DNA of 64,000 nucleotides from Spirochaetia bacterium (lineage in GTDB: Bacteria > Spirochaetota > Spirochaetia > DSM-2461): NCBI GenBank assembly GCA_963666985.2, contig CAXXIA010000001.1, positions 704,001-768,000 of the forward strand. The letters run 5' to 3'. The position numbers and the translations under genes are program-made. The notes under the pieces are model-generated. The model was not told where the DNA came from and ran no database searches. It was given only the letters and a program-made list of their open reading frames with translations. Below, in pieces: positions 1-64,000 of this stretch (positions are counted from its first letter, which is position 1; each line of letters opens with the position of its first letter).

Positions 1-441
1 GTTTAAATTCTTAATGTGAAGCGAGAGAAAATCTTTTCTGTTTCCCGTCAGATGAGGATAGTCGCGGCAGGCTTTCGGCCTATCTTCATAAACGCCGCAG
101 TATCCGTCGACGCCCAGAAAGGGGCAGGGAAGTGAGGCGAACACCGAATCTCCGTCTTCGTCCGTCCGGAGATATGCATCCTGAAACGCGGAGGGCTTGA
201 TTCGCTCCCTTCTTGCCAGGCGGCCGATATCCGAATCCGTAAGCCTGGGACCCAGTTCGCCGCAGCAGCGCGTGCATAACAGACAGTCTATTTTACTGAA
301 AACCTCATCGTGAAATTCCGCGAACCGTCTGTCGAGAGACACATGCTTTCGCCGCTTCAGCGTTTTGAGCGAGGCCGCGTAGGATTTTTGATTTCGGCGG
401 CCGCGTTCGAGAATATCGCCGTAAGGATCAGTTCTTTCCAT
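1..441 (-). CDS. YkgJ family cysteine-cluster (CxxCxxCC) protein, partial (runs off the left edge)
   Basis: Not in the ORF track. My translation from ATG at 441: MERTDPYG...[15 protein letters not shown]...[26 protein letters not shown], with the CxxCxxCC and CPFL..C.VY..RP..CR.YP motifs. Overlaps the hisI stop. Confidence 0.85.
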
Positions 442-811
442 AAACCTCTGAGGGATCGAAAAGCGGCTCGGAGATGATATGTTCCTTCCCGTTCGAAATT
501 TCTCGAAAAAAGCAGCTTCGCCGTCCGGTGTGGCACGCGGCCCCTCCGATTTGTTCCACTTCGAGCAGGACGGCGTCCCTGTCGCAGTCAAGATAGATCC
601 TTTTGATGATTTGTTCGTTCCCGGATTCTTCTCCCTTGCGCCAGAGTCTGTTCCGGCTTCGCGACCAGTAGACGGCTTTCCCGCTCTCCAATGAGGCATC
701 CCAGGCTTCGCGGTTCATCCAGGCCAGCATAAGTGTTTCTTTTGTTTCGGCATCCTGCGCGATGACAGGAATGAGTCCGCCTTCCTTGTTAAAGTCGGGT
801 ATTGCTTCCAT
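428..811 (-). CDS. hisI: Phosphoribosyl-AMP cyclohydrolase
   Basis: Motifs [41 protein letters not shown]. Start moved to ATG 811. Confidence 0.93.
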
Positions 812-907
812 AGCGGTTAGGTTCGGTCCGAAACGGCTTTCTGTCAAGCGAAGGCGGAAGGGGGCGAATCCCTCCTTTGGAAATAATCGGTTATTTCCCG
901 AGTGCCG

Positions 908-2467
908 TTATGCCGCTCGGAAGATGCGGAAGTCGATCCCGTACTTTTCGGCGCGAATGCCCATTTGCCGGCGCGATAATCCCAGGAGTTCGGAAGCTTT
1001 CGTAAGGTTTCCCCGGGTTGTTTTAACCGCATCGATAATCATTTCGTATTCCACCGAATCCAATCTGGATTGAAGATCGCCGGAATAGCGTTCCGATGAC
1101 TGCTGAGGACCGGGAAGACGAAGAGAAGGGGGCAGATGATCGGTTCGAATCACTCCGTCGTCGCAGAGAATCACCGCGCGTTCAATCACATTCTCCAGTT
1201 CTCTGACATTCCCCGGCCAATGATAATTCATCAGCGAATCGATGACCGGAGTTGAAATCCGCTGAACGGTTTTCTGGTTTTTACGGCCGTAGCGGTCGAC
1301 GAAGAAATCCGCCAGCAGGATGATGTCCGCTTTGCGGTCCCGAAGGGGAGGAACTTCTATGGGAACAACGGCCAGCCTGTAGTACAAATCTTCGCGGAAT
1401 TCGCCTTGTTTAACTTTTTCTTCCAGGTTGCAATTGGTTGCCGCGATGACTCTGACATTGGCTTTGAGAGTTTTATTGGCTCCGACCCGCTCATACTCTC
1501 GTTCTTGGAGTATCCGTAAGAGTTTTGCCTGAACGCTTAAGCCCATCTCACCGATTTCGTCCAGGAAGATCGTGCCGCCTTCGGCATATTCAAAACGGCC
1601 GATCCGCCTTTCGACGGCTCCGGTGAAGGAACCCCGTTCATGACCGAACAGTTCGCTTTCGATCAGACTTTCGGAAATTGCGGCGCAGTTGAGTTTCACG
1701 AAAGCTCTGTCTTTTCTTGCCGACGATTCATGAATCTGCTGAGCAACCAGGCTTTTCCCCGTACCGCTTTCTCCCAGGATGAGTACCGTGGCATCGCTGG
1801 CCGACATTTTTTCGATGAGTCTTTGGAGTCGGCCCATAACATTGGATGTTCCGATGAGAAGTCCTCTTTTCGGAGCATCTCTGAGCCGTTCATGCAGTCT
1901 GAGATTCTCATCCCTGAGCCGCTGCAGTTCTTCTTCCACATCCCGGGAATGGCGGACCGAGTGATAAATCAAGCCGCCGATAACGCTCAAAACCGTTGTT
2001 TTCTTACTCAGATCTTCCTGCTGAGGGTTCGGCAGAATAACGCTTAAGGCACCCAAGGTTTCATTTCCCGCCTTTACGGGAACACAGATGAAAGAGCTGA
2101 CGATATCGTTGTTGTCCATGGAACCCGTTCTGTTGAGGAATCGCTTGTCGTTCCGAATATCCGGAACGGTAATGGCGGTTCCCGAGTCGACGACGCGGCC
2201 GATGATTCCTTCTCCGGGAGAATAGACTCCTTGCGAAACTTTTCTTGAAGAGATTCCGGTGGATTCTTTAATGTAGATTTTCCCCGTTTGCCGATTGTGA
2301 ATCGTAATCATGCTTCCCCGGAGATTCATTTCTTTATCCAAACAGATGAGAACGGACTGGAGGCATTCGGGAATATTGGATTCCTCCAGAACAATCCTGC
2401 TGACCTCTTTAATGAGTTTTAAATCGACCGTATGATCCTGCCGGCATTCGCGGCATTCATTATTCAT
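908..2467 (-). CDS. nifA: NifA-like sigma54 activator (GAF-AAA+-HTH)
   Basis: N-terminal GAF domain (GEGIIGRV...SFICVPV), Walker A GESGTGKS, GSFTGA loop, WPGNVRELEN, C-terminal Fis-type HTH; lies in the nif cluster. Confidence 0.85.
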   Translation of the reverse strand: MNNECRECRQDHTVDLKLIKEVSRIVLEESNIPECLQSVLICLDKEMNLRGSMITIHNRQTGKIYIKESTGISSRKVSQGVYSPGEGIIGRVVDSGTAITVPDIRNDKRFLNRTGSMDNNDIVSSFICVPVKAGNETLGALSVILPNPQQEDLSKKTTVLSVIGGLIYHSVRHSRDVEEELQRLRDENLRLHERLRDAPKRGLLIGTSNVMGRLQRLIEKMSASDATVLILGESGTGKSLVAQQIHESSARKDRAFVKLNCAAISESLIESELFGHERGSFTGAVERRIGRFEYAEGGTIFLDEIGEMGLSVQAKLLRILQEREYERVGANKTLKANVRVIAATNCNLEEKVKQGEFREDLYYRLAVVPIEVPPLRDRKADIILLADFFVDRYGRKNQKTVQRISTPVIDSLMNYHWPGNVRELENVIERAVILCDDGVIRTDHLPPSLRLPGPQQSSERYSGDLQSRLDSVEYEMIIDAVKTTRGNLTKASELLGLSRRQMGIRAEKYGIDFRIFRAA

Positions 2468-3582
2468 GGGTATACCCCTTGGATTTTCTCATAAACGCGG
2501 AGAAGTTCATTTGCGTATAGAAATCCGCCGTTCGAGCCTGTTATTTTTTGTAACTCCGATGCAAGCTGTTTTACCTGATGAGCCGTGGGAACGATTCCGA
2601 ACTCCTTGAGCATGCCGGCAAGACTTCCCTTGCCGCTGCCGCTTCCGGCTACGACGGATACGGGAGGGAGGCCGTATTCCTGCGGACGGTAGGGCATAAA
2701 AGCCAAGTCGTCCCGAAAATGCGCGGCGGCATGGATTCCCGATTCATGAAGGCGGCACCGTTCTCCCAAGATCGGCATGCCGGGAGGAATGGATTCACCG
2801 ACCGTTTGAAGTGTTGAGCGGGCCATTTCGAAGACGGCACCTGAATTGATATTCAGGTGAATTTTTTCTTCGAAATCCGCGGCCAAAGCCAGCTGTTCCC
2901 AGGCGAGATTCCCGGCCCGTTCTCCCAATCCTCCGATGGTGCCGCTGACTCCTCCAAATCCTAAAAGGATGGCTTCCAGAGCGTTGGCCGTGGCCAGGCC
3001 AAGATCGTTGTGCCCGTGGAATTCAAGATATTTGAGCGTCTTCGGTTTCAGTTTCGCTGCGAGACGGCGAAGCGCCGAAGGTGTTCCGATTCCGACGCTG
3101 TCGGCTATTCGGATTCGAAGGGCCCCGGCATTTAAGGCAAGCCGGATAACCCGATTCAGTTTTCTCGGATCGGTTCGAAAACAGTCCATGAATCCGACCG
3201 ATACGAAATCATGGTTTTTATAAGCCGTTAAGATGAGCGAATTGATGGAATCCTCCACCTCGTTCATCGTTTTCCCCGTAGTCTTCAGGTGTCTTTCGGA
3301 AATGGGAAAGCTGATGTGAACGGCTCCGGTACCGGCTTGTTCCGAGGCCTTAATATCCCGTTCATCGGCACGGCACCAGCTGATGACCCGGCCGGGCCAA
3401 TCCCGTATATCGCGGAGAAAAGAAACGGCGTCTTTCCCTGTTATTGGAATACCGCCTTCAATCTCACCGAATCCGGCATTGTGGAGTTTTTGGATAAATT
3501 GATGTTTTTCATCGGTGGAAAGAGAGATGCCGGGAGCCTGCAGGCCGTCCCGAAGAGTGGTATCGACTAAAAATGGAGTCAT
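2464..3582 (-). CDS. nifV: Homocitrate synthase
   Basis: DTTLRDGLQAPG, HGHNDLGLATAN, GLGERAGN, HESGIH motifs; nif context. Start set at ATG 3582. Confidence 0.85.
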   Translation of the reverse strand: MTPFLVDTTLRDGLQAPGISLSTDEKHQFIQKLHNAGFGEIEGGIPITGKDAVSFLRDIRDWPGRVISWCRADERDIKASEQAGTGAVHISFPISERHLKTTGKTMNEVEDSINSLILTAYKNHDFVSVGFMDCFRTDPRKLNRVIRLALNAGALRIRIADSVGIGTPSALRRLAAKLKPKTLKYLEFHGHNDLGLATANALEAILLGFGGVSGTIGGLGERAGNLAWEQLALAADFEEKIHLNINSGAVFEMARSTLQTVGESIPPGMPILGERCRLHESGIHAAAHFRDDLAFMPYRPQEYGLPPVSVVAGSGSGKGSLAGMLKEFGIVPTAHQVKQLASELQKITGSNGGFLYANELLRVYEKIQGVYP

Positions 3583-3690
3583 ATCGGCTTTATCCCCGAA
3601 ACATGATTCCCGGATAAACGATAAAGACTGCGTTTTTAGAGAACAAGGCTGAGCGGTCAACCGGTTTTATCAGTTTCATAGAGATGAAAA

Positions 3691-3707
3691 TGCAAAAAAG
3701 ATGCCAA
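3691..3707 (-). promoter_or_regulatory. sigma54 (-24/-12) promoter of nifV-nifA
   Basis: Minus strand reads TTGGCATCTTTTTTGCA, matching TGGCAY-N5-TTGCA. Confidence 0.8.
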
Positions 3708-3855
3708 GCTTAAAATGCCGGGATTTCATCAACGTGGGCCGATGAAAGAGTTGAAAACCTACGAAAATGTTGCCTGTATAGGAGAGATTGACGTTTTAGT
3801 TTCTTTCGGAGGAGTGTTTTCGCAGGCTGTTTTCGGGATTTAAGCTCTTGATCTT

Positions 3856-4164
3856 CTATGTGAGAAGATATTTTTCGGCGATTTCGCCTTCTTCCAGAGC
3901 ATCAAGAATTTCATCCACCTGATCTTCTCCGTTAATGCCGCCGTACCAAATATTGTCCGGATAAATCACCATCGCGGGTCCGCGATCGCAAACTTTCAGG
4001 CAGGTGGTGGCTGAAATCATGACTCCTTCGATGTCTCGGTCTCGGAGTTCTTCTTCCAGGTAGGGAAGAAGGTCCATGGACCCTTTCTGTGAACAGACGC
4101 CTTGCGGTGTTCCCGATGCGCGGAAGCTTCCGCAGACCAAGATGTGTTTTGTCGGTTTCTCCAT
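3856..4164 (-). CDS. Thioredoxin-like [2Fe-2S] ferredoxin, nif-associated
   Basis: HILVC...C...TTCLKVCDRGP.MVIYPDNIWYG motif; follows nifB. Confidence 0.88.
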   Translation of the reverse strand: MEKPTKHILVCGSFRASGTPQGVCSQKGSMDLLPYLEEELRDRDIEGVMISATTCLKVCDRGPAMVIYPDNIWYGGINGEDQVDEILDALEEGEIAEKYLLT

Positions 4165-4222
4165 TTTTATCTCCTTTTAACAGCTGTTTGGCTCTGCCGA
4201 ATAGCGTAGTACTTTTGCGAAC

Positions 4223-5500
4223 TTAACCGGCGCAGCCTCCGCCTGCTCCATCGCAAAATTTCTTTATTCTTCTTTTCATGAAGTTCGGATTCATTCCGGA
4301 ATGAATGTTGGATAATGCCAGTTCGATGATGCCTTCCAATTCCAGGCATTCGATTCCTTCCCGTTCCAAAACGGCTTGAGGCGGACCGCCGATTCCATTG
4401 GTAAGAAGATGGGAACAGTCCCGAAGAATTGCCGAAACCAGCTCCCATCGATTCACCGTGCCGCTTGCGGGAAGGGCGCGTTTTTCCCGGTATTCATAAC
4501 GGCGCTCTTTTTTCTCGAAGATAAGGACGTCGAAGCTTTCTCCCAAATGGCTGTTGATGAGCATGCCTTCCCGGCTGGTCACCGCGATGCAGGGTCTGTC
4601 GGCCCCTGAGGAAAGCGGCATTTGGGAGGCGGCGCGGAGAAGTTCTTCGGCATCCGGAGCATTCTCCTCGCCTAAAAGTCCTGCCGCATCGGCACGGCAT
4701 CGGCGGCAGTGGGTCATTACTGAGATATGCTTGGCCGCTTGAGAGCGGATAAGCAGTATTTCTCCGGCATCCGGTTCTTCCAGATTTTCGAATACCGCGC
4801 CTTCCACGGGAATCATCGCCATGGGATTCAAGATCGCCGCACCCCATTGCGCCGCGGTTTCGGCTATGCGTTCCACGTGATTTTCGTTGATGCTGGGAAC
4901 GACGACGGTATTGATTTTAACAATGATTCCTTTCTCGGCCAGGCATCGTACGCCCGCTTCCTGCCGTTCCAGAAGAAGCTTTGCCGCATCAATGCCCCGG
5001 ACATTGAACGGTCCGCTGCGCATCCACGCATAGAGATTCGCGCCGATGAGCGGGTCTACGGCATTGCATGTAACCGTGACATGACTCACACCGATTTCGG
5101 CGATTTTATCCGCATACTCGGGAAGGGCCAGTCCGTTGGTGGAGAGGCACAGCAGCATATCGGGGAATCTTCGTCTGACCAGCCGCATGGTTTCCAATGT
5201 CTCATTCGGATTCGCCAAAGGATCACCGGGGCCCGCGATTCCGGCCACGCTGACGGGCAGACGGTCGGCCATCGCTTCCAGGTAGGCCAGAGCCTGCCGG
5301 GGCTTGAGCAGCGTGGAGGCGACTCCGGGACGGCTTTCATTCACGCAATCACCGACAGCTCTATTGCAGTAGTTGCAGCTCATGTTGCATTTGGGAGCAA
5401 CCGGAAGATGAATCCGTGCATATTGTCTGCCTGCTTCACGATTGAAGCAGGGGTGGGTATCGAATCGGTTTTGAATATCCTCAGTCATCTTGGCCCTCAC
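4223..5500 (-). CDS. nifB: FeMo-cofactor biosynthesis radical SAM protein with C-terminal NifX-like domain
   Basis: HPC, CNMSCNYC, ESRPG, AGPGDPLAN and CRRCRADA motifs; NifX-like tail (NSHLG). Confidence 0.95.
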   Translation of the reverse strand: MRAKMTEDIQNRFDTHPCFNREAGRQYARIHLPVAPKCNMSCNYCNRAVGDCVNESRPGVASTLLKPRQALAYLEAMADRLPVSVAGIAGPGDPLANPNETLETMRLVRRRFPDMLLCLSTNGLALPEYADKIAEIGVSHVTVTCNAVDPLIGANLYAWMRSGPFNVRGIDAAKLLLERQEAGVRCLAEKGIIVKINTVVVPSINENHVERIAETAAQWGAAILNPMAMIPVEGAVFENLEEPDAGEILLIRSQAAKHISVMTHCRRCRADAAGLLGEENAPDAEELLRAASQMPLSSGADRPCIAVTSREGMLINSHLGESFDVLIFEKKERRYEYREKRALPASGTVNRWELVSAILRDCSHLLTNGIGGPPQAVLEREGIECLELEGIIELALSNIHSGMNPNFMKRRIKKFCDGAGGGCAG

Positions 5501-7044
5501 TGATACGAAAATCCTACGGGTGAGTCGTTTTGACGTTTTTCCAGAATGGTGTTGGTAATGGTGTCGAGGAGCCTTTGCGTTCCCGAATACCCCAGATTCA
5601 GGATTCTTTGGGCTCCGAAGCGGTCATGGATGGGAAAATCAACACGGATGAGCGGAATGTTTCTGTCTCTGCAGATACGATAGGGCTTGGAGCTCGAAAA
5701 CACCAAATCGGGTTTCAGGCGGTCGAGGGCTTCTTCCACTTGAAGAAAATCCGAGTTGTCGAGAATCTCAATCCCGTTATGAATCTCATGAGGAGGATTA
5801 GCCATCAAGCTTCGGCGCAGGACATTCTTCGGCGAACCTGAAGCGGCCAGGACCGGATTCATTCCGAGTTCCGCGCAGAAGCGTATTAAAGCCGGTGTTA
5901 AATGTTCGTTGCAGATAACAGCGATTCGAACACCGTAGAGATATTTATGCGCATCCGCATAAGAATCGATCAGACGTCCTCTTCGTGAGAGCAGTATGCC
6001 GGGGATTTCACGTCCCGAGAGCTCTGATAAATAGGCTGTAAAAGAGTCGGCGGCTTCCACTCCGATGGGAAGAGGAAGGACGCGCCGTTTTACTCCGTGA
6101 GACTGCAGAACCGTACCGCCGCTTTCGGATCCCGGCGGGTATTCTCCCAGTTCCAGAATCTCCGGAAGCAGCGCAAGGGCGCGAAATTCCTCCGCTCCGG
6201 TCCCCCCTTCGGGGAGCGAATGGTATTCGCCCCAAGCTTCACCATCCAGGGTTTCCGAATAATCGGGGGCCAGTATCGGCTTGAGTCCGAATTCGGAATA
6301 GACGGACTTCAAATACCGCAAATCGGCCGGAGAGAGCATCGGAATGAGGATTCCGGCGCTTTCGTGCGTAATCTCCGCAACAGGCCCTTCTGAAGCGATT
6401 CCGCCCGGTGAAAAGGCCTCCACAAGTGCTTTGAGGGTATCCTGAAAGCCGACGATATGGCCGGAGCGGTAACTGGCAGTGCTGACGGGAATCACGGGCG
6501 GCGCCTCCGGATGTGCTTTTCGCCGAGAGGCCAAATAAATTCGAGGATCATCACCGATGGTTTCGGCAAGGCAGGTTGTGGCTACGCCGATGACTTCCGG
6601 ATTGTATTTCGCGGTGATGTTGCTTATGGCTTCGAAAAGTTTGGATTCACCGCCGAAAACCACGGCGCTTTCACCGAAACTGGAAGAGCCGATGTCGATC
6701 GGTTCTCGGAAATGACTGATAAGGTAGCGCCGAATATAGGTGGCGCAGCCTTGAGCGCCGTGGAGGATGGGAACCCCGCCGCGGACGCCGCGGAAGGCGA
6801 TCGAGGCGCCTAAGGGGGCGCAGAGGCGGCAGGGATTCACCGTGGCCGCCCGGGGAAGGCCTTCGGCGGAGGAAGGAGTGCGAATCGCCCGGCCGGCGGG
6901 GACGGCATCGGCGGTGAAGGACTCCTTCATAAGATTCCGCTGTTCTGAGACGGATGGACCGTGATGCTCCGGTGAGGCCTGAATCTTGGGACCCGCCTGA
7001 GGGGAGATGAGGGAGGGGGGAGCCGAAACGGCTTCGGGGGTCAT
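5497..7044 (-). CDS. nifN: Nitrogenase FeMo-co scaffold beta subunit
   Basis: NPCRLCAPLGA, HGAQGCATY.RR, TTCLAETIGDD, FPIHDRFG; ATGA overlap with nifE. Confidence 0.9.
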   Translation of the reverse strand: MTPEAVSAPPSLISPQAGPKIQASPEHHGPSVSEQRNLMKESFTADAVPAGRAIRTPSSAEGLPRAATVNPCRLCAPLGASIAFRGVRGGVPILHGAQGCATYIRRYLISHFREPIDIGSSSFGESAVVFGGESKLFEAISNITAKYNPEVIGVATTCLAETIGDDPRIYLASRRKAHPEAPPVIPVSTASYRSGHIVGFQDTLKALVEAFSPGGIASEGPVAEITHESAGILIPMLSPADLRYLKSVYSEFGLKPILAPDYSETLDGEAWGEYHSLPEGGTGAEEFRALALLPEILELGEYPPGSESGGTVLQSHGVKRRVLPLPIGVEAADSFTAYLSELSGREIPGILLSRRGRLIDSYADAHKYLYGVRIAVICNEHLTPALIRFCAELGMNPVLAASGSPKNVLRRSLMANPPHEIHNGIEILDNSDFLQVEEALDRLKPDLVFSSSKPYRICRDRNIPLIRVDFPIHDRFGAQRILNLGYSGTQRLLDTITNTILEKRQNDSPVGFSYQ

Positions 7045-8441
7045 TTATTTCCTCCTGCGGACCTGCGCGGCATGAATCTCCAGACGGGCGAGAGCGCGGA
7101 GGCTGAGATTTCACGGGCGAAATTCACCACTCCCTCAAAACCGGCCAAGGCGATTTTTCGTTCATGGTTGTGGTCGCAGAATCCCACGCCGATTTTGTAG
7201 GCGATGGGACGTTCCTTTACGCCGCCGATGAAAAGATCGATATCTTTTTCTTTGATGAAATGAGAGAGCTCCAGAGGGTTGGAATCGTCAACGATCACCA
7301 TGCCCTCATCGCCCATTTCTTCGAGACGTTTGTAATCGTCTTCATTGCCGGTTTGGGATCCGGCCAGTTCAACCGAGACTCCCAGCGAACGCAGGATTTT
7401 CAGGAGACTGAACGTTTTAAAGGCTCCGCCGACATAGAGCCCGGCCTTTTTACCTTTCAATCGATCGGCATACTGCCGAATCTTCGGCCAGGTTCTCGCG
7501 GTTTCGTCGGCCACCAGGTTTCGTGCCCGCTGCCGAATCATTTCAGCGTGCCCGGAATCCAATCCGATCCGGCCGGCATTCCCGACAAACCAATCGGCCA
7601 CATCATAAAGGGCGGCTGCGCAGTCTTCGATTCCGAAGTAGCTCACCCTTAAAAAGGGAATGCCGTACTTTTTTTCCATTTCCTGCGCCAGAGGTGTGAG
7701 TGAGCCGGAACACTGAACGACATTCAGGGCGGCACCGTGTGCTTTGGAGACATCTTCCACCCGGCCGTCTCCGGTCAGGATGGAGACGACCTTCACGCCC
7801 ATCCGCTCGTAATAGTCCCGGATAATCCAGGCCTCGCCGGCCAGGTTGAATTCGCCCAGAATATTGATGCCGGCGGGAGGTATTCCGGAAATATCGCCGG
7901 TGCCCACCAATTTCTCCAGAGCCGTGCAGGCGGCTTTGTAACCGTCCTTTTTGGTTCCTTTAAATCCTTCGGAATGAACCGGGATAACCGGTATCCCCTT
8001 TATTGCCGTCATTTTTCCGCACACGGCATCCACATCGTCGCCGATGGCGCCTATGATGCAGGTTGCGTACACGAAAGCCGCTTTCGGGCTGTATTGATCA
8101 ATCAGCTGATCCAGACTCCGTTCCAGTTTTTTCTCGCCGCCGTAAACCACATCAAGCTCCCGGAGGTCCGTGGAGAAGCTTTTGCGGTGCAGTTCCTCTC
8201 CGGAACTGAGTGAGCCCCGGATGTCCCAGGTATAGGCCGCGCATCCGATGGGGCCGTGAATCAGATGCAGGGCATCGGCGATGGGGTAGAGAACCACTCG
8301 GGAGCCGCAAAAGACGCAGGCCCGCTGACTGACCGATCCGGCTGCGCTGTTTTTATCGCATTCAAGTTTGAATGGAGAGGCGCCTTTTTCGTGTATTTGC
8401 CCGATTCTTGATTCCAGAATCGCCGATGCACTGCTATTCAT
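7041..8441 (-). CDS. nifE: Nitrogenase FeMo-co scaffold alpha subunit
   Basis: SQRACVFCGSRVV, HGPIGC, GEFNLAGE, NVVQCSGS, DHNHER motifs. Confidence 0.95.
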   Translation of the reverse strand: MNSSASAILESRIGQIHEKGASPFKLECDKNSAAGSVSQRACVFCGSRVVLYPIADALHLIHGPIGCAAYTWDIRGSLSSGEELHRKSFSTDLRELDVVYGGEKKLERSLDQLIDQYSPKAAFVYATCIIGAIGDDVDAVCGKMTAIKGIPVIPVHSEGFKGTKKDGYKAACTALEKLVGTGDISGIPPAGINILGEFNLAGEAWIIRDYYERMGVKVVSILTGDGRVEDVSKAHGAALNVVQCSGSLTPLAQEMEKKYGIPFLRVSYFGIEDCAAALYDVADWFVGNAGRIGLDSGHAEMIRQRARNLVADETARTWPKIRQYADRLKGKKAGLYVGGAFKTFSLLKILRSLGVSVELAGSQTGNEDDYKRLEEMGDEGMVIVDDSNPLELSHFIKEKDIDLFIGGVKERPIAYKIGVGFCDHNHERKIALAGFEGVVNFAREISASALSPVWRFMPRRSAGGNK

Positions 8442-8453
8442 TTTTTACGTTCC

Positions 8454-9836
8454 CTACATAACCAGTTCCATGGTGATATCCGTGGCGTCCCGGTCCTGAC
8501 GGTCCATCAGGGCGCCGAGGATTTTTTCCATCAGGCGCATGGCGCCTTTGTATCCCACGGTGGGAAACTGGGCGTGTCCGACTCTGTCGTAAATCGGAAA
8601 TCCGTGACGGACAAACGGAATGTCGTCATCCTTGCCAATGTATTTCCCGTAGGAGTTGCCGATCAAGAGATTTACCGGTTCGTTCTTAATCCACTGATGC
8701 ATCAGGAACATGTCTTTGTTTTTTCCGTTGGCGAATTTGGCTTCGGGTACGGCTTCGTTAAGGATTGCAGTCATTCGTTTTTCAAAGGCCTTTCCGGATG
8801 TTCCCGAAACGATATAAACAGGCCTCATGTCCAGATCCACCAGAAATTCGGTGAGCGGAATCAGCTGATCCGGATCGCCCCAGAGGGCCACGCGTTTTCC
8901 GGAAAAGTACTGCTGCATGTCTACGGCCATATCCACGGCCATTCCCCGTTCATCGGTGATGGCATCGGGAACAGGGGCGCCGCAGGATTTGGAGACGGCC
9001 TGCAGAAACCGGTCCGTGGCCCTGATGCCCAGAGGCAGATCCAGGACTTCGCTCGGAACCTGATGCAGTTTGCGGAGGATTTCTCCGCCGCCTTCGGAAG
9101 CCCATTTGCCGAGACAAAAGGTTTTTCGAGCGCTGCTCATGGTTTTGATGTCTTTTACTTTGGTTCCGCCCTTGGGAAAGAACATGTGCTTGCCGGTAAG
9201 CGGCGCATCCAGAACGTCGGAGGTATCCGGCAGCATGGTGAATTTCACATCCATGGCTTTCAGAATGCGTTTGATTTCCCTCATATCGCCGGGTTCCACC
9301 CAGCCGGGGATAATGTTGAACCGGTCGGAAACCGATTCGGATTCTTCGGCCAGAAGCTTCAGCGCGGCGGCCACCATGTTGGAAAAACCGGTAACGTGGG
9401 TTCCCACATAACTGGGGGTATTGGCGTAGATAACCGTTTTCCCTTGCGGGATTTTGCCTTCTTCGGCAGCTTTTCTGGTAATCTGGGCCAGATCGTCCCC
9501 GATTGTTTCCGAGAGACACGTGGAATGGATGGCGACAATTTCCGGATTATAGATGGCGAACAAGTTGTTCAGGGCCTGTAAAAGGTTGGACTGACCGCCG
9601 AACACGGATGCTCCTTCGGTGAACGATGAAGTTCCGGCCATCACCGGTTCCTTGTAATGGCGGGTGAGCGCCGAACGGTGATAAGCGCAGCACCCTTGAG
9701 AGCCGTGCGAATGCGGCAGACATCCGTGAATGCCCAGAGCCGCGTACATGGCTCCGACAGGCTGGCATGTTTTGGCCGGGTTAACGGTTAATGCCTTGCG
9801 CTCGGCAACGTCGGCCGTTGTATGTTTTAACAGCAT
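8454..9836 (-). CDS. nifK: Nitrogenase MoFe protein beta chain
   Basis: NPAKTCQPVGA, HGSQGC, STCLSETIGDD, GFPIYDRVG; short group II type N-terminus. Confidence 0.96.
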   Translation of the reverse strand: MLLKHTTADVAERKALTVNPAKTCQPVGAMYAALGIHGCLPHSHGSQGCCAYHRSALTRHYKEPVMAGTSSFTEGASVFGGQSNLLQALNNLFAIYNPEIVAIHSTCLSETIGDDLAQITRKAAEEGKIPQGKTVIYANTPSYVGTHVTGFSNMVAAALKLLAEESESVSDRFNIIPGWVEPGDMREIKRILKAMDVKFTMLPDTSDVLDAPLTGKHMFFPKGGTKVKDIKTMSSARKTFCLGKWASEGGGEILRKLHQVPSEVLDLPLGIRATDRFLQAVSKSCGAPVPDAITDERGMAVDMAVDMQQYFSGKRVALWGDPDQLIPLTEFLVDLDMRPVYIVSGTSGKAFEKRMTAILNEAVPEAKFANGKNKDMFLMHQWIKNEPVNLLIGNSYGKYIGKDDDIPFVRHGFPIYDRVGHAQFPTVGYKGAMRLMEKILGALMDRQDRDATDITMELVM

Positions 9837-11476
9837 TACTCGCTCCTTTCGTTGTTTGAAACGTAGTCGGCATCAATGGAATCGGGATTCTCCCAGGGGG
9901 CCCCCACCAAATCCCAAATGCGTGAATTGGTCATGCGGTCGATTTCCCTGTAGAAGTTGACCGCTCCGGCAAATCCCGCGAAGGGGCCGCCGTAGTCGTA
10001 GCTGTGCAGCTGCTTTAAGGGCACGCCCATTTTCTGCACGGCGTATTTTTCCTTGATTCCGGCGCAGAATACCGACGGATGATAGATTTCGATCAGTTTT
10101 TCCATTTCCAGATGACTGATGTCGTCGATAACGAACGATTCGTTATCCATTTCCTTCATCATGCCTTCGTAGTCGTTGAACTCGAATCCGCCGGATTTCA
10201 TTGTTTCCATTTCCTCATTCGTTTTTCGCGGACTGTAGCGCTCGGAGTCGGCTTCCACATGGAGTTCTTCGATGTTCCGGGAATCGGCATCCACTTTCAG
10301 GCCGGGAAGAATCTCGCGGCCTTCGTAGTCGTCGCGGTGCGCAAACTCGTAGCCCGCGGCCAGGGTTCTCATTCCCATCTCGGTAAAGAGTTCCTGATAA
10401 TGATGGGCGCGGCTCCCGCCGACAAACATCATGGCGGTTTTTCCGGCGGTTTTCGGTTTGATCACTTTCAGGGCGTCATTGACTTTGGCTTCTTCCTCGG
10501 CGATGACTTTCTCCACTTGAGCGGAAAGATTTTTGTCGCCGAAATACTCGGCCATTTTTCGAAGAGATTTGGCCGTGGCCTTGGCGCCGATAAAATTGAT
10601 TTTGAACCAGGGAATCCCGTATTTCTTCTCCATCATTTCCGCCACGTAATTTATGGAACGGTGGCACATCACCACGTTCAGATCGGCCGTATGGCTTTTT
10701 GCGAATTTGTCGTAAGAGGAATTGCCGCTGAACGTGGAAATGAGGGTGAATCCGCAGCGTTCGAGGAGATCTTCAATAACAAACGCATCCCCCCCGATAT
10801 TGTATTCTCCCAGAATATTGACTTTGAATTTTCCTTCGGGAGCCGCATCATCGAGCCCGATGACATGCTTGAAAAGCTGGTTGTTGGCGATGTGGTGACC
10901 GGCCGACTGGCTGACACCCTTGTAGCCTTCGCAGCTGAAGGCGAAGACGTTGCAGTCGCCGAATTTGGCGCTCATGTCCTTGGCCACCTGGTGAATATCA
11001 TCACCGATGAGCCCGATGGGGCAGGTGGCGAACACGCCGATGGCTTTGGGATGGAAGATGTCGTAGGCCTCCTGAATGGCCAGCGTGAGTTTTTTCTCTC
11101 CGCCGAAGACGATGTTGGAATCCTCCATGTCCGTACTGAAGCAGTAGGTTATGTAGTTATCGCCGTCTTCTCCGGCATCGGTCTGGTTCCGGCGGGTGAG
11201 CCAGGAATAAAAACCGCAGCCGATGGGTCCGTGGGTAAGGTTGATGATGTCGCGGGTGGGTCCGAGAACAACCCCTTTACAGCCCGCGTAAGTACAGCCC
11301 CGCTGAGTGATGATTCCGGGAATCGTCCGGACATTGGCCTGGATTTCCTGAACTTCCCCCGGCTCGTTCGCCACGATGGACTTCCGCCGCTTTCGGGCCA
11401 CTTTGGGAGGATAGGCTTCCAGTACCGTCTCGATAAATTCCTCTCTTGTCATATTCTTTTCGATCGTGCTCGACAT
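9836..11476 (-). CDS. nifD: Nitrogenase MoFe protein alpha chain (group II, with internal insertion)
   Basis: RGCTYAGCKGVV, HGPIGC, CHRSINY, GYEFAHRDDY, QLHSYDY. Start set at ATG 11476, downstream of an AAGGA RBS. Confidence 0.96.
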   Translation of the reverse strand: MSSTIEKNMTREEFIETVLEAYPPKVARKRRKSIVANEPGEVQEIQANVRTIPGIITQRGCTYAGCKGVVLGPTRDIINLTHGPIGCGFYSWLTRRNQTDAGEDGDNYITYCFSTDMEDSNIVFGGEKKLTLAIQEAYDIFHPKAIGVFATCPIGLIGDDIHQVAKDMSAKFGDCNVFAFSCEGYKGVSQSAGHHIANNQLFKHVIGLDDAAPEGKFKVNILGEYNIGGDAFVIEDLLERCGFTLISTFSGNSSYDKFAKSHTADLNVVMCHRSINYVAEMMEKKYGIPWFKINFIGAKATAKSLRKMAEYFGDKNLSAQVEKVIAEEEAKVNDALKVIKPKTAGKTAMMFVGGSRAHHYQELFTEMGMRTLAAGYEFAHRDDYEGREILPGLKVDADSRNIEELHVEADSERYSPRKTNEEMETMKSGGFEFNDYEGMMKEMDNESFVIDDISHLEMEKLIEIYHPSVFCAGIKEKYAVQKMGVPLKQLHSYDYGGPFAGFAGAVNFYREIDRMTNSRIWDLVGAPWENPDSIDADYVSNNERSE

Positions 11477-11498
11477 TGCGATTTCCTTTACTGAACAA

Positions 11499-11876
11499 TT
11501 ACTGGACAATACTCGGTCCGGATTCACCGGTGCGGATTCGATAGACTTCCGGTGTATCGACAACGAAGATTTTTCCGTCTCCGGCTTTTCCGGTACGGTT
11601 GGCATCCATGATGGTTTCCACCGCTTTCTCAACGTCTTTGTCGTTGACGGTTAACAGCAGCATCCTTTTGGACATCAGGCGAGGACCTTCTCCCAGAAGA
11701 GCCGCCGCATATTCGTTCCCTTCATCGGCCGCTTTAAGCACCTTGTGATCGACAAGGCCTTTCCCGCGGCCCAGGACTCGGCCGGTAGCGGTTACCGAAG
11801 AAAAGCCGGCGTTCATCAAGGCTTTTTTCGTTTCGTTCATCCGGTTGATCCGGACGATGGCCATGATTTCCTTCAC
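11499..11876 (-). CDS. nifI2: P-II family nitrogenase regulator NifI2
   Basis: P-II fold (VLGRGKG...GDGKIFV...RIRTGE); second P-II gene between nifH and nifD. Confidence 0.88.
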   Translation of the reverse strand: MKEIMAIVRINRMNETKKALMNAGFSSVTATGRVLGRGKGLVDHKVLKAADEGNEYAAALLGEGPRLMSKRMLLLTVNDKDVEKAVETIMDANRTGKAGDGKIFVVDTPEVYRIRTGESGPSIVQ

Positions 11877-12199
11877 AGTACGGCCTCTCCGGTTCTGACC
11901 GTATAAGCGGCTTCAACGCTTTGAACGAAGATCTTTCCGTCTCCGAACTTTCCTTCTTCTCCGCTTTTGGCTTTATCCATGATGATCTTGATCACCATGT
12001 CTTTATCTTCATCTTCCACGACATTGATAAGCATTTCCTTAGGCAGCTCGTCATAGACGACTTCACCGATTCTCAAGCCTTTCTGCCTGCCGCGTCCGGC
12101 GACGCTTACCTTGGTAACAGCCGAGAAACCGGCTTCCAGAAGAGCATCCATAACCTCGTGCACTTTTTCCGGGCGCAAGACCGATTTAATCATGACCAT
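11873..12199 (-). CDS. nifI1: P-II family nitrogenase regulator NifI1
   Basis: GRGRQKGL..GEVVYDELPK...GDGKIFV; directly after nifH. Confidence 0.88.
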   Translation of the reverse strand: MVMIKSVLRPEKVHEVMDALLEAGFSAVTKVSVAGRGRQKGLRIGEVVYDELPKEMLINVVEDEDKDMVIKIIMDKAKSGEEGKFGDGKIFVQSVEAAYTVRTGEAVL

Positions 12200-12211
12200 T
12201 GACTTTTCCTC

Positions 12212-13039
<828 letters not shown>

Positions 13040-13074
13040 TCAATTCCTCCGAATGGATGACTTGATCTTCTATA

Positions 13075-13091
13075 AACAAGGATTGTGCCAA
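13075..13091 (-). promoter_or_regulatory. sigma54 promoter of the nifH operon
   Basis: Minus strand reads TTGGCACAATCCTTGTT: perfect -24 element, -12 element GT instead of GC; about 40 bp upstream of nifH. Confidence 0.7.
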
Positions 13092-13118
13092 TGTGGCTTT
13101 TTGAATTTTTAAGTTTTT

Positions 13119-13131
13119 TAAATTACTGATA
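13119..13131 (-). promoter_or_regulatory. IHF/Hbb-like DNA-bending site
   Basis: TATCAGTAATTTA fits WATCAR-N4-TTR in an AT-rich tract between the promoter and the candidate UAS. Confidence 0.45.
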
Positions 13132-13180
13132 TATAAGGAAATAAGTTATTTAATCCGTATGGGAACGTGAACAGGCGGCA

Positions 13181-13196
13181 TGAACGAAAAGGAACA
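13181..13196 (-). promoter_or_regulatory. Candidate NifA upstream activating sequence
   Basis: TGT-N10-TCA on the minus strand, one mismatch to TGT-N10-ACA, about 90-105 bp upstream of the -24 element. Confidence 0.35.
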
Positions 13197-13257
13197 AAAT
13201 CGAGATTTCGTACGAAAAGGGAAGAAAAGCGACGGAACTCCGAGTGTTCAATCGGTT

Positions 13258-13719
13258 TCAGTTATCGCCGCCGCCGTCTATGGGAGTCATGAGGACATTG
13301 AGTTCATCAAGAGAAATCATATCGCTGTCCAACTTTGCGCCTTCGGCGTCTTTCAGTTCCAATCGAATATTCTTTACGTCGTCAAAATGCGCGGCGGCGA
13401 TTCTTCTGAGTTTGGGCCTCATCGTTTCGAAAGGCGCGGCAAACGCTCCTTCGGTGGCCAATAGATCATCGAGAAGTCGGCTGTAGGCCCGTTTGAGCTT
13501 CATGACCGAATGCAAATACGTATTGCGGCGGATTAAAAGAGTATTGTCCTTTAAGGAACCGTAGATCCTTTGTATTGAGGTATCGATGAACAAGGTGTCT
13601 TCCAGGATCTTCTCCGCGAAATAATCCGCATCGACATTGAGTCTTACCGCGTCGTTGAGTGTTCTTATAAGAGCGGTAAGGAAGTAAATGTTGTCGTCGT
13701 AATGAATTTTCTCAGGCAT
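13258..13719 (-). CDS. Hypothetical helical protein, divergent from rpsF
   Basis: Plausible ORF with a GAGGA RBS before ATG 13719; no motif recognised. Confidence 0.7.
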   Translation of the reverse strand: MPEKIHYDDNIYFLTALIRTLNDAVRLNVDADYFAEKILEDTLFIDTSIQRIYGSLKDNTLLIRRNTYLHSVMKLKRAYSRLLDDLLATEGAFAAPFETMRPKLRRIAAAHFDDVKNIRLELKDAEGAKLDSDMISLDELNVLMTPIDGGGDN

Positions 13720-13769
13720 CGGCTTCCTCGGAATGTACACCGGTATTATCGGTTCATGGAAGCGTCAGC

Positions 13770-13798
13770 TTGACGGATATTGCCTTTCCGGGTAGTGT
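13770..13798 (+). promoter_or_regulatory. sigma70 promoter of the rpsF operon
   Basis: TTGACG-N17-TAGTGT immediately before the leader RNA. Confidence 0.55.
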
Positions 13799-13804
13799 AT
13801 TTCG

Positions 13805-13850
13805 ACTCCTTTCCCGCATCTGAGGCGGGACGAGTAAGTCCAAAAGGAGA
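13805..13850 (+). ncRNA. S6:S18 ribosomal protein leader (rpsF cis-regulatory RNA)
   Basis: CTCCTTT pairs with AAAGGAG (SD); inner hairpin TCCCGC/GCGGGA; CC motif (GTCCA) just 5' of the SD. Confidence 0.75.
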
Positions 13851-13859
13851 GGACATTTC

Positions 13860-14141
13860 ATGAGAACCTACGAATTGGTTTGCGCCTTCCGTATGAAGGA
13901 AGGCCAGGATGTGGCGGGCATTGAAGCCGTCAAGGCGATCCTAAAGGATGCCGAAGCCGCAATTAAAGCGGAAGAAGACATGGGCGACCGTGAACTTGCG
14001 TACGAGATCGCCAAGGAAACACGGGGACGCTACCGTCTCTTCAATGTCGAATTGAATCAGGAAAAACTGCCTCAAATTGAGTCGGCGATGAAGCTCCGTA
14101 CGGAGATTCTTCGTTATCTCTTTGTTGTAAACGACGACTGA
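13860..14141 (+). CDS. rpsF: 30S ribosomal protein S6
   Basis: MRTYEL..., G.RELAYEI.K, ILRYL. Confidence 0.95.
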   Translation: MRTYELVCAFRMKEGQDVAGIEAVKAILKDAEAAIKAEEDMGDRELAYEIAKETRGRYRLFNVELNQEKLPQIESAMKLRTEILRYLFVVNDD

Positions 14142-14158
14142 GACCTGGGGTTTCGAGT

Positions 14159-14608
14159 ATGGCCGATATTAATAAAGTAGTGCTCGTGGGGCGATTAACC
14201 CGCGATGCCGAGCAATCCTACACACAAAACGGTTATGCACTGTTGAAATTCAGTATTGCCGTTAATCGGCGACGGAAGCAGGGCGATCAGTGGGTGGATG
14301 AAGCGAATTTCTTTGATGTTACCAGTTTCGGCCGTCAGGGCGAAGCCATAGCCTCTTATATGACAAAGGGCAGGCAGGTGGCGGTCGAAGGACAGCTGAG
14401 ACAAGATCGCTGGGAAGCTCAGGACGGATCGAAGAGATCGAAAGTTTATATTGACGCCAATTACGTCCAGCTCCTTGGAGGACGTGAGGGCGGCGGCAAA
14501 ATCGGCGGCGGCGAGGGAGGCTGGGAGCCTCAGCACTACGACGAACAGCCGTCGAGGCCGAGTTTCCAGGGACCGTCCGCGAGCTTCGAGGACGACATTC
14601 CATTTTAA
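14159..14608 (+). CDS. ssb: Single-stranded DNA-binding protein
   Basis: INKVVLVGRLTRD, C-terminal FEDDIPF. Confidence 0.97.
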   Translation: MADINKVVLVGRLTRDAEQSYTQNGYALLKFSIAVNRRRKQGDQWVDEANFFDVTSFGRQGEAIASYMTKGRQVAVEGQLRQDRWEAQDGSKRSKVYIDANYVQLLGGREGGGKIGGGEGGWEPQHYDEQPSRPSFQGPSASFEDDIPF

Positions 14609-14628
14609 TTTAACAGGAGATAAACAAT

Positions 14629-14940
14629 ATGTCCGACAAAGATTACAACGATAAAGATTCGGGTGATGATCGCAGATCATCCTCTTCCAGAGGAGATCGG
14701 GATCATGGTTCCGCCGGCGGCGCCAGAAGAAAATACTACCGGCGCAAGGTCTGCAAGGTCTGCATCGGCAAAGTGAAGGTTGATTATAAAGATCCGGAAA
14801 CCCTTCGCCGCTTTACGACCGAAAGAGGGAAAATCCTTCCCCGACGCATTACGGGAACCTGTGCAAAGCACCAGCGGCTTGTCGCCAGGGAAATCAAGCG
14901 TGCCCGAGCTCTGGCTCTGCTCCCATTCGTGACTAAATAA
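14629..14940 (+). CDS. rpsR: 30S ribosomal protein S18 (Zn-binding C+ form)
   Basis: [25 protein letters not shown]. Confidence 0.97.
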
Positions 14941-14952
14941 GGAGGACGACGG

Positions 14953-15594
14953 ATGAAGGTTATTCTTTATAAAGACGTCCCGAATCTGGGTGAAGAGGGC
15001 GATATTAAAATTGTTACAAACGGCTATGCGCGAAATTTTCTGATTCCTCAGAAACTCGCCGTTAAGTATACCAAAGCGACCGAAATTGAATTGGCTCAGA
15101 AGCAGCAGGCCATCGCCCGCCGAAAAGCGGAGAAGACGAAGAATGCATCCGATCTGAAAACTCGCATTGAGAGTATCGATATGGAACTTGCCGCTTCCGC
15201 CGGGGACAAAGGCCGGCTTTTCGGTTCCATTACTTCCGCCGCCATCGTCGATTATTTATCCGCTCAGGGAATTGAGATTGAACGCAAGAAAATCGAACTT
15301 CCCGACGGCGGAATCAAAACCGTGGGAAACCACAGCGTCAGGGTGAGGCTTTACGGCGGTGAAGAAGCCGTTTTGAAGATTGAGGTTAAGGCCTCGGGTG
15401 ACAAGCCCGTTATTGCCGAAGCTCCCGAAGAAGTGAAAATCGACGCGATCGGATCCGAAGAGGATGAAGAGGTTGATGAAGCTTATGCCGAGTTAACCGG
15501 CGGAATGGACATCGACGGAACCGAACAAGCCGATGATGAGGATGTCGATGACGGTACCGAAGATGATGAGGTACCCGAAGACGAAGAAGGTTAA
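14953..15594 (+). CDS. rplI: 50S ribosomal protein L9 with acidic C-terminal tail
   Basis: MKVIL..DV.NLG, GYARNFLIP, GRLFGSIT. Confidence 0.96.
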   Translation: MKVILYKDVPNLGEEGDIKIVTNGYARNFLIPQKLAVKYTKATEIELAQKQQAIARRKAEKTKNASDLKTRIESIDMELAASAGDKGRLFGSITSAAIVDYLSAQGIEIERKKIELPDGGIKTVGNHSVRVRLYGGEEAVLKIEVKASGDKPVIAEAPEEVKIDAIGSEEDEEVDEAYAELTGGMDIDGTEQADDEDVDDGTEDDEVPEDEEG

Positions 15595-15602
15595 GGAACC
15601 TC

Positions 15603-16955
15603 TTGCCCGTGTCCGCTTTGAAGGACGCGATTCCGCCTTATAACGAAGAGGCGGAAATTGCGACGCTGGGTGCGCTGCTGCTGAACTTTTCCGTAGATCT
15701 GTTGGATGAAGTTCAGCAGCATGTTCGTCCGGAGGATTTCTTCAAAGGTGCTCATCAGCATATTCTGCGGGCCATTCTGGGGCTTAATGAAAAGGGAGCG
15801 GGAGTTGATATCCTTACCCTTACCGGAGAACTTTCAGCAAGAGGATTATTAGAGAAGGCCGGCGGAGCCGCTTATATCGCTTCTCTGCCTTCTCAAGTCC
15901 CTACAACGGCAAACGTCGCCTATTACGCGAAGATTGTGCAGGATGCCAGCATCCGGCGTTCTCTCTTGGATGCGGCGCGGGAAATGATTGCCGACGCACA
16001 TGACGATTCCCAGGAAACGCGTCTTATAATTGAAGAGGCCGAGAAGGCCATCTTTAATTTGAGCGATAACCAAAGCCGCGGTGATTTAAAACCCGCGAGA
16101 GACGTTATCCAGAAAACAATCGAGACAATAGAAAGCCGTTATAAAACCAAGGAAGGCTTTACGGGAATCCCTTCGGGTTTTGATGCGCTTGATAATCTGA
16201 CCAGCGGTTTTCAAAATTCGGAAATGACGATTATCGGAGCCAGGCCTTCCATCGGGAAAACGGCGCTGGCGCTTTCCATGGCGACAAACATCGCCGTAAA
16301 GAACCGCATCCCTTGCGGATTCTTTACTCTGGAAATGTCCGAAGTTTCTCTGATGATGCGTGTTGTTTCCGCCGAGAGCAAAATTAATTCAAACAATCTT
16401 CGAACCGGTCTGCTTCGCCCTACGGACTTTAATAAGCTTACCGAAGCCGCCGGAAGAATTTACGAATCGCCGCTTATCTTGCAGGATACGCCGAATATTC
16501 CGCTTTTGGACTTACGTTCTTTAGCGAGAAAAATGGTCAGCAAGTTCGGCATCAGAATCCTTTTCATCGATTATATCGGTCTGATTACACCTGAGGATAC
16601 GTCACAGCCCAGGCATGAACAGATCTCTTCAATCAGCCGTTCACTTAAAGCTCTTGCACGTGAATTGGATATTCCGGTTGTGGCGCTTTCCCAGGTTGGA
16701 AGGCAATCCGAAGGGAAACCGCCGAATCTCGCCGATTTGAGGGAATCGGGCGCTTTGGAACAGGACGCCGATGTCGTATTGTTCCTTCACCGCAATAGAA
16801 TTCTTGACACGGACGGAGAGCCGCATGAGAATAATTCTGTGGTGAAGACGGATTTGATCGTCGCCAAACAGCGGAACGGCCCCACCGATACGGTAAGTGT
16901 GGCGTTCATTCCCCATTTCACGCGTTTTGAAAATCTCAGCTACGACGACAGATAG
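15603..16955 (+). CDS. dnaB: Replicative DNA helicase
   Basis: ARPSIGKT, IDYIGL, LKALARELDIPVVALSQ, DLRESGALEQDAD, AKQRNGP. Confidence 0.97.
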   Translation: MPVSALKDAIPPYNEEAEIATLGALLLNFSVDLLDEVQQHVRPEDFFKGAHQHILRAILGLNEKGAGVDILTLTGELSARGLLEKAGGAAYIASLPSQVPTTANVAYYAKIVQDASIRRSLLDAAREMIADAHDDSQETRLIIEEAEKAIFNLSDNQSRGDLKPARDVIQKTIETIESRYKTKEGFTGIPSGFDALDNLTSGFQNSEMTIIGARPSIGKTALALSMATNIAVKNRIPCGFFTLEMSEVSLMMRVVSAESKINSNNLRTGLLRPTDFNKLTEAAGRIYESPLILQDTPNIPLLDLRSLARKMVSKFGIRILFIDYIGLITPEDTSQPRHEQISSISRSLKALARELDIPVVALSQVGRQSEGKPPNLADLRESGALEQDADVVLFLHRNRILDTDGEPHENNSVVKTDLIVAKQRNGPTDTVSVAFIPHFTRFENLSYDDR

Positions 16956-16968
16956 GGAGGACGCATTC

Positions 16969-17271
16969 ATGGCTTTATCGGAGAAATATGATCTTTCGGA
17001 TATGACGAATCAAATGGAAGATTTTGTTTTCGAGGAACTGGAACATCAATTGGACGCCATTGTTGACGAAGATATCTGCAAGTGCAATGACTGCATTCTC
17101 GATATGGCCTGTTATGCCTTGAACAATCTTGCTCCGAGATACAGATCTTCACTCATCGGTTCTCTGTACGCGAAGGTTGAAACCGAAGTGGAAAAACACA
17201 ACGTTAAAAAGAGCGTTTCCGAAGCCATACAGAAAATCAGTCAGAATCCTCTTTGCGGGAACGTGAAATAA
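16969..17271 (+). CDS. ComFB family protein
   Basis: N.ME..V...L, CKCNDCILDMACYALNNL.PRY motif. Start set at ATG 16969 after GGAGG. Confidence 0.85.
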   Translation: MALSEKYDLSDMTNQMEDFVFEELEHQLDAIVDEDICKCNDCILDMACYALNNLAPRYRSSLIGSLYAKVETEVEKHNVKKSVSEAIQKISQNPLCGNVK

Positions 17272-17375
17272 GTAACGCGGGAAAACAAGATTCAATTCCG
17301 TTCGTATAAAACCATAACCGCAAACGGAATGATTCCGGCGGGGCTTTATCGTTTCATTGTTTTCCTGCTTAATGC

Positions 17376-19490
17376 CTACATTGCTCCGGATGTATCCTCA
17401 AGCACTCTGCTGACACGCCTGGGGTCTACCGGACGTCCGTTACGGTACAGAAGGACGTTTTCAATGGCGCCCGGAGAAGCCCAGATGATCTCACCTTCGG
17501 GAGGCATGGCGATCCAGCTGCCGTCGGTGAAAAAGTTAACTTCGAGTATTGCCTCGCCGCCGCGAATATTCCAGAAAACCAGTGTGCCGTCCGCATCAAT
17601 CCCATAGAGAATATTTCCGCGCGGACGGAGTGAAATCATAGGTTCATCCCATAGGTACTCGACGGACCTTCCGGCGTCTATTTTACGGATTTTATTCCCG
17701 ATCGTCGTGAAAATACCCGGTTCGCTTGGGTCGACATAGAGAAGTGCGTCCAGATCTTCACCATTTATTTTGCTCAAAGACCTGGTTTTTTCGGGATGAT
17801 CTTTATCATGCTGAAGAAGAATCGTTGACGATCCTCCGCTTCCCGGCTTAACGCCGATACTGTAAAGAGCATTGGGAGCCGATTCTATGGCGTAGACCAT
17901 GAATCTGTCGTCGTTTATCGGAATGGTCTCGCGCGTTTCGGTATCGATCATTTCCAAAGGACTTCCCGAAGTGTCGGATGATTTTCCGGCAAGGATAAAA
18001 TTATTTTCGGGAGAATACACGGCGTCCAGAATGCCCAGCGCGGAGAACGTGAAGAATGCTTCGCCCGTCGGAGTATCAACGATGGAAACCGTTCCGTTTC
18101 TATCGATTGTCAACAAACGCTGCTCGTCAACGATATCCAACTCTTGGAGAACGGCATTCGACGGAACATAACGCGTCGATTGGAAGTCAGGATAACGGAA
18201 CACGCGGTATCCCGCTCCTAAACGACCGCCCGAATCCTTGGCCCAAACAATCAGACGTCCGTCCGGAAGTACTCCGATTTCCGTATCGTCCGAATCCGTT
18301 CCCGAAGACGAACGGTCTTTGCGGAGAGTGTTGAGATCGTTGATATCCCCTCGCGAATTCTCTTCGAAGAATGGTGATTCAAAGCGCAGGATTTCTTTTG
18401 CTCCGCCGATATAAAGAGAATCATCGGAGAACGCCAGGGAATCGGGCTTCCAGACTTTATTGTTGACGACGGGTTGAAATCCGGATGCCGTTTGATGATA
18501 AAGGCAGCCGTTTGTTGCCATAAGATAAGTTTTTCCCTTTTTTCTTATGATATCCGAGCATGTGTCTCCCGGGCCGAGGAACTCAGATAATGAGGTTGAA
18601 GGGGAAAGGGTCGGATTTTCGGAACCGGAAAGGAATGCTCCGCCGCCGATTCTGTAGCTGTGGATTACCGAGCCCGTTGGACCGGCGGTAACGGCTTCGA
18701 TTTCCCCCGTATCGGGATCGACCGCCGCATCAATCAGCTGCGGTATATCCATCCGGTCCATTACGGCTCCGGTGTTCCGGTTGATAAGATAAAGACTTTC
18801 GTTTCGGCGACCGAACATCATTGTTTTATTGTTGTCGGCGTCTTCGATTTGAAGAACGGTAACGTCCAGCAGATTGCTCACCGTTTCCGAAGAACCTTTC
18901 AGAGCGGCGCTTCTGATATCCCAATATCTGATGGCGCCCGATGATGTGTAGGTCATGAGAATCGTTTCGGTGGATCCGATATAACCGGCGTTATAAAGCG
19001 AAGGAAGACGCTGGAGATAGGAAAGGCGTCTGCCCGTACGTCCTTCGAGAACCAGAATGCTGGGCGTTCCAAGGTTGCCCGCAACAAGGTATCGGCCTTT
19101 GGCGGACCAAGAAAGGAAGAGAGGTTCGGAATCCAGGGAATACCCAAAAATTTTCTTTTCTTCGTCCCAGTCCCAAACGGTGATTTCGGCGCCGTCTTCT
19201 CCGCCGGTTACCACGGCAACGCGATTATCGGCGGGATCTGTTTTGATATCGATTATATGATCGTCGGTGATTCTGAATCGATGAAGAACCTTGCCCGTTT
19301 CGGGTTCGGTGATGATAAGACGCCCGTCTTCCCCGGCTGAAACGATTGTGGAAGAACGATCGTGCCATTCAAAGGCAACCGGCGGACCGTCATGTCCCGT
19401 TTGAAGAACAAGATGATAAGATGCCGATGCCGTAGCGACGGCCAGGAACGAAAGCAGGACGAGAAATATGATTTTTTTCGCGTAAAGCAT
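17376..19490 (-). CDS. Exported WD40/beta-propeller repeat protein
   Basis: Signal peptide (MLYAKKIIFLVLLSFLAVATASA) and WD-like repeats (QTGH, VSAGEDG, VWDWD, RYWDIR, VFWNIR). Confidence 0.75.
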   Translation of the reverse strand: MLYAKKIIFLVLLSFLAVATASASYHLVLQTGHDGPPVAFEWHDRSSTIVSAGEDGRLIITEPETGKVLHRFRITDDHIIDIKTDPADNRVAVVTGGEDGAEITVWDWDEEKKIFGYSLDSEPLFLSWSAKGRYLVAGNLGTPSILVLEGRTGRRLSYLQRLPSLYNAGYIGSTETILMTYTSSGAIRYWDIRSAALKGSSETVSNLLDVTVLQIEDADNNKTMMFGRRNESLYLINRNTGAVMDRMDIPQLIDAAVDPDTGEIEAVTAGPTGSVIHSYRIGGGAFLSGSENPTLSPSTSLSEFLGPGDTCSDIIRKKGKTYLMATNGCLYHQTASGFQPVVNNKVWKPDSLAFSDDSLYIGGAKEILRFESPFFEENSRGDINDLNTLRKDRSSSGTDSDDTEIGVLPDGRLIVWAKDSGGRLGAGYRVFRYPDFQSTRYVPSNAVLQELDIVDEQRLLTIDRNGTVSIVDTPTGEAFFTFSALGILDAVYSPENNFILAGKSSDTSGSPLEMIDTETRETIPINDDRFMVYAIESAPNALYSIGVKPGSGGSSTILLQHDKDHPEKTRSLSKINGEDLDALLYVDPSEPGIFTTIGNKIRKIDAGRSVEYLWDEPMISLRPRGNILYGIDADGTLVFWNIRGGEAILEVNFFTDGSWIAMPPEGEIIWASPGAIENVLLYRNGRPVDPRRVSRVLEDTSGAM

Positions 19491-19500
19491 GGGCACTCCC

Positions 19501-20859
19501 TTAGCGACTGTTGAAATGCAGGACGTCGCCGGTTGTCGCCGCAACGGCGATGATGAATACGATAATTGTACCGACGAATTGATATCTGTAAACAGACCTC
19601 GGTTTGATCGGTTTTCCGGCTGCCGTTTCCACAAGAAACAAAAGAATCTGACCGCCGTCGAGAACAGGGATGGGAAGAAGGTTCAGGAAAGCCAGAGAGA
19701 CGGAGATTAGCGACATCAGCTCAAAAGACCAAAGAAATCCCGGTCCGATTCCGCTCCTGAAACCGGCGGCGACCACGGCGCCCGTATCGGATATAAGTCT
19801 GATGGGACCGGAGACGGCATTTTGGATTTTAATGCCTAAAAACAGCATCCTCAAACCCTTGAGGGTGGAAACAAGAGTCTCGACGGTCTCGGTTACACCC
19901 TTGCCGAACGCCTGGAAACCGTTAAGCCGGGCGGATCGTCCGTTAAGAAGACGAAAAGACAGACCGGGCGATTCTTCCGGCCGCAGAGAAAGGTTCAATT
20001 CAAGCTGTTTCCCGGAGCGATCGACAACTATGTGCATCGTCGCGGGAGCGGACTCGGGCAAAGCGGAGAAAAAAGCGACGGTGTGGGGTGTGGGTTTCCC
20101 GTCGGCCGAAATAATCAGGTCGCCTTCCTGGAATCCCGCCGCCCGGGCCGGAGAATTATCGGCGACGGCGTTTATCAGGGGATTCACCCAGCTGAGAACG
20201 CCGATAATGGCGGCACCCGACTCCTTATCCAGTTCCGGAGTGATGCGGAGTGACTTTTCTCGCCCGTTTCGCAGAACCGTGAGATTCAGGGATTCCCCCG
20301 GACGGAAAACAAGGCTGCGGCGAAGTTCCTCAAACCGATCGACAGGCTTCCCGTCGACGGCCGTGATTAAATCTCCGCTCATCAAGCCCGCTTTATCCGC
20401 GGGCCATGTTTTACTATCGATATTCCATTCGGAGGCCAGAACGACTCGCGGTTCGGTATATGTTTCGTTGTAACCGATCCAGGAAATGAGCATAAAGACG
20501 ATAATGGAAAAAAGAACGTTGGCGGCCGGTCCCGATATGGCGACGATGATGCGTTTCCAGGGAACCGAAGAGTAGTAATCGCCCGGTTCTCCCGGAATAT
20601 GATCAAGATTTTCTTCCAGAGCTTTCTTAAAAGACTCCTCCCCGTAAAAACGGCAATAGCCTCCCAGCGGAATTAAAGACAGCCTGAAGTCGGTCTCTTT
20701 TTTCCTGAATCCGAAAAGACGTTTCCCGAAACCGACGGAAAAGGTTTCGACACGAATCCCCGTAAGACGGGCGGCAAGGAAATGGCCTCCTTCATGAACC
20801 ATCACAACAATGGAAAGACCGATTATGCCAAGAAGAATCTCAAGTATTTTTGATGTCAT
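19501..20859 (-). CDS. rseP: RIP metalloprotease (site-2 protease, two PDZ domains)
   Basis: HEGGH, NLLPIPVLDGG, two PDZ repeats. Confidence 0.95.
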   Translation of the reverse strand: MTSKILEILLGIIGLSIVVMVHEGGHFLAARLTGIRVETFSVGFGKRLFGFRKKETDFRLSLIPLGGYCRFYGEESFKKALEENLDHIPGEPGDYYSSVPWKRIIVAISGPAANVLFSIIVFMLISWIGYNETYTEPRVVLASEWNIDSKTWPADKAGLMSGDLITAVDGKPVDRFEELRRSLVFRPGESLNLTVLRNGREKSLRITPELDKESGAAIIGVLSWVNPLINAVADNSPARAAGFQEGDLIISADGKPTPHTVAFFSALPESAPATMHIVVDRSGKQLELNLSLRPEESPGLSFRLLNGRSARLNGFQAFGKGVTETVETLVSTLKGLRMLFLGIKIQNAVSGPIRLISDTGAVVAAGFRSGIGPGFLWSFELMSLISVSLAFLNLLPIPVLDGGQILLFLVETAAGKPIKPRSVYRYQFVGTIIVFIIAVAATTGDVLHFNSR

Positions 20860-21695
20860 CAGAGAACCGCACTCTCGAGGAAAATAACGAAAAACGGCGC
20901 TGTAAAGAGGATGGAATCGACTGAATCGAACATGCCTCCGCGTCCGAAAATGATGTTCCCGGAGTCTTTGACATTAACGGAGCGCTTTAACGCCGATTCG
21001 GTCAAATCTCCGAGAAAGGTTACGGCGGCGATTATAACGGCAAAGAGCAGAAGCTGCCATAACGGATGGGGAAGAATCTCGGGAACAAGCCGTGAAGTAA
21101 CGAAAACCACGACGATGGAACCCAGTGTTCCTCCGAGGAATCCTTCCAGACTTTTATTGGGGCTGACCGCGAAGATTCCCCGTTTTTTCCCGAAGCAGAC
21201 GCCGAAAAGCCAGGCGGCCGAATCGTTTATGAAAACCGTTAAAGCGAAAAAAAGCAGGACGAAACGGGCGTTATCAAACCAAGTGAGGCGGGAAACCCAC
21301 CAAATCAGCCACCCGGGATAAATCACCATGAAAAGACGGCTGCTCATTCGGAGAAAGCCTTTGTCCAGGTCCGCTTCTTTGGCGAAGGCGGCATCGGAAA
21401 GGGCCCAGGCAACTGCGATGATCATCATGATTATCCCCGCCGAATGCGGAAGCCATCCCATATTGATCGTCCAGGAAAGGAAGGGCACGAGTCCGGGAAG
21501 GGCCGCGCTCCAAACCGGCAGAGAGGGCGCGACTTTCTTCAGCATGGCTCTCAGTTCCATCCCGCAGAGTATGCCGATAACACTTAAGAAAATAATGACG
21601 GCCAGATACTTCAGATAGGGCAGAAAAAGAATAAGGGCGATAATGGCGGGTACGGCCGCGAAAAACAAAATCAGCCTTTTGGCCGTATTGGTCAT
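20859..21695 (-). CDS. cdsA: Phosphatidate cytidylyltransferase
   Basis: SPNKSLEG, GDLTESALKR..NVKDSG, GGMFDSVDS. Confidence 0.93.
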   Translation of the reverse strand: MTNTAKRLILFFAAVPAIIALILFLPYLKYLAVIIFLSVIGILCGMELRAMLKKVAPSLPVWSAALPGLVPFLSWTINMGWLPHSAGIIMMIIAVAWALSDAAFAKEADLDKGFLRMSSRLFMVIYPGWLIWWVSRLTWFDNARFVLLFFALTVFINDSAAWLFGVCFGKKRGIFAVSPNKSLEGFLGGTLGSIVVVFVTSRLVPEILPHPLWQLLLFAVIIAAVTFLGDLTESALKRSVNVKDSGNIIFGRGGMFDSVDSILFTAPFFVIFLESAVL

Positions 21696-22402
21696 TTGGG
21701 AACCCCTCCGTATCTGCGCTGCCGTTTGGCGAAGTGAGATACGGCTTCATCAAGCATGGATTCGGAAAAGTCGGGCCAATAGGCATCCGAGAAATAGAAC
21801 TCGGCATAAGCGGCCTGCCAAATGAGAAAATTGCTGATTCGAAGTTCGTCACCGGTTCTGATCATAAGGTCGAGATTACACAAATCCGGATGATCCAGGG
21901 AAGAACTGATGTCTTCTTCGGTGATGCCGCCGCAGTTTCGCCCGGCGGCGGCAAAGCGTCTGACGGCCCGGACAATTTCATCCCGGCCGCCGTAATTAAT
22001 GAGAAGATTCACGCGCATTCCGCTAAAGCCGGAGGTATCCTCTTCGGCAAGAAGAATCTCTTCCATGACCGGGCTCGGAAGACGTTCCAAATCGCCCGAA
22101 TGGGTGATCCGAATGCCTTTTTCCCGGTAGAAATCGTATTGTCTGCGTAAATGAGTTTTGATTAAACCCATCAGAAAATTGACTTCTTCCTCGGTGCGCC
22201 GCCAATTCTCCGTGGAGAACGTGAAAAGAGATAAGGTTGAAACACCGAGATCCGAAGCATGCGCAACGATGCGCTTGGCCGTTTCAAGGCCCTCCCTGTG
22301 ACCGGCCGTTCGAGGCAGACCGCGTTCGGAAGCCCAGCGGCCGTTGCCGTCCATGATAATTCCGATATGCGCGGGGACGGCGTTTTCCTCAGGGGGCATC
22401 AA
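21692..22402 (-). CDS. uppS: Undecaprenyl/polyprenyl diphosphate synthase
   Basis: HIGIIMDGNGRWA, FSTENW.R, RISNFLIWQ. Confidence 0.96.
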   Translation of the reverse strand: MMPPEENAVPAHIGIIMDGNGRWASERGLPRTAGHREGLETAKRIVAHASDLGVSTLSLFTFSTENWRRTEEEVNFLMGLIKTHLRRQYDFYREKGIRITHSGDLERLPSPVMEEILLAEEDTSGFSGMRVNLLINYGGRDEIVRAVRRFAAAGRNCGGITEEDISSSLDHPDLCNLDLMIRTGDELRISNFLIWQAAYAEFYFSDAYWPDFSESMLDEAVSHFAKRQRRYGGVPK

Positions 22403-22941
22403 ACCTCCATTATCTCCTGTTCTTTCTTCTTCAGAACCTCGCCGATTTTCTCTATGTAAGAGTCGGTAAGCTTTTGAATGTCGTCGGTGCCTCTTTTCTG
22501 CTCGTCTTCGGTGAAGTCACCGTTTTTAATCTGTTCATTGGTATCGCGGCGGATATTACGAACGGCGACGCGGGCGTTTTCGGCTAGATTCTTGGCCTGT
22601 TTGACCAATTCCTTCCGCCTCTCTTCGTTCAGGGGCGGAATATTGATTCGGATAACTTTACCGTCGTTATTCGGATTCAGGCCTAATTCCGAGGCCAAAA
22701 TGGCCTTTTCGATATCGGCCATTGAGTTGCGGTCAAAGGGCTGAATAACGATGAGCCGGGCTTCGGGTACGGAGATGTTGGCAATTTGATTCAGCGGCGT
22801 GGGTGTACCGTAATAATCAACCTTCAACTTATCAAAGATGGCGGCCGACGCCCGTCCGGTTCTCAGGAGGTTGAAGTCGTCCTCCAGCGCGCCGATGCTC
22901 TTTTTCATCCTTCCTTCGGACTTGGCTTTAACCTCTTGCAT
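22399..22941 (-). CDS. frr: Ribosome recycling factor
   Basis: RTGRAS, VDYYG, PPLNEERRKEL, VRNIRRD. Confidence 0.97.
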   Translation of the reverse strand: MQEVKAKSEGRMKKSIGALEDDFNLLRTGRASAAIFDKLKVDYYGTPTPLNQIANISVPEARLIVIQPFDRNSMADIEKAILASELGLNPNNDGKVIRINIPPLNEERRKELVKQAKNLAENARVAVRNIRRDTNEQIKNGDFTEDEQKRGTDDIQKLTDSYIEKIGEVLKKKEQEIMEV

Positions 22942-23013
22942 GGCTTCTCTCCTTAATTGGGACGGCGTATTCGCCCATGGAGAAGAACGAAACGCCGGTG
23001 CCCATTATATAAG

Positions 23014-23058
23014 AAATCCGGGAGATATCGAATCTCCCGGCGGGACAATCCCGGATTT
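23014..23058. terminator. Stem-loop(s) between tsf and frr
   Basis: CCGGGAGAT/ATCTCCCGG hairpin and an alternative AAATCCGGGA/TCCCGGATTT pairing. Confidence 0.45.
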
Positions 23059-23077
23059 TCAAACCGATAAAAATCCG

Positions 23078-23923
23078 TCAGTCTTCCTGGCCGACGGCGA
23101 TATAAGCGTAATCGGTCAGTTTGACCGATCCGCCGACTTCTTTCGCCACCTCGGAGATGATCTGCGTAACGGACTTCTTGTCTTCCTTGACGAAGCCTTG
23201 ATCGACAAAGCAGATCTGAGAAAGATGCTTGTTTAATTTTCCCTTCACAATGCCTTGGATGACTTTTTCGGGTTTGTCTCCCAAATTGTTGGCCTGAGTC
23301 GTGAAAATTTCTTCCTGTTCCTTCAAATATGCCGGATCGACCGAATCCCGGTTCAGATAAAGGGGATTAAAGGCGGCCGCATGAAGAGCCAAGTCGAAGG
23401 CAAGGGTTTTTACCTCGTCCTTAGCGGCGATTGCGGCATCGGCGCACGTGAGCTTGACCATGGTTCCGATAACGCCGCCGTTATGAGCGTAATTAACCAC
23501 TAAGTCATTATCGGCAACACTCCAGCAGACCATTTTCCCCAGGAGCATATTCTCTTTCAGAATGGCGATTGATTCCTTCACCATCGTTTCAAGTTTTTCG
23601 GTTTTCTCGGCTGTTCCCTGTTCGGCCAGAGCGGCAGCGATTTGTTCGCCGGTATTCTTGAAATTATCCGTTTTGGCAACGAAATCCGTTTCGCATGTCA
23701 GTTCCACCATAGCGGCTTTTCCGTTCTTCATTGAAAAGAACACGGAACCGTTATTCGTTGCACGTCCGATACGCTTTTCAGCGCTCGCCAGACCTTGTTC
23801 CTTCAATATTTTTTCAGCCGCGGCGAAGTCTCCGCCGGCTTTAACCAGGGCGTTTTTGCAATCAAGCATTCCGGCTCCGGTTCGGTCGCGAAGTTTCTTT
23901 ACATCTTGTGGTGTAACGGCCAC
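23078..23923 (-). CDS. tsf: Translation elongation factor Ts
   Basis: VKKLRDRTGAGMLDCK, ELTCETDFVA. Start set at GTG 23923. Confidence 0.97.
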   Translation of the reverse strand: MAVTPQDVKKLRDRTGAGMLDCKNALVKAGGDFAAAEKILKEQGLASAEKRIGRATNNGSVFFSMKNGKAAMVELTCETDFVAKTDNFKNTGEQIAAALAEQGTAEKTEKLETMVKESIAILKENMLLGKMVCWSVADNDLVVNYAHNGGVIGTMVKLTCADAAIAAKDEVKTLAFDLALHAAAFNPLYLNRDSVDPAYLKEQEEIFTTQANNLGDKPEKVIQGIVKGKLNKHLSQICFVDQGFVKEDKKSVTQIISEVAKEVGGSVKLTDYAYIAVGQED

Positions 23924-23924
23924 T

Positions 23925-24839
23925 TTAATTCTCCTCTGTTTTCTCTTGAGTCTCTTCCGCATCATCGGAGGAAGAGACTTCTTCCTTTGAGTCTTTTACC
24001 TCGTCCTCATCTTCATCCGCCGACTCATCGTCGGAATCAAAAGCCGACTCGTCATCATCATCGGAGTCGTCGTCATCATCATCTTTGGACTCATTATTGT
24101 CGGCGAAAATGTCGCCTTCTTCATCGTCCTGAAGAGTTTCGATAACTTTCAGCCCCTGTTCGTTATCGGCTTCGATAACGGCGTTGGCGATAACCTGGGT
24201 AAAGAGGTTGATGGCGCGTATGGCGTCGTCGTTGCCCGGAATGGGGTAGTCGATGCCGTCGGGATTGCAGTTGGTGTCGACGACGGCCACGATGGGAATG
24301 CCCATCCTTCGCGCTTCGGCAACGGCGATGGCTTCTTTCCGGGTGTCGATAATGAAAATAACGCCCGGAAGGTCGTTCATGTTCTTGATGCCGCCCAGGT
24401 TTTTTTCAAGTTTGTCTTTCTCTTTGTTCAGACGGGAGACTTCTTTTTTTGTAAGCTGATCGAAGGTACCGTCGATTTCCATCTTTTCGATTTTCTTCAG
24501 GCGAAGAAGCGATTTCTTGATGGTGCTGAAATTGGTCAGCATGCCGCCGAGCCATCGATTGTTCACATAGAACATCTCACAGCGTTCGGCTTCTCTTTTA
24601 ACGGATGCCTGGGCCTGTTTCTTCGTGCCGACGAACAGCACCGATTTTCCGGCCAAGACGTTTTTGCGAACCACGTCGTAGGCATCCTTGATGGCCACGA
24701 TGGTCTTCTGCAAATCGATGATATGAATCCCGTTTCTCTGGGCGAAGATATATTTCTTCATCCTGGGATCCCAGCGCCGGGTTTGGTGACCGAAATGGAC
24801 ACCCGACTCCAGCAGGTTCTTCATGGTTACGACTGCCAT
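23925..24839 (-). CDS. rpsB: 30S ribosomal protein S2 with long acidic tail
   Basis: [35 protein letters not shown]. Start set at ATG 24839. Confidence 0.97.
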
Positions 24840-24973
24840 GAATCCTCCTCTTGATTCCGCGTTCCGCATCCGTCGGATGATTCACGCGGTCCTTCCCTTG
24901 ATTCTCGATGAATTCGGAAAACCGATGTTCATCGGAAGATTAAGATTCGTCTCTACGAGATCGGATCGGTATC

Positions 24974-25666
24974 CTACTCCAGAGGGTAGGACAACTCGGT
25001 GAGTATGCCGTATAGGGGGGCGAGTGGCAAGCCCACGACAGTGGACCAAAGGCCTTCGATCCGCTCCAGAAGGACGGCTCCTTTGCCCTGTATCCGGTAC
25101 GCGCCGGCGGCTCCCCGCCATTCGCCCGTACGTATATAGGAACGGATTTCGTTCTTGGAGAAATCCCGGAAAGTCACCGTTGTCGTATGGCAGAGGCTTT
25201 TAACGGTTCCCAAACCGCTTGAAATGATTTGGGCGAGCGATTTCGATGAGCTTAAGTCCTCAGGCATCGCCGATATCGGATTCTTTTGAGAGAACGCGGG
25301 TGCGTAAACAACGAGTCCGGTGTGTACCGAATGCTGTCGGCCGGAGAGTTCCGAGAGCATTTCGGCGGCTTCCTCTTCATCGGAAGGTTTCCCGAGAAGT
25401 CCTCCGGGCCCTTCCACAAGCGTATCGGCGGCGATTCCCCAGGAATAAACATGCTGAAGATTTCCGAAAAGACCGGCTTCCAGTTTTCTTGATGCGATTT
25501 CGGTTACGGAATCTTGGGGAGATGTCTTCTCGGGAATCCGTTCATCGGCATCGGCGGGAATCACCTCGAAAGGAAGATTCAGTACGTTCAAGAGCTCCCG
25601 CCGTCTCGGCGATGCCGAGTAGAGATAAATGAGCGGCTTTCCCATTAATTCGATCGTTCGCGGCAT
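24974..25666 (-). CDS. maf: Maf family nucleoside triphosphate pyrophosphatase
   Basis: SASPRRRELL, AADTLV, GKP, LSGRQH.VHTG, AGAYRIQG, VVGLP. Start is 25666 or 25645. Confidence 0.9.
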   Translation of the reverse strand: MPRTIELMGKPLIYLYSASPRRRELLNVLNLPFEVIPADADERIPEKTSPQDSVTEIASRKLEAGLFGNLQHVYSWGIAADTLVEGPGGLLGKPSDEEEAAEMLSELSGRQHSVHTGLVVYAPAFSQKNPISAMPEDLSSSKSLAQIISSGLGTVKSLCHTTTVTFRDFSKNEIRSYIRTGEWRGAAGAYRIQGKGAVLLERIEGLWSTVVGLPLAPLYGILTELSYPLE

Positions 25667-25792
25667 TTTAAGAAATCCCAATGATTTTAACTTCAGACAT
25701 CCTATCCGAGTCTTTTGATGACGGGCAACACAATTTGACTTAAAAGTATAATATACCAATAATAATCGATAGGGTCTTATCCCCGACGGAGA

Positions 25793-26323
25793 GTGATGAT
25801 GGTTCTGTTGTTCGCCAAGCTGCTGAGCGCCCTTACAGCCTATGGACGTCCCGGCCGGATCGCGTTTGCCATGGCTCTGGGTCTTATGCTGGCCCTTATT
25901 CCGGGAGGTACGCTTCTTTGGATTATCCTTTTTGTACCTCTGATGCTTGTTCGAATTAATCAGGCCGCCTTATTGGGAACCATGGGCGTTTTCCGTTTGT
26001 TGGCGCCTCTTTATGATCCGTTTTCCGAGTCTCTGGGCTACCGATTGCTCACCCTTGATGCCCTCTATCGGCCGATGGGACGATTTTTAAGCGTTCCTTT
26101 TATCGGCTGGCTGCGATTGGATGATTCTTTTGTTTTCGGCGGATTGGTTCTCGGATTGATTGCTCTGCCGGTTGCCTTCTTTGTTTTCCGGCTGCTTGTA
26201 GGGCTTTATCGGCGTTTCCTGGCCGGAAAAATCAAGGCCGTATTTCATCGGATCGGAGCGAAAGTACCGCTTATTGGGCGCCTTGCCAAAGCCGTAACGG
26301 CCGTCCGGGGAGGTGCGTTATGA
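25793..26323 (+). CDS. TIGR03546/DUF2062-like membrane protein
   Basis: P..IA.A.ALG.MLALIP, P...LGY.LL, F..GGLVLG pattern; coupled to the next gene. Confidence 0.7.
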   Translation: MMMVLLFAKLLSALTAYGRPGRIAFAMALGLMLALIPGGTLLWIILFVPLMLVRINQAALLGTMGVFRLLAPLYDPFSESLGYRLLTLDALYRPMGRFLSVPFIGWLRLDDSFVFGGLVLGLIALPVAFFVFRLLVGLYRRFLAGKIKAVFHRIGAKVPLIGRLAKAVTAVRGGAL

Positions 26324-28341
26324 AAAAAGTAAAGAAGGAAGCCGAGGCGGGAAGATCCAAGGCGTCTTCCGCTGAAAAAACTCCGAAAATACCCGGAGCC
26401 TTTCGCAAGCCTTTGAAAAAAAGGCGCTTTGGGAAACTGATCAAGATGCTCACCGACTCCGGCGAGATAAAAATCTTGGAAGCCGCTTTTCCCGAAGGTG
26501 CGGACGGACGCCGGCGCTACAAAGCGCCGGCGGAGAAAAAGAAAGCGAAGGAAATCGCCGTTATTCTTAAAAAGGTCCGAAAAGCACGAAGCGGCCCGCG
26601 CACGGTCCGTCTGATTTTCGTGGTAATACTCATTGGTGTTCCGGTTATCTTCAGCGCGCTGTTTCTTGATCGAACAGCTTCACGTCGGCTTGAAGGAATT
26701 CTTGAAAAACAGACGGGAACCGACGCAACCGTTGCAGGTCTGGACATTTCTATTCCGAAGGGGAGTATCCGAATAGGAAAACTTGCTTTGGCATCCCAAT
26801 CGGATCCGATGATTGATGAATGGGTCCTGGAAAATCTGGCGGCCGATATTCGATTAACTTCGCTTTCTTTTCGGAGGGTGATTATCGACGAAGTTTCCGC
26901 CGAGTTCGCCATGAAAGTTCCCAGAGAAACGTCGGCCGTTTATCCCGGGAAAAGGGCGAAAGAATCCGAGGAGAAGAAGGGCGGCGGATTGAGTTTCGAT
27001 ACGGATTTGCTTCCGAGTGTGAATCTTCAATTTGATTCGGCCGATTTGGTTCCGTCTATGCGGGAAGATTTGGAAGCCGAATACAAGGATTTGATCGATG
27101 GCTTGGATGACGATATCGATGAAGCCCGGGAAGTCGGTGAAAGAGCCGCCGAACTGTTAGGTCGCTCTTTGCCCGGGAAAAACGATCTTGCCGGATGGAC
27201 CGCGTTGGTGACGGACGGAAAAGATCTCGCCGAAGATTTGAAGTCTCAGAGCGAAATAATTGAAGAATACCGAACTCGAATAAGCCGGGCCGCCGAGACG
27301 GCGAAAGAAGCATCCGAAGAAGCCCGCCGGGCCGTGGAAAAAGATTTGGCGAAGATTGAGGATGCCGTTTCATTTGATCGCAATACGCTGAACGAATGGC
27401 TCGGATCGGCAATAGGTTCTTATTTGGGGCCCAAAGCCGAGGTGATTTTCAATAAGATAAACGCTTTGCGTTCCCCTTCGGGCGAAGAGACGAGGGAAAG
27501 CCGAACAAAACGTTCCGAAAAAGGCCGAATGAAAAGCGGACGCATCGTTTCTTTCCCGGTCCGTCTTCCTCCGCGCTTCAGTATCGGGAGAATGCATTTC
27601 AGCGCTCTCGGAGCCGAACTGAACGGAACGAATGTCGGTATCGACCATGATTTGGCGGGTGCGCCCTCGGTGCTGAATCTTGAGATTAGCGGCATGAGCG
27701 GAGTTGAAGGATCTCTTGCCGCCGATCTTACCGTGGACGGCCGGAGCGGGGCGGATAGGATTATAGACGGAAAGGCCGCGAGCTCCGGATGGGCATGGTC
27801 TACGGGATCCGGCGAGGATGATTTGGGCGGAAACCTGGAAGCGACGGCGGATTTTTTCGTGAATGCGGAGAATCCCGATCTGTTCGCCGCATCAGGGAAA
27901 GCCGTTATCTCGAACTGGAGCGGACGTTTGAGCGGCGGAACGGTGGATATCGTTTCCGCCGATTCTCCCCCGCTGGCGGTCGAATACGAACTGACAATAG
28001 AACAGGGTGTTCCGCTGCTGAAGCTTTCCCTTGCGGAAGGCATGTTTGAAAGCTGGAGTAAAGCGCTGGCGGAATCGATTCTGCCTCTCGGAGCCGAACA
28101 GGCAAAAGCGGCGCTGTTGGATGCCGTCGGTGATGATTTGGACGGACTTGATGAGGTGCTTGGGAATCTTAACGCCGAAAGCGCGGATTTGAATGATCTC
28201 GGCAATCTTCTGGATTCACAGGAACGCAAACTCGAGGAGAACCTGCAAGATTGGACGAATAAGGCGGCCGGCGGGATGAACATTCCCGGAACCGAAGATA
28301 TCGCGGAGAAAGCCGCAAAAGGATTGAAGTCGTTATTTTAG
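26320..28341 (+). CDS. TIGR03545-like (AsmA-related) membrane-anchored protein
   Basis: Single TM segment, beta-rich region, coiled coil, GR.V.FP motif; usual partner position after a TIGR03546-like gene. Confidence 0.6.
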   Translation: MKKVKKEAEAGRSKASSAEKTPKIPGAFRKPLKKRRFGKLIKMLTDSGEIKILEAAFPEGADGRRRYKAPAEKKKAKEIAVILKKVRKARSGPRTVRLIFVVILIGVPVIFSALFLDRTASRRLEGILEKQTGTDATVAGLDISIPKGSIRIGKLALASQSDPMIDEWVLENLAADIRLTSLSFRRVIIDEVSAEFAMKVPRETSAVYPGKRAKESEEKKGGGLSFDTDLLPSVNLQFDSADLVPSMREDLEAEYKDLIDGLDDDIDEAREVGERAAELLGRSLPGKNDLAGWTALVTDGKDLAEDLKSQSEIIEEYRTRISRAAETAKEASEEARRAVEKDLAKIEDAVSFDRNTLNEWLGSAIGSYLGPKAEVIFNKINALRSPSGEETRESRTKRSEKGRMKSGRIVSFPVRLPPRFSIGRMHFSALGAELNGTNVGIDHDLAGAPSVLNLEISGMSGVEGSLAADLTVDGRSGADRIIDGKAASSGWAWSTGSGEDDLGGNLEATADFFVNAENPDLFAASGKAVISNWSGRLSGGTVDIVSADSPPLAVEYELTIEQGVPLLKLSLAEGMFESWSKALAESILPLGAEQAKAALLDAVGDDLDGLDEVLGNLNAESADLNDLGNLLDSQERKLEENLQDWTNKAAGGMNIPGTEDIAEKAAKGLKSLF

Positions 28342-28387
28342 AATTTTTTATAGCAGCCGGGGGGCCGAAGCGCATTTCATAACCCAT

Positions 28388-28422
28388 AAAAAAAACCGGC
28401 GCCGTATTATAAAGCGCCGGTT
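28388..28422 (-). terminator. Intrinsic terminator of the amino-acid ABC operon
   Basis: AACCGGCGC/GCGCCGGTT stem followed by a poly-T run on the minus strand. Confidence 0.7.
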
Positions 28423-28483
28423 ACTGTATGAAACAACAATGAACGGCTTCCGTGCCGCCGCCTCATATGCTCAGCCGATTTCG

Positions 28484-29221
28484 CTACAGGATGTGCTTGA
28501 GAAACTTTCGGGTCCGCTCTTCGGAAGGAGCATCGAATATTTCTTCCGGAGGACCGGTCTCGACGATTTCACCGGCGTCCATGAAAACCACCCGATCCGC
28601 CGCCGCACGGGCGAACCCCATTTCATGGCTCACCACCATCATGGTCATGCCTTCCTTGGCCAAATCGAGCATAACATCCAGCACTTCCTTCACCATTTCC
28701 GGATCAAGCGCGCTGGTGGGCTCGTCGAAGAGCATTACCTTCGGTTCCATCGCCAGGGCGCGGGCGATGGCCACGCGCTGTTTCTGACCGCCCGAAAGCT
28801 GGCCGGGATAGGCCTCCTCTCGGTCGGCAAGACCGACACGCTTTAACAGCTCTCTGGCTTTCGTTTCCGCGGCGGCGCGGCTGATCGTTTTGACTTTAAC
28901 GGGCGCCAGACAAATGTTCTCCAGAACCGAAAGATGCGGAAAAAGATTGAAGTCCTGGAACACCATTCCGGTCTCTTCCCGAACCTTGCGGATATCCGCG
29001 TTCGGCCCGATCAGGGGATTCCCGTCGACAAGGATCTGGCCGCCGGTGAGGGCTTCGAGTTTATTCACGCTCCTTAAAAGCGTGCTTTTTCCCGAACCCG
29101 AAGGCCCTATAATCAGGACGACTTCTCCTTCCTTCACCTTCAAATCAACGCCGTTGAGGGCTTTTACCACGCCGAAATCCTTTTCGGCTCCCTGAATATC
29201 GACCATGACTTTATCGTTCAT
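28484..29221 (-). CDS. Polar amino-acid ABC transporter ATPase (GlnQ family)
   Basis: [41 protein letters not shown]. Confidence 0.95.
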
Positions 29222-30005
29222 GACGCTTCATCCTATCTTCCATCATTGCCACGAGTTTACTGAGCACCAGGGTGAATACCAGATAAACAAGAGCCACCAT
29301 CGCATAGGTTTCCAGGGAAAGGAAGGTTCTTGAAACATGCTCCCGGCCCCGTCTGAGGATATCGCGTAAGGCGATAACCGATACCAGCGAGGAATCTTTC
29401 AGCATGGCGATGAATTCGTTTCCGATGGCCGGAATAACGATTTTCATGGTTTGGGGCAGAATAATAAAGCGCATGGCCTGCCCCCGTGTAAGGCCCAGAG
29501 CCATCGCCGCTTCCATCTGGCCTTTGGGAATGGCTTCAATGCCCGCGCGGAAAATTTCTCCCATGTAGGCTCCGTAGCATATGGAGAGAGAAATAATGGC
29601 CGCCGGAACGCCGTCGAGCTTAAAAAACTTTCCCAAGGCGAAGTAGATGAAAATCAGCTGTACCAGCAGAGGAATCCCGCGGATGAGTTCCACGTAAACT
29701 CCGGCGATAAGCTGTAAAAGCCGCGTTCGGGCAATTTGGCCGAGTCCCGTAAACAGGCCCAAAACCACGGACCCCGCGATGGCTCCCGCGGTAACGCCGA
29801 AGGTAAGCGGCGCGCCTTTGATGATCACTTTAAAAATCTGATCGTACGGATCCTTTGCGACGAACACCAGCAAAACGATGCCGAGTACGGCAAAGGCGAT
29901 GGTGAGTCTCCAGGAGTCGATGATCCGCCGTTCTCCCTTAATGGGGATAAGAGCCCCGTCGGTGACCTCGATGCGGGGCTCCGCGTGGTTCTTTACCGCA
30001 GCCAC
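29211..30005 (-). CDS. Polar amino-acid ABC transporter permease
   Basis: [30 protein letters not shown]. Confidence 0.95.
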
Positions 30006-30751
30006 TTCTCGACCAGTTCAGCCTGGGTTCCGTCGGCGAATACGGCGGCGAGACCTTTGTTGATAAGGCTCAGAAGCTCTTCATTGCCTTTGCGGATGGC
30101 GATGCCGAATTCTTCCTCGGTGAAGGGTTCGCCCAGGATTTCGAGCTTTCCCTTGAAATTCTCATTGGCGGCGACATAGTCGATGGCGGTAACCGAATCG
30201 CAGACAACGGCGTTCAGGTTCCCGTTGACTAAGTCTTCAACGGCCAAACCGACATCGTCATAAGCTCTTCTATCTACGCTCGGGACTTCTTCCACGGCGA
30301 AATCGCCGGTGGTGCCCTGCTGAACGCCGACCTTTTTACCGGCGAAATCGGAAAGTTTCTCACCGCCCGAATAACCGGCCGGGACAATCAGAATCTGACC
30401 GGCGTTAATGTAGGGATTGGAAAAATCCATCGTGGCTTTGCGTTCTTCGGTAATAGTGACCGAGCTGATGATCGCATCGTAGGCACCGTTGGCCAGTCCG
30501 GCGAAGATGCCGTCCCAAGCCGTATTTTCCACTTCGTATTCGAATCCCGCGGCTTTTGCCACGGCCTCAAGAAGGTCCATGTCGAATCCGACGATATCTC
30601 CGTTGTCATCCACGTATTCCATCGGGGGCCAGGTGGCATCCGATGCGAAGACATAAACCGTGCCTCCATCCGAATCGGAACCGCCGTTTGCGAAAGCGGG
30701 TCCGGCGATGAGAGCCAGCAAGATCGTCAGAGCAAGAAAGCTTTTTTTCAT
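29993..30751 (-). CDS. Polar (probably basic) amino-acid ABC substrate-binding protein
   Basis: Signal peptide ending AFANG; DATWPPMEY, GFDMDL, ITEER..MDFS.PY. Start set at 30751. Confidence 0.92.
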   Translation of the reverse strand: MKKSFLALTILLALIAGPAFANGGSDSDGGTVYVFASDATWPPMEYVDDNGDIVGFDMDLLEAVAKAAGFEYEVENTAWDGIFAGLANGAYDAIISSVTITEERKATMDFSNPYINAGQILIVPAGYSGGEKLSDFAGKKVGVQQGTTGDFAVEEVPSVDRRAYDDVGLAVEDLVNGNLNAVVCDSVTAIDYVAANENFKGKLEILGEPFTEEEFGIAIRKGNEELLSLINKGLAAVFADGTQAELVEKWLR

Positions 30752-31007
30752 TACGTTCTCCTTATTTAAATCCGTCTCGATTGAATCAAGCCAAATGATT
30801 TTATACACGATGACCGATGAGAGCGAAAGGTTTACGGCAAAAAATATTTTTAAATTGAACGGATATCGTGCTTCGCCCGGGGTGTTTCTTACTTCCAGGT
30901 AGGTTATGAACGGATTTTCCCGATATTTTAAGTTCGCGGAGGGAAAGCACGGTACGGTGAAGATCGATTCTTAAAGCGCGGATGAAATTTCAGGTGCATG
31001 CGGGTGG

Positions 31008-31033
31008 GGTAAGGGACCGCAAGGCCCCTTACC
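31008..31033. terminator. GC-rich hairpin at the end of the catabolic operon
   Basis: GGTAAGGG-ACC-GCAA-GGC-CCCTTACC, just past the BKACE stop; no clear U-tract. Confidence 0.45.
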
Positions 31034-31039
31034 GCCGGC

Positions 31040-31888
31040 TTATCGATTCAGAGAGAGTATTTCTCTTGCCTCCATAGGAGTGGCCGCTTCACAGCCGTAC
31101 TCTTCAATGATTCGTTTGGCGCGGGCGACAAACTGCATATTGCTCTCGGCCAGCTGTCCCTTCTTATAGAGAACATTATCTTCCATGCCCACACGGATGT
31201 TTCCGCCCAGGGCGATGCCGGCGTACATCGTTTCCATGGCTCCCGCTCCCACACCGAAGGTTGACCACGTGGAACCGGGAGCGACTTCTTCCATGGATTC
31301 CTTCATGAATACCAGGTTTTTCGTGCTTGCTTTTATACCGCCGGCAACACCCATGCAGAACTGAAAATGCAGAGGAGCTTTCAGAACGCCTTTCTTCAGA
31401 TAATAAGCCGCATTGTAAATCATGCCGGGATCGAAAACTTCAATCTCGGGCTTCACGCCGACTTCCTGCATCATCGTTCCGAGTTTTTCGAGGAATTGCG
31501 GATTGTTTTCGAAAACGGCCGAGTGCTGCCAGTTCATGGTGCCGCAGTCGAACGTGGCGATTTCCGGCTTCAACTCATAAAAAGGTTTGAGGCGGTCCTC
31601 CTCTTTCAGGTTGATGCCGCCGGATGTTGTAAGGTTGATGATGATATCGCAGTCCGAACGTGATTTGAGTAATTGAACGGTTTCTTTAAATTTGTTGAAA
31701 TCCATACAGGGCCGGGATTCATCGTCCCTCACGTGGATATGACAGATGGCGGCACCTTCTTTCCAGCAGTTGTAGATTTCTTCCGCGATTTCTTCAGGTT
31801 GAAGCGGAACATTCGGATTGTTTTCTTTTGTGGGCCATGCACCCGTTGTTGCAACGGTTATAATGCGTTTATTTTTTAGATCATTCAT
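31040..31888 (-). CDS. Beta-keto acid cleavage enzyme (BKACE/DUF849 family)
   Basis: ITVATTGA, PEEIA, HIHVRD (Zn ligands), PEIEVFD.G, GGNIRVGMEDN. Start set at ATG 31888. Confidence 0.92.
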   Translation of the reverse strand: MNDLKNKRIITVATTGAWPTKENNPNVPLQPEEIAEEIYNCWKEGAAICHIHVRDDESRPCMDFNKFKETVQLLKSRSDCDIIINLTTSGGINLKEEDRLKPFYELKPEIATFDCGTMNWQHSAVFENNPQFLEKLGTMMQEVGVKPEIEVFDPGMIYNAAYYLKKGVLKAPLHFQFCMGVAGGIKASTKNLVFMKESMEEVAPGSTWSTFGVGAGAMETMYAGIALGGNIRVGMEDNVLYKKGQLAESNMQFVARAKRIIEEYGCEAATPMEAREILSLNR

Positions 31889-31905
31889 ACGTTTTTCCTT
31901 CTTTA

Positions 31906-33072
31906 TTAAGTCAATCGTTCGAAAATACCCGCGGCGCCCATACCGCCGCCTACGCACATGCTGACCATGCCGTAGCGTCCCCCGGTCCGTTCCAGAAAGG
32001 ATAATGCTTTGCAGGAAAGCATGGCTCCCGTAGCGCCCAGAGGATGTCCCAGCGCCATTGCGCCGCCCCAGGGATTAACCTTTTCGGGATTCAGTCCCAG
32101 AGTACGGATACAGGCCAGAGCCTGAGACGCGAAGGCTTCGTTCAGCTCGATAACATCCATATCGGCCGCTGAAAGTCCGGTTTTCTTCAATACTTTCGGA
32201 ATGGCTTCAATCGGACCTATTCCCATGATTTCCGTCGGAACACCGGCGGTGGCATAGGAAATGAGCCGCGCCAAGGGCCGAATCCCTTTCTCGGCGGCTT
32301 TGTCGGCGCTCATCAATACGGCAAACCCCGCTCCGTCCGTCATCTGAGAGGAGGTTGCCGCCGTAACGATTCCATCTTCCTTGAAACATGGAACCAATTC
32401 GGCGAGAGCTTCCATTGTGGTCGCGGGGCGAATCCCTTCGTCGCGAATTATCGCTGGATTGGTTCCGTTTTCGTCCGGTACGGTAACCGGAATAACGTGA
32501 TCGTCAAAGAAGCCGGCCTTCTGAGCCTCGGCCGCCCGCCGATGGCTCTCCACGGCCATGGATTCCATTTCTTCGCGTGTGATTCCGTACTCTTGCGCAA
32601 CATTCTCAGCCGTCAATCCCATGGCGATATAGGCGCCCGGCCGGTTTTTTTCCAGCCAGGGATTGAATGTTTCGGGAGAGGGCGCCATGGGTACCAGACT
32701 CATTGATTCCACGCCGCCCGCGACGATGATCTCTTCTTCTCCGCATCGAATACTGTTATTGGCGGATGCGATGGCCTGGAGTCCCGAAGAACAAAATCGA
32801 TTAATCGTTTGAGAAGAAACACTGTCCGGAAATTCGGCTCTCTGTAAAATGAGCTTGGAAATATTCCAGCCCTGAACACCGAAGGGCATCGCACAGCCGA
32901 CGATAACATCGTCGATTTCCTTCGGATGCAGCGAGGGGATTTTTTTGAGAACTCCCGTAAGCGCCTGTGCTCCAAATTCAACGGGATGAAGGTTCGAAAA
33001 AGATCCCTTTTTTGCCTTTGCGCATGCGGTTCTTCCGTACGCGACAATAACGGCATCATTCGATTTAAGCAT
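31906..33072 (-). CDS. Thiolase (acetyl-CoA C-acyltransferase)
   Basis: INRFCSSGLQ, NEAFA, GHPLGATG, MCVGGGMG. Confidence 0.96.
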   Translation of the reverse strand: MLKSNDAVIVAYGRTACAKAKKGSFSNLHPVEFGAQALTGVLKKIPSLHPKEIDDVIVGCAMPFGVQGWNISKLILQRAEFPDSVSSQTINRFCSSGLQAIASANNSIRCGEEEIIVAGGVESMSLVPMAPSPETFNPWLEKNRPGAYIAMGLTAENVAQEYGITREEMESMAVESHRRAAEAQKAGFFDDHVIPVTVPDENGTNPAIIRDEGIRPATTMEALAELVPCFKEDGIVTAATSSQMTDGAGFAVLMSADKAAEKGIRPLARLISYATAGVPTEIMGIGPIEAIPKVLKKTGLSAADMDVIELNEAFASQALACIRTLGLNPEKVNPWGGAMALGHPLGATGAMLSCKALSFLERTGGRYGMVSMCVGGGMGAAGIFERLT

Positions 33073-33089
33073 ACTGATTCTCTTTCTTT

Positions 33090-34499
33090 TTACTTGAGGT
33101 TGTACTGATTCATTTTCTGATAAAGGACATTACGCGAAATGCCTAAGAGCTCCGCTGTTCTCACCCGATTTCCTTCGGCCGCGGTCAGAGCATCCTTAAC
33201 AAGCTCGCGTTCGAAAACACGCTTGGCGGACTTGAGATGATAAACGGACGTTTCAGGTGATGATGTGCGATTCTTTACATACATTCGCTTGATGAGCCGA
33301 TCAAAATCTTTTTTCCGCAGAGTAGGCGAATCGGCCATATTCATCGCGCTTTCGATGACGTTCTGCAATTCCCTGACATTCCCCGGCCAGTCGTGTTCCA
33401 ACAGAATATTCATGACTTCCGGTTCCACGCTTTCGATAACCATTCCAAGTTGAAGATTCAGCTTTTGGATCAGGTGCGTTACCAACAAGGGGATATCTTC
33501 TTTCCTGGAGCGCAGAGGCTCGGCTTGAATCCGGATGACATTCAATCGAAAAAACAAATCGCTTCGAAATTGACCGATTTCCACAAGATTTTCCAAAGAT
33601 ACATTCGAAGCCGCGATAACGCGAACATCGATGGGAACGCTTTTATTTCCGCCCACCGGATCAACTTCCATTTCCTGTATGACTCGGAGAAACTTCGGCT
33701 GCATCGTCGCCGTAAGAAGATTAACTTCGTCAAGGAAGATCGATCCGCCGTCGGCAAGTTCAAATCGTCCTATTTTTCCTCTCTTCGAGGCACCGGTAAA
33801 AGCTCCCGCGGCATACCCGAAGAATTCGGATTCCATAAGATCGCCCGGAATAGCGGAACAGTTGACCCGAACAAACCGGGATGTTCTTCGGGGGCTTGCG
33901 GCATGAATGGCATGAGCGATCAATTCCTTACCGCAGCCTGTTTCCCCTTCGATAAGAACGGTTGAGGATGATCGGGCCGCCTGAATAATCTGTTCCTTTA
34001 AATGACGAATCGATTCGCTTTTCCCGATGATATTGTCCAATCCGTAACGGGCTCCGCGTTCTCGGGAAAGCTCATGTTTATAGAAATCCAACTCACGCGT
34101 CAGCGTGTTGATTTGCTGAATGACTTGCTGAGCATTCGTCAATCCGTTGATAATGACATAAAGGAAAACACCGGACACGGTACCGTCGGGCGCGAATCGG
34201 GGAATATATGTGGTAAATGCCGGGATTTGCCGGCAGCATACCGGATTGCCGAAAACCGGCTTTCCCGTGCGAAGAACCTCACCGGCGGCCGTGTCGGGGA
34301 TAATGTCCCAAACTCTTTGTCCGATAACCTCATCGGCTGAAAATCCCGTATATCGTTCCCAGCCGGGACTGACGAAGGTGTACAGTCCTTCGCCGTCCAG
34401 TACCGCCATGATGAGATCGTTGATGAATTCCATTGCGGTTTCATGATCCAAACATTTCCGCAATGCGCATCCCCCTCTTTCCCGTTTACCGTATTCCAT
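33090..34499 (-). CDS. PAS-domain sigma54-dependent activator
   Basis: N-terminal PAS domain, GETGCGKE, GAFTGA, WPGNVRELQN, Fis-type HTH. Confidence 0.93.
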   Translation of the reverse strand: MEYGKRERGGCALRKCLDHETAMEFINDLIMAVLDGEGLYTFVSPGWERYTGFSADEVIGQRVWDIIPDTAAGEVLRTGKPVFGNPVCCRQIPAFTTYIPRFAPDGTVSGVFLYVIINGLTNAQQVIQQINTLTRELDFYKHELSRERGARYGLDNIIGKSESIRHLKEQIIQAARSSSTVLIEGETGCGKELIAHAIHAASPRRTSRFVRVNCSAIPGDLMESEFFGYAAGAFTGASKRGKIGRFELADGGSIFLDEVNLLTATMQPKFLRVIQEMEVDPVGGNKSVPIDVRVIAASNVSLENLVEIGQFRSDLFFRLNVIRIQAEPLRSRKEDIPLLVTHLIQKLNLQLGMVIESVEPEVMNILLEHDWPGNVRELQNVIESAMNMADSPTLRKKDFDRLIKRMYVKNRTSSPETSVYHLKSAKRVFERELVKDALTAAEGNRVRTAELLGISRNVLYQKMNQYNLK

Positions 34500-34580
34500 G
34501 ATTATACAGCAACTTTTTCCCCGGATAACCGTGTCGTTGCCGGTGTACCTTTATTTTGTTCGCCGATATGGTTCTGCGGA

Positions 34581-36548
34581 TTATGAATACTTCTTTGCCG
34601 CCGCGGAACCTTTTTCCGTAATTCTTAACTTGCGCTTAAACAAACCTTTTTCCACGATATACCCCTGACGGGTCAGATGAGCGGAAATGGCGGCCATATG
34701 CATTGATTTAATCGAATGCTTTTTCACGAAATCGGCCTGATTCTCCGGATTGTTTTCCACCAGATTAAGGAGTTCGATATAAACGGGCGTGAGTCCTTCC
34801 TGCGCCATCTCGGCTTCGGAACCCTTCAAACCCGGAAGAGCGGCCGAGCCTTTTTCCGTGATGGAAAAAGTAAAGAACTTAATGCCGTTTTTCCCTTCTC
34901 TGACAATGTATCCGCCTTTATCAAGTGTTTCGATCGCGGCCGATGAGGTTTTTGAGTCGACGCCGAGCGTATCGGTAATATCCGACATATAGAGATGTCC
35001 GACACGGATTAATTGAAGAACTTGCTTCGCCATGTCGTCCAATTCCACATTGATTCGATTGGAATCGGTGGGAACCAGTTCCCAATTCTTTTCTCCGTAA
35101 TATTTCGGTTTGTCCGTCAAGGTGGCGATAACGGCGACAACAAGAGTAATAATAAATCCAAACGTTGCCAGGAAAATGTGCTGGTTAATTTGGAAAACAT
35201 GAAGAATTGTTCCCAGGACGGTGAAAGTCGCCATGGAAATCATTCCCGCCGAAGCGCCCCAGAGAGCTCCTCGGGCATTGAAGCGGGGCCATACGGCGCC
35301 CAATCCCAACAGAATCGCCGGGGGAACCAGCCAGCAGTTGGAGAAGGCGAACAGGTATGTGGGACCGCCCGGGAATTGACAAAGAATCCAGGTGAGAACG
35401 CCGATGGCGACCATGATATATTTGGAAGCCCTCAGTCCCTGTTCTTTCGTGGCATTGGAATTGATGAGGCGCTGATAAATATCGCGGGTTGCCACCGCGG
35501 AAGCTCCGAGAGTGGCCGTGGAGGCGGTAGAAATGGAAGCGGCAACGGCTCCGATAACGAAGAATGATCCCAAAAAGGGTACGAACACTTTAACGATAAC
35601 ACCATAGGCGGCCGTTTGAGGTAAGCTTCCGCCTCCGGGAATGAAGCTGTCTCCGAAAAAGGCGCCCGCGTAAGCTCCCACGATGCCTAAAGGAATCATG
35701 AAAAGAAGAGACAGGATGACGGCGGCCAGAACGAAAGACTTTCTTGCGACTTTTTCGCTTCGGCAGGAAGCCACTTTCATCCAGTAGTAGTTGTTTCCCC
35801 AGACAAGAGCGGCGGCGAAGCAGATGATGAAATTCAATATGGACGGATAGGTTAATTTTCCTCCCGGCAGCTTGGCTCCGCCGATACCGGCGGCGACGAA
35901 GTTCCCGCCGGGCCAAGCGGCGTTAATCGCATCGAAACCGCCGAATTTCTTGATAAGGAGAGTCAGAAGAAGCGGAACGGCCACAACACCGATAACAACC
36001 TGGAAAAAGTCGGTGATGGTCGCGGCCCAGAGACCGGAAATAAACGTAAAGCCGATAATGATTATGAAAATAACGGCGACGATGATAATCTGATTCCATC
36101 CTGTGAATCCCGTGATTGTATTGGCACAGGAGACGATGTTGTTGGCAAGAATGCCGGTCATGCCGATTACGCTGGTAATCGCGACGACGGAGCGGACCGT
36201 GCTGTTGTATCTCATTTCAAGATATTCGGGCAGGGTTTGAGCGCCGCAGCGGCGGATAAACCGGGCAAAGACCAAGCCGAACAGCATGAGACCGCAGATC
36301 GCGTAGATCAATCCCCAAAACAGGGATGCTCTGTATCCCATTAAAACGGTGAAACCCGGTGCGAGCGCGATGGTCGTACCGGCGAATCCGATGGCGCAGA
36401 CTCCCATCATGTTGATGACAGTCGACACTTCGCGTCCGGCAAGAATGAAGTCGGAAGACTCGGACACCCAGCGTTTTGAGTAAATGCCGGCGCCTACGAG
36501 AATCGAAGCGAAGACGATGAACATGATCAGGAAAATGGTTGTTGTCAT
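34581..36548 (-). CDS. Sodium:solute symporter fused to two C-terminal winged-helix-like domains
   Basis: SSS motifs (DFILAGR, TLPEYLEMRYN, GLWA..ITDFFQ, AASISTAS) and about 13 hydrophobic segments, then a soluble tail of about 175 aa with two GYIV...ITEKGSAA repeats. Confidence 0.88.
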   Translation of the reverse strand: MTTTIFLIMFIVFASILVGAGIYSKRWVSESSDFILAGREVSTVINMMGVCAIGFAGTTIALAPGFTVLMGYRASLFWGLIYAICGLMLFGLVFARFIRRCGAQTLPEYLEMRYNSTVRSVVAITSVIGMTGILANNIVSCANTITGFTGWNQIIIVAVIFIIIIGFTFISGLWAATITDFFQVVIGVVAVPLLLTLLIKKFGGFDAINAAWPGGNFVAAGIGGAKLPGGKLTYPSILNFIICFAAALVWGNNYYWMKVASCRSEKVARKSFVLAAVILSLLFMIPLGIVGAYAGAFFGDSFIPGGGSLPQTAAYGVIVKVFVPFLGSFFVIGAVAASISTASTATLGASAVATRDIYQRLINSNATKEQGLRASKYIMVAIGVLTWILCQFPGGPTYLFAFSNCWLVPPAILLGLGAVWPRFNARGALWGASAGMISMATFTVLGTILHVFQINQHIFLATFGFIITLVVAVIATLTDKPKYYGEKNWELVPTDSNRINVELDDMAKQVLQLIRVGHLYMSDITDTLGVDSKTSSAAIETLDKGGYIVREGKNGIKFFTFSITEKGSAALPGLKGSEAEMAQEGLTPVYIELLNLVENNPENQADFVKKHSIKSMHMAAISAHLTRQGYIVEKGLFKRKLRITEKGSAAAKKYS

Positions 36549-36609
36549 AATAACCCCTTTTCGTTTTTAGAAATCACCGGTTTAAAAAATCAAACCGGTA
36601 AATGTCGTG

Positions 36610-37377
36610 TTAATCCAGAATGGCTACGGCACGGCACCAGCCGGCGGATGCTTTCTTGATATTTATAGGGAGACAATGAACGGTAAATCCGGTGAGAGGA
36701 AGTTTGTCCAAATTCGTCAGTTTCTCAATATGACAATAAGCCTTATCCCGACCGACGCGGTGGGCTTCCCAAATGATGGAAGGATCATGATTTTGGGAAA
36801 ATTCCTCTCCTTCAAAAGGAAGGGGAACGTCCCAGCTCCAGCCGTCGGTACCGACGACTTTCACGCCGCGGTCGAGAAGCCACATCGTCGATTCGTAGCT
36901 CATGCCGGCTCCGGCCGAGAGATATTTCGGTGTTCCCCAATGTGCGTCGGCTCCGGTTCGCAGGAGAACGATATCTCCTTCCTGCGGAATGTAATTCACG
37001 CTGTTGAAATATTCTTCAACGTCGGCCGCGCTGATTTTGTATCCGTCAGGCTTCGACGAAAAGTCCATTTTTACACCGTTCCCGATACACCATTCCAGAG
37101 GGACTTGATCGATGGTCCATGCCGCCTCCCCGCCGTTTTGCGTGGGATAATAGTGCCACGGAGCGTCGATATGGGTTCCCGAATGAGTACAAACCTGTAA
37201 AAAGTCGATGGCCCAGCCGTTTCCTTCCGGTAAATCATCGACGGTCGCGCCTTTGAAGAAACCGGCCATTTGTTCGGCCGTTTCTTTATGATTTAAATAT
37301 TGAATCTTCGGTATCTGCATGGGAGGGTCGCTCGGCAGACCGTCTTCGAGCGCAATTGATAAGTCAATAATTTTCAT
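36610..37377 (-). CDS. Cyclase-family metal-dependent hydrolase (KynB/isatin hydrolase-like)
   Basis: IIDLS, HSGTHIDAPWH, GDIVLLRTG, VGTD, HIEKLTNLD.LP, RAVA. Confidence 0.92.
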   Translation of the reverse strand: MKIIDLSIALEDGLPSDPPMQIPKIQYLNHKETAEQMAGFFKGATVDDLPEGNGWAIDFLQVCTHSGTHIDAPWHYYPTQNGGEAAWTIDQVPLEWCIGNGVKMDFSSKPDGYKISAADVEEYFNSVNYIPQEGDIVLLRTGADAHWGTPKYLSAGAGMSYESTMWLLDRGVKVVGTDGWSWDVPLPFEGEEFSQNHDPSIIWEAHRVGRDKAYCHIEKLTNLDKLPLTGFTVHCLPINIKKASAGWCRAVAILD

Positions 37378-37429
37378 TCTGGCTTCTCCTGGAACTGTTG
37401 ATAAGAAATTGAGATCTCAGGAGTTTTAA

Positions 37430-37445
37430 AGCAAAAAATGTGCCA
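37430..37445 (-). promoter_or_regulatory. sigma54 promoter of the cyclase-SSS-activator-thiolase-BKACE operon
   Basis: Minus strand reads TGGCACATTTTTTGCT, a perfect TGGCAC-N5-TTGC. Confidence 0.85.
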
Positions 37446-37486
37446 TCCGATATTCGTCCGGCGTGTTTTCTTTCCTGTTAAAAAAT

Positions 37487-37644
37487 TGTAATCTTTCTTC
37501 GATTCCGCAAGGCTGGAAGAGAAGTGTAATGAAAAGAATACACCAAGAAAGAGCCTTTGAAGAATAATCTAATCAAATCATTATGTAATAACGAAATATT
37601 TTAAAATGTAATGTTTTTATTACGCAGACTCTCTTTTTATTACA
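37487..37644. promoter_or_regulatory. Candidate activator binding sites TGTAAT-N6-ATTACA
   Basis: TGTAATGAAAAGAATACA (37525-37542), TGTAATGTTTTTATTACG (37607-37624), plus half-sites at 37487, 37584 and 37639. Confidence 0.6.
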
Positions 37645-37666
37645 TTTTTGTCGCATCCATCCTCCG

Positions 37667-37696
37667 TTGACTGTCCGGAAAGGACGGGAGTATGCT
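37667..37696 (+). promoter_or_regulatory. sigma70 promoter of the pur operon
   Basis: TTGACT-N18-TATGCT upstream of the riboswitch. Confidence 0.55.
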
Positions 37697-37754
37697 TCCG
37701 ATATTGGACGGTTAAATAAGGCGTAATCCTTTAAAAAAATTAAGAGACTAAAAA

Positions 37755-37819
37755 GTCCATATAATCCCGCGATACGGGCGGAAGTTTCTACGGATCGCCG
37801 TAAACGATCCACTATGGGC
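37755..37819 (+). ncRNA. Purine (guanine-type) riboswitch
   Basis: GTCCATA-TAA-TCCCGC-GATACGG-GCGGAA-G-TTTCTAC-GGATCG-CCGTAAA-CGATCC-AC-TATGGGC: P1/P2/P3, conserved loops and junctions, C at the discriminator position. Confidence 0.93.
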
Positions 37820-37875
37820 GAACGGCCGCAACCTGCGTGTCTGGTGCGGGTGTTCCCCATTTATAATTCGGGGGA

Positions 37876-40800
37876 ATGATGGCCGAAACCTTAAAATTAT
37901 ACATCGAGCGAAAAGACGGACGCGATTCGGAGGCCCTTGATTCGGCGGCCGAGATTCGATCCGCCCTGGGACTCAGCGGACTCGAAAAAATTCGCTTAAT
38001 CACCGAATACGAAGTTGCGGGATTAACATCCGACCTGCTGAACGCGGCGGCTCCCGGTCTTCTTTATGAACCGCCTTCGGATATCGCGAAGGAATCTTTA
38101 ACCGTATCCGGTCCGGTCATCGCGCGCGAGTACCTTCCGGGGCAGTTCGACCAGCGGGCGGATTCGGCGGCCCGAGGACTCCGGCTTCTTTACCCGGATC
38201 GCACTATCGAAGTGCGCAGGGCCGATATCCTTATTCCCGTCGGCAATCTCTCGGAGGAAGATCTCAACAGAATCAGGGATTGGGTGATTAATCCCGTCGA
38301 TTCCCGTGTGAAAATCCTTGGCGACTCATCCCTCGGCGAAGAGGCGCCTCGGCCGGAGTCCATACCGATACTGAAGGGATTCCGGAAGCTGGATGATGCG
38401 GGACTCAAGCGGATCAAAAAAGAAGAAGGTCTTGCACTGGAACCCGAAGATTTGGAGTTCATCCGGATATGGTTTGATGAAAACGAACAGCGGGATCCAA
38501 CTCTGGCGGAACTCCGGGCTTTGGATACATACTGGTCGGATCATTGCAGGCATACGACTTTTGAAACCGAACTTCTGGAAATCAAGGTGGCCGACGGGCC
38601 GGAAGCCGATGAAATTCAGGCGGCTTTGAAGGATTGGGAGGCGGCCAGGGCCTTATGCGGACGGGAGGAAAAACCGAGGACTCTGATGGATTTGGCCACC
38701 GTCTCGGCACGCTGCGCCCGTTTCGAGGGAACACTGGAAGATTGGGACATCTCCGAAGAAATTAACGCCTGTACATTGAAAGTGAACGCGGACATAGACG
38801 GGAAGCGAGTTCCCTGGCTTCTTTCCTTCAAGAATGAAACTCACAATCATCCGACCGAAATCGAGCCCTACGGCGGTGCTTCAACCTGTTTGGGCGGTGC
38901 GGTCCGCGATCCTCTTTCGGGACGCGCGTATGTTCATCAGGCTCTGCGGGTAACGGGCGGCGCCGATCCCCGGCAAAATCCGCGGGAAACAAGAAAGGGC
39001 AAACTTCCGCAGCGTCTTATCGCTCACGGCGCCGCCGAAGGATACTCAGGCTACGGAAATCAGCTCGGATTGGCCACGACGATCGTCCGTGAGCATTATC
39101 ATCCGCTCTATGAAGCAAAGAGGCTGGAATGCGGCGCCGTTATGGGCGCCTGCCCCGCGGCGAATGTCGTCAGAGAAGTACCGCAGGCCGGTGATGTCGT
39201 GATTCTGGTAGGCGGCAAAACGGGACGGGACGGTATCGGCGGGGCCACGGGTTCTTCGGTTGCCCATGACGGCGGATCTCTGGAAAAGGCGGGTGCCGAG
39301 GTTCAGAAAGGCAATGCTCCCGAGGAGCGGAAAATCCAGAGACTCTTCAGAAATCCCCAAGCATCAAAATTGATTCGGCGGTGTAATGATTTCGGCGCCG
39401 GAGGCGTGGCGGTCGCGGTCGGAGAGCTGGCCGACGGACTGGAGATTAATCTGGATGCCGTCCCCGTGAAGTATTCGGGGCTGAACGGATTGGAGCTGGT
39501 TCTTTCGGAATCCCAGGAGCGGATGGCCGTGGTGGTTTCGCCGGAGGATGCCGAGACGTTCATCGGTTTGGCCGCGGGGGAGAATCTTGAAGCCGTCGCG
39601 GTGGCGCGGGTAACCGATGATAGGCGCCTTCGCATGAACTGGCGCGGCGATACGATCATCGATCTGGATCGGGATTTATTGGACACGGCCGGAGTGCGAA
39701 GAACGGCGAAGGCTTTTGTTCCTGCGGATAGGCGGGAGGATGGCGGGAGCCGGGAGCCGGGAGCCGGAGGTCGCAAAGCGGGCGCCGAGAGAAGCGGCGG
39801 TGAGCGGTGTGAAGGATTCGGCGGCGCATGCGGCGGCGCGGCCGATCTCTTATCGGTGCTTTGCGCGCCTGAAATCGCTTCCCGCCGAGGCTTGGAAGAG
39901 CGCTTCGACGGGACCGTCGGCGGGGGAACGGTTCTGGCGCCTCACGGAGGATTCCGGCAGGCGGTTCCGGCCGAGGCTTCGGTTCATCTTCTGCCCGCCG
40001 ACGGCGAAGTGGGCACCGCGGGCATTATGAGTATCGGTTTTGATCCGGCATTGGCTTCGATGAGTCCGTTTCGCGGCGGACAATACGCCCTTATCGAAGC
40101 TCTGGCCCGAATGTGCGCTGCCGGAGGCCCATGGAGAAACGCACGATTCAGTCTACAAGAGTTTTTCGGCCGAACGGATAAAGGCCCTGAGGCTTGGGGA
40201 CGGCCTCTTGCGGCGCTGTTGGGTGCCTTAACGGTTCAACGCCGATGGAATCTTCCGGCCATCGGCGGGAAGGACAGCATGAGCGGCAGCTTCGAGGAAC
40301 TGGATGTTCCTCCCACGATGATCGCTTTTGCCGCCGCGGCCATGGAGGCGAAAAAGGCCGTGGGAGCATCGCTTCCCGGAAGCGGATTGACTCTTGTTTT
40401 GGTTAACGAGAGTGCGGGCTCGGGCGGCGGAGCGGAGACGTTCTCGGCGCCTGATTTTGATGTGTTGGCGGCCGGCTGGGACTGGATCGGAACGCTGAAT
40501 GAGAGGGGAGTTCTTCAGGCGGGCGCTTCGGTCGGTCCGGGAGGACCTCTTGCGAAGCTTGCCGTGATGGCATTGGGAAATCTCGTGGGTGTGGAGCTGG
40601 ATGATGAGCCCGGAGCCGCGCCGGAGAGGACAAAGGGGACGGGGCCGTTTGCGGCCGATTACGGGGCGCTGATTATCGCTGTTGAAGGTTCCCTCGACGG
40701 ATTGCTTTCCGAAGCCGCCGAGAGGGGTGTGCGCTTTCGAGTTCTGGGGAAAACCATTGATGAGGCGGTTTTCAAATGGCCGGGAGGGAGCTTGACGCTT

Positions 40801-41889
40801 GATGAAATCGAGGCGGCGTGGCGGAGGCCTTTTTCCGAGGTTTGGCCGGAGGACCGGAGAGAGGGTGAGCGGATTGCGCAGGCACAGGATGTGCCGGAGG
40901 ACGGCAGAATCTGCGGCGAAGACCCGCTCGGCGGTCCGGGAGCGGCCCGCGGGGGGGGCGAGGGCGCCCTGCGCGGTGAAGGCGCGCCTGTAACGCCCGA
41001 AGATGGTGATGTTTTGTTACGATGGAATCGGAGGGAGAAGAGCTCCTGCGATTTCGAAAACGGCGGTGCGCGGAGAGCTTCGGGGGCCGGCAAACCAAGA
41101 GTCCTGATTCCCGTTTTTTCCGGGACAAATGGGGAAGATGACGCGAGGAGAGCTTTTTCACGGGCCGGGGCGGCGGCTGAGGAATATGTGTTTTTGGACA
41201 GGGTCGCCGGCGGCGCGGATGAGGCGATTAAGGGCTTGGCGGAAGGCATCGGGAAGTCTCAGATTTTGTATATATCCGGCGGGTTCTCGGCGGGCGATGA
41301 GCCTGACGGTGCGGGAAAATACATCGCAGCGGTTCTTCGGCAGGAACGGGTTGCCGATGCGATTTATTCCCTGCTGGAACGGGACGGTTTGATTCTGGGA
41401 ATCTGCAATGGGTTTCAGGCGCTGATGAAAAGCGGCTGGCTTATTTCGGGCGAAGCGGGGGTGCCGGGGAGCGATGATCCGACATTGGTGAGAAACCGCA
41501 TCGGGCGTCATGTGGCCCGTGTGGTCCGCACGGTCGCGACGGGGGCGAGAAGTCCCTGGCTTTCGCGGATTTCCCGAGGGGATGTTCATTGCGTGCCGGT
41601 CAGTCACGGGGAAGGCCGGTTTACGGCGCCCAAGGCGGTTCTTGATTCTTTGGCGGCATCCGGCCGGATCGCTTTTCAGTACTGCGACAGGGAGGGCCGT
41701 CCGTCCATGGGCGGCGAGTTTAATCCGAACGGTTCGGATTTGGCGGTGGAAGGACTCCTTTCGCCCTGCGGGAGGATTCTGGGGAAGATGGGGCACAGCG
41801 AACGGTGGCGCAAGGGAACGCTGATTGATATTCCGGGGATGGAAACCGAGCAGCCGCTGATTGCGGGCGGGGTTGATTGGTTCCGCTGA
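37876..41889 (+). CDS. purL: Phosphoribosylformylglycinamidine synthase, fused large type
   Basis: WSDHCRHTTF, KNETHNHPTEIEP, DFGAGG, SESQERMA, GGFSAGD, GICNGFQ, SHGEG, GKMGHSER. Confidence 0.96.
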   Translation: MMAETLKLYIERKDGRDSEALDSAAEIRSALGLSGLEKIRLITEYEVAGLTSDLLNAAAPGLLYEPPSDIAKESLTVSGPVIAREYLPGQFDQRADSAARGLRLLYPDRTIEVRRADILIPVGNLSEEDLNRIRDWVINPVDSRVKILGDSSLGEEAPRPESIPILKGFRKLDDAGLKRIKKEEGLALEPEDLEFIRIWFDENEQRDPTLAELRALDTYWSDHCRHTTFETELLEIKVADGPEADEIQAALKDWEAARALCGREEKPRTLMDLATVSARCARFEGTLEDWDISEEINACTLKVNADIDGKRVPWLLSFKNETHNHPTEIEPYGGASTCLGGAVRDPLSGRAYVHQALRVTGGADPRQNPRETRKGKLPQRLIAHGAAEGYSGYGNQLGLATTIVREHYHPLYEAKRLECGAVMGACPAANVVREVPQAGDVVILVGGKTGRDGIGGATGSSVAHDGGSLEKAGAEVQKGNAPEERKIQRLFRNPQASKLIRRCNDFGAGGVAVAVGELADGLEINLDAVPVKYSGLNGLELVLSESQERMAVVVSPEDAETFIGLAAGENLEAVAVARVTDDRRLRMNWRGDTIIDLDRDLLDTAGVRRTAKAFVPADRREDGGSREPGAGGRKAGAERSGGERCEGFGGACGGAADLLSVLCAPEIASRRGLEERFDGTVGGGTVLAPHGGFRQAVPAEASVHLLPADGEVGTAGIMSIGFDPALASMSPFRGGQYALIEALARMCAAGGPWRNARFSLQEFFGRTDKGPEAWGRPLAALLGALTVQRRWNLPAIGGKDSMSGSFEELDVPPTMIAFAAAAMEAKKAVGASLPGSGLTLVLVNESAGSGGGAETFSAPDFDVLAAGWDWIGTLNERGVLQAGASVGPGGPLAKLAVMALGNLVGVELDDEPGAAPERTKGTGPFAADYGALIIAVEGSLDGLLSEAAERGVRFRVLGKTIDEAVFKWPGGSLTLDEIEAAWRRPFSEVWPEDRREGERIAQAQDVPEDGRICGEDPLGGPGAARGGGEGALRGEGAPVTPEDGDVLLRWNRREKSSCDFENGGARRASGAGKPRVLIPVFSGTNGEDDARRAFSRAGAAAEEYVFLDRVAGGADEAIKGLAEGIGKSQILYISGGFSAGDEPDGAGKYIAAVLRQERVADAIYSLLERDGLILGICNGFQALMKSGWLISGEAGVPGSDDPTLVRNRIGRHVARVVRTVATGARSPWLSRISRGDVHCVPVSHGEGRFTAPKAVLDSLAASGRIAFQYCDREGRPSMGGEFNPNGSDLAVEGLLSPCGRILGKMGHSERWRKGTLIDIPGMETEQPLIAGGVDWFR

Positions 41890-41967
41890 TGGCGGATGCG
41901 GCGCGGTTTCCGCGGTGCGGCGAAAAGAATGGATCGGTCCTTAATCGAGGGCTTTGGGGAGGAAGAG

Positions 41968-42444
41968 ATGGTCGGGATTATTTTCGGCAGTAAAAGCGAT
42001 ACGGAAAAGATGAGGGGCGCGGCGAAGTGCCTGGACGAGTTCGGGATTCGATGGGAGGCACATGTTCTTTCGGCGCACCGTGTTCCGGAAGAACTGAAAA
42101 CGCGTCTTGCGGCGATGGAAGATTCCGGAGTGAAGGTGTTTATCTGCGGCGCGGGATTGGCCGCGCATCTTCCGGGAGTTGCGGCTTCCATGACGACAAA
42201 GCCCGTTATCGGCGTGCCCCTCTCGGCCAAGCTCGGCGGGACGGACTCGCTTTATTCCATCGTTCAGATGCCCAAGCCCATTCCGGTGGCGACGGTCGGG
42301 ATTGATAATTCCTATAACGCGGGGATGCTGGCGGTTGAGATTCTGGCATTGGCGGACGAGACTCTGGCACGGCGTCTTTCGGAGTGGCGAATCGCGATGA
42401 AAAAAACGTTTATCGCCGAAAACGAGTCGGGAGATTTACTTTAA
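41968..42444 (+). CDS. purE: N5-CAIR mutase / AIR carboxylase
   Basis: GSKSD, SAHRVP, AG.AAHLPG, SIVQMP..IPVATV. Start set at 41968. Confidence 0.95.
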   Translation: MVGIIFGSKSDTEKMRGAAKCLDEFGIRWEAHVLSAHRVPEELKTRLAAMEDSGVKVFICGAGLAAHLPGVAASMTTKPVIGVPLSAKLGGTDSLYSIVQMPKPIPVATVGIDNSYNAGMLAVEILALADETLARRLSEWRIAMKKTFIAENESGDLL

Positions 42445-43866
42445 ATGGCCGGAAAAACAGCCGAAATGGGCATCGCCGCGGACGACGACGATAAACTGCA
42501 TGAAGAATGCGGTGTGTTCGGTCTTTGGGCACCCGCCGAAGCCACCGATGCCGGAGACGAAATTTATCGAGGTCTTTTGGCCTTGCAGCACCGGGGTCAG
42601 GAAAGCGCCGGAATCACGGTGGGCTCCGATGGAGCGCTGAAAACCGAGAAAGGCATGGGGCTTATCTCCCAAGTGTTCAGCGCCGAAGATCTGGAGAAAA
42701 TCACCGGACATACGGGTATCGGTCATGTCCGATATTCCACCGCAGGAAAGAGCAATATTGAGAATGCTCAGCCTCTGGTGGGGCACGGGAAGCTTGGCGA
42801 TTTGGCCGCGGCGCATAACGGAACTTTGGTCAATGCCGGAGTTCTCCGATCCCTGCTGGAAGACGGAGGCGTTCTTTTCCAGACGGATGCGGATTCGGAA
42901 GTCCTTTTAAAGATGATCGCCAGAAAAGCGGCCAAGGGTTTGGAAGAAGCGGTAACCGAGGCGATGAGCGCCGTAAAGGGATCGTACGCTTTGGTTATGG
43001 TCGCCGGAGACACACTGATCGGCGCCCGCGATCCTTACGGAATACGGCCCATGGTTTTGGGGCGGAAGAAGGAGCGCTGGTATTTGTCTTCCGAATCCTG
43101 CGCCCTTGAAGCCGTCGGGGCGGAAACGGTGCGGGATGTGGCTCCCGGCGAGGTGATTTTTATCGATTCGGACGGTCCCAGAAGTATCGTTCAGGATTTG
43201 GCGAATGAAAGGGCCACCTGTGTTTTCGAGTATATCTATTTCGCCCGGCCCGACAGCCGCATCGACGGGATTTCCGTTATGGAAAGCCGACTGGCCATGG
43301 GAAGGGAATTGGCGCGTGAATGGAATGTCGAGGCGGATCTGGTTTGCGGCGTCCCCGATTCGGGGGTGCCGGCGGCCCTGGGATTCGCCCGGGAATCCGG
43401 CGTTCCGTTCGGAATGGGGTTTATAAAAAATCATTACGTGGGCCGCACCTTTATTCATCCCGATCAGGCGATGAGGGAACGCGCCGTTTCGGTAAAACTT
43501 ACGGCTCTACGGGAAGAAGTGGAGGGCCGGCGGGTTCTTCTCATCGATGATTCCATAGTTCGGGGCACCACAAGCAGGCGGCTGGTTACGTTGATGCGGC
43601 AGGCGGGAGCCGCCGAAGTGAAGTTCGGCGTTGTTTCACCCCCCATTACCAGTCCCTGCTACTTCGGCATCGATACACCGGTGGCCGAGGATTTGATTGC
43701 CCATTCCATGGATGTGGAGTCGATTCGTTCCGTTCTGGCCGTGGATGAATTGGCCTATTTGAGTTTGGAAGGATTGAAGCGGGCGCTGGAACGCCAGACG
43801 GGATTTTGTTTGGGCTGCCTGACCGGGAGTTATCCTCTTCCCCCTCATAAACTGCGAAGCGCATAA
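42445..43866 (+). CDS. purF: Amidophosphoribosyltransferase (propeptide, Fe-S type)
   Basis: EECGVFG, QHRGQESAG, CVFEYIYFARPDS, DDSIVRGTT, FCLGC. Confidence 0.97.
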   Translation: MAGKTAEMGIAADDDDKLHEECGVFGLWAPAEATDAGDEIYRGLLALQHRGQESAGITVGSDGALKTEKGMGLISQVFSAEDLEKITGHTGIGHVRYSTAGKSNIENAQPLVGHGKLGDLAAAHNGTLVNAGVLRSLLEDGGVLFQTDADSEVLLKMIARKAAKGLEEAVTEAMSAVKGSYALVMVAGDTLIGARDPYGIRPMVLGRKKERWYLSSESCALEAVGAETVRDVAPGEVIFIDSDGPRSIVQDLANERATCVFEYIYFARPDSRIDGISVMESRLAMGRELAREWNVEADLVCGVPDSGVPAALGFARESGVPFGMGFIKNHYVGRTFIHPDQAMRERAVSVKLTALREEVEGRRVLLIDDSIVRGTTSRRLVTLMRQAGAAEVKFGVVSPPITSPCYFGIDTPVAEDLIAHSMDVESIRSVLAVDELAYLSLEGLKRALERQTGFCLGCLTGSYPLPPHKLRSA

Positions 43867-44056
43867 TGGAAGCGGAAGATGATCGGGTTCGGATGAATAC
43901 GGTCTCCGATCGCTCGATTTCTTTCATTGTCGAAAATCAAGTCTACCCGATCGGGGTTGTCATGAATTTCATTAAATGTTAATAGGTATTAATATAAAAG
44001 AATCGGTGCCGATGCGGCGCGGATCTGATACTCTGTTGAAAATACGGAATTAAACT

Positions 44057-45055
44057 ATGGATCAAGCAAAAACGATAAGTTACGAGGACTCCGGGGTTGA
44101 TAAGGCGGAAGGATATCGTGCGGTCGAAAAAATGAAGAGTGCGGTATCAAAAACTCAAGGATCGGCCGTACTCGGCGGACTTGGAGCTTTTGCCGGTTTG
44201 TATTCCCTGGAAGGATGGAAAAATCCCGTTCTTGTTTCCGGCACCGACGGTGTGGGAACGAAACTTCGGCTTGCTCTGGATGCCGGCGGACTTGAGACGA
44301 TTGGACGGGACTGCTATGCGATGGTGGCCAACGATATTCTCTGCCACGGAGCTAAACCATTGTTTTTTCTTGATTATTTGGCCTGCGGGAAACTGAACGC
44401 GGATACGGCCGCCGGCATCGTCGGGGGTATGGCGGCCGCTTGTCTGGAGGACGGCTGCGCGCTGATCGGAGGGGAAACCGCGGAGATGCCCGGTTTTTAC
44501 GCACCGGGTGATTACGATGTCGCGGGATTCGCGGTAGGAGCGGTTGAACGGGAGAAAATCGTTGACGGCTCGGCCGTCAATGCAGGGGATGTCGTTGTGG
44601 GTTTGGCTTCAAGCGGTGTTCATTCAAACGGATTCAGCTTAATCAGAACGCTTTTCCCCGATCCTTCCGAGCTGCCCGAAGGTATTCTCAAGCCGACACG
44701 GCTTTATGGAAAAACCGTCCGTTCCCTTTTGGATCAAGGTGCGCCGATTCGGGGAATGGCGCATATAACCGGCGGAGGCCTTCCTGAAAATCTTCCAAGA
44801 GCCTTCGGCGGAAAGGAGCTGACCGCTCATGTGGAACGCGGTTCATGGAAGATTCCCGATGTTTTCCGCAGTATTCGCGAAAGAGGCGTTTCCGAAGACG
44901 ATATGAACGGAACCTTCAATATGGGAATCGGCTTTACCCTGATTGTTCCGCGAAATCAGGCGGACGGTGTTGTCGCATCGCTGAATGAGGCGGGCGAGAA
45001 GGCCGGGGTTATCGGGGTAATCCGTGAAGGGAAGGGGGGTGTATGTTACGTTTAG
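44057..45055 (+). CDS. purM: AIR synthetase
   Basis: GTDGVGTK, GGETAEMP, SSGVHSNGFSL, HITGGG, TFNMGIG. Confidence 0.97.
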   Translation: MDQAKTISYEDSGVDKAEGYRAVEKMKSAVSKTQGSAVLGGLGAFAGLYSLEGWKNPVLVSGTDGVGTKLRLALDAGGLETIGRDCYAMVANDILCHGAKPLFFLDYLACGKLNADTAAGIVGGMAAACLEDGCALIGGETAEMPGFYAPGDYDVAGFAVGAVEREKIVDGSAVNAGDVVVGLASSGVHSNGFSLIRTLFPDPSELPEGILKPTRLYGKTVRSLLDQGAPIRGMAHITGGGLPENLPRAFGGKELTAHVERGSWKIPDVFRSIRERGVSEDDMNGTFNMGIGFTLIVPRNQADGVVASLNEAGEKAGVIGVIREGKGGVCYV

Positions 45056-45624
45056 CGATTCTTGCCTCGGGCGGAGGGACCAACATGCAGTCCATAATCG
45101 ATTCTTATACTTCGGGACTGCTGGAGATGGAACCGTCTCTGGTACTTGTGGACAGACCTTGCGGTGCATTGAGCAGAGGTGTTGAAGCGGGCATCGAAAC
45201 ACAGCTCCTGGATCGGAAAATTCTCGGCAGGAAACTTTCTTTCTCTGTCGGCGATGCTCTGAAAAAGGCTCATATCGACTTTGTTGCCTTGGCGGGCTGG
45301 CTCAGCATTCTGGATTCTTCCCTGGTTGATTCATGGAAAGGCCGCATGGTGAACATTCATCCTTCATTGCTGCCGTTATACGGCGGGCCGGGTCTGTACG
45401 GGATTCGCGTGCATCAAGCCGTTCTGAAATCGGGGGATGCGGAAAGCGGCTGTACCGTGCATTACGTAGTCCCCGGAGTGGATGAAGGTGAGATTATCGA
45501 GCAGGCGCGCGTCCCCGTTTTAAAGGAAGATACTCCGGAGAGTCTGGCCGAAAGAGTTTTGGCGGAGGAACATAAGCTCTATCCGAAAGTTCTTGGAGCC
45601 TTGGCGTATGAAATAACCGGCTGA
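45043..45624 (+). CDS. purN: GAR transformylase
   Basis: ASGGGTNMQ, LAGW, NIHPSLLP, GCTVH.V...D.G.II.Q. Confidence 0.96.
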   Translation: MLRLAILASGGGTNMQSIIDSYTSGLLEMEPSLVLVDRPCGALSRGVEAGIETQLLDRKILGRKLSFSVGDALKKAHIDFVALAGWLSILDSSLVDSWKGRMVNIHPSLLPLYGGPGLYGIRVHQAVLKSGDAESGCTVHYVVPGVDEGEIIEQARVPVLKEDTPESLAERVLAEEHKLYPKVLGALAYEITG

Positions 45625-45694
45625 TTGAAGACATTTCATAATTCATAGAATGGCTTCAATCCTGCGGCCGAGACTCCGCAGACTTCGCTTCGGC

Positions 45695-45729
45695 AGGGCT
45701 TTGTTTCAAAAATTGCTGATTTTTGAAAT
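45695..45729 (+). repeat. 35-bp palindromic repeat, copy 1
   Basis: AGGGCTTTGTTTCAAAAATTGCTGATTTTTGAAAT; 32/35 identical to the copy at 46818. Confidence 0.75.
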
Positions 45730-45764
45730 TGAGTTTCGATCAAAAATTGTGCAAGAATAAAGGC

Positions 45765-46613
45765 ATGATAAATCGGAAAACCGGGCGTCTTTTTTTCGCC
45801 GTATTGATTCTTTTTGCGTTATTTCCCTCTTCATTGCTCTATGCCGATCTCGGTGATTTTTCCCGATCCGTTAATGAAGGCCGGCAGGAGAACGAACCCG
45901 AGGAAAAGAAAAAAAAGGAACGTGAATTTCATGAGGATCACGAAGACGACGAGTCCCAAAATCCCTTTTTCTTTTTAGCGGCTCTCCTTTGGTATTATCA
46001 CAACCGATCATCCTGCTATGCGGAATACCCTTACGAGAACGGATCGGATCGTCCTGCGGCCATAGCCCACGATGAACGTCTTTTATTGGAGAAACCGGCA
46101 CCCGATAGGAAGCAAAGCCGATGGATTCTTTCTTCCTCCGGCGGGATGTTCTTCGAAGGCACGGATATCGGCGGAACGGCGAATTTCCGTCTGAATGGAA
46201 TCGTCGGGGGCGTTGTTGGACCCGAATTTGAATACAGGCTGTGGAAGGATGAATCGTCGATTCTCCATATGTACCGTGCCGGGGGCGTTCTTCCTCTGAT
46301 TCAGAGTGATTATTTTTCACTCTCGCTTGATCTTTCCGGTGTTTTTTTTCGCGATGCCCTCTCGCTGAACGCCGTAGCTCTGGGAGGGAGTGTTGTTTCA
46401 TACCCCTTCCGTCCGATTTCATTGGAAATACGCGGAGGAGCGGTTCTTTCGGAGTCGGCCGCTTTCTCGGAACTCGGCATTAGGCTGGGAGCCCATATGA
46501 ATCGCTTTGAGGTGTATGCCGGTTATTACGGACTTTTTTATGACGATACGGGACTTGAAAATCAGACGAAGGGTCTTCATGTCGCCGAATTCGGTACGGC
46601 CGTGCATTTCTAA
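45765..46613 (+). CDS. Exported protein, probable small outer-membrane beta-barrel
   Basis: Signal peptide, charged linker, alternating amphipathic strands, terminal Phe (FGTAVHF). Start set at ATG 45765. Confidence 0.6.
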   Translation: MINRKTGRLFFAVLILFALFPSSLLYADLGDFSRSVNEGRQENEPEEKKKKEREFHEDHEDDESQNPFFFLAALLWYYHNRSSCYAEYPYENGSDRPAAIAHDERLLLEKPAPDRKQSRWILSSSGGMFFEGTDIGGTANFRLNGIVGGVVGPEFEYRLWKDESSILHMYRAGGVLPLIQSDYFSLSLDLSGVFFRDALSLNAVALGGSVVSYPFRPISLEIRGGAVLSESAAFSELGIRLGAHMNRFEVYAGYYGLFYDDTGLENQTKGLHVAEFGTAVHF

Positions 46614-46817
46614 ATTAAAATCCTTATCTCGCGGAGCATCACCGGAAAAACCGTCCTTTCATGCTGCATCCGCGGGCTGGAATCGGAATAAACTATCGAT
46701 AAACGGCGGAACCGACTCCTTGTTTTCATACGGGGTATTCGGTTTCTCCGGAAATAATTTCATCATTCCTGAAAGTGCTTAGATCCGATAGCAAAAATCC
46801 CTCGGAACCCGCGTGGA

Positions 46818-46852
46818 AGGGCTTTGTTTCAAAAATCGCCGACTTTTGAAAT
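46818..46852 (+). repeat. 35-bp palindromic repeat, copy 2
   Basis: AGGGCTTTGTTTCAAAAATCGCCGACTTTTGAAAT. Confidence 0.75.
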
Positions 46853-46957
46853 CACCTTTCCGTTCTTATCTTTTTCTGACTTGATTCTCATTTTTCTCAT
46901 CTGTCTCTTACCGGTTCTTAATGCATCCCTGCTTTGCTTATTCAACATTTTTAGGAG

Positions 46958-48223
46958 ATGAACATGAAGAGAAGAATCATTCCGACAATTCTGTGCTGTC
47001 TTTTTTTTGCCGCGACATCTTATGCAAACGGAGGAAAAGATGAAACACAGGGACCGGTGAATTGTGCCTTTTGGTACCCCTATGGGGAGGGATCCTGGAC
47101 CGGAGATTTTATCGCGAAAAAGATTGATGAATTCAATTCGGCAAATCCCGATATCATTATTACGGGACAGTCTTACGAAAATTACGCATCGATTGTCGAA
47201 GGATTGCAGCGGGCCGCAGCGGGAAAAAATCTTCCCGGCATTGCCACGATCGCCTACGGATATGATTCCTACATCATCAAGAGCGGTCTTTGCGCTCCGG
47301 TGAACGATTATCTCGAGGATGAACGTTTTCTCGACGATTTCTTTCCGTCGCTTCTCCATGTAACCGGGAAGAACGGAAAAACTTATGGAATCCCTTTGGC
47401 CTTATCCGTCGCCGAAATCTTTTTTCACGGCGATCTGTTTAGAAAAGCCGGTCTTGATCCGCGCACCCCTCCCAAAACATGGGATGAATTCGTCGCGGCG
47501 GCGAAGATTCTTCATGACACATCCGGGATTTACGGCGCCACCTTCGCCATGGATGATATGTGGATTTTCGAAACCGCCGTACGATCCTTAGGCGGAAATC
47601 TGCTCAGCTCCGACGGAAAGAGGGCGACCGTCGATTGTCCCGAGGCTGTAAAGATTCTTTCGGACTGGGCCGAAGGCGTCAAACAGGGATACTTCCTGTA
47701 TAACGCCGATTTCATGGAGACTCTCCAGAGTTTCGGGGGCAAGCAGGCGGCGATGTTCGCGGTTTCGAGCTACGGAACCCTCTATTATCACAATTCGCTT
47801 CCGGAAGTCTTGGCAATGCATTGGCCGGCCGCTCATGGAAAAGCCATCCAAAGTCCCGCGGGGGGAAATTCTCTCTATGTTTTCGGAAATAACGATTCGG
47901 AGCGGGAGGCGGCCGTTCGGTTCATCGAGTTCCTCACAAATCCCGAGGCGAATTCCGAATGGGCGATGAATTCCGGATACCTTCCGACCCGAAAATCCTC
48001 TCTCGAAGAAATGAGTGATTTTATCGAAGGATTCGACAATTACCGCACCGCCGTATCCGAAATTGAGTTTGTTGTTCCGCCGGTTCAATTCCCCGGTGAT
48101 GAAACGCCTCTTATCCGTAATACCATTATGGAAGCGATTGAAGCGGCGCTTCTCGGTAAGCTGACTCCGCAAGACGCTCTGAAAGAGGCCAATGGCGAGA
48201 TAAACGCATTGATCGGGAATTAA
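46958..48223 (+). CDS. CUT1 ABC substrate-binding protein (UgpB-like)
   Basis: Signal peptide ending YANG; FN..NPDI, YGIP, PPKTWDE, GYLPTRKS. Confidence 0.88.
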   Translation: MNMKRRIIPTILCCLFFAATSYANGGKDETQGPVNCAFWYPYGEGSWTGDFIAKKIDEFNSANPDIIITGQSYENYASIVEGLQRAAAGKNLPGIATIAYGYDSYIIKSGLCAPVNDYLEDERFLDDFFPSLLHVTGKNGKTYGIPLALSVAEIFFHGDLFRKAGLDPRTPPKTWDEFVAAAKILHDTSGIYGATFAMDDMWIFETAVRSLGGNLLSSDGKRATVDCPEAVKILSDWAEGVKQGYFLYNADFMETLQSFGGKQAAMFAVSSYGTLYYHNSLPEVLAMHWPAAHGKAIQSPAGGNSLYVFGNNDSEREAAVRFIEFLTNPEANSEWAMNSGYLPTRKSSLEEMSDFIEGFDNYRTAVSEIEFVVPPVQFPGDETPLIRNTIMEAIEAALLGKLTPQDALKEANGEINALIGN

Positions 48224-48230
48224 CATCACC

Positions 48231-49115
48231 GTGATCACAATCGATGCCCATTGCCATACGGACTGCTCGGACGGATCGGTAACCATTGAAGAGCGGATTG
48301 CAATGATTAAGCGATGCGGATTCGATGCGGGTACGATTACCGATCATGATTTCGTTTCCAGTGAGCAAATCGACATTGCCCGGAAGGCGGCGGGAAACAT
48401 GCCGTTTATTCCGGGCATTGAACTCTCGTTATCCCATGAAGGCAGGATTGTGCATATCTTGGGGTATTTCGTCGATCCGGAGAACGGGCATCTCGGTAAG
48501 CATCTTTCCGAGGTTCAGGAACATGATCGTGATCTTACCGGAAAATTAATACGGGCGGGCCGAACCGAGGGGATCCGTTTCTCTTTGTCTGATTTGGAAT
48601 CCTCTTCGCTCCATACCTTTTATTCGGGACAATTTCTCAAAAAGGCGGCTCGTGAACACTGCGGTTCCGATAGGAGGAGGCTTCGGAAACTCTTTTTTTC
48701 TCTTCTCGAAGAAACAAACTTGAGCTATCCCTCTTTTTCTCCGTGGTCCGTACGAAAGGGCATCGAACTGATTCATGCCGCGGGAGGCCTTGCGGTTCTC
48801 GCTCATCCGGGATGCGAGGAAGATCCTCTCATGAAAATCTTGGGATTTCGATGTCATAAGGCGGCCGATATCCGGTGTTATGCCGATTGGGGACTCGACG
48901 GTGTTGAAACACATACTCCCGTGCATTCCCTAAGGGAAAAAGAGATGTATTCCCAAATTGCGGAGAATCTCGGGCTGATGGTTACCGGAGGAAGCGACTG
49001 CCATGGGAATGACGATTTTCTCGGTCCCGCTTTGATGGGAGTGTATACGGACTTCCCCGAAAACGTCTTTGAAAGTTTATGGAACAAACATGAAAAACCG
49101 TCTGAAAAACGATAA
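48231..49115 (+). CDS. PHP-domain phosphoesterase (TrpH/YciV-like)
   Basis: DAHCHT.CSDG, ITDHD, IPGIELS, VHILGY, VLAHP, GGSDCHG. Confidence 0.9.
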   Translation: MITIDAHCHTDCSDGSVTIEERIAMIKRCGFDAGTITDHDFVSSEQIDIARKAAGNMPFIPGIELSLSHEGRIVHILGYFVDPENGHLGKHLSEVQEHDRDLTGKLIRAGRTEGIRFSLSDLESSSLHTFYSGQFLKKAAREHCGSDRRRLRKLFFSLLEETNLSYPSFSPWSVRKGIELIHAAGGLAVLAHPGCEEDPLMKILGFRCHKAADIRCYADWGLDGVETHTPVHSLREKEMYSQIAENLGLMVTGGSDCHGNDDFLGPALMGVYTDFPENVFESLWNKHEKPSEKR

Positions 49116-49983
49116 CGCCGCATATGCATTGTTGGCGCCGGCGATAATAATAGCCGTCCTTTTTGTTTATGCTCCTTCTCTTTATGTTTTCTTTTTGAGT
49201 TTTATGGATTGGAATCTGATCGGCAAGAATAAAGAATTCGTCGGACTGAATTGTTATATCGGCTTATTCTCTTCCGGAAGCGGGTTCGGCAATTCGATGA
49301 TCCGTACGTTGGAATACGGGGCCGTTTATTTACCCTTAAGCATGCTGATCGGTCTTGGAGTCGCTTTGCTTCTTCAGAGGATTCATGAGAAGCGGGCCGG
49401 GTTCTTCCAGGTTCTTTATTTTATTCCTTCGATTACTTCCATAGCGGTTATCTCGATTGTCTGGTCTTATTTGTACAATCCTCAAGTCGGATTTTTTAAT
49501 TCTTGTCTTTTAAAACTCGGGATTTGCGCGGATAAGCTGCCGGAATATCTGAATGATCCGAAACTGGCTCTTCCGTCCATCGGATTGATGGGGATTTGGC
49601 AGTCCTCCGGTTTCGTCATGCTTCTTGCTTATACGGGACTGCAGGGAATCTCGAAGCATTACTATGAAGCCGCCGATATTGACGGCGCATCGGCTTTTTT
49701 TCAATTTCGGAAGATTACATTGCCGATGTTGAGTCCGACTGTTTTTTTCATTGTATTTATGCTGCTCATCAATTCCTTTCAAGTGTTCGCTCCTGTAGCG
49801 ATTTTGACGAAGGGAAGACCCTTGGGAAGCACCGATGTTGTTTTGTACTACATCTACCGGTATGCGTTCCAATTCTTCAAATCCGGACCGGCCAGCGCCG
49901 CATCATGCGTTGTGTTCGCGGTGATATTTCTTTCCGTAAAACTCCAAATGAGGTTCGGAGAGCGGTCCGTGTTCTATCAATAG
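49090..49983 (+). CDS. CUT1 ABC permease (UgpA-like)
   Basis: GLQ.I...YYEAA.IDGA...FRKITLPML EAA motif. Confidence 0.92.
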   Translation: MKNRLKNDNAAYALLAPAIIIAVLFVYAPSLYVFFLSFMDWNLIGKNKEFVGLNCYIGLFSSGSGFGNSMIRTLEYGAVYLPLSMLIGLGVALLLQRIHEKRAGFFQVLYFIPSITSIAVISIVWSYLYNPQVGFFNSCLLKLGICADKLPEYLNDPKLALPSIGLMGIWQSSGFVMLLAYTGLQGISKHYYEAADIDGASAFFQFRKITLPMLSPTVFFIVFMLLINSFQVFAPVAILTKGRPLGSTDVVLYYIYRYAFQFFKSGPASAASCVVFAVIFLSVKLQMRFGERSVFYQ

Positions 49984-49995
49984 GTAATCATTCAT

Positions 49996-50826
49996 ATGAA
50001 AGTTCATTCCGTTTTTTCCCGGCGTGTTTCTCTGATTCTTTTGGTTCTGTTTGGAATCATAATCGTTTTTCCATATGTGTGGATGATTGCGACGTCTTTA
50101 AAGTCTCCCGAAGAGGTCTTTACGCCGCAGATGCGCTTGCTGCCCCGCCATTGGAGGCCCTCCAACTATTCTGATGTGTTTGCGGTCGGCTCATTCCCAA
50201 GATATATTCTGAATTCTTTTATTGTCACCGCGGCCGGTACGCTGTTGGAGTGTGCCATAGCGTTTATGGGTGCCTATGCTCTGGCCCGGCTGAATTTCAT
50301 CGGCAAAAAAGCGCTGTTTCTGCTTATTATCGGAACACTGATGATACCGCCGCATATACTCATGCTGCCTTCTTACATCATGATCAGCAGACTTCGGCTT
50401 TTGGATACGTACCTCGGACTGATCCTTCCCAGAGCCGGCGCCGCCTTCGGGATTTTTCTGCTGCGTCAGCATATGCTTACGATTCCCAACGATATCGCGG
50501 ATGCCGCGGAAATCGACGGTACGGGGCTTGGAGATATGATGCTGAAGATCTATCTGCCTTTAAGCTTTCCCGTTCTCGTCACGGTGGGGGTGTTCTCCAT
50601 GATCGGCTTTTGGAACGATTATTACTGGCCGCTTATCATTACGAGCAAAAGCGAAATGAGAACGCTTGCTCTTGGAATAAGTCACTTCAAGAGCTTGGAA
50701 GGCATGGGACAGTGGGAACTTCTGATGGCGGCCGCGACGATTGCGACTCTTCCCATGCTGATTGTTTTTTTCCTGAGCCGAAAAACGGTTATCGAGAATA
50801 TGACGACCGGTTCCGTTAAAGGTTGA
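49996..50826 (+). CDS. CUT1 ABC permease (UgpE-like)
   Basis: FLLRQ..IP...DAA.IDG, WNDYYWPLI, G.VKG end. Confidence 0.92.
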   Translation: MKVHSVFSRRVSLILLVLFGIIIVFPYVWMIATSLKSPEEVFTPQMRLLPRHWRPSNYSDVFAVGSFPRYILNSFIVTAAGTLLECAIAFMGAYALARLNFIGKKALFLLIIGTLMIPPHILMLPSYIMISRLRLLDTYLGLILPRAGAAFGIFLLRQHMLTIPNDIADAAEIDGTGLGDMMLKIYLPLSFPVLVTVGVFSMIGFWNDYYWPLIITSKSEMRTLALGISHFKSLEGMGQWELLMAAATIATLPMLIVFFLSRKTVIENMTTGSVKG

Positions 50827-51002
50827 ATAAACCGAAAGAATAAGGCCCTTTGAGCGGAGAGCCGTACAATTGCCTTTAAAGAAGAGAAAACTCGACATTC
50901 GGCCTGTTTTAAAATATCCCCTCTCGACAGTCGTGATGATTTTCCTCATCATTTTGAAAACGAACCGCCGCCGAAAGGCGGCCTCTTTGAGGAGATTTCA
51001 CC

Positions 51003-52523
51003 ATGGCACGAGCACTCTTAAGCGTTTATGACAAAACCGGAATAGTCGAATTCGCCCGATTCCTCATTGGTAAAGGTCTTTCGCTCCTTTCAACAGGCGG
51101 AACGTATAAAACACTTAAAGACGCGGGTTTGGCTGTTACCGAAGTCTCGGAATACACCGGAGCGGATGAAATTTTGGACGGAAGAGTGAAGACTCTTCAT
51201 CCGAAGATTCACGGAGGCCTTTTGGCTCGGCGGGATGATGAGAGTCATTTGGCGGCTATGGCGGAACGGAGCATCGAACCCATCGATGTCGTGGCGGTAA
51301 ATCTCTATCCGTTCTTCGAAAAATCCGGTGCGGGATTGGAACTGTCGGAACTCGTGGAATTTATTGATATAGGCGGACCGACGATGATTCGCGCCGCGGC
51401 AAAGAATTACGCTCATGTCGCGGTCCTTTCCAGTCCCGATGACTACGCTCCTGTTATGGAAGAATGGAATTCGAAAGGGAACCTTTGTGAAGAAACGAGA
51501 AAGCGCCTGGCCGGTCGGGTTTTTTCACTTACAGGCGCCTATGATTCGGCCGTTGCGCGGAGTCTTCTCGGAGACGAGGAACCTCTCGGATGGCTGAATT
51601 GTTCGTATAAAAAAGCTTTATCTCTTCGATACGGTGAGAATCCGCATCAACGAGCGGCATGGTATATCCCCACATCCTCCGCGTCTTTCGGCGCTTTGAG
51701 CGATTTTGAGCAGCATCAGGGAAAGGCGCTGAGTTTCAACAATTTGCGCGATCTGGACGGCGCGTGGAGAACGGTGAGTGAATTTACGGAAATCGCCTGT
51801 GCCGGCGTGAAACACGCCGCTCCCTGCGGAGTTGCTCTGGGCTCATCGCCGCTGGAGGCTTGGGAAAGGGCCAGGGATGCCGATCCGGTATCCATCTACG
51901 GCGGCATCGCCGCTTTCAACAGAACAGTTGACTCCTCAACGGCATCATCACTCTGCGGACTGTTCCTGGAGGTTATCGCCGCCCCGGGATTCGATGAGGA
52001 TGCCCTGGAAATCTTTTCCAAAAAGAAAAACCTTCGGGTTCTGACGATGAAACGGCCGCCCTCCGACCGCTGGGAAGCTCTGCCTGTGGACGGAGGAATC
52101 TGTCTTCAGGAGGTGGACCGCGGATTCGCCGCCGAATCCGAATGGAGCGTTCCTACGAAAGCGGCGCCGACTCCGGAACAAATGAAAGATTTATCTTTCG
52201 CATGGCGCGTGGTAAAGCATGTGAAGTCCAACGGCATCGCTTTGGCATCCGGATCGGCCACTTTGGGAATCGGTACGGGCCAGCCGAATAGAGTCGGCGC
52301 CGTAAAGATCGCCATTGAAGCCGCGGGAGAACAGGCGCGGGGCGCCGTTCTCGCCTCGGATGCTTTTTTCCCGTTTGATGATGCCGTAAAGGCTTCATCC
52401 GCGGCCGGAATTACGGCGATTATTCAGCCCGGAGGCTCCGTGCGGGACGCGGATTCCATTAAGGCCTGTGATGAAGCGGGAATCGCCATGGTGTTTACCG
52501 GCAGGCGGCATTTCAGGCATTAA
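51003..52523 (+). CDS. purH: Bifunctional AICAR transformylase / IMP cyclohydrolase
   Basis: [47 protein letters not shown]. Confidence 0.97.
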
Positions 52524-52622
52524 GCTTCCGCCGAATAAATGCCGCCGGTCATAACCGAACGGACTTATGGCGAGTTCGGCGCGCGGCTCCGGGCGGATAT
52601 TGGAATATTTGTAAAAAAGGAC

Positions 52623-52839
52623 CGGCAATTCTCATTTTTGGCGCCTCCCCGGCCTCTGGCCGGGCCGGGCTATCCGGGGGTACCGTCTAAACGTTTTGCC
52701 CGTTTAGACCGCTTCGCGCCCCTCCTATCCCTGACGCAGGTGAGAGCCGCGACCAAGTTTACTTGGGTATGGCCGAACCAAGGCAAGGGAAATACCGCGG
52801 GTATTATCCCTGACGCTTTTTCTAAAATGAGAATTGCTG
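52623..52839. mobile_element. 217-bp non-autonomous MITE
   Basis: Terminal inverted repeats CGGCAATTCTCATTTTTG / CTAAAATGAGAATTGCTG (16/18 match); flanks AAAAAGGAC and AAAAAGAAC (8/9, putative 9-bp target duplication); no transposase. Confidence 0.72.
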
Positions 52840-52974
52840 AAAAAGAACTCTTGAAGAATCGGCCGAACCTTTCCTAATCTTTCCGAAGATGAGGTCCTTT
52901 TTCGCGTGCCGACGGCCTTTGCGTTCTTATAGCCCGTTGGCCGAATTGCACCGCACCGGATATACTCAACGCCG

Positions 52975-54240
52975 ATGAGAAAAAAAGTCCTCGTAATCGG
53001 TTCGGGAGGTCGGGAACACGCATTGGTCCGTGTTCTTTCGGAAAGTTCCCGTGTTTCCTCCATTATTTGTTCTCCGGGAAATGCGGGCACGGCCATGATT
53101 CCCGGATGTCGAAATCTTACGGCCGACGGTAATAAAGCAATCGTTTCACTGGCTCGGAATGAATCCGTCGATCTTGTTGTTCCCGGCCCGGAGGCTCCTT
53201 TGGCGGCCGGATTGGTGGATGAATTGGCGGCGGCGGGGATAACCGCGTTCGGTCCGAAAGCGTCTTCGGCGAGACTTGAATCTTCCAAAGGATTCGCCAA
53301 GGACTTCATGGCCCGTAACGGTGTTGCCACGGCGGCCTATGCCCGTTATGCGAATCCCGATGAGGCGAAGGCCGAGATTGACCGATTCGGTTTTCCCGTA
53401 GTGGTGAAGGCCGACGGATTGGCCGCGGGGAAGGGCGTTCTTATTTGCGCCGACCGCTCCGAGGCCGAGGCTGCCGTTGACTCGGTCATGGTCCGGCGGG
53501 ATTTCGGGGATGCCGGAGCGCAAATCGTCCTTGAAGAATGCCTTAACGGATGGGAAACATCGATTATCGGTCTCATCGACGGAAAAACCTTTCTTCCTTT
53601 TCTGCCCGCGAAGGATCATAAGAGGGCCGGAAACGGCGACACGGGACCGAATACCGGCGGGATGGGCGTTATAGCCCCTCATCCTCTGGTGAACGAAGAT
53701 GTAACGGCGGATATTGAGAAAAACATTATCATTCCGACAATGGAAGGTTTGGAAAAGGACGGATTGGGATACTCCGGATTTCTTTTTATCGGAGTCATGG
53801 TTACCGGAAGCGGAGCCAAGGTTTTGGAATACAATGTCCGCTTGGGTGATCCCGAAGCTCAAGCTTTACTGCCTCTTTTCGATGGGGATTTCTTAATTCC
53901 GATCGAGTCGGCTCTCTCGGGCCGTCTTGAGGAAATCAGGCCCGGCTGGAGAGGCGGCGCGTCCTGCTGCATCGTCGTCGCTTCCGGAGGATATCCGGGG
54001 TCCTATCAAACCGGTTTCGCCATATCGGGAATGGATGAAGCGGAGAACGAGGGAGCCCTTGTCTATTGTGCCGGTGTTCAATCCGATCATAAAGGAACAC
54101 TTCTCAGCTCCGGCGGAAGAGTGTTGGGGGTTACATCCCTCGGAAAAACTCTCGATGAAGCCGGAAAAGCGGCATACGAAGCCGTTGAAAAAATCCGATT
54201 TGAAGGAAGTTGGTACCGCTCTGATATAGGAACTGCATAA
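52975..54240 (+). CDS. purD: Phosphoribosylamine-glycine ligase
   Basis: GSGGREHAL, GPEAPL, KADGLAAGKGV, DHKR..GDTGPNTGGMG, GGRVL. Confidence 0.97.
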   Translation: MRKKVLVIGSGGREHALVRVLSESSRVSSIICSPGNAGTAMIPGCRNLTADGNKAIVSLARNESVDLVVPGPEAPLAAGLVDELAAAGITAFGPKASSARLESSKGFAKDFMARNGVATAAYARYANPDEAKAEIDRFGFPVVVKADGLAAGKGVLICADRSEAEAAVDSVMVRRDFGDAGAQIVLEECLNGWETSIIGLIDGKTFLPFLPAKDHKRAGNGDTGPNTGGMGVIAPHPLVNEDVTADIEKNIIIPTMEGLEKDGLGYSGFLFIGVMVTGSGAKVLEYNVRLGDPEAQALLPLFDGDFLIPIESALSGRLEEIRPGWRGGASCCIVVASGGYPGSYQTGFAISGMDEAENEGALVYCAGVQSDHKGTLLSSGGRVLGVTSLGKTLDEAGKAAYEAVEKIRFEGSWYRSDIGTA

Positions 54241-54289
54241 TACCGAATTCAGGAGAAACGTATTTTAATCAAACGTTGGAGGAATCCAG

Positions 54290-55315
54290 ATGTCCAGACC
54301 CGGCTTTCGAAATCTGATTGATTTGCTCAAGAAAGCTCCGGATGAAGTCTTCATTCAGCCGCACAATGTTCCGGATCCGGATGCCATAGCGGCAAGCTAT
54401 GGACTCCAAGTCCTTCTGGAGAAGTTTGATATTCCGACGCTCATCGTCTTCGACCAGGTACTGGCCAAGGCCAATAGTCTTCGAATGCTGGATATTTTTG
54501 GGATTCAAATGAAGAAGCCTGAGGAGGTGGCCACTCTCGGCGCCGAGGATTGGGCCGTTCTGGTCGACGTCCAAAAAGAGAATGCGAATCTTACCGATCT
54601 GATAACGGATGAGGTGGCCTGCATTGACCATCATAACGACAACGGATTTGACGATTACCGGTATAAAGATGTGCGTTCGGAATACGGAGCCTGTTCCACC
54701 ATTATCGAATCCTATTGGAATGAAGTCGGACTGACGCCGCCGACATCGGTGGCGACCGCCCTTGTCTACGGAATCCGGAGCGATACGGACGGCTTAAGCC
54801 GGGGCGTAAGCATTCAGGACATCGAAGCGTATTACCGTCTTTATCCCGAAGCCGACATGTCGCGAATTACGGAACTTGATTCCAACAGCATTAAACTTTC
54901 GGTTCTGAAGAATTATTCAAAGGCCTTCGATACGGTAGAAGTGTACGGAAAGGTCGGTTTTTTAAGCCTGGAAAGCAACGACGATTCGCTTCTCGGATCG
55001 GCCGGCGATACTTTGCTGTCCGTGGAAAACGTGGATGTCGTTGTCGCATACGCCATACGTGATAATGGTTTGAAGTATTCCATAAGAAGCATTGATCAGA
55101 ATATTCCGGCCGACCGGCTTGTGCGATTCATTGTTTCGGGACTCGGAGTCGGAGGCGGGCATGCGACGATGGCGGGAGGGTTCATTCCCGCCGAGAAATT
55201 CCCCGCCGATAAATCCTACGGAACATTCACCCGTGTGCGCACCATAGGATTTGTCGAACGGAACGGGAAGGATGATTCAATCAGTCAGTCCGTAGAAAAA
55301 AAAGCGGCCGTTTGA
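54290..55315 (+). CDS. DHH/DHHA1 phosphoesterase (NrnA/DhhP-like)
   Basis: H..PDPDAI, IDHH, GIRSDT, GGGHATMAGG. Confidence 0.9.
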   Translation: MSRPGFRNLIDLLKKAPDEVFIQPHNVPDPDAIAASYGLQVLLEKFDIPTLIVFDQVLAKANSLRMLDIFGIQMKKPEEVATLGAEDWAVLVDVQKENANLTDLITDEVACIDHHNDNGFDDYRYKDVRSEYGACSTIIESYWNEVGLTPPTSVATALVYGIRSDTDGLSRGVSIQDIEAYYRLYPEADMSRITELDSNSIKLSVLKNYSKAFDTVEVYGKVGFLSLESNDDSLLGSAGDTLLSVENVDVVVAYAIRDNGLKYSIRSIDQNIPADRLVRFIVSGLGVGGGHATMAGGFIPAEKFPADKSYGTFTRVRTIGFVERNGKDDSISQSVEKKAAV

Positions 55316-55362
55316 TATGACCGCTTTGCCGCAGCTATGAAGTCGTTTTTTCCCTCACCTTG

Positions 55363-56358
55363 TTACCATAGATGATGAACAAGAGGTTTGATTCTTGTTT
55401 CATAAACGGCATTGATCGCGTTTTTCTTTTCTTGGCTCATCGGCGAGAGCGCTGCGGCCGAAAGGTTTGAAGCCAAGTGCTCCGGCTTGGAAGCGCCGGG
55501 AATGATGGTTGAAACCTGCGGATAATCCAGAATCCAGCGCAGTGCGATCGGAGCCAGGTTGTTTTCTTCCGGAAAGAGCTTTTTTATGTCCTCAACGGCG
55601 TCCAGCCCCGTTTCGAAAGGAATCCCCGAGAAGGTTTCACCTTTATCGAAAGCCGCGCCTTCGCGGTTAAAGCTTCGGTGATCCTGCGGAGCGAATTCTG
55701 TTTTACGGGAATAACGGCCGGTTAAAAGGCCGCTTGCCAACGGAACGCGGACGATAATACCCACATTCCGGCGCTCGGCTTCCTTGAAGAAGAGTTCCGC
55801 CGGTCTTTGACGAAACATGTTGAAGATTATTTGAACCGTCGTTACATTCGGATATTCGATCGCTTTCAGGGCTTCTTCCACTTTTTCAACGCTGACGCCG
55901 AGGTTGAGGATTTTGCCTTCTTCCTTCAGACGGTCGAAAAGCTCGAATATTTCCGGTCTGTAGAAAACCGCTGTGGGCGGACAGTGGAGCTGAATAAGGT
56001 CCAGAGCTTCAAAACCGGTATTCTTCAGGCTCCGTTCGACATAGCCGCGCAAAGCCTCGGGTGTATAGCCTTCGTTTACATGCGGATCAATAAAACGGCC
56101 GCATTTCGTGGCGACATAAATCCGTTCACTTCGCCGTCGGACCACGCGACCGACAGCGGCTTCACTTCGGCGGTTTTCGTACACGTCGGCGGTGTCGATG
56201 AAGTTCACCCCCGAATCGATTGCATCTTCAAGAATCGATTCGGCCAATGTGTCGTCGAAACCGCTTCCCCATTTCCCGCCGACCTGCCAGGTGCCGAGAG
56301 ATATTTCGGATATGCCGAAGCCTGTTTTGCCCAATATTCTTTTTTTCATATCGTTCAT
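55363..56358 (-). CDS. Aldo/keto reductase
   Basis: LGTWQ.GG, DTADVY, ATKCG, DLIQLH, IPGAS. Confidence 0.93.
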   Translation of the reverse strand: MNDMKKRILGKTGFGISEISLGTWQVGGKWGSGFDDTLAESILEDAIDSGVNFIDTADVYENRRSEAAVGRVVRRRSERIYVATKCGRFIDPHVNEGYTPEALRGYVERSLKNTGFEALDLIQLHCPPTAVFYRPEIFELFDRLKEEGKILNLGVSVEKVEEALKAIEYPNVTTVQIIFNMFRQRPAELFFKEAERRNVGIIVRVPLASGLLTGRYSRKTEFAPQDHRSFNREGAAFDKGETFSGIPFETGLDAVEDIKKLFPEENNLAPIALRWILDYPQVSTIIPGASKPEHLASNLSAAALSPMSQEKKNAINAVYETRIKPLVHHLW

Positions 56359-56371
56359 TGTATCCGAATCC

Positions 56372-57796
56372 TCACGATATTTTCGATTTTCTTGACGGCA
56401 GAGCGTCGGTGATGGTTCCCGCGGCCGATTCCGCGGCGAATGCCAGTGTTTCGGCGAAAGTAGGATGTGCGTGGACCGTGCCGCCGATGTCCTCCGCGTC
56501 GGCGCCCATTTCGATGGCCAAGGCGGCTTCCGCGATCAGATCGCCGGCGCGGGCGCCGACAATACCGGCGCCGATGATTCGGCCGCTCCCCGTGTCGAAG
56601 AGCGCTTTGGTTGTTCCGTAATCCTTATCAGCCGAGAGGGCCCGGCCGCTGGCACCCCAAGGGAAGGAGCCTTTTTCATAGGAGACACCTTCGGACTTCG
56701 CTTGTTTTTCGGTATAGCCGACCCAGGCGATTTCCGGGTCCGTATACGCCACCGAAGGGATGCTCATGGGAGTAAAGGCGCTCTTCAGGCCTGATGCGGA
56801 TTCGGCCGCCGTTTTCCCTTCGTGTACGGCTTTATGCGCAAGCATGGGATTCCCCACCGCATCACCGACGGCATGGATTCCCGGTACATCGGTTTCCATT
56901 CTTTCATTTACTTGAATGAATCCTTTCCCGTCCGTCTTTACGCCGATGTCCTCAAATCCCATATCGGCCGTGTTCGGGCGGCGGCCTACAGCTACCAAAA
57001 GAGCATCCGCTTCAATTGAGGCCGGAGCTTTCTCTCCTTCCAGTGAGATTTTCAAAGAGTGTTTTCCGGCCTCAACTCCCGTGAGTTTTGTGGAGGTGAG
57101 GACGGCTTCATAGGTTTTTTTAAGCTTGGCCGCCAGAGGACGCACCAGATCGGCATCCGCGGCGGGGATAATCTGGCCGAGCATTTCGATGATGGTTACT
57201 TTGGAGCCCAGCGAGGCATAGACTTGAGCCATTTCAAGTCCGATAATACCGCCGCCGAGTACCGCCAGCCGTGCGGGAATAAAGGGAAGGGCGAGCGCAT
57301 CGGCGGAATCCCAAATCCTTGCGTCTTTGGGGAGAAAGGGCAATTCCATCGGAGAAGAACCGACGGCGATAATCGCTTTCTCAAAGGCAACGGAGGTTAT
57401 GCCGCCTTCACCCTCAACCACAAGAAGTCTTTTTCCCGTGAAGCGGCCGAAACCGCGGAGAATCTCAACTTTTCTGGCTTTAGCCAATCCGGCCAGTCCG
57501 CCGGTGAGCTTTGTCACAATATCCGCTTTTTTTTCCCGGAGCTTCTCTATGTTAATCTCAGGCGCGGAGTACTTCAGGCCATAGGCTTCCGCCTCACGCG
57601 CCTCGGCAATCACTTCCGCCGCGTGGAGCAGTGTTTTGGAAGGAATGCATCCCTCGTTAAGGCATACGCCGCCTATACGTTCTTCCTTTTCGATCAGAAC
57701 AACCTGTTTGCCGAGATCGGCCGCACGGAATGCCGCCGTGTAGCCGCCGGGACCTCCGCCGAGAACCGCAACATCACACGTGATTGTTTTAGACAT
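56372..57796 (-). CDS. lpdA: Dihydrolipoamide dehydrogenase (E3)
   Basis: GGGPGG, GGVCLNEGCIPSK, GGGIIGLE, HPTFAE. Confidence 0.96.
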   Translation of the reverse strand: MSKTITCDVAVLGGGPGGYTAAFRAADLGKQVVLIEKEERIGGVCLNEGCIPSKTLLHAAEVIAEAREAEAYGLKYSAPEINIEKLREKKADIVTKLTGGLAGLAKARKVEILRGFGRFTGKRLLVVEGEGGITSVAFEKAIIAVGSSPMELPFLPKDARIWDSADALALPFIPARLAVLGGGIIGLEMAQVYASLGSKVTIIEMLGQIIPAADADLVRPLAAKLKKTYEAVLTSTKLTGVEAGKHSLKISLEGEKAPASIEADALLVAVGRRPNTADMGFEDIGVKTDGKGFIQVNERMETDVPGIHAVGDAVGNPMLAHKAVHEGKTAAESASGLKSAFTPMSIPSVAYTDPEIAWVGYTEKQAKSEGVSYEKGSFPWGASGRALSADKDYGTTKALFDTGSGRIIGAGIVGARAGDLIAEAALAIEMGADAEDIGGTVHAHPTFAETLAFAAESAAGTITDALPSRKSKIS

Positions 57797-57818
57797 ACGT
57801 TTCTCCTTCGGCCGCCGC

Positions 57819-59210
57819 TTAGAGCAGCGTTCGCCGTATGTCGGCGAGAATCATTGCCAAATAAGCGGTAAAACGGGCGCCTTGAGCCCCGTCGATCACA
57901 CGATGATCATAAGAAAGGGAGAGAGGCAGAATGAGCCGCGGAACGAATTCGCTCCCGTTCCAAACGGGCTTCATCGTACTTCGTGAAAGACCGAGAATCG
58001 CCACCTCGGGAGCGTTGACGATGGGAGTAAAATAAGTTCCTCCAATACCGCCGAGGCTTGAGATTGAAAAAGTCCCGCCTTTCATCTCATCGATTTTCAG
58101 CTTTCCCTCGCGGGCTCGGGAACTCAGATCCGACAACTCTTCGGCCAATAAAGCGATGCCTTTTTGATCCGCGTTTTTTAATACGGGAACGACAAGCCCG
58201 TCTGAAGTATCAACGGCGATGCCGATGTTGTAATATTTTTTCCTGATTATCGAAGATCCGTCGGCGGAAAGAGATCCGTTGAAATCGCCGAAACGCTTCA
58301 GAGCCGCAACGACCGCTTTTACAACAAAAATTAAGGGGCTGATTTTTCGATTTCCCGCCGCGGCATTCTCTTCATTGATTGTTCCGCGGAATTCTTCAAG
58401 ATCCGTAATATCGGCGTCTTCGAACTGGGTTACATGGGGTATGCCCAGCCAGTTCCTGTGAAGATGCGGGCCGGAGATCTTTTTAATACGGCTTAATTCT
58501 TCGGTTTCGATGTCGCCGAAAGAAGCGTAATCGGCGGTCGGTATGGGCGGCAGGGCGAATCCTGATGTCCCGGAACCGGGGATGATGGAACGTGCCGGAT
58601 TCTCCGCAAATAAATCCGGCACGGCGCCGAAGCCGGATTTTTCCGCGATCGACATCACGTTCTTTATCCGTGCAGCGACATCTTCTCTGGTGATTCGTCC
58701 CTTGGGGCCGCTGCCGGTAACGCCGCTAAGATCGACGCCCAGTTCTCGGGCGAAAGCACGCACCGAAGGAGTCGCATGATATTTTGAGCCGAAGGGCTGA
58801 GCGTTTGCCGGAGCCTCCGAAGGGCTCGGCCGTTCGGAGGTGTCCGCGGGGCGCACTTCTTCCGCCCGATCTTCCTCAGCCCATGCCGATGAGGCCTCGT
58901 TTTTTTCCGTTTCTTCGACTTCCGTTAGGGAATTGGGATTTCCGCTGCTCCCATGAACCTCTTGATCTTCCTTTTCTACTTCCGCCAGAGCAATCAGGTC
59001 TCCGGTATTTACCGTGTCGCCTTCATTGACCTTAACCTCCGTGATAACTCCCGAAAGAGGCGAGGGGACGTCCATAACCGCTTTGTCGCTTTCCAGCGAG
59101 ATTAACGGAGATTCCACTTCAATCGTATCGCCGGGTGAAACATAAACTTCCACGACGGCGACATCATGCAAGCCTTGAAGATCGGGAACTTTTATTTCCT
59201 GTGTTGCCAT
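57819..59210 (-). CDS. aceF: Pyruvate dehydrogenase E2 (single lipoyl domain)
   Basis: ESDKA lipoyl motif, ATPSVR E3-binding domain, DHRVIDG. Confidence 0.94.
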   Translation of the reverse strand: MATQEIKVPDLQGLHDVAVVEVYVSPGDTIEVESPLISLESDKAVMDVPSPLSGVITEVKVNEGDTVNTGDLIALAEVEKEDQEVHGSSGNPNSLTEVEETEKNEASSAWAEEDRAEEVRPADTSERPSPSEAPANAQPFGSKYHATPSVRAFARELGVDLSGVTGSGPKGRITREDVAARIKNVMSIAEKSGFGAVPDLFAENPARSIIPGSGTSGFALPPIPTADYASFGDIETEELSRIKKISGPHLHRNWLGIPHVTQFEDADITDLEEFRGTINEENAAAGNRKISPLIFVVKAVVAALKRFGDFNGSLSADGSSIIRKKYYNIGIAVDTSDGLVVPVLKNADQKGIALLAEELSDLSSRAREGKLKIDEMKGGTFSISSLGGIGGTYFTPIVNAPEVAILGLSRSTMKPVWNGSEFVPRLILPLSLSYDHRVIDGAQGARFTAYLAMILADIRRTLL

Positions 59211-59223
59211 GACCTTCTTCTCC

Positions 59224-61890
59224 TTAATCCGTAAGGGGATTCGGTTTCGACGGGTTCAGATGATATCGGGAGACGGCCTCGGGAAGCACCTTTGCGGGAA
59301 CCGAACCATCGCGCACCAGCGACTTCAGGGCGGCCAGAGTAATCCAATATCGATCCACTTCAAAAAAGTCTCGGAGTTTGCTTCGGCTGTCCGAACGGCC
59401 GAAACCGTCGGTTCCCAAGATCGTCAGAGTGTTGGGAATCAGCCGTCTGATCTGTTCCGGATAGGCACGCAAATAGTCCGATGTGAAAACAGCGGGACCG
59501 TCATGGCCTTTCAGAACCGATGTAAGGTAGGGAACGAGGGACTCTCTTTCCGGATGAAGCAGATTTTCCCGCTCGACTTCCATTCCATTTCTATGAAGCT
59601 GATTCACGCCGGGAACGCTCCAGAGGTCGGCTTCAACCTTCCAATCCTTTTTCAGCAGATCCGCGGCGGCAATCACCTCACGGAAAATGGTGCCGGAACC
59701 CATGAGCTGAACCTTCGGCCCCTGAGCGCTTCCGGCTTTCTTGAAGAGATAAATCCCCTTCACGATTCCTTCTTCCGCACCTTTGGGGAGAGCCGGCTGA
59801 GGATAGTTTTCATTCATCGCCGTGATGTAATAAAAAAGATTCTTTTTTTCCGCGTACATTTGCTGAAGAGCGTCACGGATAATCACGGCCAGTTCATAGG
59901 AAAAAGCCGGATCATAAGAACGGCAGGTGGGGTAGGTTGACGCCAAGAGAAGACCGTGACCGTCCTGATGCTGGAGCCCTTCGCCGTTCAAGGTTGTTCG
60001 GCCGGCGGTCGCGCCGATCAAAAAACCGCGGGCTCCGATGTCTCCCGCCGCCCAGGCCAAATCGCCGATGCGCTGGAATCCGAACATGGAGTAGAAAATA
60101 TAAAACGGAATCATCGGAACACCGTAGTTGGCTCCGGCCGTACCGGCGGCCAGCCAGGAAGAAAAGGCTCCGGACTCGGTAATGCCTTCTTCCAGAATCT
60201 GTCCTTGGCCCGATTCCTTGTACCACATCATGTCCTCGGCATCTTGCGGTTTGTACAGCTGTCCGGAAGGTGCATAGATTCCCAGCTGACGGAACATGCC
60301 TTCCATTCCGAACGTGCGGGCCTCATCAGGGATGATGGGCACGATATATTTCCCGAGTTCGTTATCCCGCGCCAAACCGGAAAGAATCCTGACGAAGGCG
60401 TTCGTCGTGGAAACCTCGCGATCTTTGGTTGATTCGATGGCGCTTTTAAAGAGTTTGTCGGTGACGGGAGGAATCTTCAGGGAAGGAGGATCGAAGCGGC
60501 GGGCCGGAACGGGACCGCCGAGATTTTTGCGCTGTCGCCGAATAAACTCCATTTCATCGGAGTCTTCGGAAGGGCGAATAAACGGGAGAGAGGAAAGTTC
60601 TTCATCTTTCAGCGGAACATGGAACCGATCCCGGAATTCCTTCAGCGATTCGATATCCATTTTTTTCTGGCTGTGCGTACCCATGGCCGCTTCTCCGGCT
60701 CTGCCCATACCGTAACCCTTGATGGTTTTAACAAGAATCGCCGTAGGAACGCCGTCGGCTTTCACGGCCTCGGCGAAAGCGGCGTAAATTTTCCGCGGAT
60801 CGTGACCTCCTCGGGTCATCTGCCAGAGTTCCCGGTCGCTCATATCTTTTACAAGCGCGGCGATTTTCGGATCGGATTCGAAAAAAGTCTTTCTGAGATG
60901 TTCGGGATCCTTGGAGCGTATATCCTGAAATTCACCGTCCACCATGGAAGAAAACTTCTTCAGGAGCACTCCTTCCGTATCGCGTTTCATCAAGTCGTCC
61001 CATTCCGAGCCCCAGATGACTTTGATCACTTTCCACCCGGCGCCGTTGAATACCCCTTCAAGCTCGTCGATAATTCGTCCGTTCCCCCGCACCGGTCCGT
61101 CGAGCCGCTGCAGATTGCAGTTCACCACGAAAATAAGATTGTCCAGATTTTCACGGGCCGCCAGACTGAGGGCTCCGCGGCTTTCCGGTTCATCGGATTC
61201 ACCGTCGCCCATAAAGGCCCAGACTTTTCTCTCGGCAGTCTCGGCCAGGCCCCGTGCATGCATATATTTCATGAAACGGGCCTGGTAGATGGCCATAAGC
61301 GGTCCGAGCCCCATGGAAACGGTTGGAAATTGCCAGAAGCCGGGCATCAGAAAGGGGTGGGGATAGGATGAGAGACCTTTGCCGTCAACTTCCCGGCGAA
61401 AGTTGTTCAGTGCCTCTTCATCCAAGCGTCCTTCGACAAAGGCACGGGCGTACATGCCCGGAGCCGAATGGCCCTGGAAAAAAATAAGGTCCGGACCGCC
61501 GGGGGCGTCCAACCCTCTGAAAAACCAGTTGAATCCGACCTCATAAAGAGCCGAGGAAGAAGCGAAACTGGCGATATGCCCTCCGAGTGCGTCCGGGCTT
61601 ATATTCGCCCTGGCCACCATGGCCATGGCGTTCCACCGTACATAGGCGGCCACCATCATGGCCGTCAGACTGTCACCGGGAATTTTTTCGGCTTTTTCCG
61701 GAGGGATGGTGTTGGCATAGGGAGAAACAGTCGTATCGGGGGGCTTGATTCCTTTGGAACGAACACTGTCGTTCAATTTTTTGAGAAGATATACGGCCTT
61801 CTCGTCACCTTCGGCATGAATAACCGCTTCGAGAGAATCGAGCCAATCGCGTGTTTCCAGCGGATCGGAATCGCGGAATGCATTGTTCAT
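59224..61890 (-). CDS. aceE: Pyruvate dehydrogenase E1, homodimeric type
   Basis: GGHIAS, SSYPHP, GDGESDE, NLQRLDGPV, PDEARTFGME, GEGLQH. Confidence 0.97.
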   Translation of the reverse strand: MNNAFRDSDPLETRDWLDSLEAVIHAEGDEKAVYLLKKLNDSVRSKGIKPPDTTVSPYANTIPPEKAEKIPGDSLTAMMVAAYVRWNAMAMVARANISPDALGGHIASFASSSALYEVGFNWFFRGLDAPGGPDLIFFQGHSAPGMYARAFVEGRLDEEALNNFRREVDGKGLSSYPHPFLMPGFWQFPTVSMGLGPLMAIYQARFMKYMHARGLAETAERKVWAFMGDGESDEPESRGALSLAARENLDNLIFVVNCNLQRLDGPVRGNGRIIDELEGVFNGAGWKVIKVIWGSEWDDLMKRDTEGVLLKKFSSMVDGEFQDIRSKDPEHLRKTFFESDPKIAALVKDMSDRELWQMTRGGHDPRKIYAAFAEAVKADGVPTAILVKTIKGYGMGRAGEAAMGTHSQKKMDIESLKEFRDRFHVPLKDEELSSLPFIRPSEDSDEMEFIRRQRKNLGGPVPARRFDPPSLKIPPVTDKLFKSAIESTKDREVSTTNAFVRILSGLARDNELGKYIVPIIPDEARTFGMEGMFRQLGIYAPSGQLYKPQDAEDMMWYKESGQGQILEEGITESGAFSSWLAAGTAGANYGVPMIPFYIFYSMFGFQRIGDLAWAAGDIGARGFLIGATAGRTTLNGEGLQHQDGHGLLLASTYPTCRSYDPAFSYELAVIIRDALQQMYAEKKNLFYYITAMNENYPQPALPKGAEEGIVKGIYLFKKAGSAQGPKVQLMGSGTIFREVIAAADLLKKDWKVEADLWSVPGVNQLHRNGMEVERENLLHPERESLVPYLTSVLKGHDGPAVFTSDYLRAYPEQIRRLIPNTLTILGTDGFGRSDSRSKLRDFFEVDRYWITLAALKSLVRDGSVPAKVLPEAVSRYHLNPSKPNPLTD

Positions 61891-62083
61891 ACAACCTCCC
61901 GTAAAAATATGACCATATATATAAACATAGTTATGCAGGGGCTGTAAGGCAAGACTAATTCAAGATTCCGAAATCCATCCGGAGCCCCCTGATTGCAGAG
62001 AATGGGAATCCCCGTAAAAGTGCCGTATGTAAACACTCACTATACTAAACAAGCCCCGAACGGGAGCATTCTTTGAAATTATC

Positions 62084-62107
62084 ATTACGGCAAAACATTG
62101 CCGTAAT
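62084..62107. promoter_or_regulatory. Perfect inverted repeat (candidate operator) touching the livK -35 element
   Basis: ATTACGGCAA-AACA-TTGCCGTAAT. Confidence 0.55.
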
Positions 62108-62135
62108 TGACAAGCGGGGTATGAGCGGCTATAAA
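62107..62135 (+). promoter_or_regulatory. sigma70 promoter of the liv operon
   Basis: TTGACA-N17-TATAAA. Confidence 0.65.
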
Positions 62136-62187
62136 AAAAAGCCATAATTGGGAAAATTTCATTCGACCAATTAAAAGGAGAAAATCT

Positions 62188-63300
62188 ATGAAGAAAATTC
62201 TTGCGGTTCTGTTCGTCCTTTTATCAGCCGGTATGCTCTTTGCGGGCGGCAGCGGCGACGGCGGAACAATTAAAATCGGTGTTGTCGGCGCTCATTCCGG
62301 AGACCTCGCCTCCTACGGCCTGCCTACCGTTAAAGCCGCCGAACTTGTCGTCGCCGAATACAATGCCAAGGGCGGCGTTCTCGGCAAGCAGATTGAACTT
62401 GTTGTTGAAGACGATGTTTGTAAGCCGGAAGTCGCGGCGAACAGCGCCGCCAAGGTTGTGGGTGAGGGCGTTGTCGCCGTTATCGGCCATATCTGCTCCG
62501 GCGCAACCAAGAGCGCCCTCGGCGTTTATCTTGAAGCCGGCATCCCGGCCATCAGCCCCTCGGCGACCAATCCTCCGCTGACCCAGAGCGGCGATTATCC
62601 CAACTTCTTCAGAACCATCGCTTCGGATGACGCGCAGGCTGCGACCGACGCGAAATTCATTGCCGAAACACTGGGCTTGAAAAAAGTCGCGGTTCTTCAT
62701 GATAAGCAGGATTACGGTAAAGGTTTCGCGGATTTCTCCGTTGAAGCTCTCAAGGGTCTGGGCGTTCAGACCGTTATCTACGAAGGAATCACAGCCGGCG
62801 CCGTTGATTATTCGGCCGTTCTGACGAAAGTCGCCAATTCCGGCGCCGAAGGTATCGTCTACGGAGGATATCACCCCGAGGCCTCCAAGCTGGTTCAGCA
62901 GATGAGCGCCATGGGCCTGGACATTCCTTTTGTCTCCGACGACGGCGTGAAGGACGATACCTTTATTCAGGTCGCCGGCGACTATGCCGAAGGCGTTTAT
63001 GCTTCCGGTCCGGTGGACACTTCTTCCAATCCGATGAATAAGGCCGCCATCAAAGCTCATCAGGATGCGTACGGCGAAGAGCCGGGTGCTTTCTACATTA
63101 ATGCTTATGCGGCCGCCATTGTTCTCATTGAAGCCATTAAAACCGCCGGAAGCACCGACGGCGCGGCCATTATGAAAGCTTTGCGGTCACAGTACGTTGA
63201 TACTCCTCTGGGAAGCATCAGCTTTGACGAAAAGGGTGATGCAATCGGCGTCGGATTCTCCGTTTATCAGGTTCAAAACGGCGAATACGTCGAACTCTAG
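62188..63300 (+). CDS. livK: Branched-chain amino-acid ABC substrate-binding protein (LivK/LivJ family)
   Basis: IKIG, N.KGGVLG, DD.C.P..A, GHICSG, HDKQ.YG.G, GGYHPE. Confidence 0.9.
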   Translation: MKKILAVLFVLLSAGMLFAGGSGDGGTIKIGVVGAHSGDLASYGLPTVKAAELVVAEYNAKGGVLGKQIELVVEDDVCKPEVAANSAAKVVGEGVVAVIGHICSGATKSALGVYLEAGIPAISPSATNPPLTQSGDYPNFFRTIASDDAQAATDAKFIAETLGLKKVAVLHDKQDYGKGFADFSVEALKGLGVQTVIYEGITAGAVDYSAVLTKVANSGAEGIVYGGYHPEASKLVQQMSAMGLDIPFVSDDGVKDDTFIQVAGDYAEGVYASGPVDTSSNPMNKAAIKAHQDAYGEEPGAFYINAYAAAIVLIEAIKTAGSTDGAAIMKALRSQYVDTPLGSISFDEKGDAIGVGFSVYQVQNGEYVEL

Positions 63301-63341
63301 GGTTATTTCGGCTTAGTCCGAGAACTTAAGGACCGATTTAT

Positions 63342-63365
63342 CGGGGCGGGATTACTCCCGCCCCG
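63342..63365 (+). terminator. Stem-loop between livK and livH
   Basis: CGGGGCGGGA-TTAC-TCCCGCCCCG followed by TTT. Confidence 0.55.
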
Positions 63366-63430
63366 TTTCCTAATCCGTAAAAACGGCTATACTGCTTTAA
63401 GTCCTTATTACTTTCCGAGGAGAAAATCCC

Positions 63431-64000
63431 TTGAAATTCTTTCTTCAGCTCGTCCTCGCCGGACTGACCAAGGGCAGTATTTATGCGCTGATCGCCCTGG
63501 GCTACACGATGGTGTACGGCATAATCCAATTGATTAATTTCGCCCACGGCGAGATCTACATGATCGGCGCCTTTACGGCTCTGATCGTCAGCGGTTTACT
63601 GCAGATAACAACGACGCTTCATCCTATTGCGATCCTTTTCATCGCTCTGGCCGCGGCCGTTTTCTTTTCAGCCGGATACGGCGTTACCATGGAAAAGATC
63701 GCCTACAAACCATTGCGCAATGCTCCGCGGCTGACCGCATTAATCAGTGCGATCGGTATGTCTCTGCTGCTGCAGAATTACGTTCGGCTGGCACAAACCT
63801 CCGACTTTCTGCCCTTCCGCTCACTTATTCCGAATTTTTCCTTTCTTACTCCGGGCGTTTCTGTCATTACAACGACGCAGCTGGTTATTTTGGTGACCAC
63901 CTTCGCCGTTATGGTGATTCTGACGTTCCTGATTAAATTTACGCGTATGGGAAAGGCGATGCGGGCCACGGCCCAGGATAAAATCATGGCTCAGCTGGTG
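63431..64000 (+). CDS. livH: Branched-chain amino-acid ABC permease, partial (runs off the right edge)
   Basis: Not in the ORF track. My translation from TTG 63431 after GAGGAG: MKFFLQLVLAGLTKGSIYALIALGYTMVYGIIQLINFAHGEIYMIG. Confidence 0.9.
   Translation, partial: MKFFLQLVLAGLTKGSIYALIALGYTMVYGIIQLINFAHGEIYMIGAFTALIVSGLLQITTTLHPIAILFIALAAAVFFSAGYGVTMEKIAYKPLRNAPRLTALISAIGMSLLLQNYVRLAQTSDFLPFRSLIPNFSFLTPGVSVITTTQLVILVTTFAVMVILTFLIKFTRMGKAMRATAQDKIMAQLV

Follow-up and report, generated by a model that had tools for sequence, protein, structure and literature searches.

The cytoplasmic additions described for prokaryotic SLC5 carriers are, in the available part of the literature on them, STAC and kinase modules (PMC7918813). 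The SLC5/STAC kinases CbrA and CrbS/MxtR combine an SSS body with cytoplasmic domains of this kind, and the Na2 site of the carriers is described there as two Ser/Thr residues in core helix 8 together with backbone carbonyls (PMC7918813, available part). A census of transmembrane regulators lists, in its accessible text, a single architecture with an SSF domain, which is of the LysR type, and not an SSS body followed by a tandem winged helix-turn-helix (wHTH) module (PMC10269533). For catabolic gene clusters, the closest described system is the breakdown of phloroglucinol, which in the accessible sections of the report involves a DPGC cyclase-family hydrolase, a dehydrogenase, a BKACE (TAL), a thiolase and a CoA transferase; TAL, the triacetate acetoacetate-lyase, is a BKACE in which Trp replaces Glu14 of KCE (PMC10470551).

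The window analysed here, a whole stretch of 64,000 nucleotides from a Spirochaetia bacterium (contig CAXXIA010000001.1, positions 704,001 to 768,000), encodes on its minus strand (34581-36548) a protein of 655 residues, whose reading frame was checked and contains no internal stop. The Pfam SSF domain occupies residues 34-435 (E 1.7e-26), and the tail, searched on its own, matches HTH_27 over two stretches (E 1.6e-10) as well as MarR_2. The parts of the protein are:

35109..36548, minus strand: SSS (SLC5, LeuT-fold) membrane body, residues 1-480 (Pfam SSF, Foldseek, conservation)
35052..35108, minus strand: cytoplasmic linker with the conserved P-K-Y-Y-G-x3-W, whose equivalent lies inside the modelled interface (conservation)
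34833..35042, minus strand: winged helix 1 (WH1), residues 503-572, with the predicted docking face (AlphaFold2 model, structural alignment, conservation)
34593..34793, minus strand: winged helix 2 (WH2), residues 586-652 (AlphaFold2 model, structural alignment, conservation)

The initial annotation had seen here a complete SSS transporter running without interruption into a tail of two similar, MarR-like winged-helix units, and all of this holds. The AlphaFold2 model of the tail alone (pLDDT 96.4, pTM 0.88) and structural alignment give both units the three helices and beta-hairpin wing of the wHTH fold, each half superposing on MarR/PadR-type wHTHs with Z up to 11 and an rmsd of 2.4 A over 71-83 residues. 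When terminal dimerisation helices were sought by comparison with MarR chains, the aligned span was mostly the 64-83-residue wHTH core. As proteins, WH1 and WH2 align with a local repeat score of 56, the highest of 2000 shuffles being 44. The duplication had also been thought visible in the DNA. The element CCTTTTTCCGT is indeed found at 34609 and 34849, but the shared ITEKG peptide accounts for the DNA similarity, which was equalled or exceeded in 597 of 1000 codon-resampled nulls; the DNA repeat is therefore not independent evidence, and was rejected as such. No solved chain was found by structure comparison to superpose on both halves at once, and Foldseek gave no match to the tail at E <= 0.001, a result that does not make the domain arrangement new; weak structural neighbours, at E 0.005 or weaker, include the nucleic-acid-binding tandem wHTHs of SelB, SarS and AlkX. 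The ESM Atlas holds tail matches at 0.75, to be taken as leads only, and contains the full-length family as automatically named clusters. The full-length model has a pTM of 0.83, higher than the 73% contributed by the membrane body, so the tail seems placed relative to the body.

The membrane body scores 93.5 bits with the SSF profile (curated cut-off 22.8) and 112.9 with TIGR00813, below the cut-off of 184. The NCBIfam equivalog models for PutP, PanF, MctP and VC_2705 give 43-69 bits against cut-offs of 320-625, and the protein falls below the cut-off of every named NCBIfam model. The top Foldseek match is SiaT (5nva; target TM 0.80, E 7e-13), indicating a LeuT-fold core, and the SGLT, NIS and CHT1 structures are matched as well; identity is 16-19% to these four and 12-19% over the solved members. 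The Na2-type residues, assigned through the sequence pattern of core helix 8, are A337 (96% conserved), S340 (100%) and T341 (99%), weighted over 225 fused sequences. Since the Ser340/Thr341 pair is kept, the body is probably a working Na+ symporter. By profile, fold and Na2 residues the protein is thus assigned to the SSS family, outside all of its named subfamilies.

How widespread is this architecture? A search with the tail returned 170 proteins, 120 of them among the matches listed. Across 119 homologues, mean identity to the window protein is 70% for the membrane part; for either winged helix it is 67%. A first genome scan with the tail only confirmed none of 94 pattern matches; a later, alignment-based scan confirmed 113 relatives, and the results rest on the best 80 of these. 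They belong mainly to Bacillota, with Fusobacterium and spirochaetes in addition, and the tail is present in 79 of the best 80 loci, the remaining one ending at a contig edge. Complete genomes and genomes of isolates from several phyla show the architecture too. Because the tail is as conserved as the membrane part and so consistently kept, the fusion is no artefact: it is genuine and conserved. Among 401 Bacillota genomes the tail profile matched nine, and a membrane-only profile recovered 10 loci scoring at least 426 bits, all in those nine genomes, a recovery that is partly circular because five of the 10 loci had seeded the profile. The next best match reached 220 bits, and below the 426-bit group stand ordinary SSS proteins of 470-480 residues without such a tail. 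These 401 genomes yielded neither a high-scoring clade transporter without the tail nor a tail without the transporter. Tail and transporter also stay together among quite different enzyme genes (aldehyde:ferredoxin oxidoreductase, molybdo-hydroxylase/UbiD, SDR). Judged by its sequence distribution, the tandem wHTH module, either fused or adjacent, seems to mark a deep SSS clade.

Within the phylum of the window, 400 other genomes contained no orthologue of the protein, only wHTH matches of 60-100 residues. A quick tree pairs the window protein with a spirochaete sequence nested among those of Bacillota, a placement that suggests acquisition of the gene from Bacillota; the GC content does not mark the window cluster as foreign.

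The module also exists as a separate gene. An exhaustive search with the tail profile gave 116 representatives (115 new identifiers), of which 34 look like whole free-standing proteins of ~160 residues, although some, found on short contigs, could be pieces of fused genes. Fourteen of the 115 have other N-termini, which are last-helix fragments or apparent chimeras, and no recurring second fusion partner emerged among them; P0002, P0004, P0135 and P0186 are visibly chimeric database proteins. A search of longer proteins with the tail profile gave no match and missed the known fusions too, so that it is uninformative on other fusions. Neighbourhoods were examined for four of the roughly 34 free-standing lineages, two archaeal and two bacterial, and in all four a separate tandem wHTH gene lies near a tail-less transporter of the clade. 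On a Natronococcus megaplasmid (L093) and in a second archaeal locus (L094/L095, which shows 98% identity with a protein annotated as Bathyarchaeota), the wHTH gene overlaps the stop codon of the transporter, and a cyclase and an FAH-family hydrolase are close by, the cyclase at 43-48% identity in both. Both archaeal transporters retain the P-K-Y-Y-G-x3-W linker. Among the bacterial cases, the wHTH gene of L138 lies upstream of the transporter and overlaps its start codon, and in L137 one esterase gene lies between the two; overlapping frames thus occur in three split pairs. In the quick tree the split forms sit at two separate places among the fused ones. The initial annotation had treated a separately encoded tail as a sign of misassembly; some homologues do encode the tail separately, but the split is natural, with the gene beside its transporter.

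The split pairs allow the two halves to be modelled as partners. For the L094 pair the predicted complex scores 0.66, with 0.00 for the best of three controls; among solved complexes the mark used is reached by 116 of 157, and among mismatched pairs by 2 of 215. This score is a model confidence obtained with custom alignments that include fused homologues, for which the calibration is only roughly valid, and the two halves of a split gene generally reach such a mark. Agreement between the runs amounts to at least 57% of the contacts, with a partner pLDDT of at least 77. On the transporter side the interface comprises, in window numbering, G38-I45, R96-A103, E108-R113, R263, A418-P421 and the PKYY linker; on the WH1 side it comprises Y520-D526, S532-R550 and the wing K553-S568. 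WH1 supplies 30 of the 38 partner residues and WH2 eight, among them G635-F637 and R639. Interface positions are more conserved than the remainder (p 0.02). Mutual-information coupling between body and tail, at an effective depth of 76 and with implausible top cross pairs, is too shallow to check the interface, and no solved complex resembling the pair appeared among the structure matches of body or tail. The model thus suggests that the tandem wHTH docks on the inner face of the importer, with helix 2, recognition helix and wing of WH1 buried against the cytoplasmic loops. Winged helices use those same faces for DNA, so WH1 could not hold transporter and DNA at once.

The two winged helices present different surfaces. 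WH1 is acidic (pI about 5.1), with D523, D526, D531, E540 and D543 acidic in 95-100% of sequences. Its turn and helix 3 carry a net charge of -1.65 in 85 non-redundant tails, compared with +0.94 in 16 MarR controls, a contrast that is suggestive only because several of these positions (E540, D543, D523) are usually acidic in MarR proteins as well. The WH1 wing is aromatic (F558-F559-x-F561), with 3.6 Phe/Trp/Tyr residues compared with 1.4 in the MarR controls. MarR-type regulators carry a D-x-R motif in the wing, which is found in all 16 controls and in none of the 85 tails, whether in WH1 or in WH2. WH2 is basic (pI about 9.9); the net charge of its DNA-facing helices (+2.5) is like that of MarR (+2.3), whereas that of WH1 (-1.6) is not. 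The WH2 wing reads G635-L-F-K638-R639, and R627, K638 and R639 are kept; the recognition helix is poorly conserved across the wide family.

The transporter gene belongs to an operon with its own transcriptional control, for which the window shows the following further features:

37607..37624, no strand: palindrome TGT(A/C)A-N8-T(G/T)ACA, probable upstream site of the activator (1 mismatch)
37525..37542, no strand: second copy of the palindrome TGT(A/C)A-N8-T(G/T)ACA (1 mismatch)
37431..37445, minus strand: sigma54 -24/-12 promoter, preceding the cyclase by 68 nt (the window has no other exact match)
36610..37377, minus strand: cyclase-family metal hydrolase, first operon gene (PF04199, E 8e-37)
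33090..34499, minus strand: PAS / sigma54-activator / HTH_8 enhancer-binding protein (domain profiles)
31906..33072, minus strand: thiolase (domain profiles)
31040..31957, minus strand: BKACE (beta-keto acid cleavage enzyme), Trp at the KCE Glu14 position (domain profiles)

Translation of the enhancer-binding protein may actually begin at a TTG at 34463. In the best 80 of the 113 loci, many of which end at contig edges, the genes found no more than 7 kb from the transporter are those for a cyclase (76 loci), a sigma54 activator (64), a BKACE (54), a thiolase (49), an acetyl-CoA hydrolase/transferase (24), a metallo-lactamase-fold hydrolase (nine) and TrmB (five). A -24/-12 motif precedes the leading cyclase in 42 of 44 loci with an activator nearby (0.5% expected). 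The palindrome stands upstream in 34 of 44 (2.2 expected), its pattern having been picked by eye from the same sequences. It is missing from all 12 loci that have no sigma54 activator and still keep the tail, for which reason it is attributed to the activator and is probably its upstream site. An operator that tracks the tail was not found, the one upstream palindrome detected being the one that tracks the activator. A conserved RNA hairpin before the transporter gene was not supported (8 of 56 at z below -2), and a scan for sigma70 promoters and terminators stayed at chance level.

What would a DNA-binding fold do on the inner face of a symporter? We lean slightly towards the view that the wHTH pair is a co-opted cytoplasmic cap that modulates the transporter and is not a transcription factor. 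The importer would be a Na+-coupled member of an SSS clade with its own tandem wHTH, mostly fused and sometimes a ~160-aa neighbouring gene. WH1 would bind the basic loops of the inner gate (G-R39-E, I-R99-R100-x-G, E108-R113, R263, the W420 loop and the PKYY linker) through its DNA-reading surfaces, that is, the start of helix 2, the recognition helix and the aromatic wing, and the G-L-F-K-R wing of WH2 would lie near transporter and membrane. The cap would then most probably tune transport as a brake or feedback element, by either promoting or preventing the inward-open state, and transcription would be left to a separate regulator, the PAS-sigma54 activator here and TrmB elsewhere. The proposal made in the initial annotation, a one-component regulator of DNA or RNA, is not favoured, because module and transporter clade match one-to-one against a background of changing regulators and enzymes, because the operon owns a sigma54 promoter, palindrome and activator, because WH1 is net acidic and both wings are without D-x-R, and because the modelled complex buries the DNA-reading faces of WH1. 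Nor would binding of the sigma54 activator, suggested there as another role, be the general function of the tail, since the tail persists with TrmB instead and in archaea. A docked pose does not by itself demonstrate that transport is affected, and it is compatible with a regulator that docks and is then released, since such a regulator would dock as well. Transporters are known to sequester regulators, as in Mlc-PtsG and MalT-MalK. It is possible, if unlikely, that the idle transporter sequesters the wHTHs and that transport frees or re-orients WH2 to act on DNA or RNA, coupling uptake to expression. Both halves have the complete wHTH fold, WH2 combines its basic pI with a conserved Lys/Arg wing pair and contributes only eight of the 38 modelled interface residues, the free-standing forms could diffuse, and the weak structural neighbours include nucleic-acid-binding tandem wHTHs. 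However, no candidate operator tracking the tail emerged from the loci compared, nor did a conserved RNA hairpin ahead of the transporter gene, most loci have a dedicated regulator next to it (64 of the best 80 loci a sigma54-type protein, five TrmB), the WH2 recognition helix varies across the family, and the majority of modules are tethered. The broader form of this idea, that the wHTH subunit of the whole bacterial-archaeal clade docks at the inner gate in one state and that transport frees WH2 for DNA, RNA or a partner, appears similarly improbable; if true, an SLC5 carrier would here form the base of a one-component switch gated by transport, which exists naturally in a fused and a two-gene version.

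Alternatively, the docked cap may serve as an adaptor that recruits the cyclase, for substrate channelling, or the PAS-sigma54 activator. No neighbour is more constant than the cyclase (76 of the best 80 loci, and both archaeal ones) and WH2 is mostly free in the complex model, but the activator is absent or replaced by TrmB in several lineages, and L138 and L141 carry the module with no cyclase homologue in the 18 kb examined, which leaves the adaptor quite improbable. The strict co-occurrence with the clade transporter, the overlapping frames of three split pairs and the large predicted interface could also point to a purely structural subunit, a cap for folding, insertion or stability without regulatory input. 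This we consider very improbable: other SSS proteins of 470-480 residues have no such tail, the conserved wing residues of WH2 are not obviously needed for it, and CbrA, in the available text of PMC7918813, has an SSS domain that is active in transport when separated from the cytosolic domains. A few visibly chimeric database proteins could be taken as a hint of an assembly artefact or a functionless remnant, a reading of negligible probability that is refuted by the conservation of the tail (over 119 homologues, 67% identity where the membrane part has 70%) and by the recurrence of SSS-wHTH proteins in complete genomes and in those of isolates across several phyla.

What the importer carries may be judged from the enzymes encoded around it. 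In the BKACE of the window, Trp replaces Glu14 of KCE as it does in TAL, and identity is 67% to the TAL-type gene in the phloroglucinol cluster of Flavonifractor porci, where that cluster directly adjoins an SSS-wHTH cluster and the two BKACEs are 99.6% identical. In a strict motif scan the residue at this position was Trp in 23 loci and Glu in none, of 32 locus-residue matches. The window cyclase shares 28-31% identity with DPGC-type proteins and has P-S-D-P where DPGC has Trp20/Tyr22; the low identity and the missing Trp/Tyr pair rule out the DPGC subtype. The PGR and TfD oxidoreductases are absent from the window cluster, and SDR and 3HCDH proteins occur in 3 and 2 of 81 loci. The cyclase would open a cyclic beta-dicarbonyl to a beta-keto acid such as triacetate, from which BKACE, thiolase and CoA transferase would yield acetyl-CoA and acetoacetate. 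The cargo in the subgroup of the window is thus probably a cyclic beta-dicarbonyl fermented via triacetate. We infer that a substrate hydrolysed straight to triacetate or a similar beta-keto acid would fit best, a proposal on which our confidence is evenly balanced; candidates, held with no more and no less conviction, would be a 4-hydroxy-2-pyrone or pyridone, or a phloroglucinol-like ring.

Compared with the phloroglucinol cluster PGR-DPGC-TfD-TAL, the SSS-wHTH cluster has in common a cyclase-family ring opener, a Trp-BKACE, a thiolase and a CoA transferase; it differs in its cyclase subtype, in having no conserved PGR or TfD, in its sigma54 control and in importing through an SSS protein where the other uses a major facilitator, as far as the accessible sections of PMC10470551 describe it. 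From its gene content, it is a putative parallel pathway to the phloroglucinol route with another substrate. The SSS-wHTH architecture also flags a catabolic cluster, so far uncharacterised, of flavonoid-degrading gut bacteria (Flavonifractor, Eubacterium ramulus, Lawsonibacter, Intestinimonas), where it probably feeds triacetate into short-chain fatty acids.

The individual parts of the transporter are familiar. With the SLC5 symporters SiaT, vSGLT, PutP, CHT1 and NIS it shares the SSF domain, the LeuT fold and the Na2-type Ser/Thr pair, but the 175-residue cytoplasmic tandem wHTH is not seen in the listed matches. Like MarR/PadR-type regulators, both tail units combine the wHTH fold with the pattern L-x3-G-Y ... 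T-x-K-G; the tail differs from these regulators in having two units per chain, no D-x-R, an acidic WH1 and aromatic wings. Repeated wHTH units are also found in ScpB, ESCRT-II, SarS and the C-terminus of SelB, although in another arrangement (TM-score <= 0.35, rmsd 8-18 A). In ScpB and ESCRT-II the wHTH repeats serve protein contacts. The identity of a STAC sensor kinase is ruled out, the tail being fully accounted for by its two wHTHs. Unlike CbrA and CrbS, the protein has no STAC, PAS or kinase domain, and it keeps the Na2 residues that CbrA, in the available text, is without; like the wHTH module, STAC occurs in fused and separate versions (PMC7918813). In the literature searched, with most subscription journals outside it, no description of an SSS body with a tandem wHTH was found, in line with the earlier remark that no characterised example was known. 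SSS-wHTH proteins and the ~160-aa free forms should not be labelled transcription factors. Next to the STAC/kinase modules, the tandem wHTH would be a second, unrelated module of SLC5 carriers, apparently a DNA-binding fold turned transporter subunit, and it offers a testable case of cytoplasmic control of a LeuT-fold inner gate, for which the natural split pairs are suited to reconstitution.

The archaeal split transporters, which lie beside a separate tandem winged-helix gene, retain the PKYY-type linker that in fused proteins joins the SSS body to the first winged helix, WH1 (L094:5800-6033; L093:8650-8873). Beyond it, both continue for 55-70 residues that align weakly with WH1 and may be left over from a fused tail. 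At L093:1966-4490, upstream of the haloarchaeal cyclase-FAH-symporter operon, lie genes resembling, by eye, kynureninase and indoleamine dioxygenase. Tail segments are duplicated or grafted in the database proteins P0002, P0004, P0135, P0186 and P0221, apparently metagenome assembly chimeras.

In the window, the gap between the cyclase and transporter genes contains a strong hairpin (36576-36599, z -3.3), which the loci do not conserve (z below -2 in 8 of 56). In a gene pair at 25793-28341, the gene for a 176-aa membrane protein overlaps that for a 673-aa membrane-anchored one; beside the pair lie a putative Maf-like gene and a putative rpsB.

The neighbours of the deep clade members L138 and L141 are aldehyde:ferredoxin oxidoreductase and xanthine/uracil permease, or a molybdo-hydroxylase together with UbiD. 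They hint that the wider transporter clade may carry aromatic or heterocyclic compounds. At L139 (G667:C47:174-6191), an SDR and a divergent fused symporter, in two tandem copies, flank a distant cyclase.

Genome G000 holds six further beta-keto acid cleavage enzyme (BKACE) homologues, two of them adjoined by thiolases:

C1:54226
C1:329858
C2:2290370
C2:2321023
C2:2645746
C2:2696969

In Flavonifractor porci, the symporter cluster directly adjoins a complete phloroglucinol-type cluster:

L037:3562-7364, SDR, 3-hydroxyacyl dehydrogenase, DPGC-type cyclase and TAL-type (triacetate acetoacetate-lyase) BKACE

The BKACEs of the two clusters share 99.6% protein identity.
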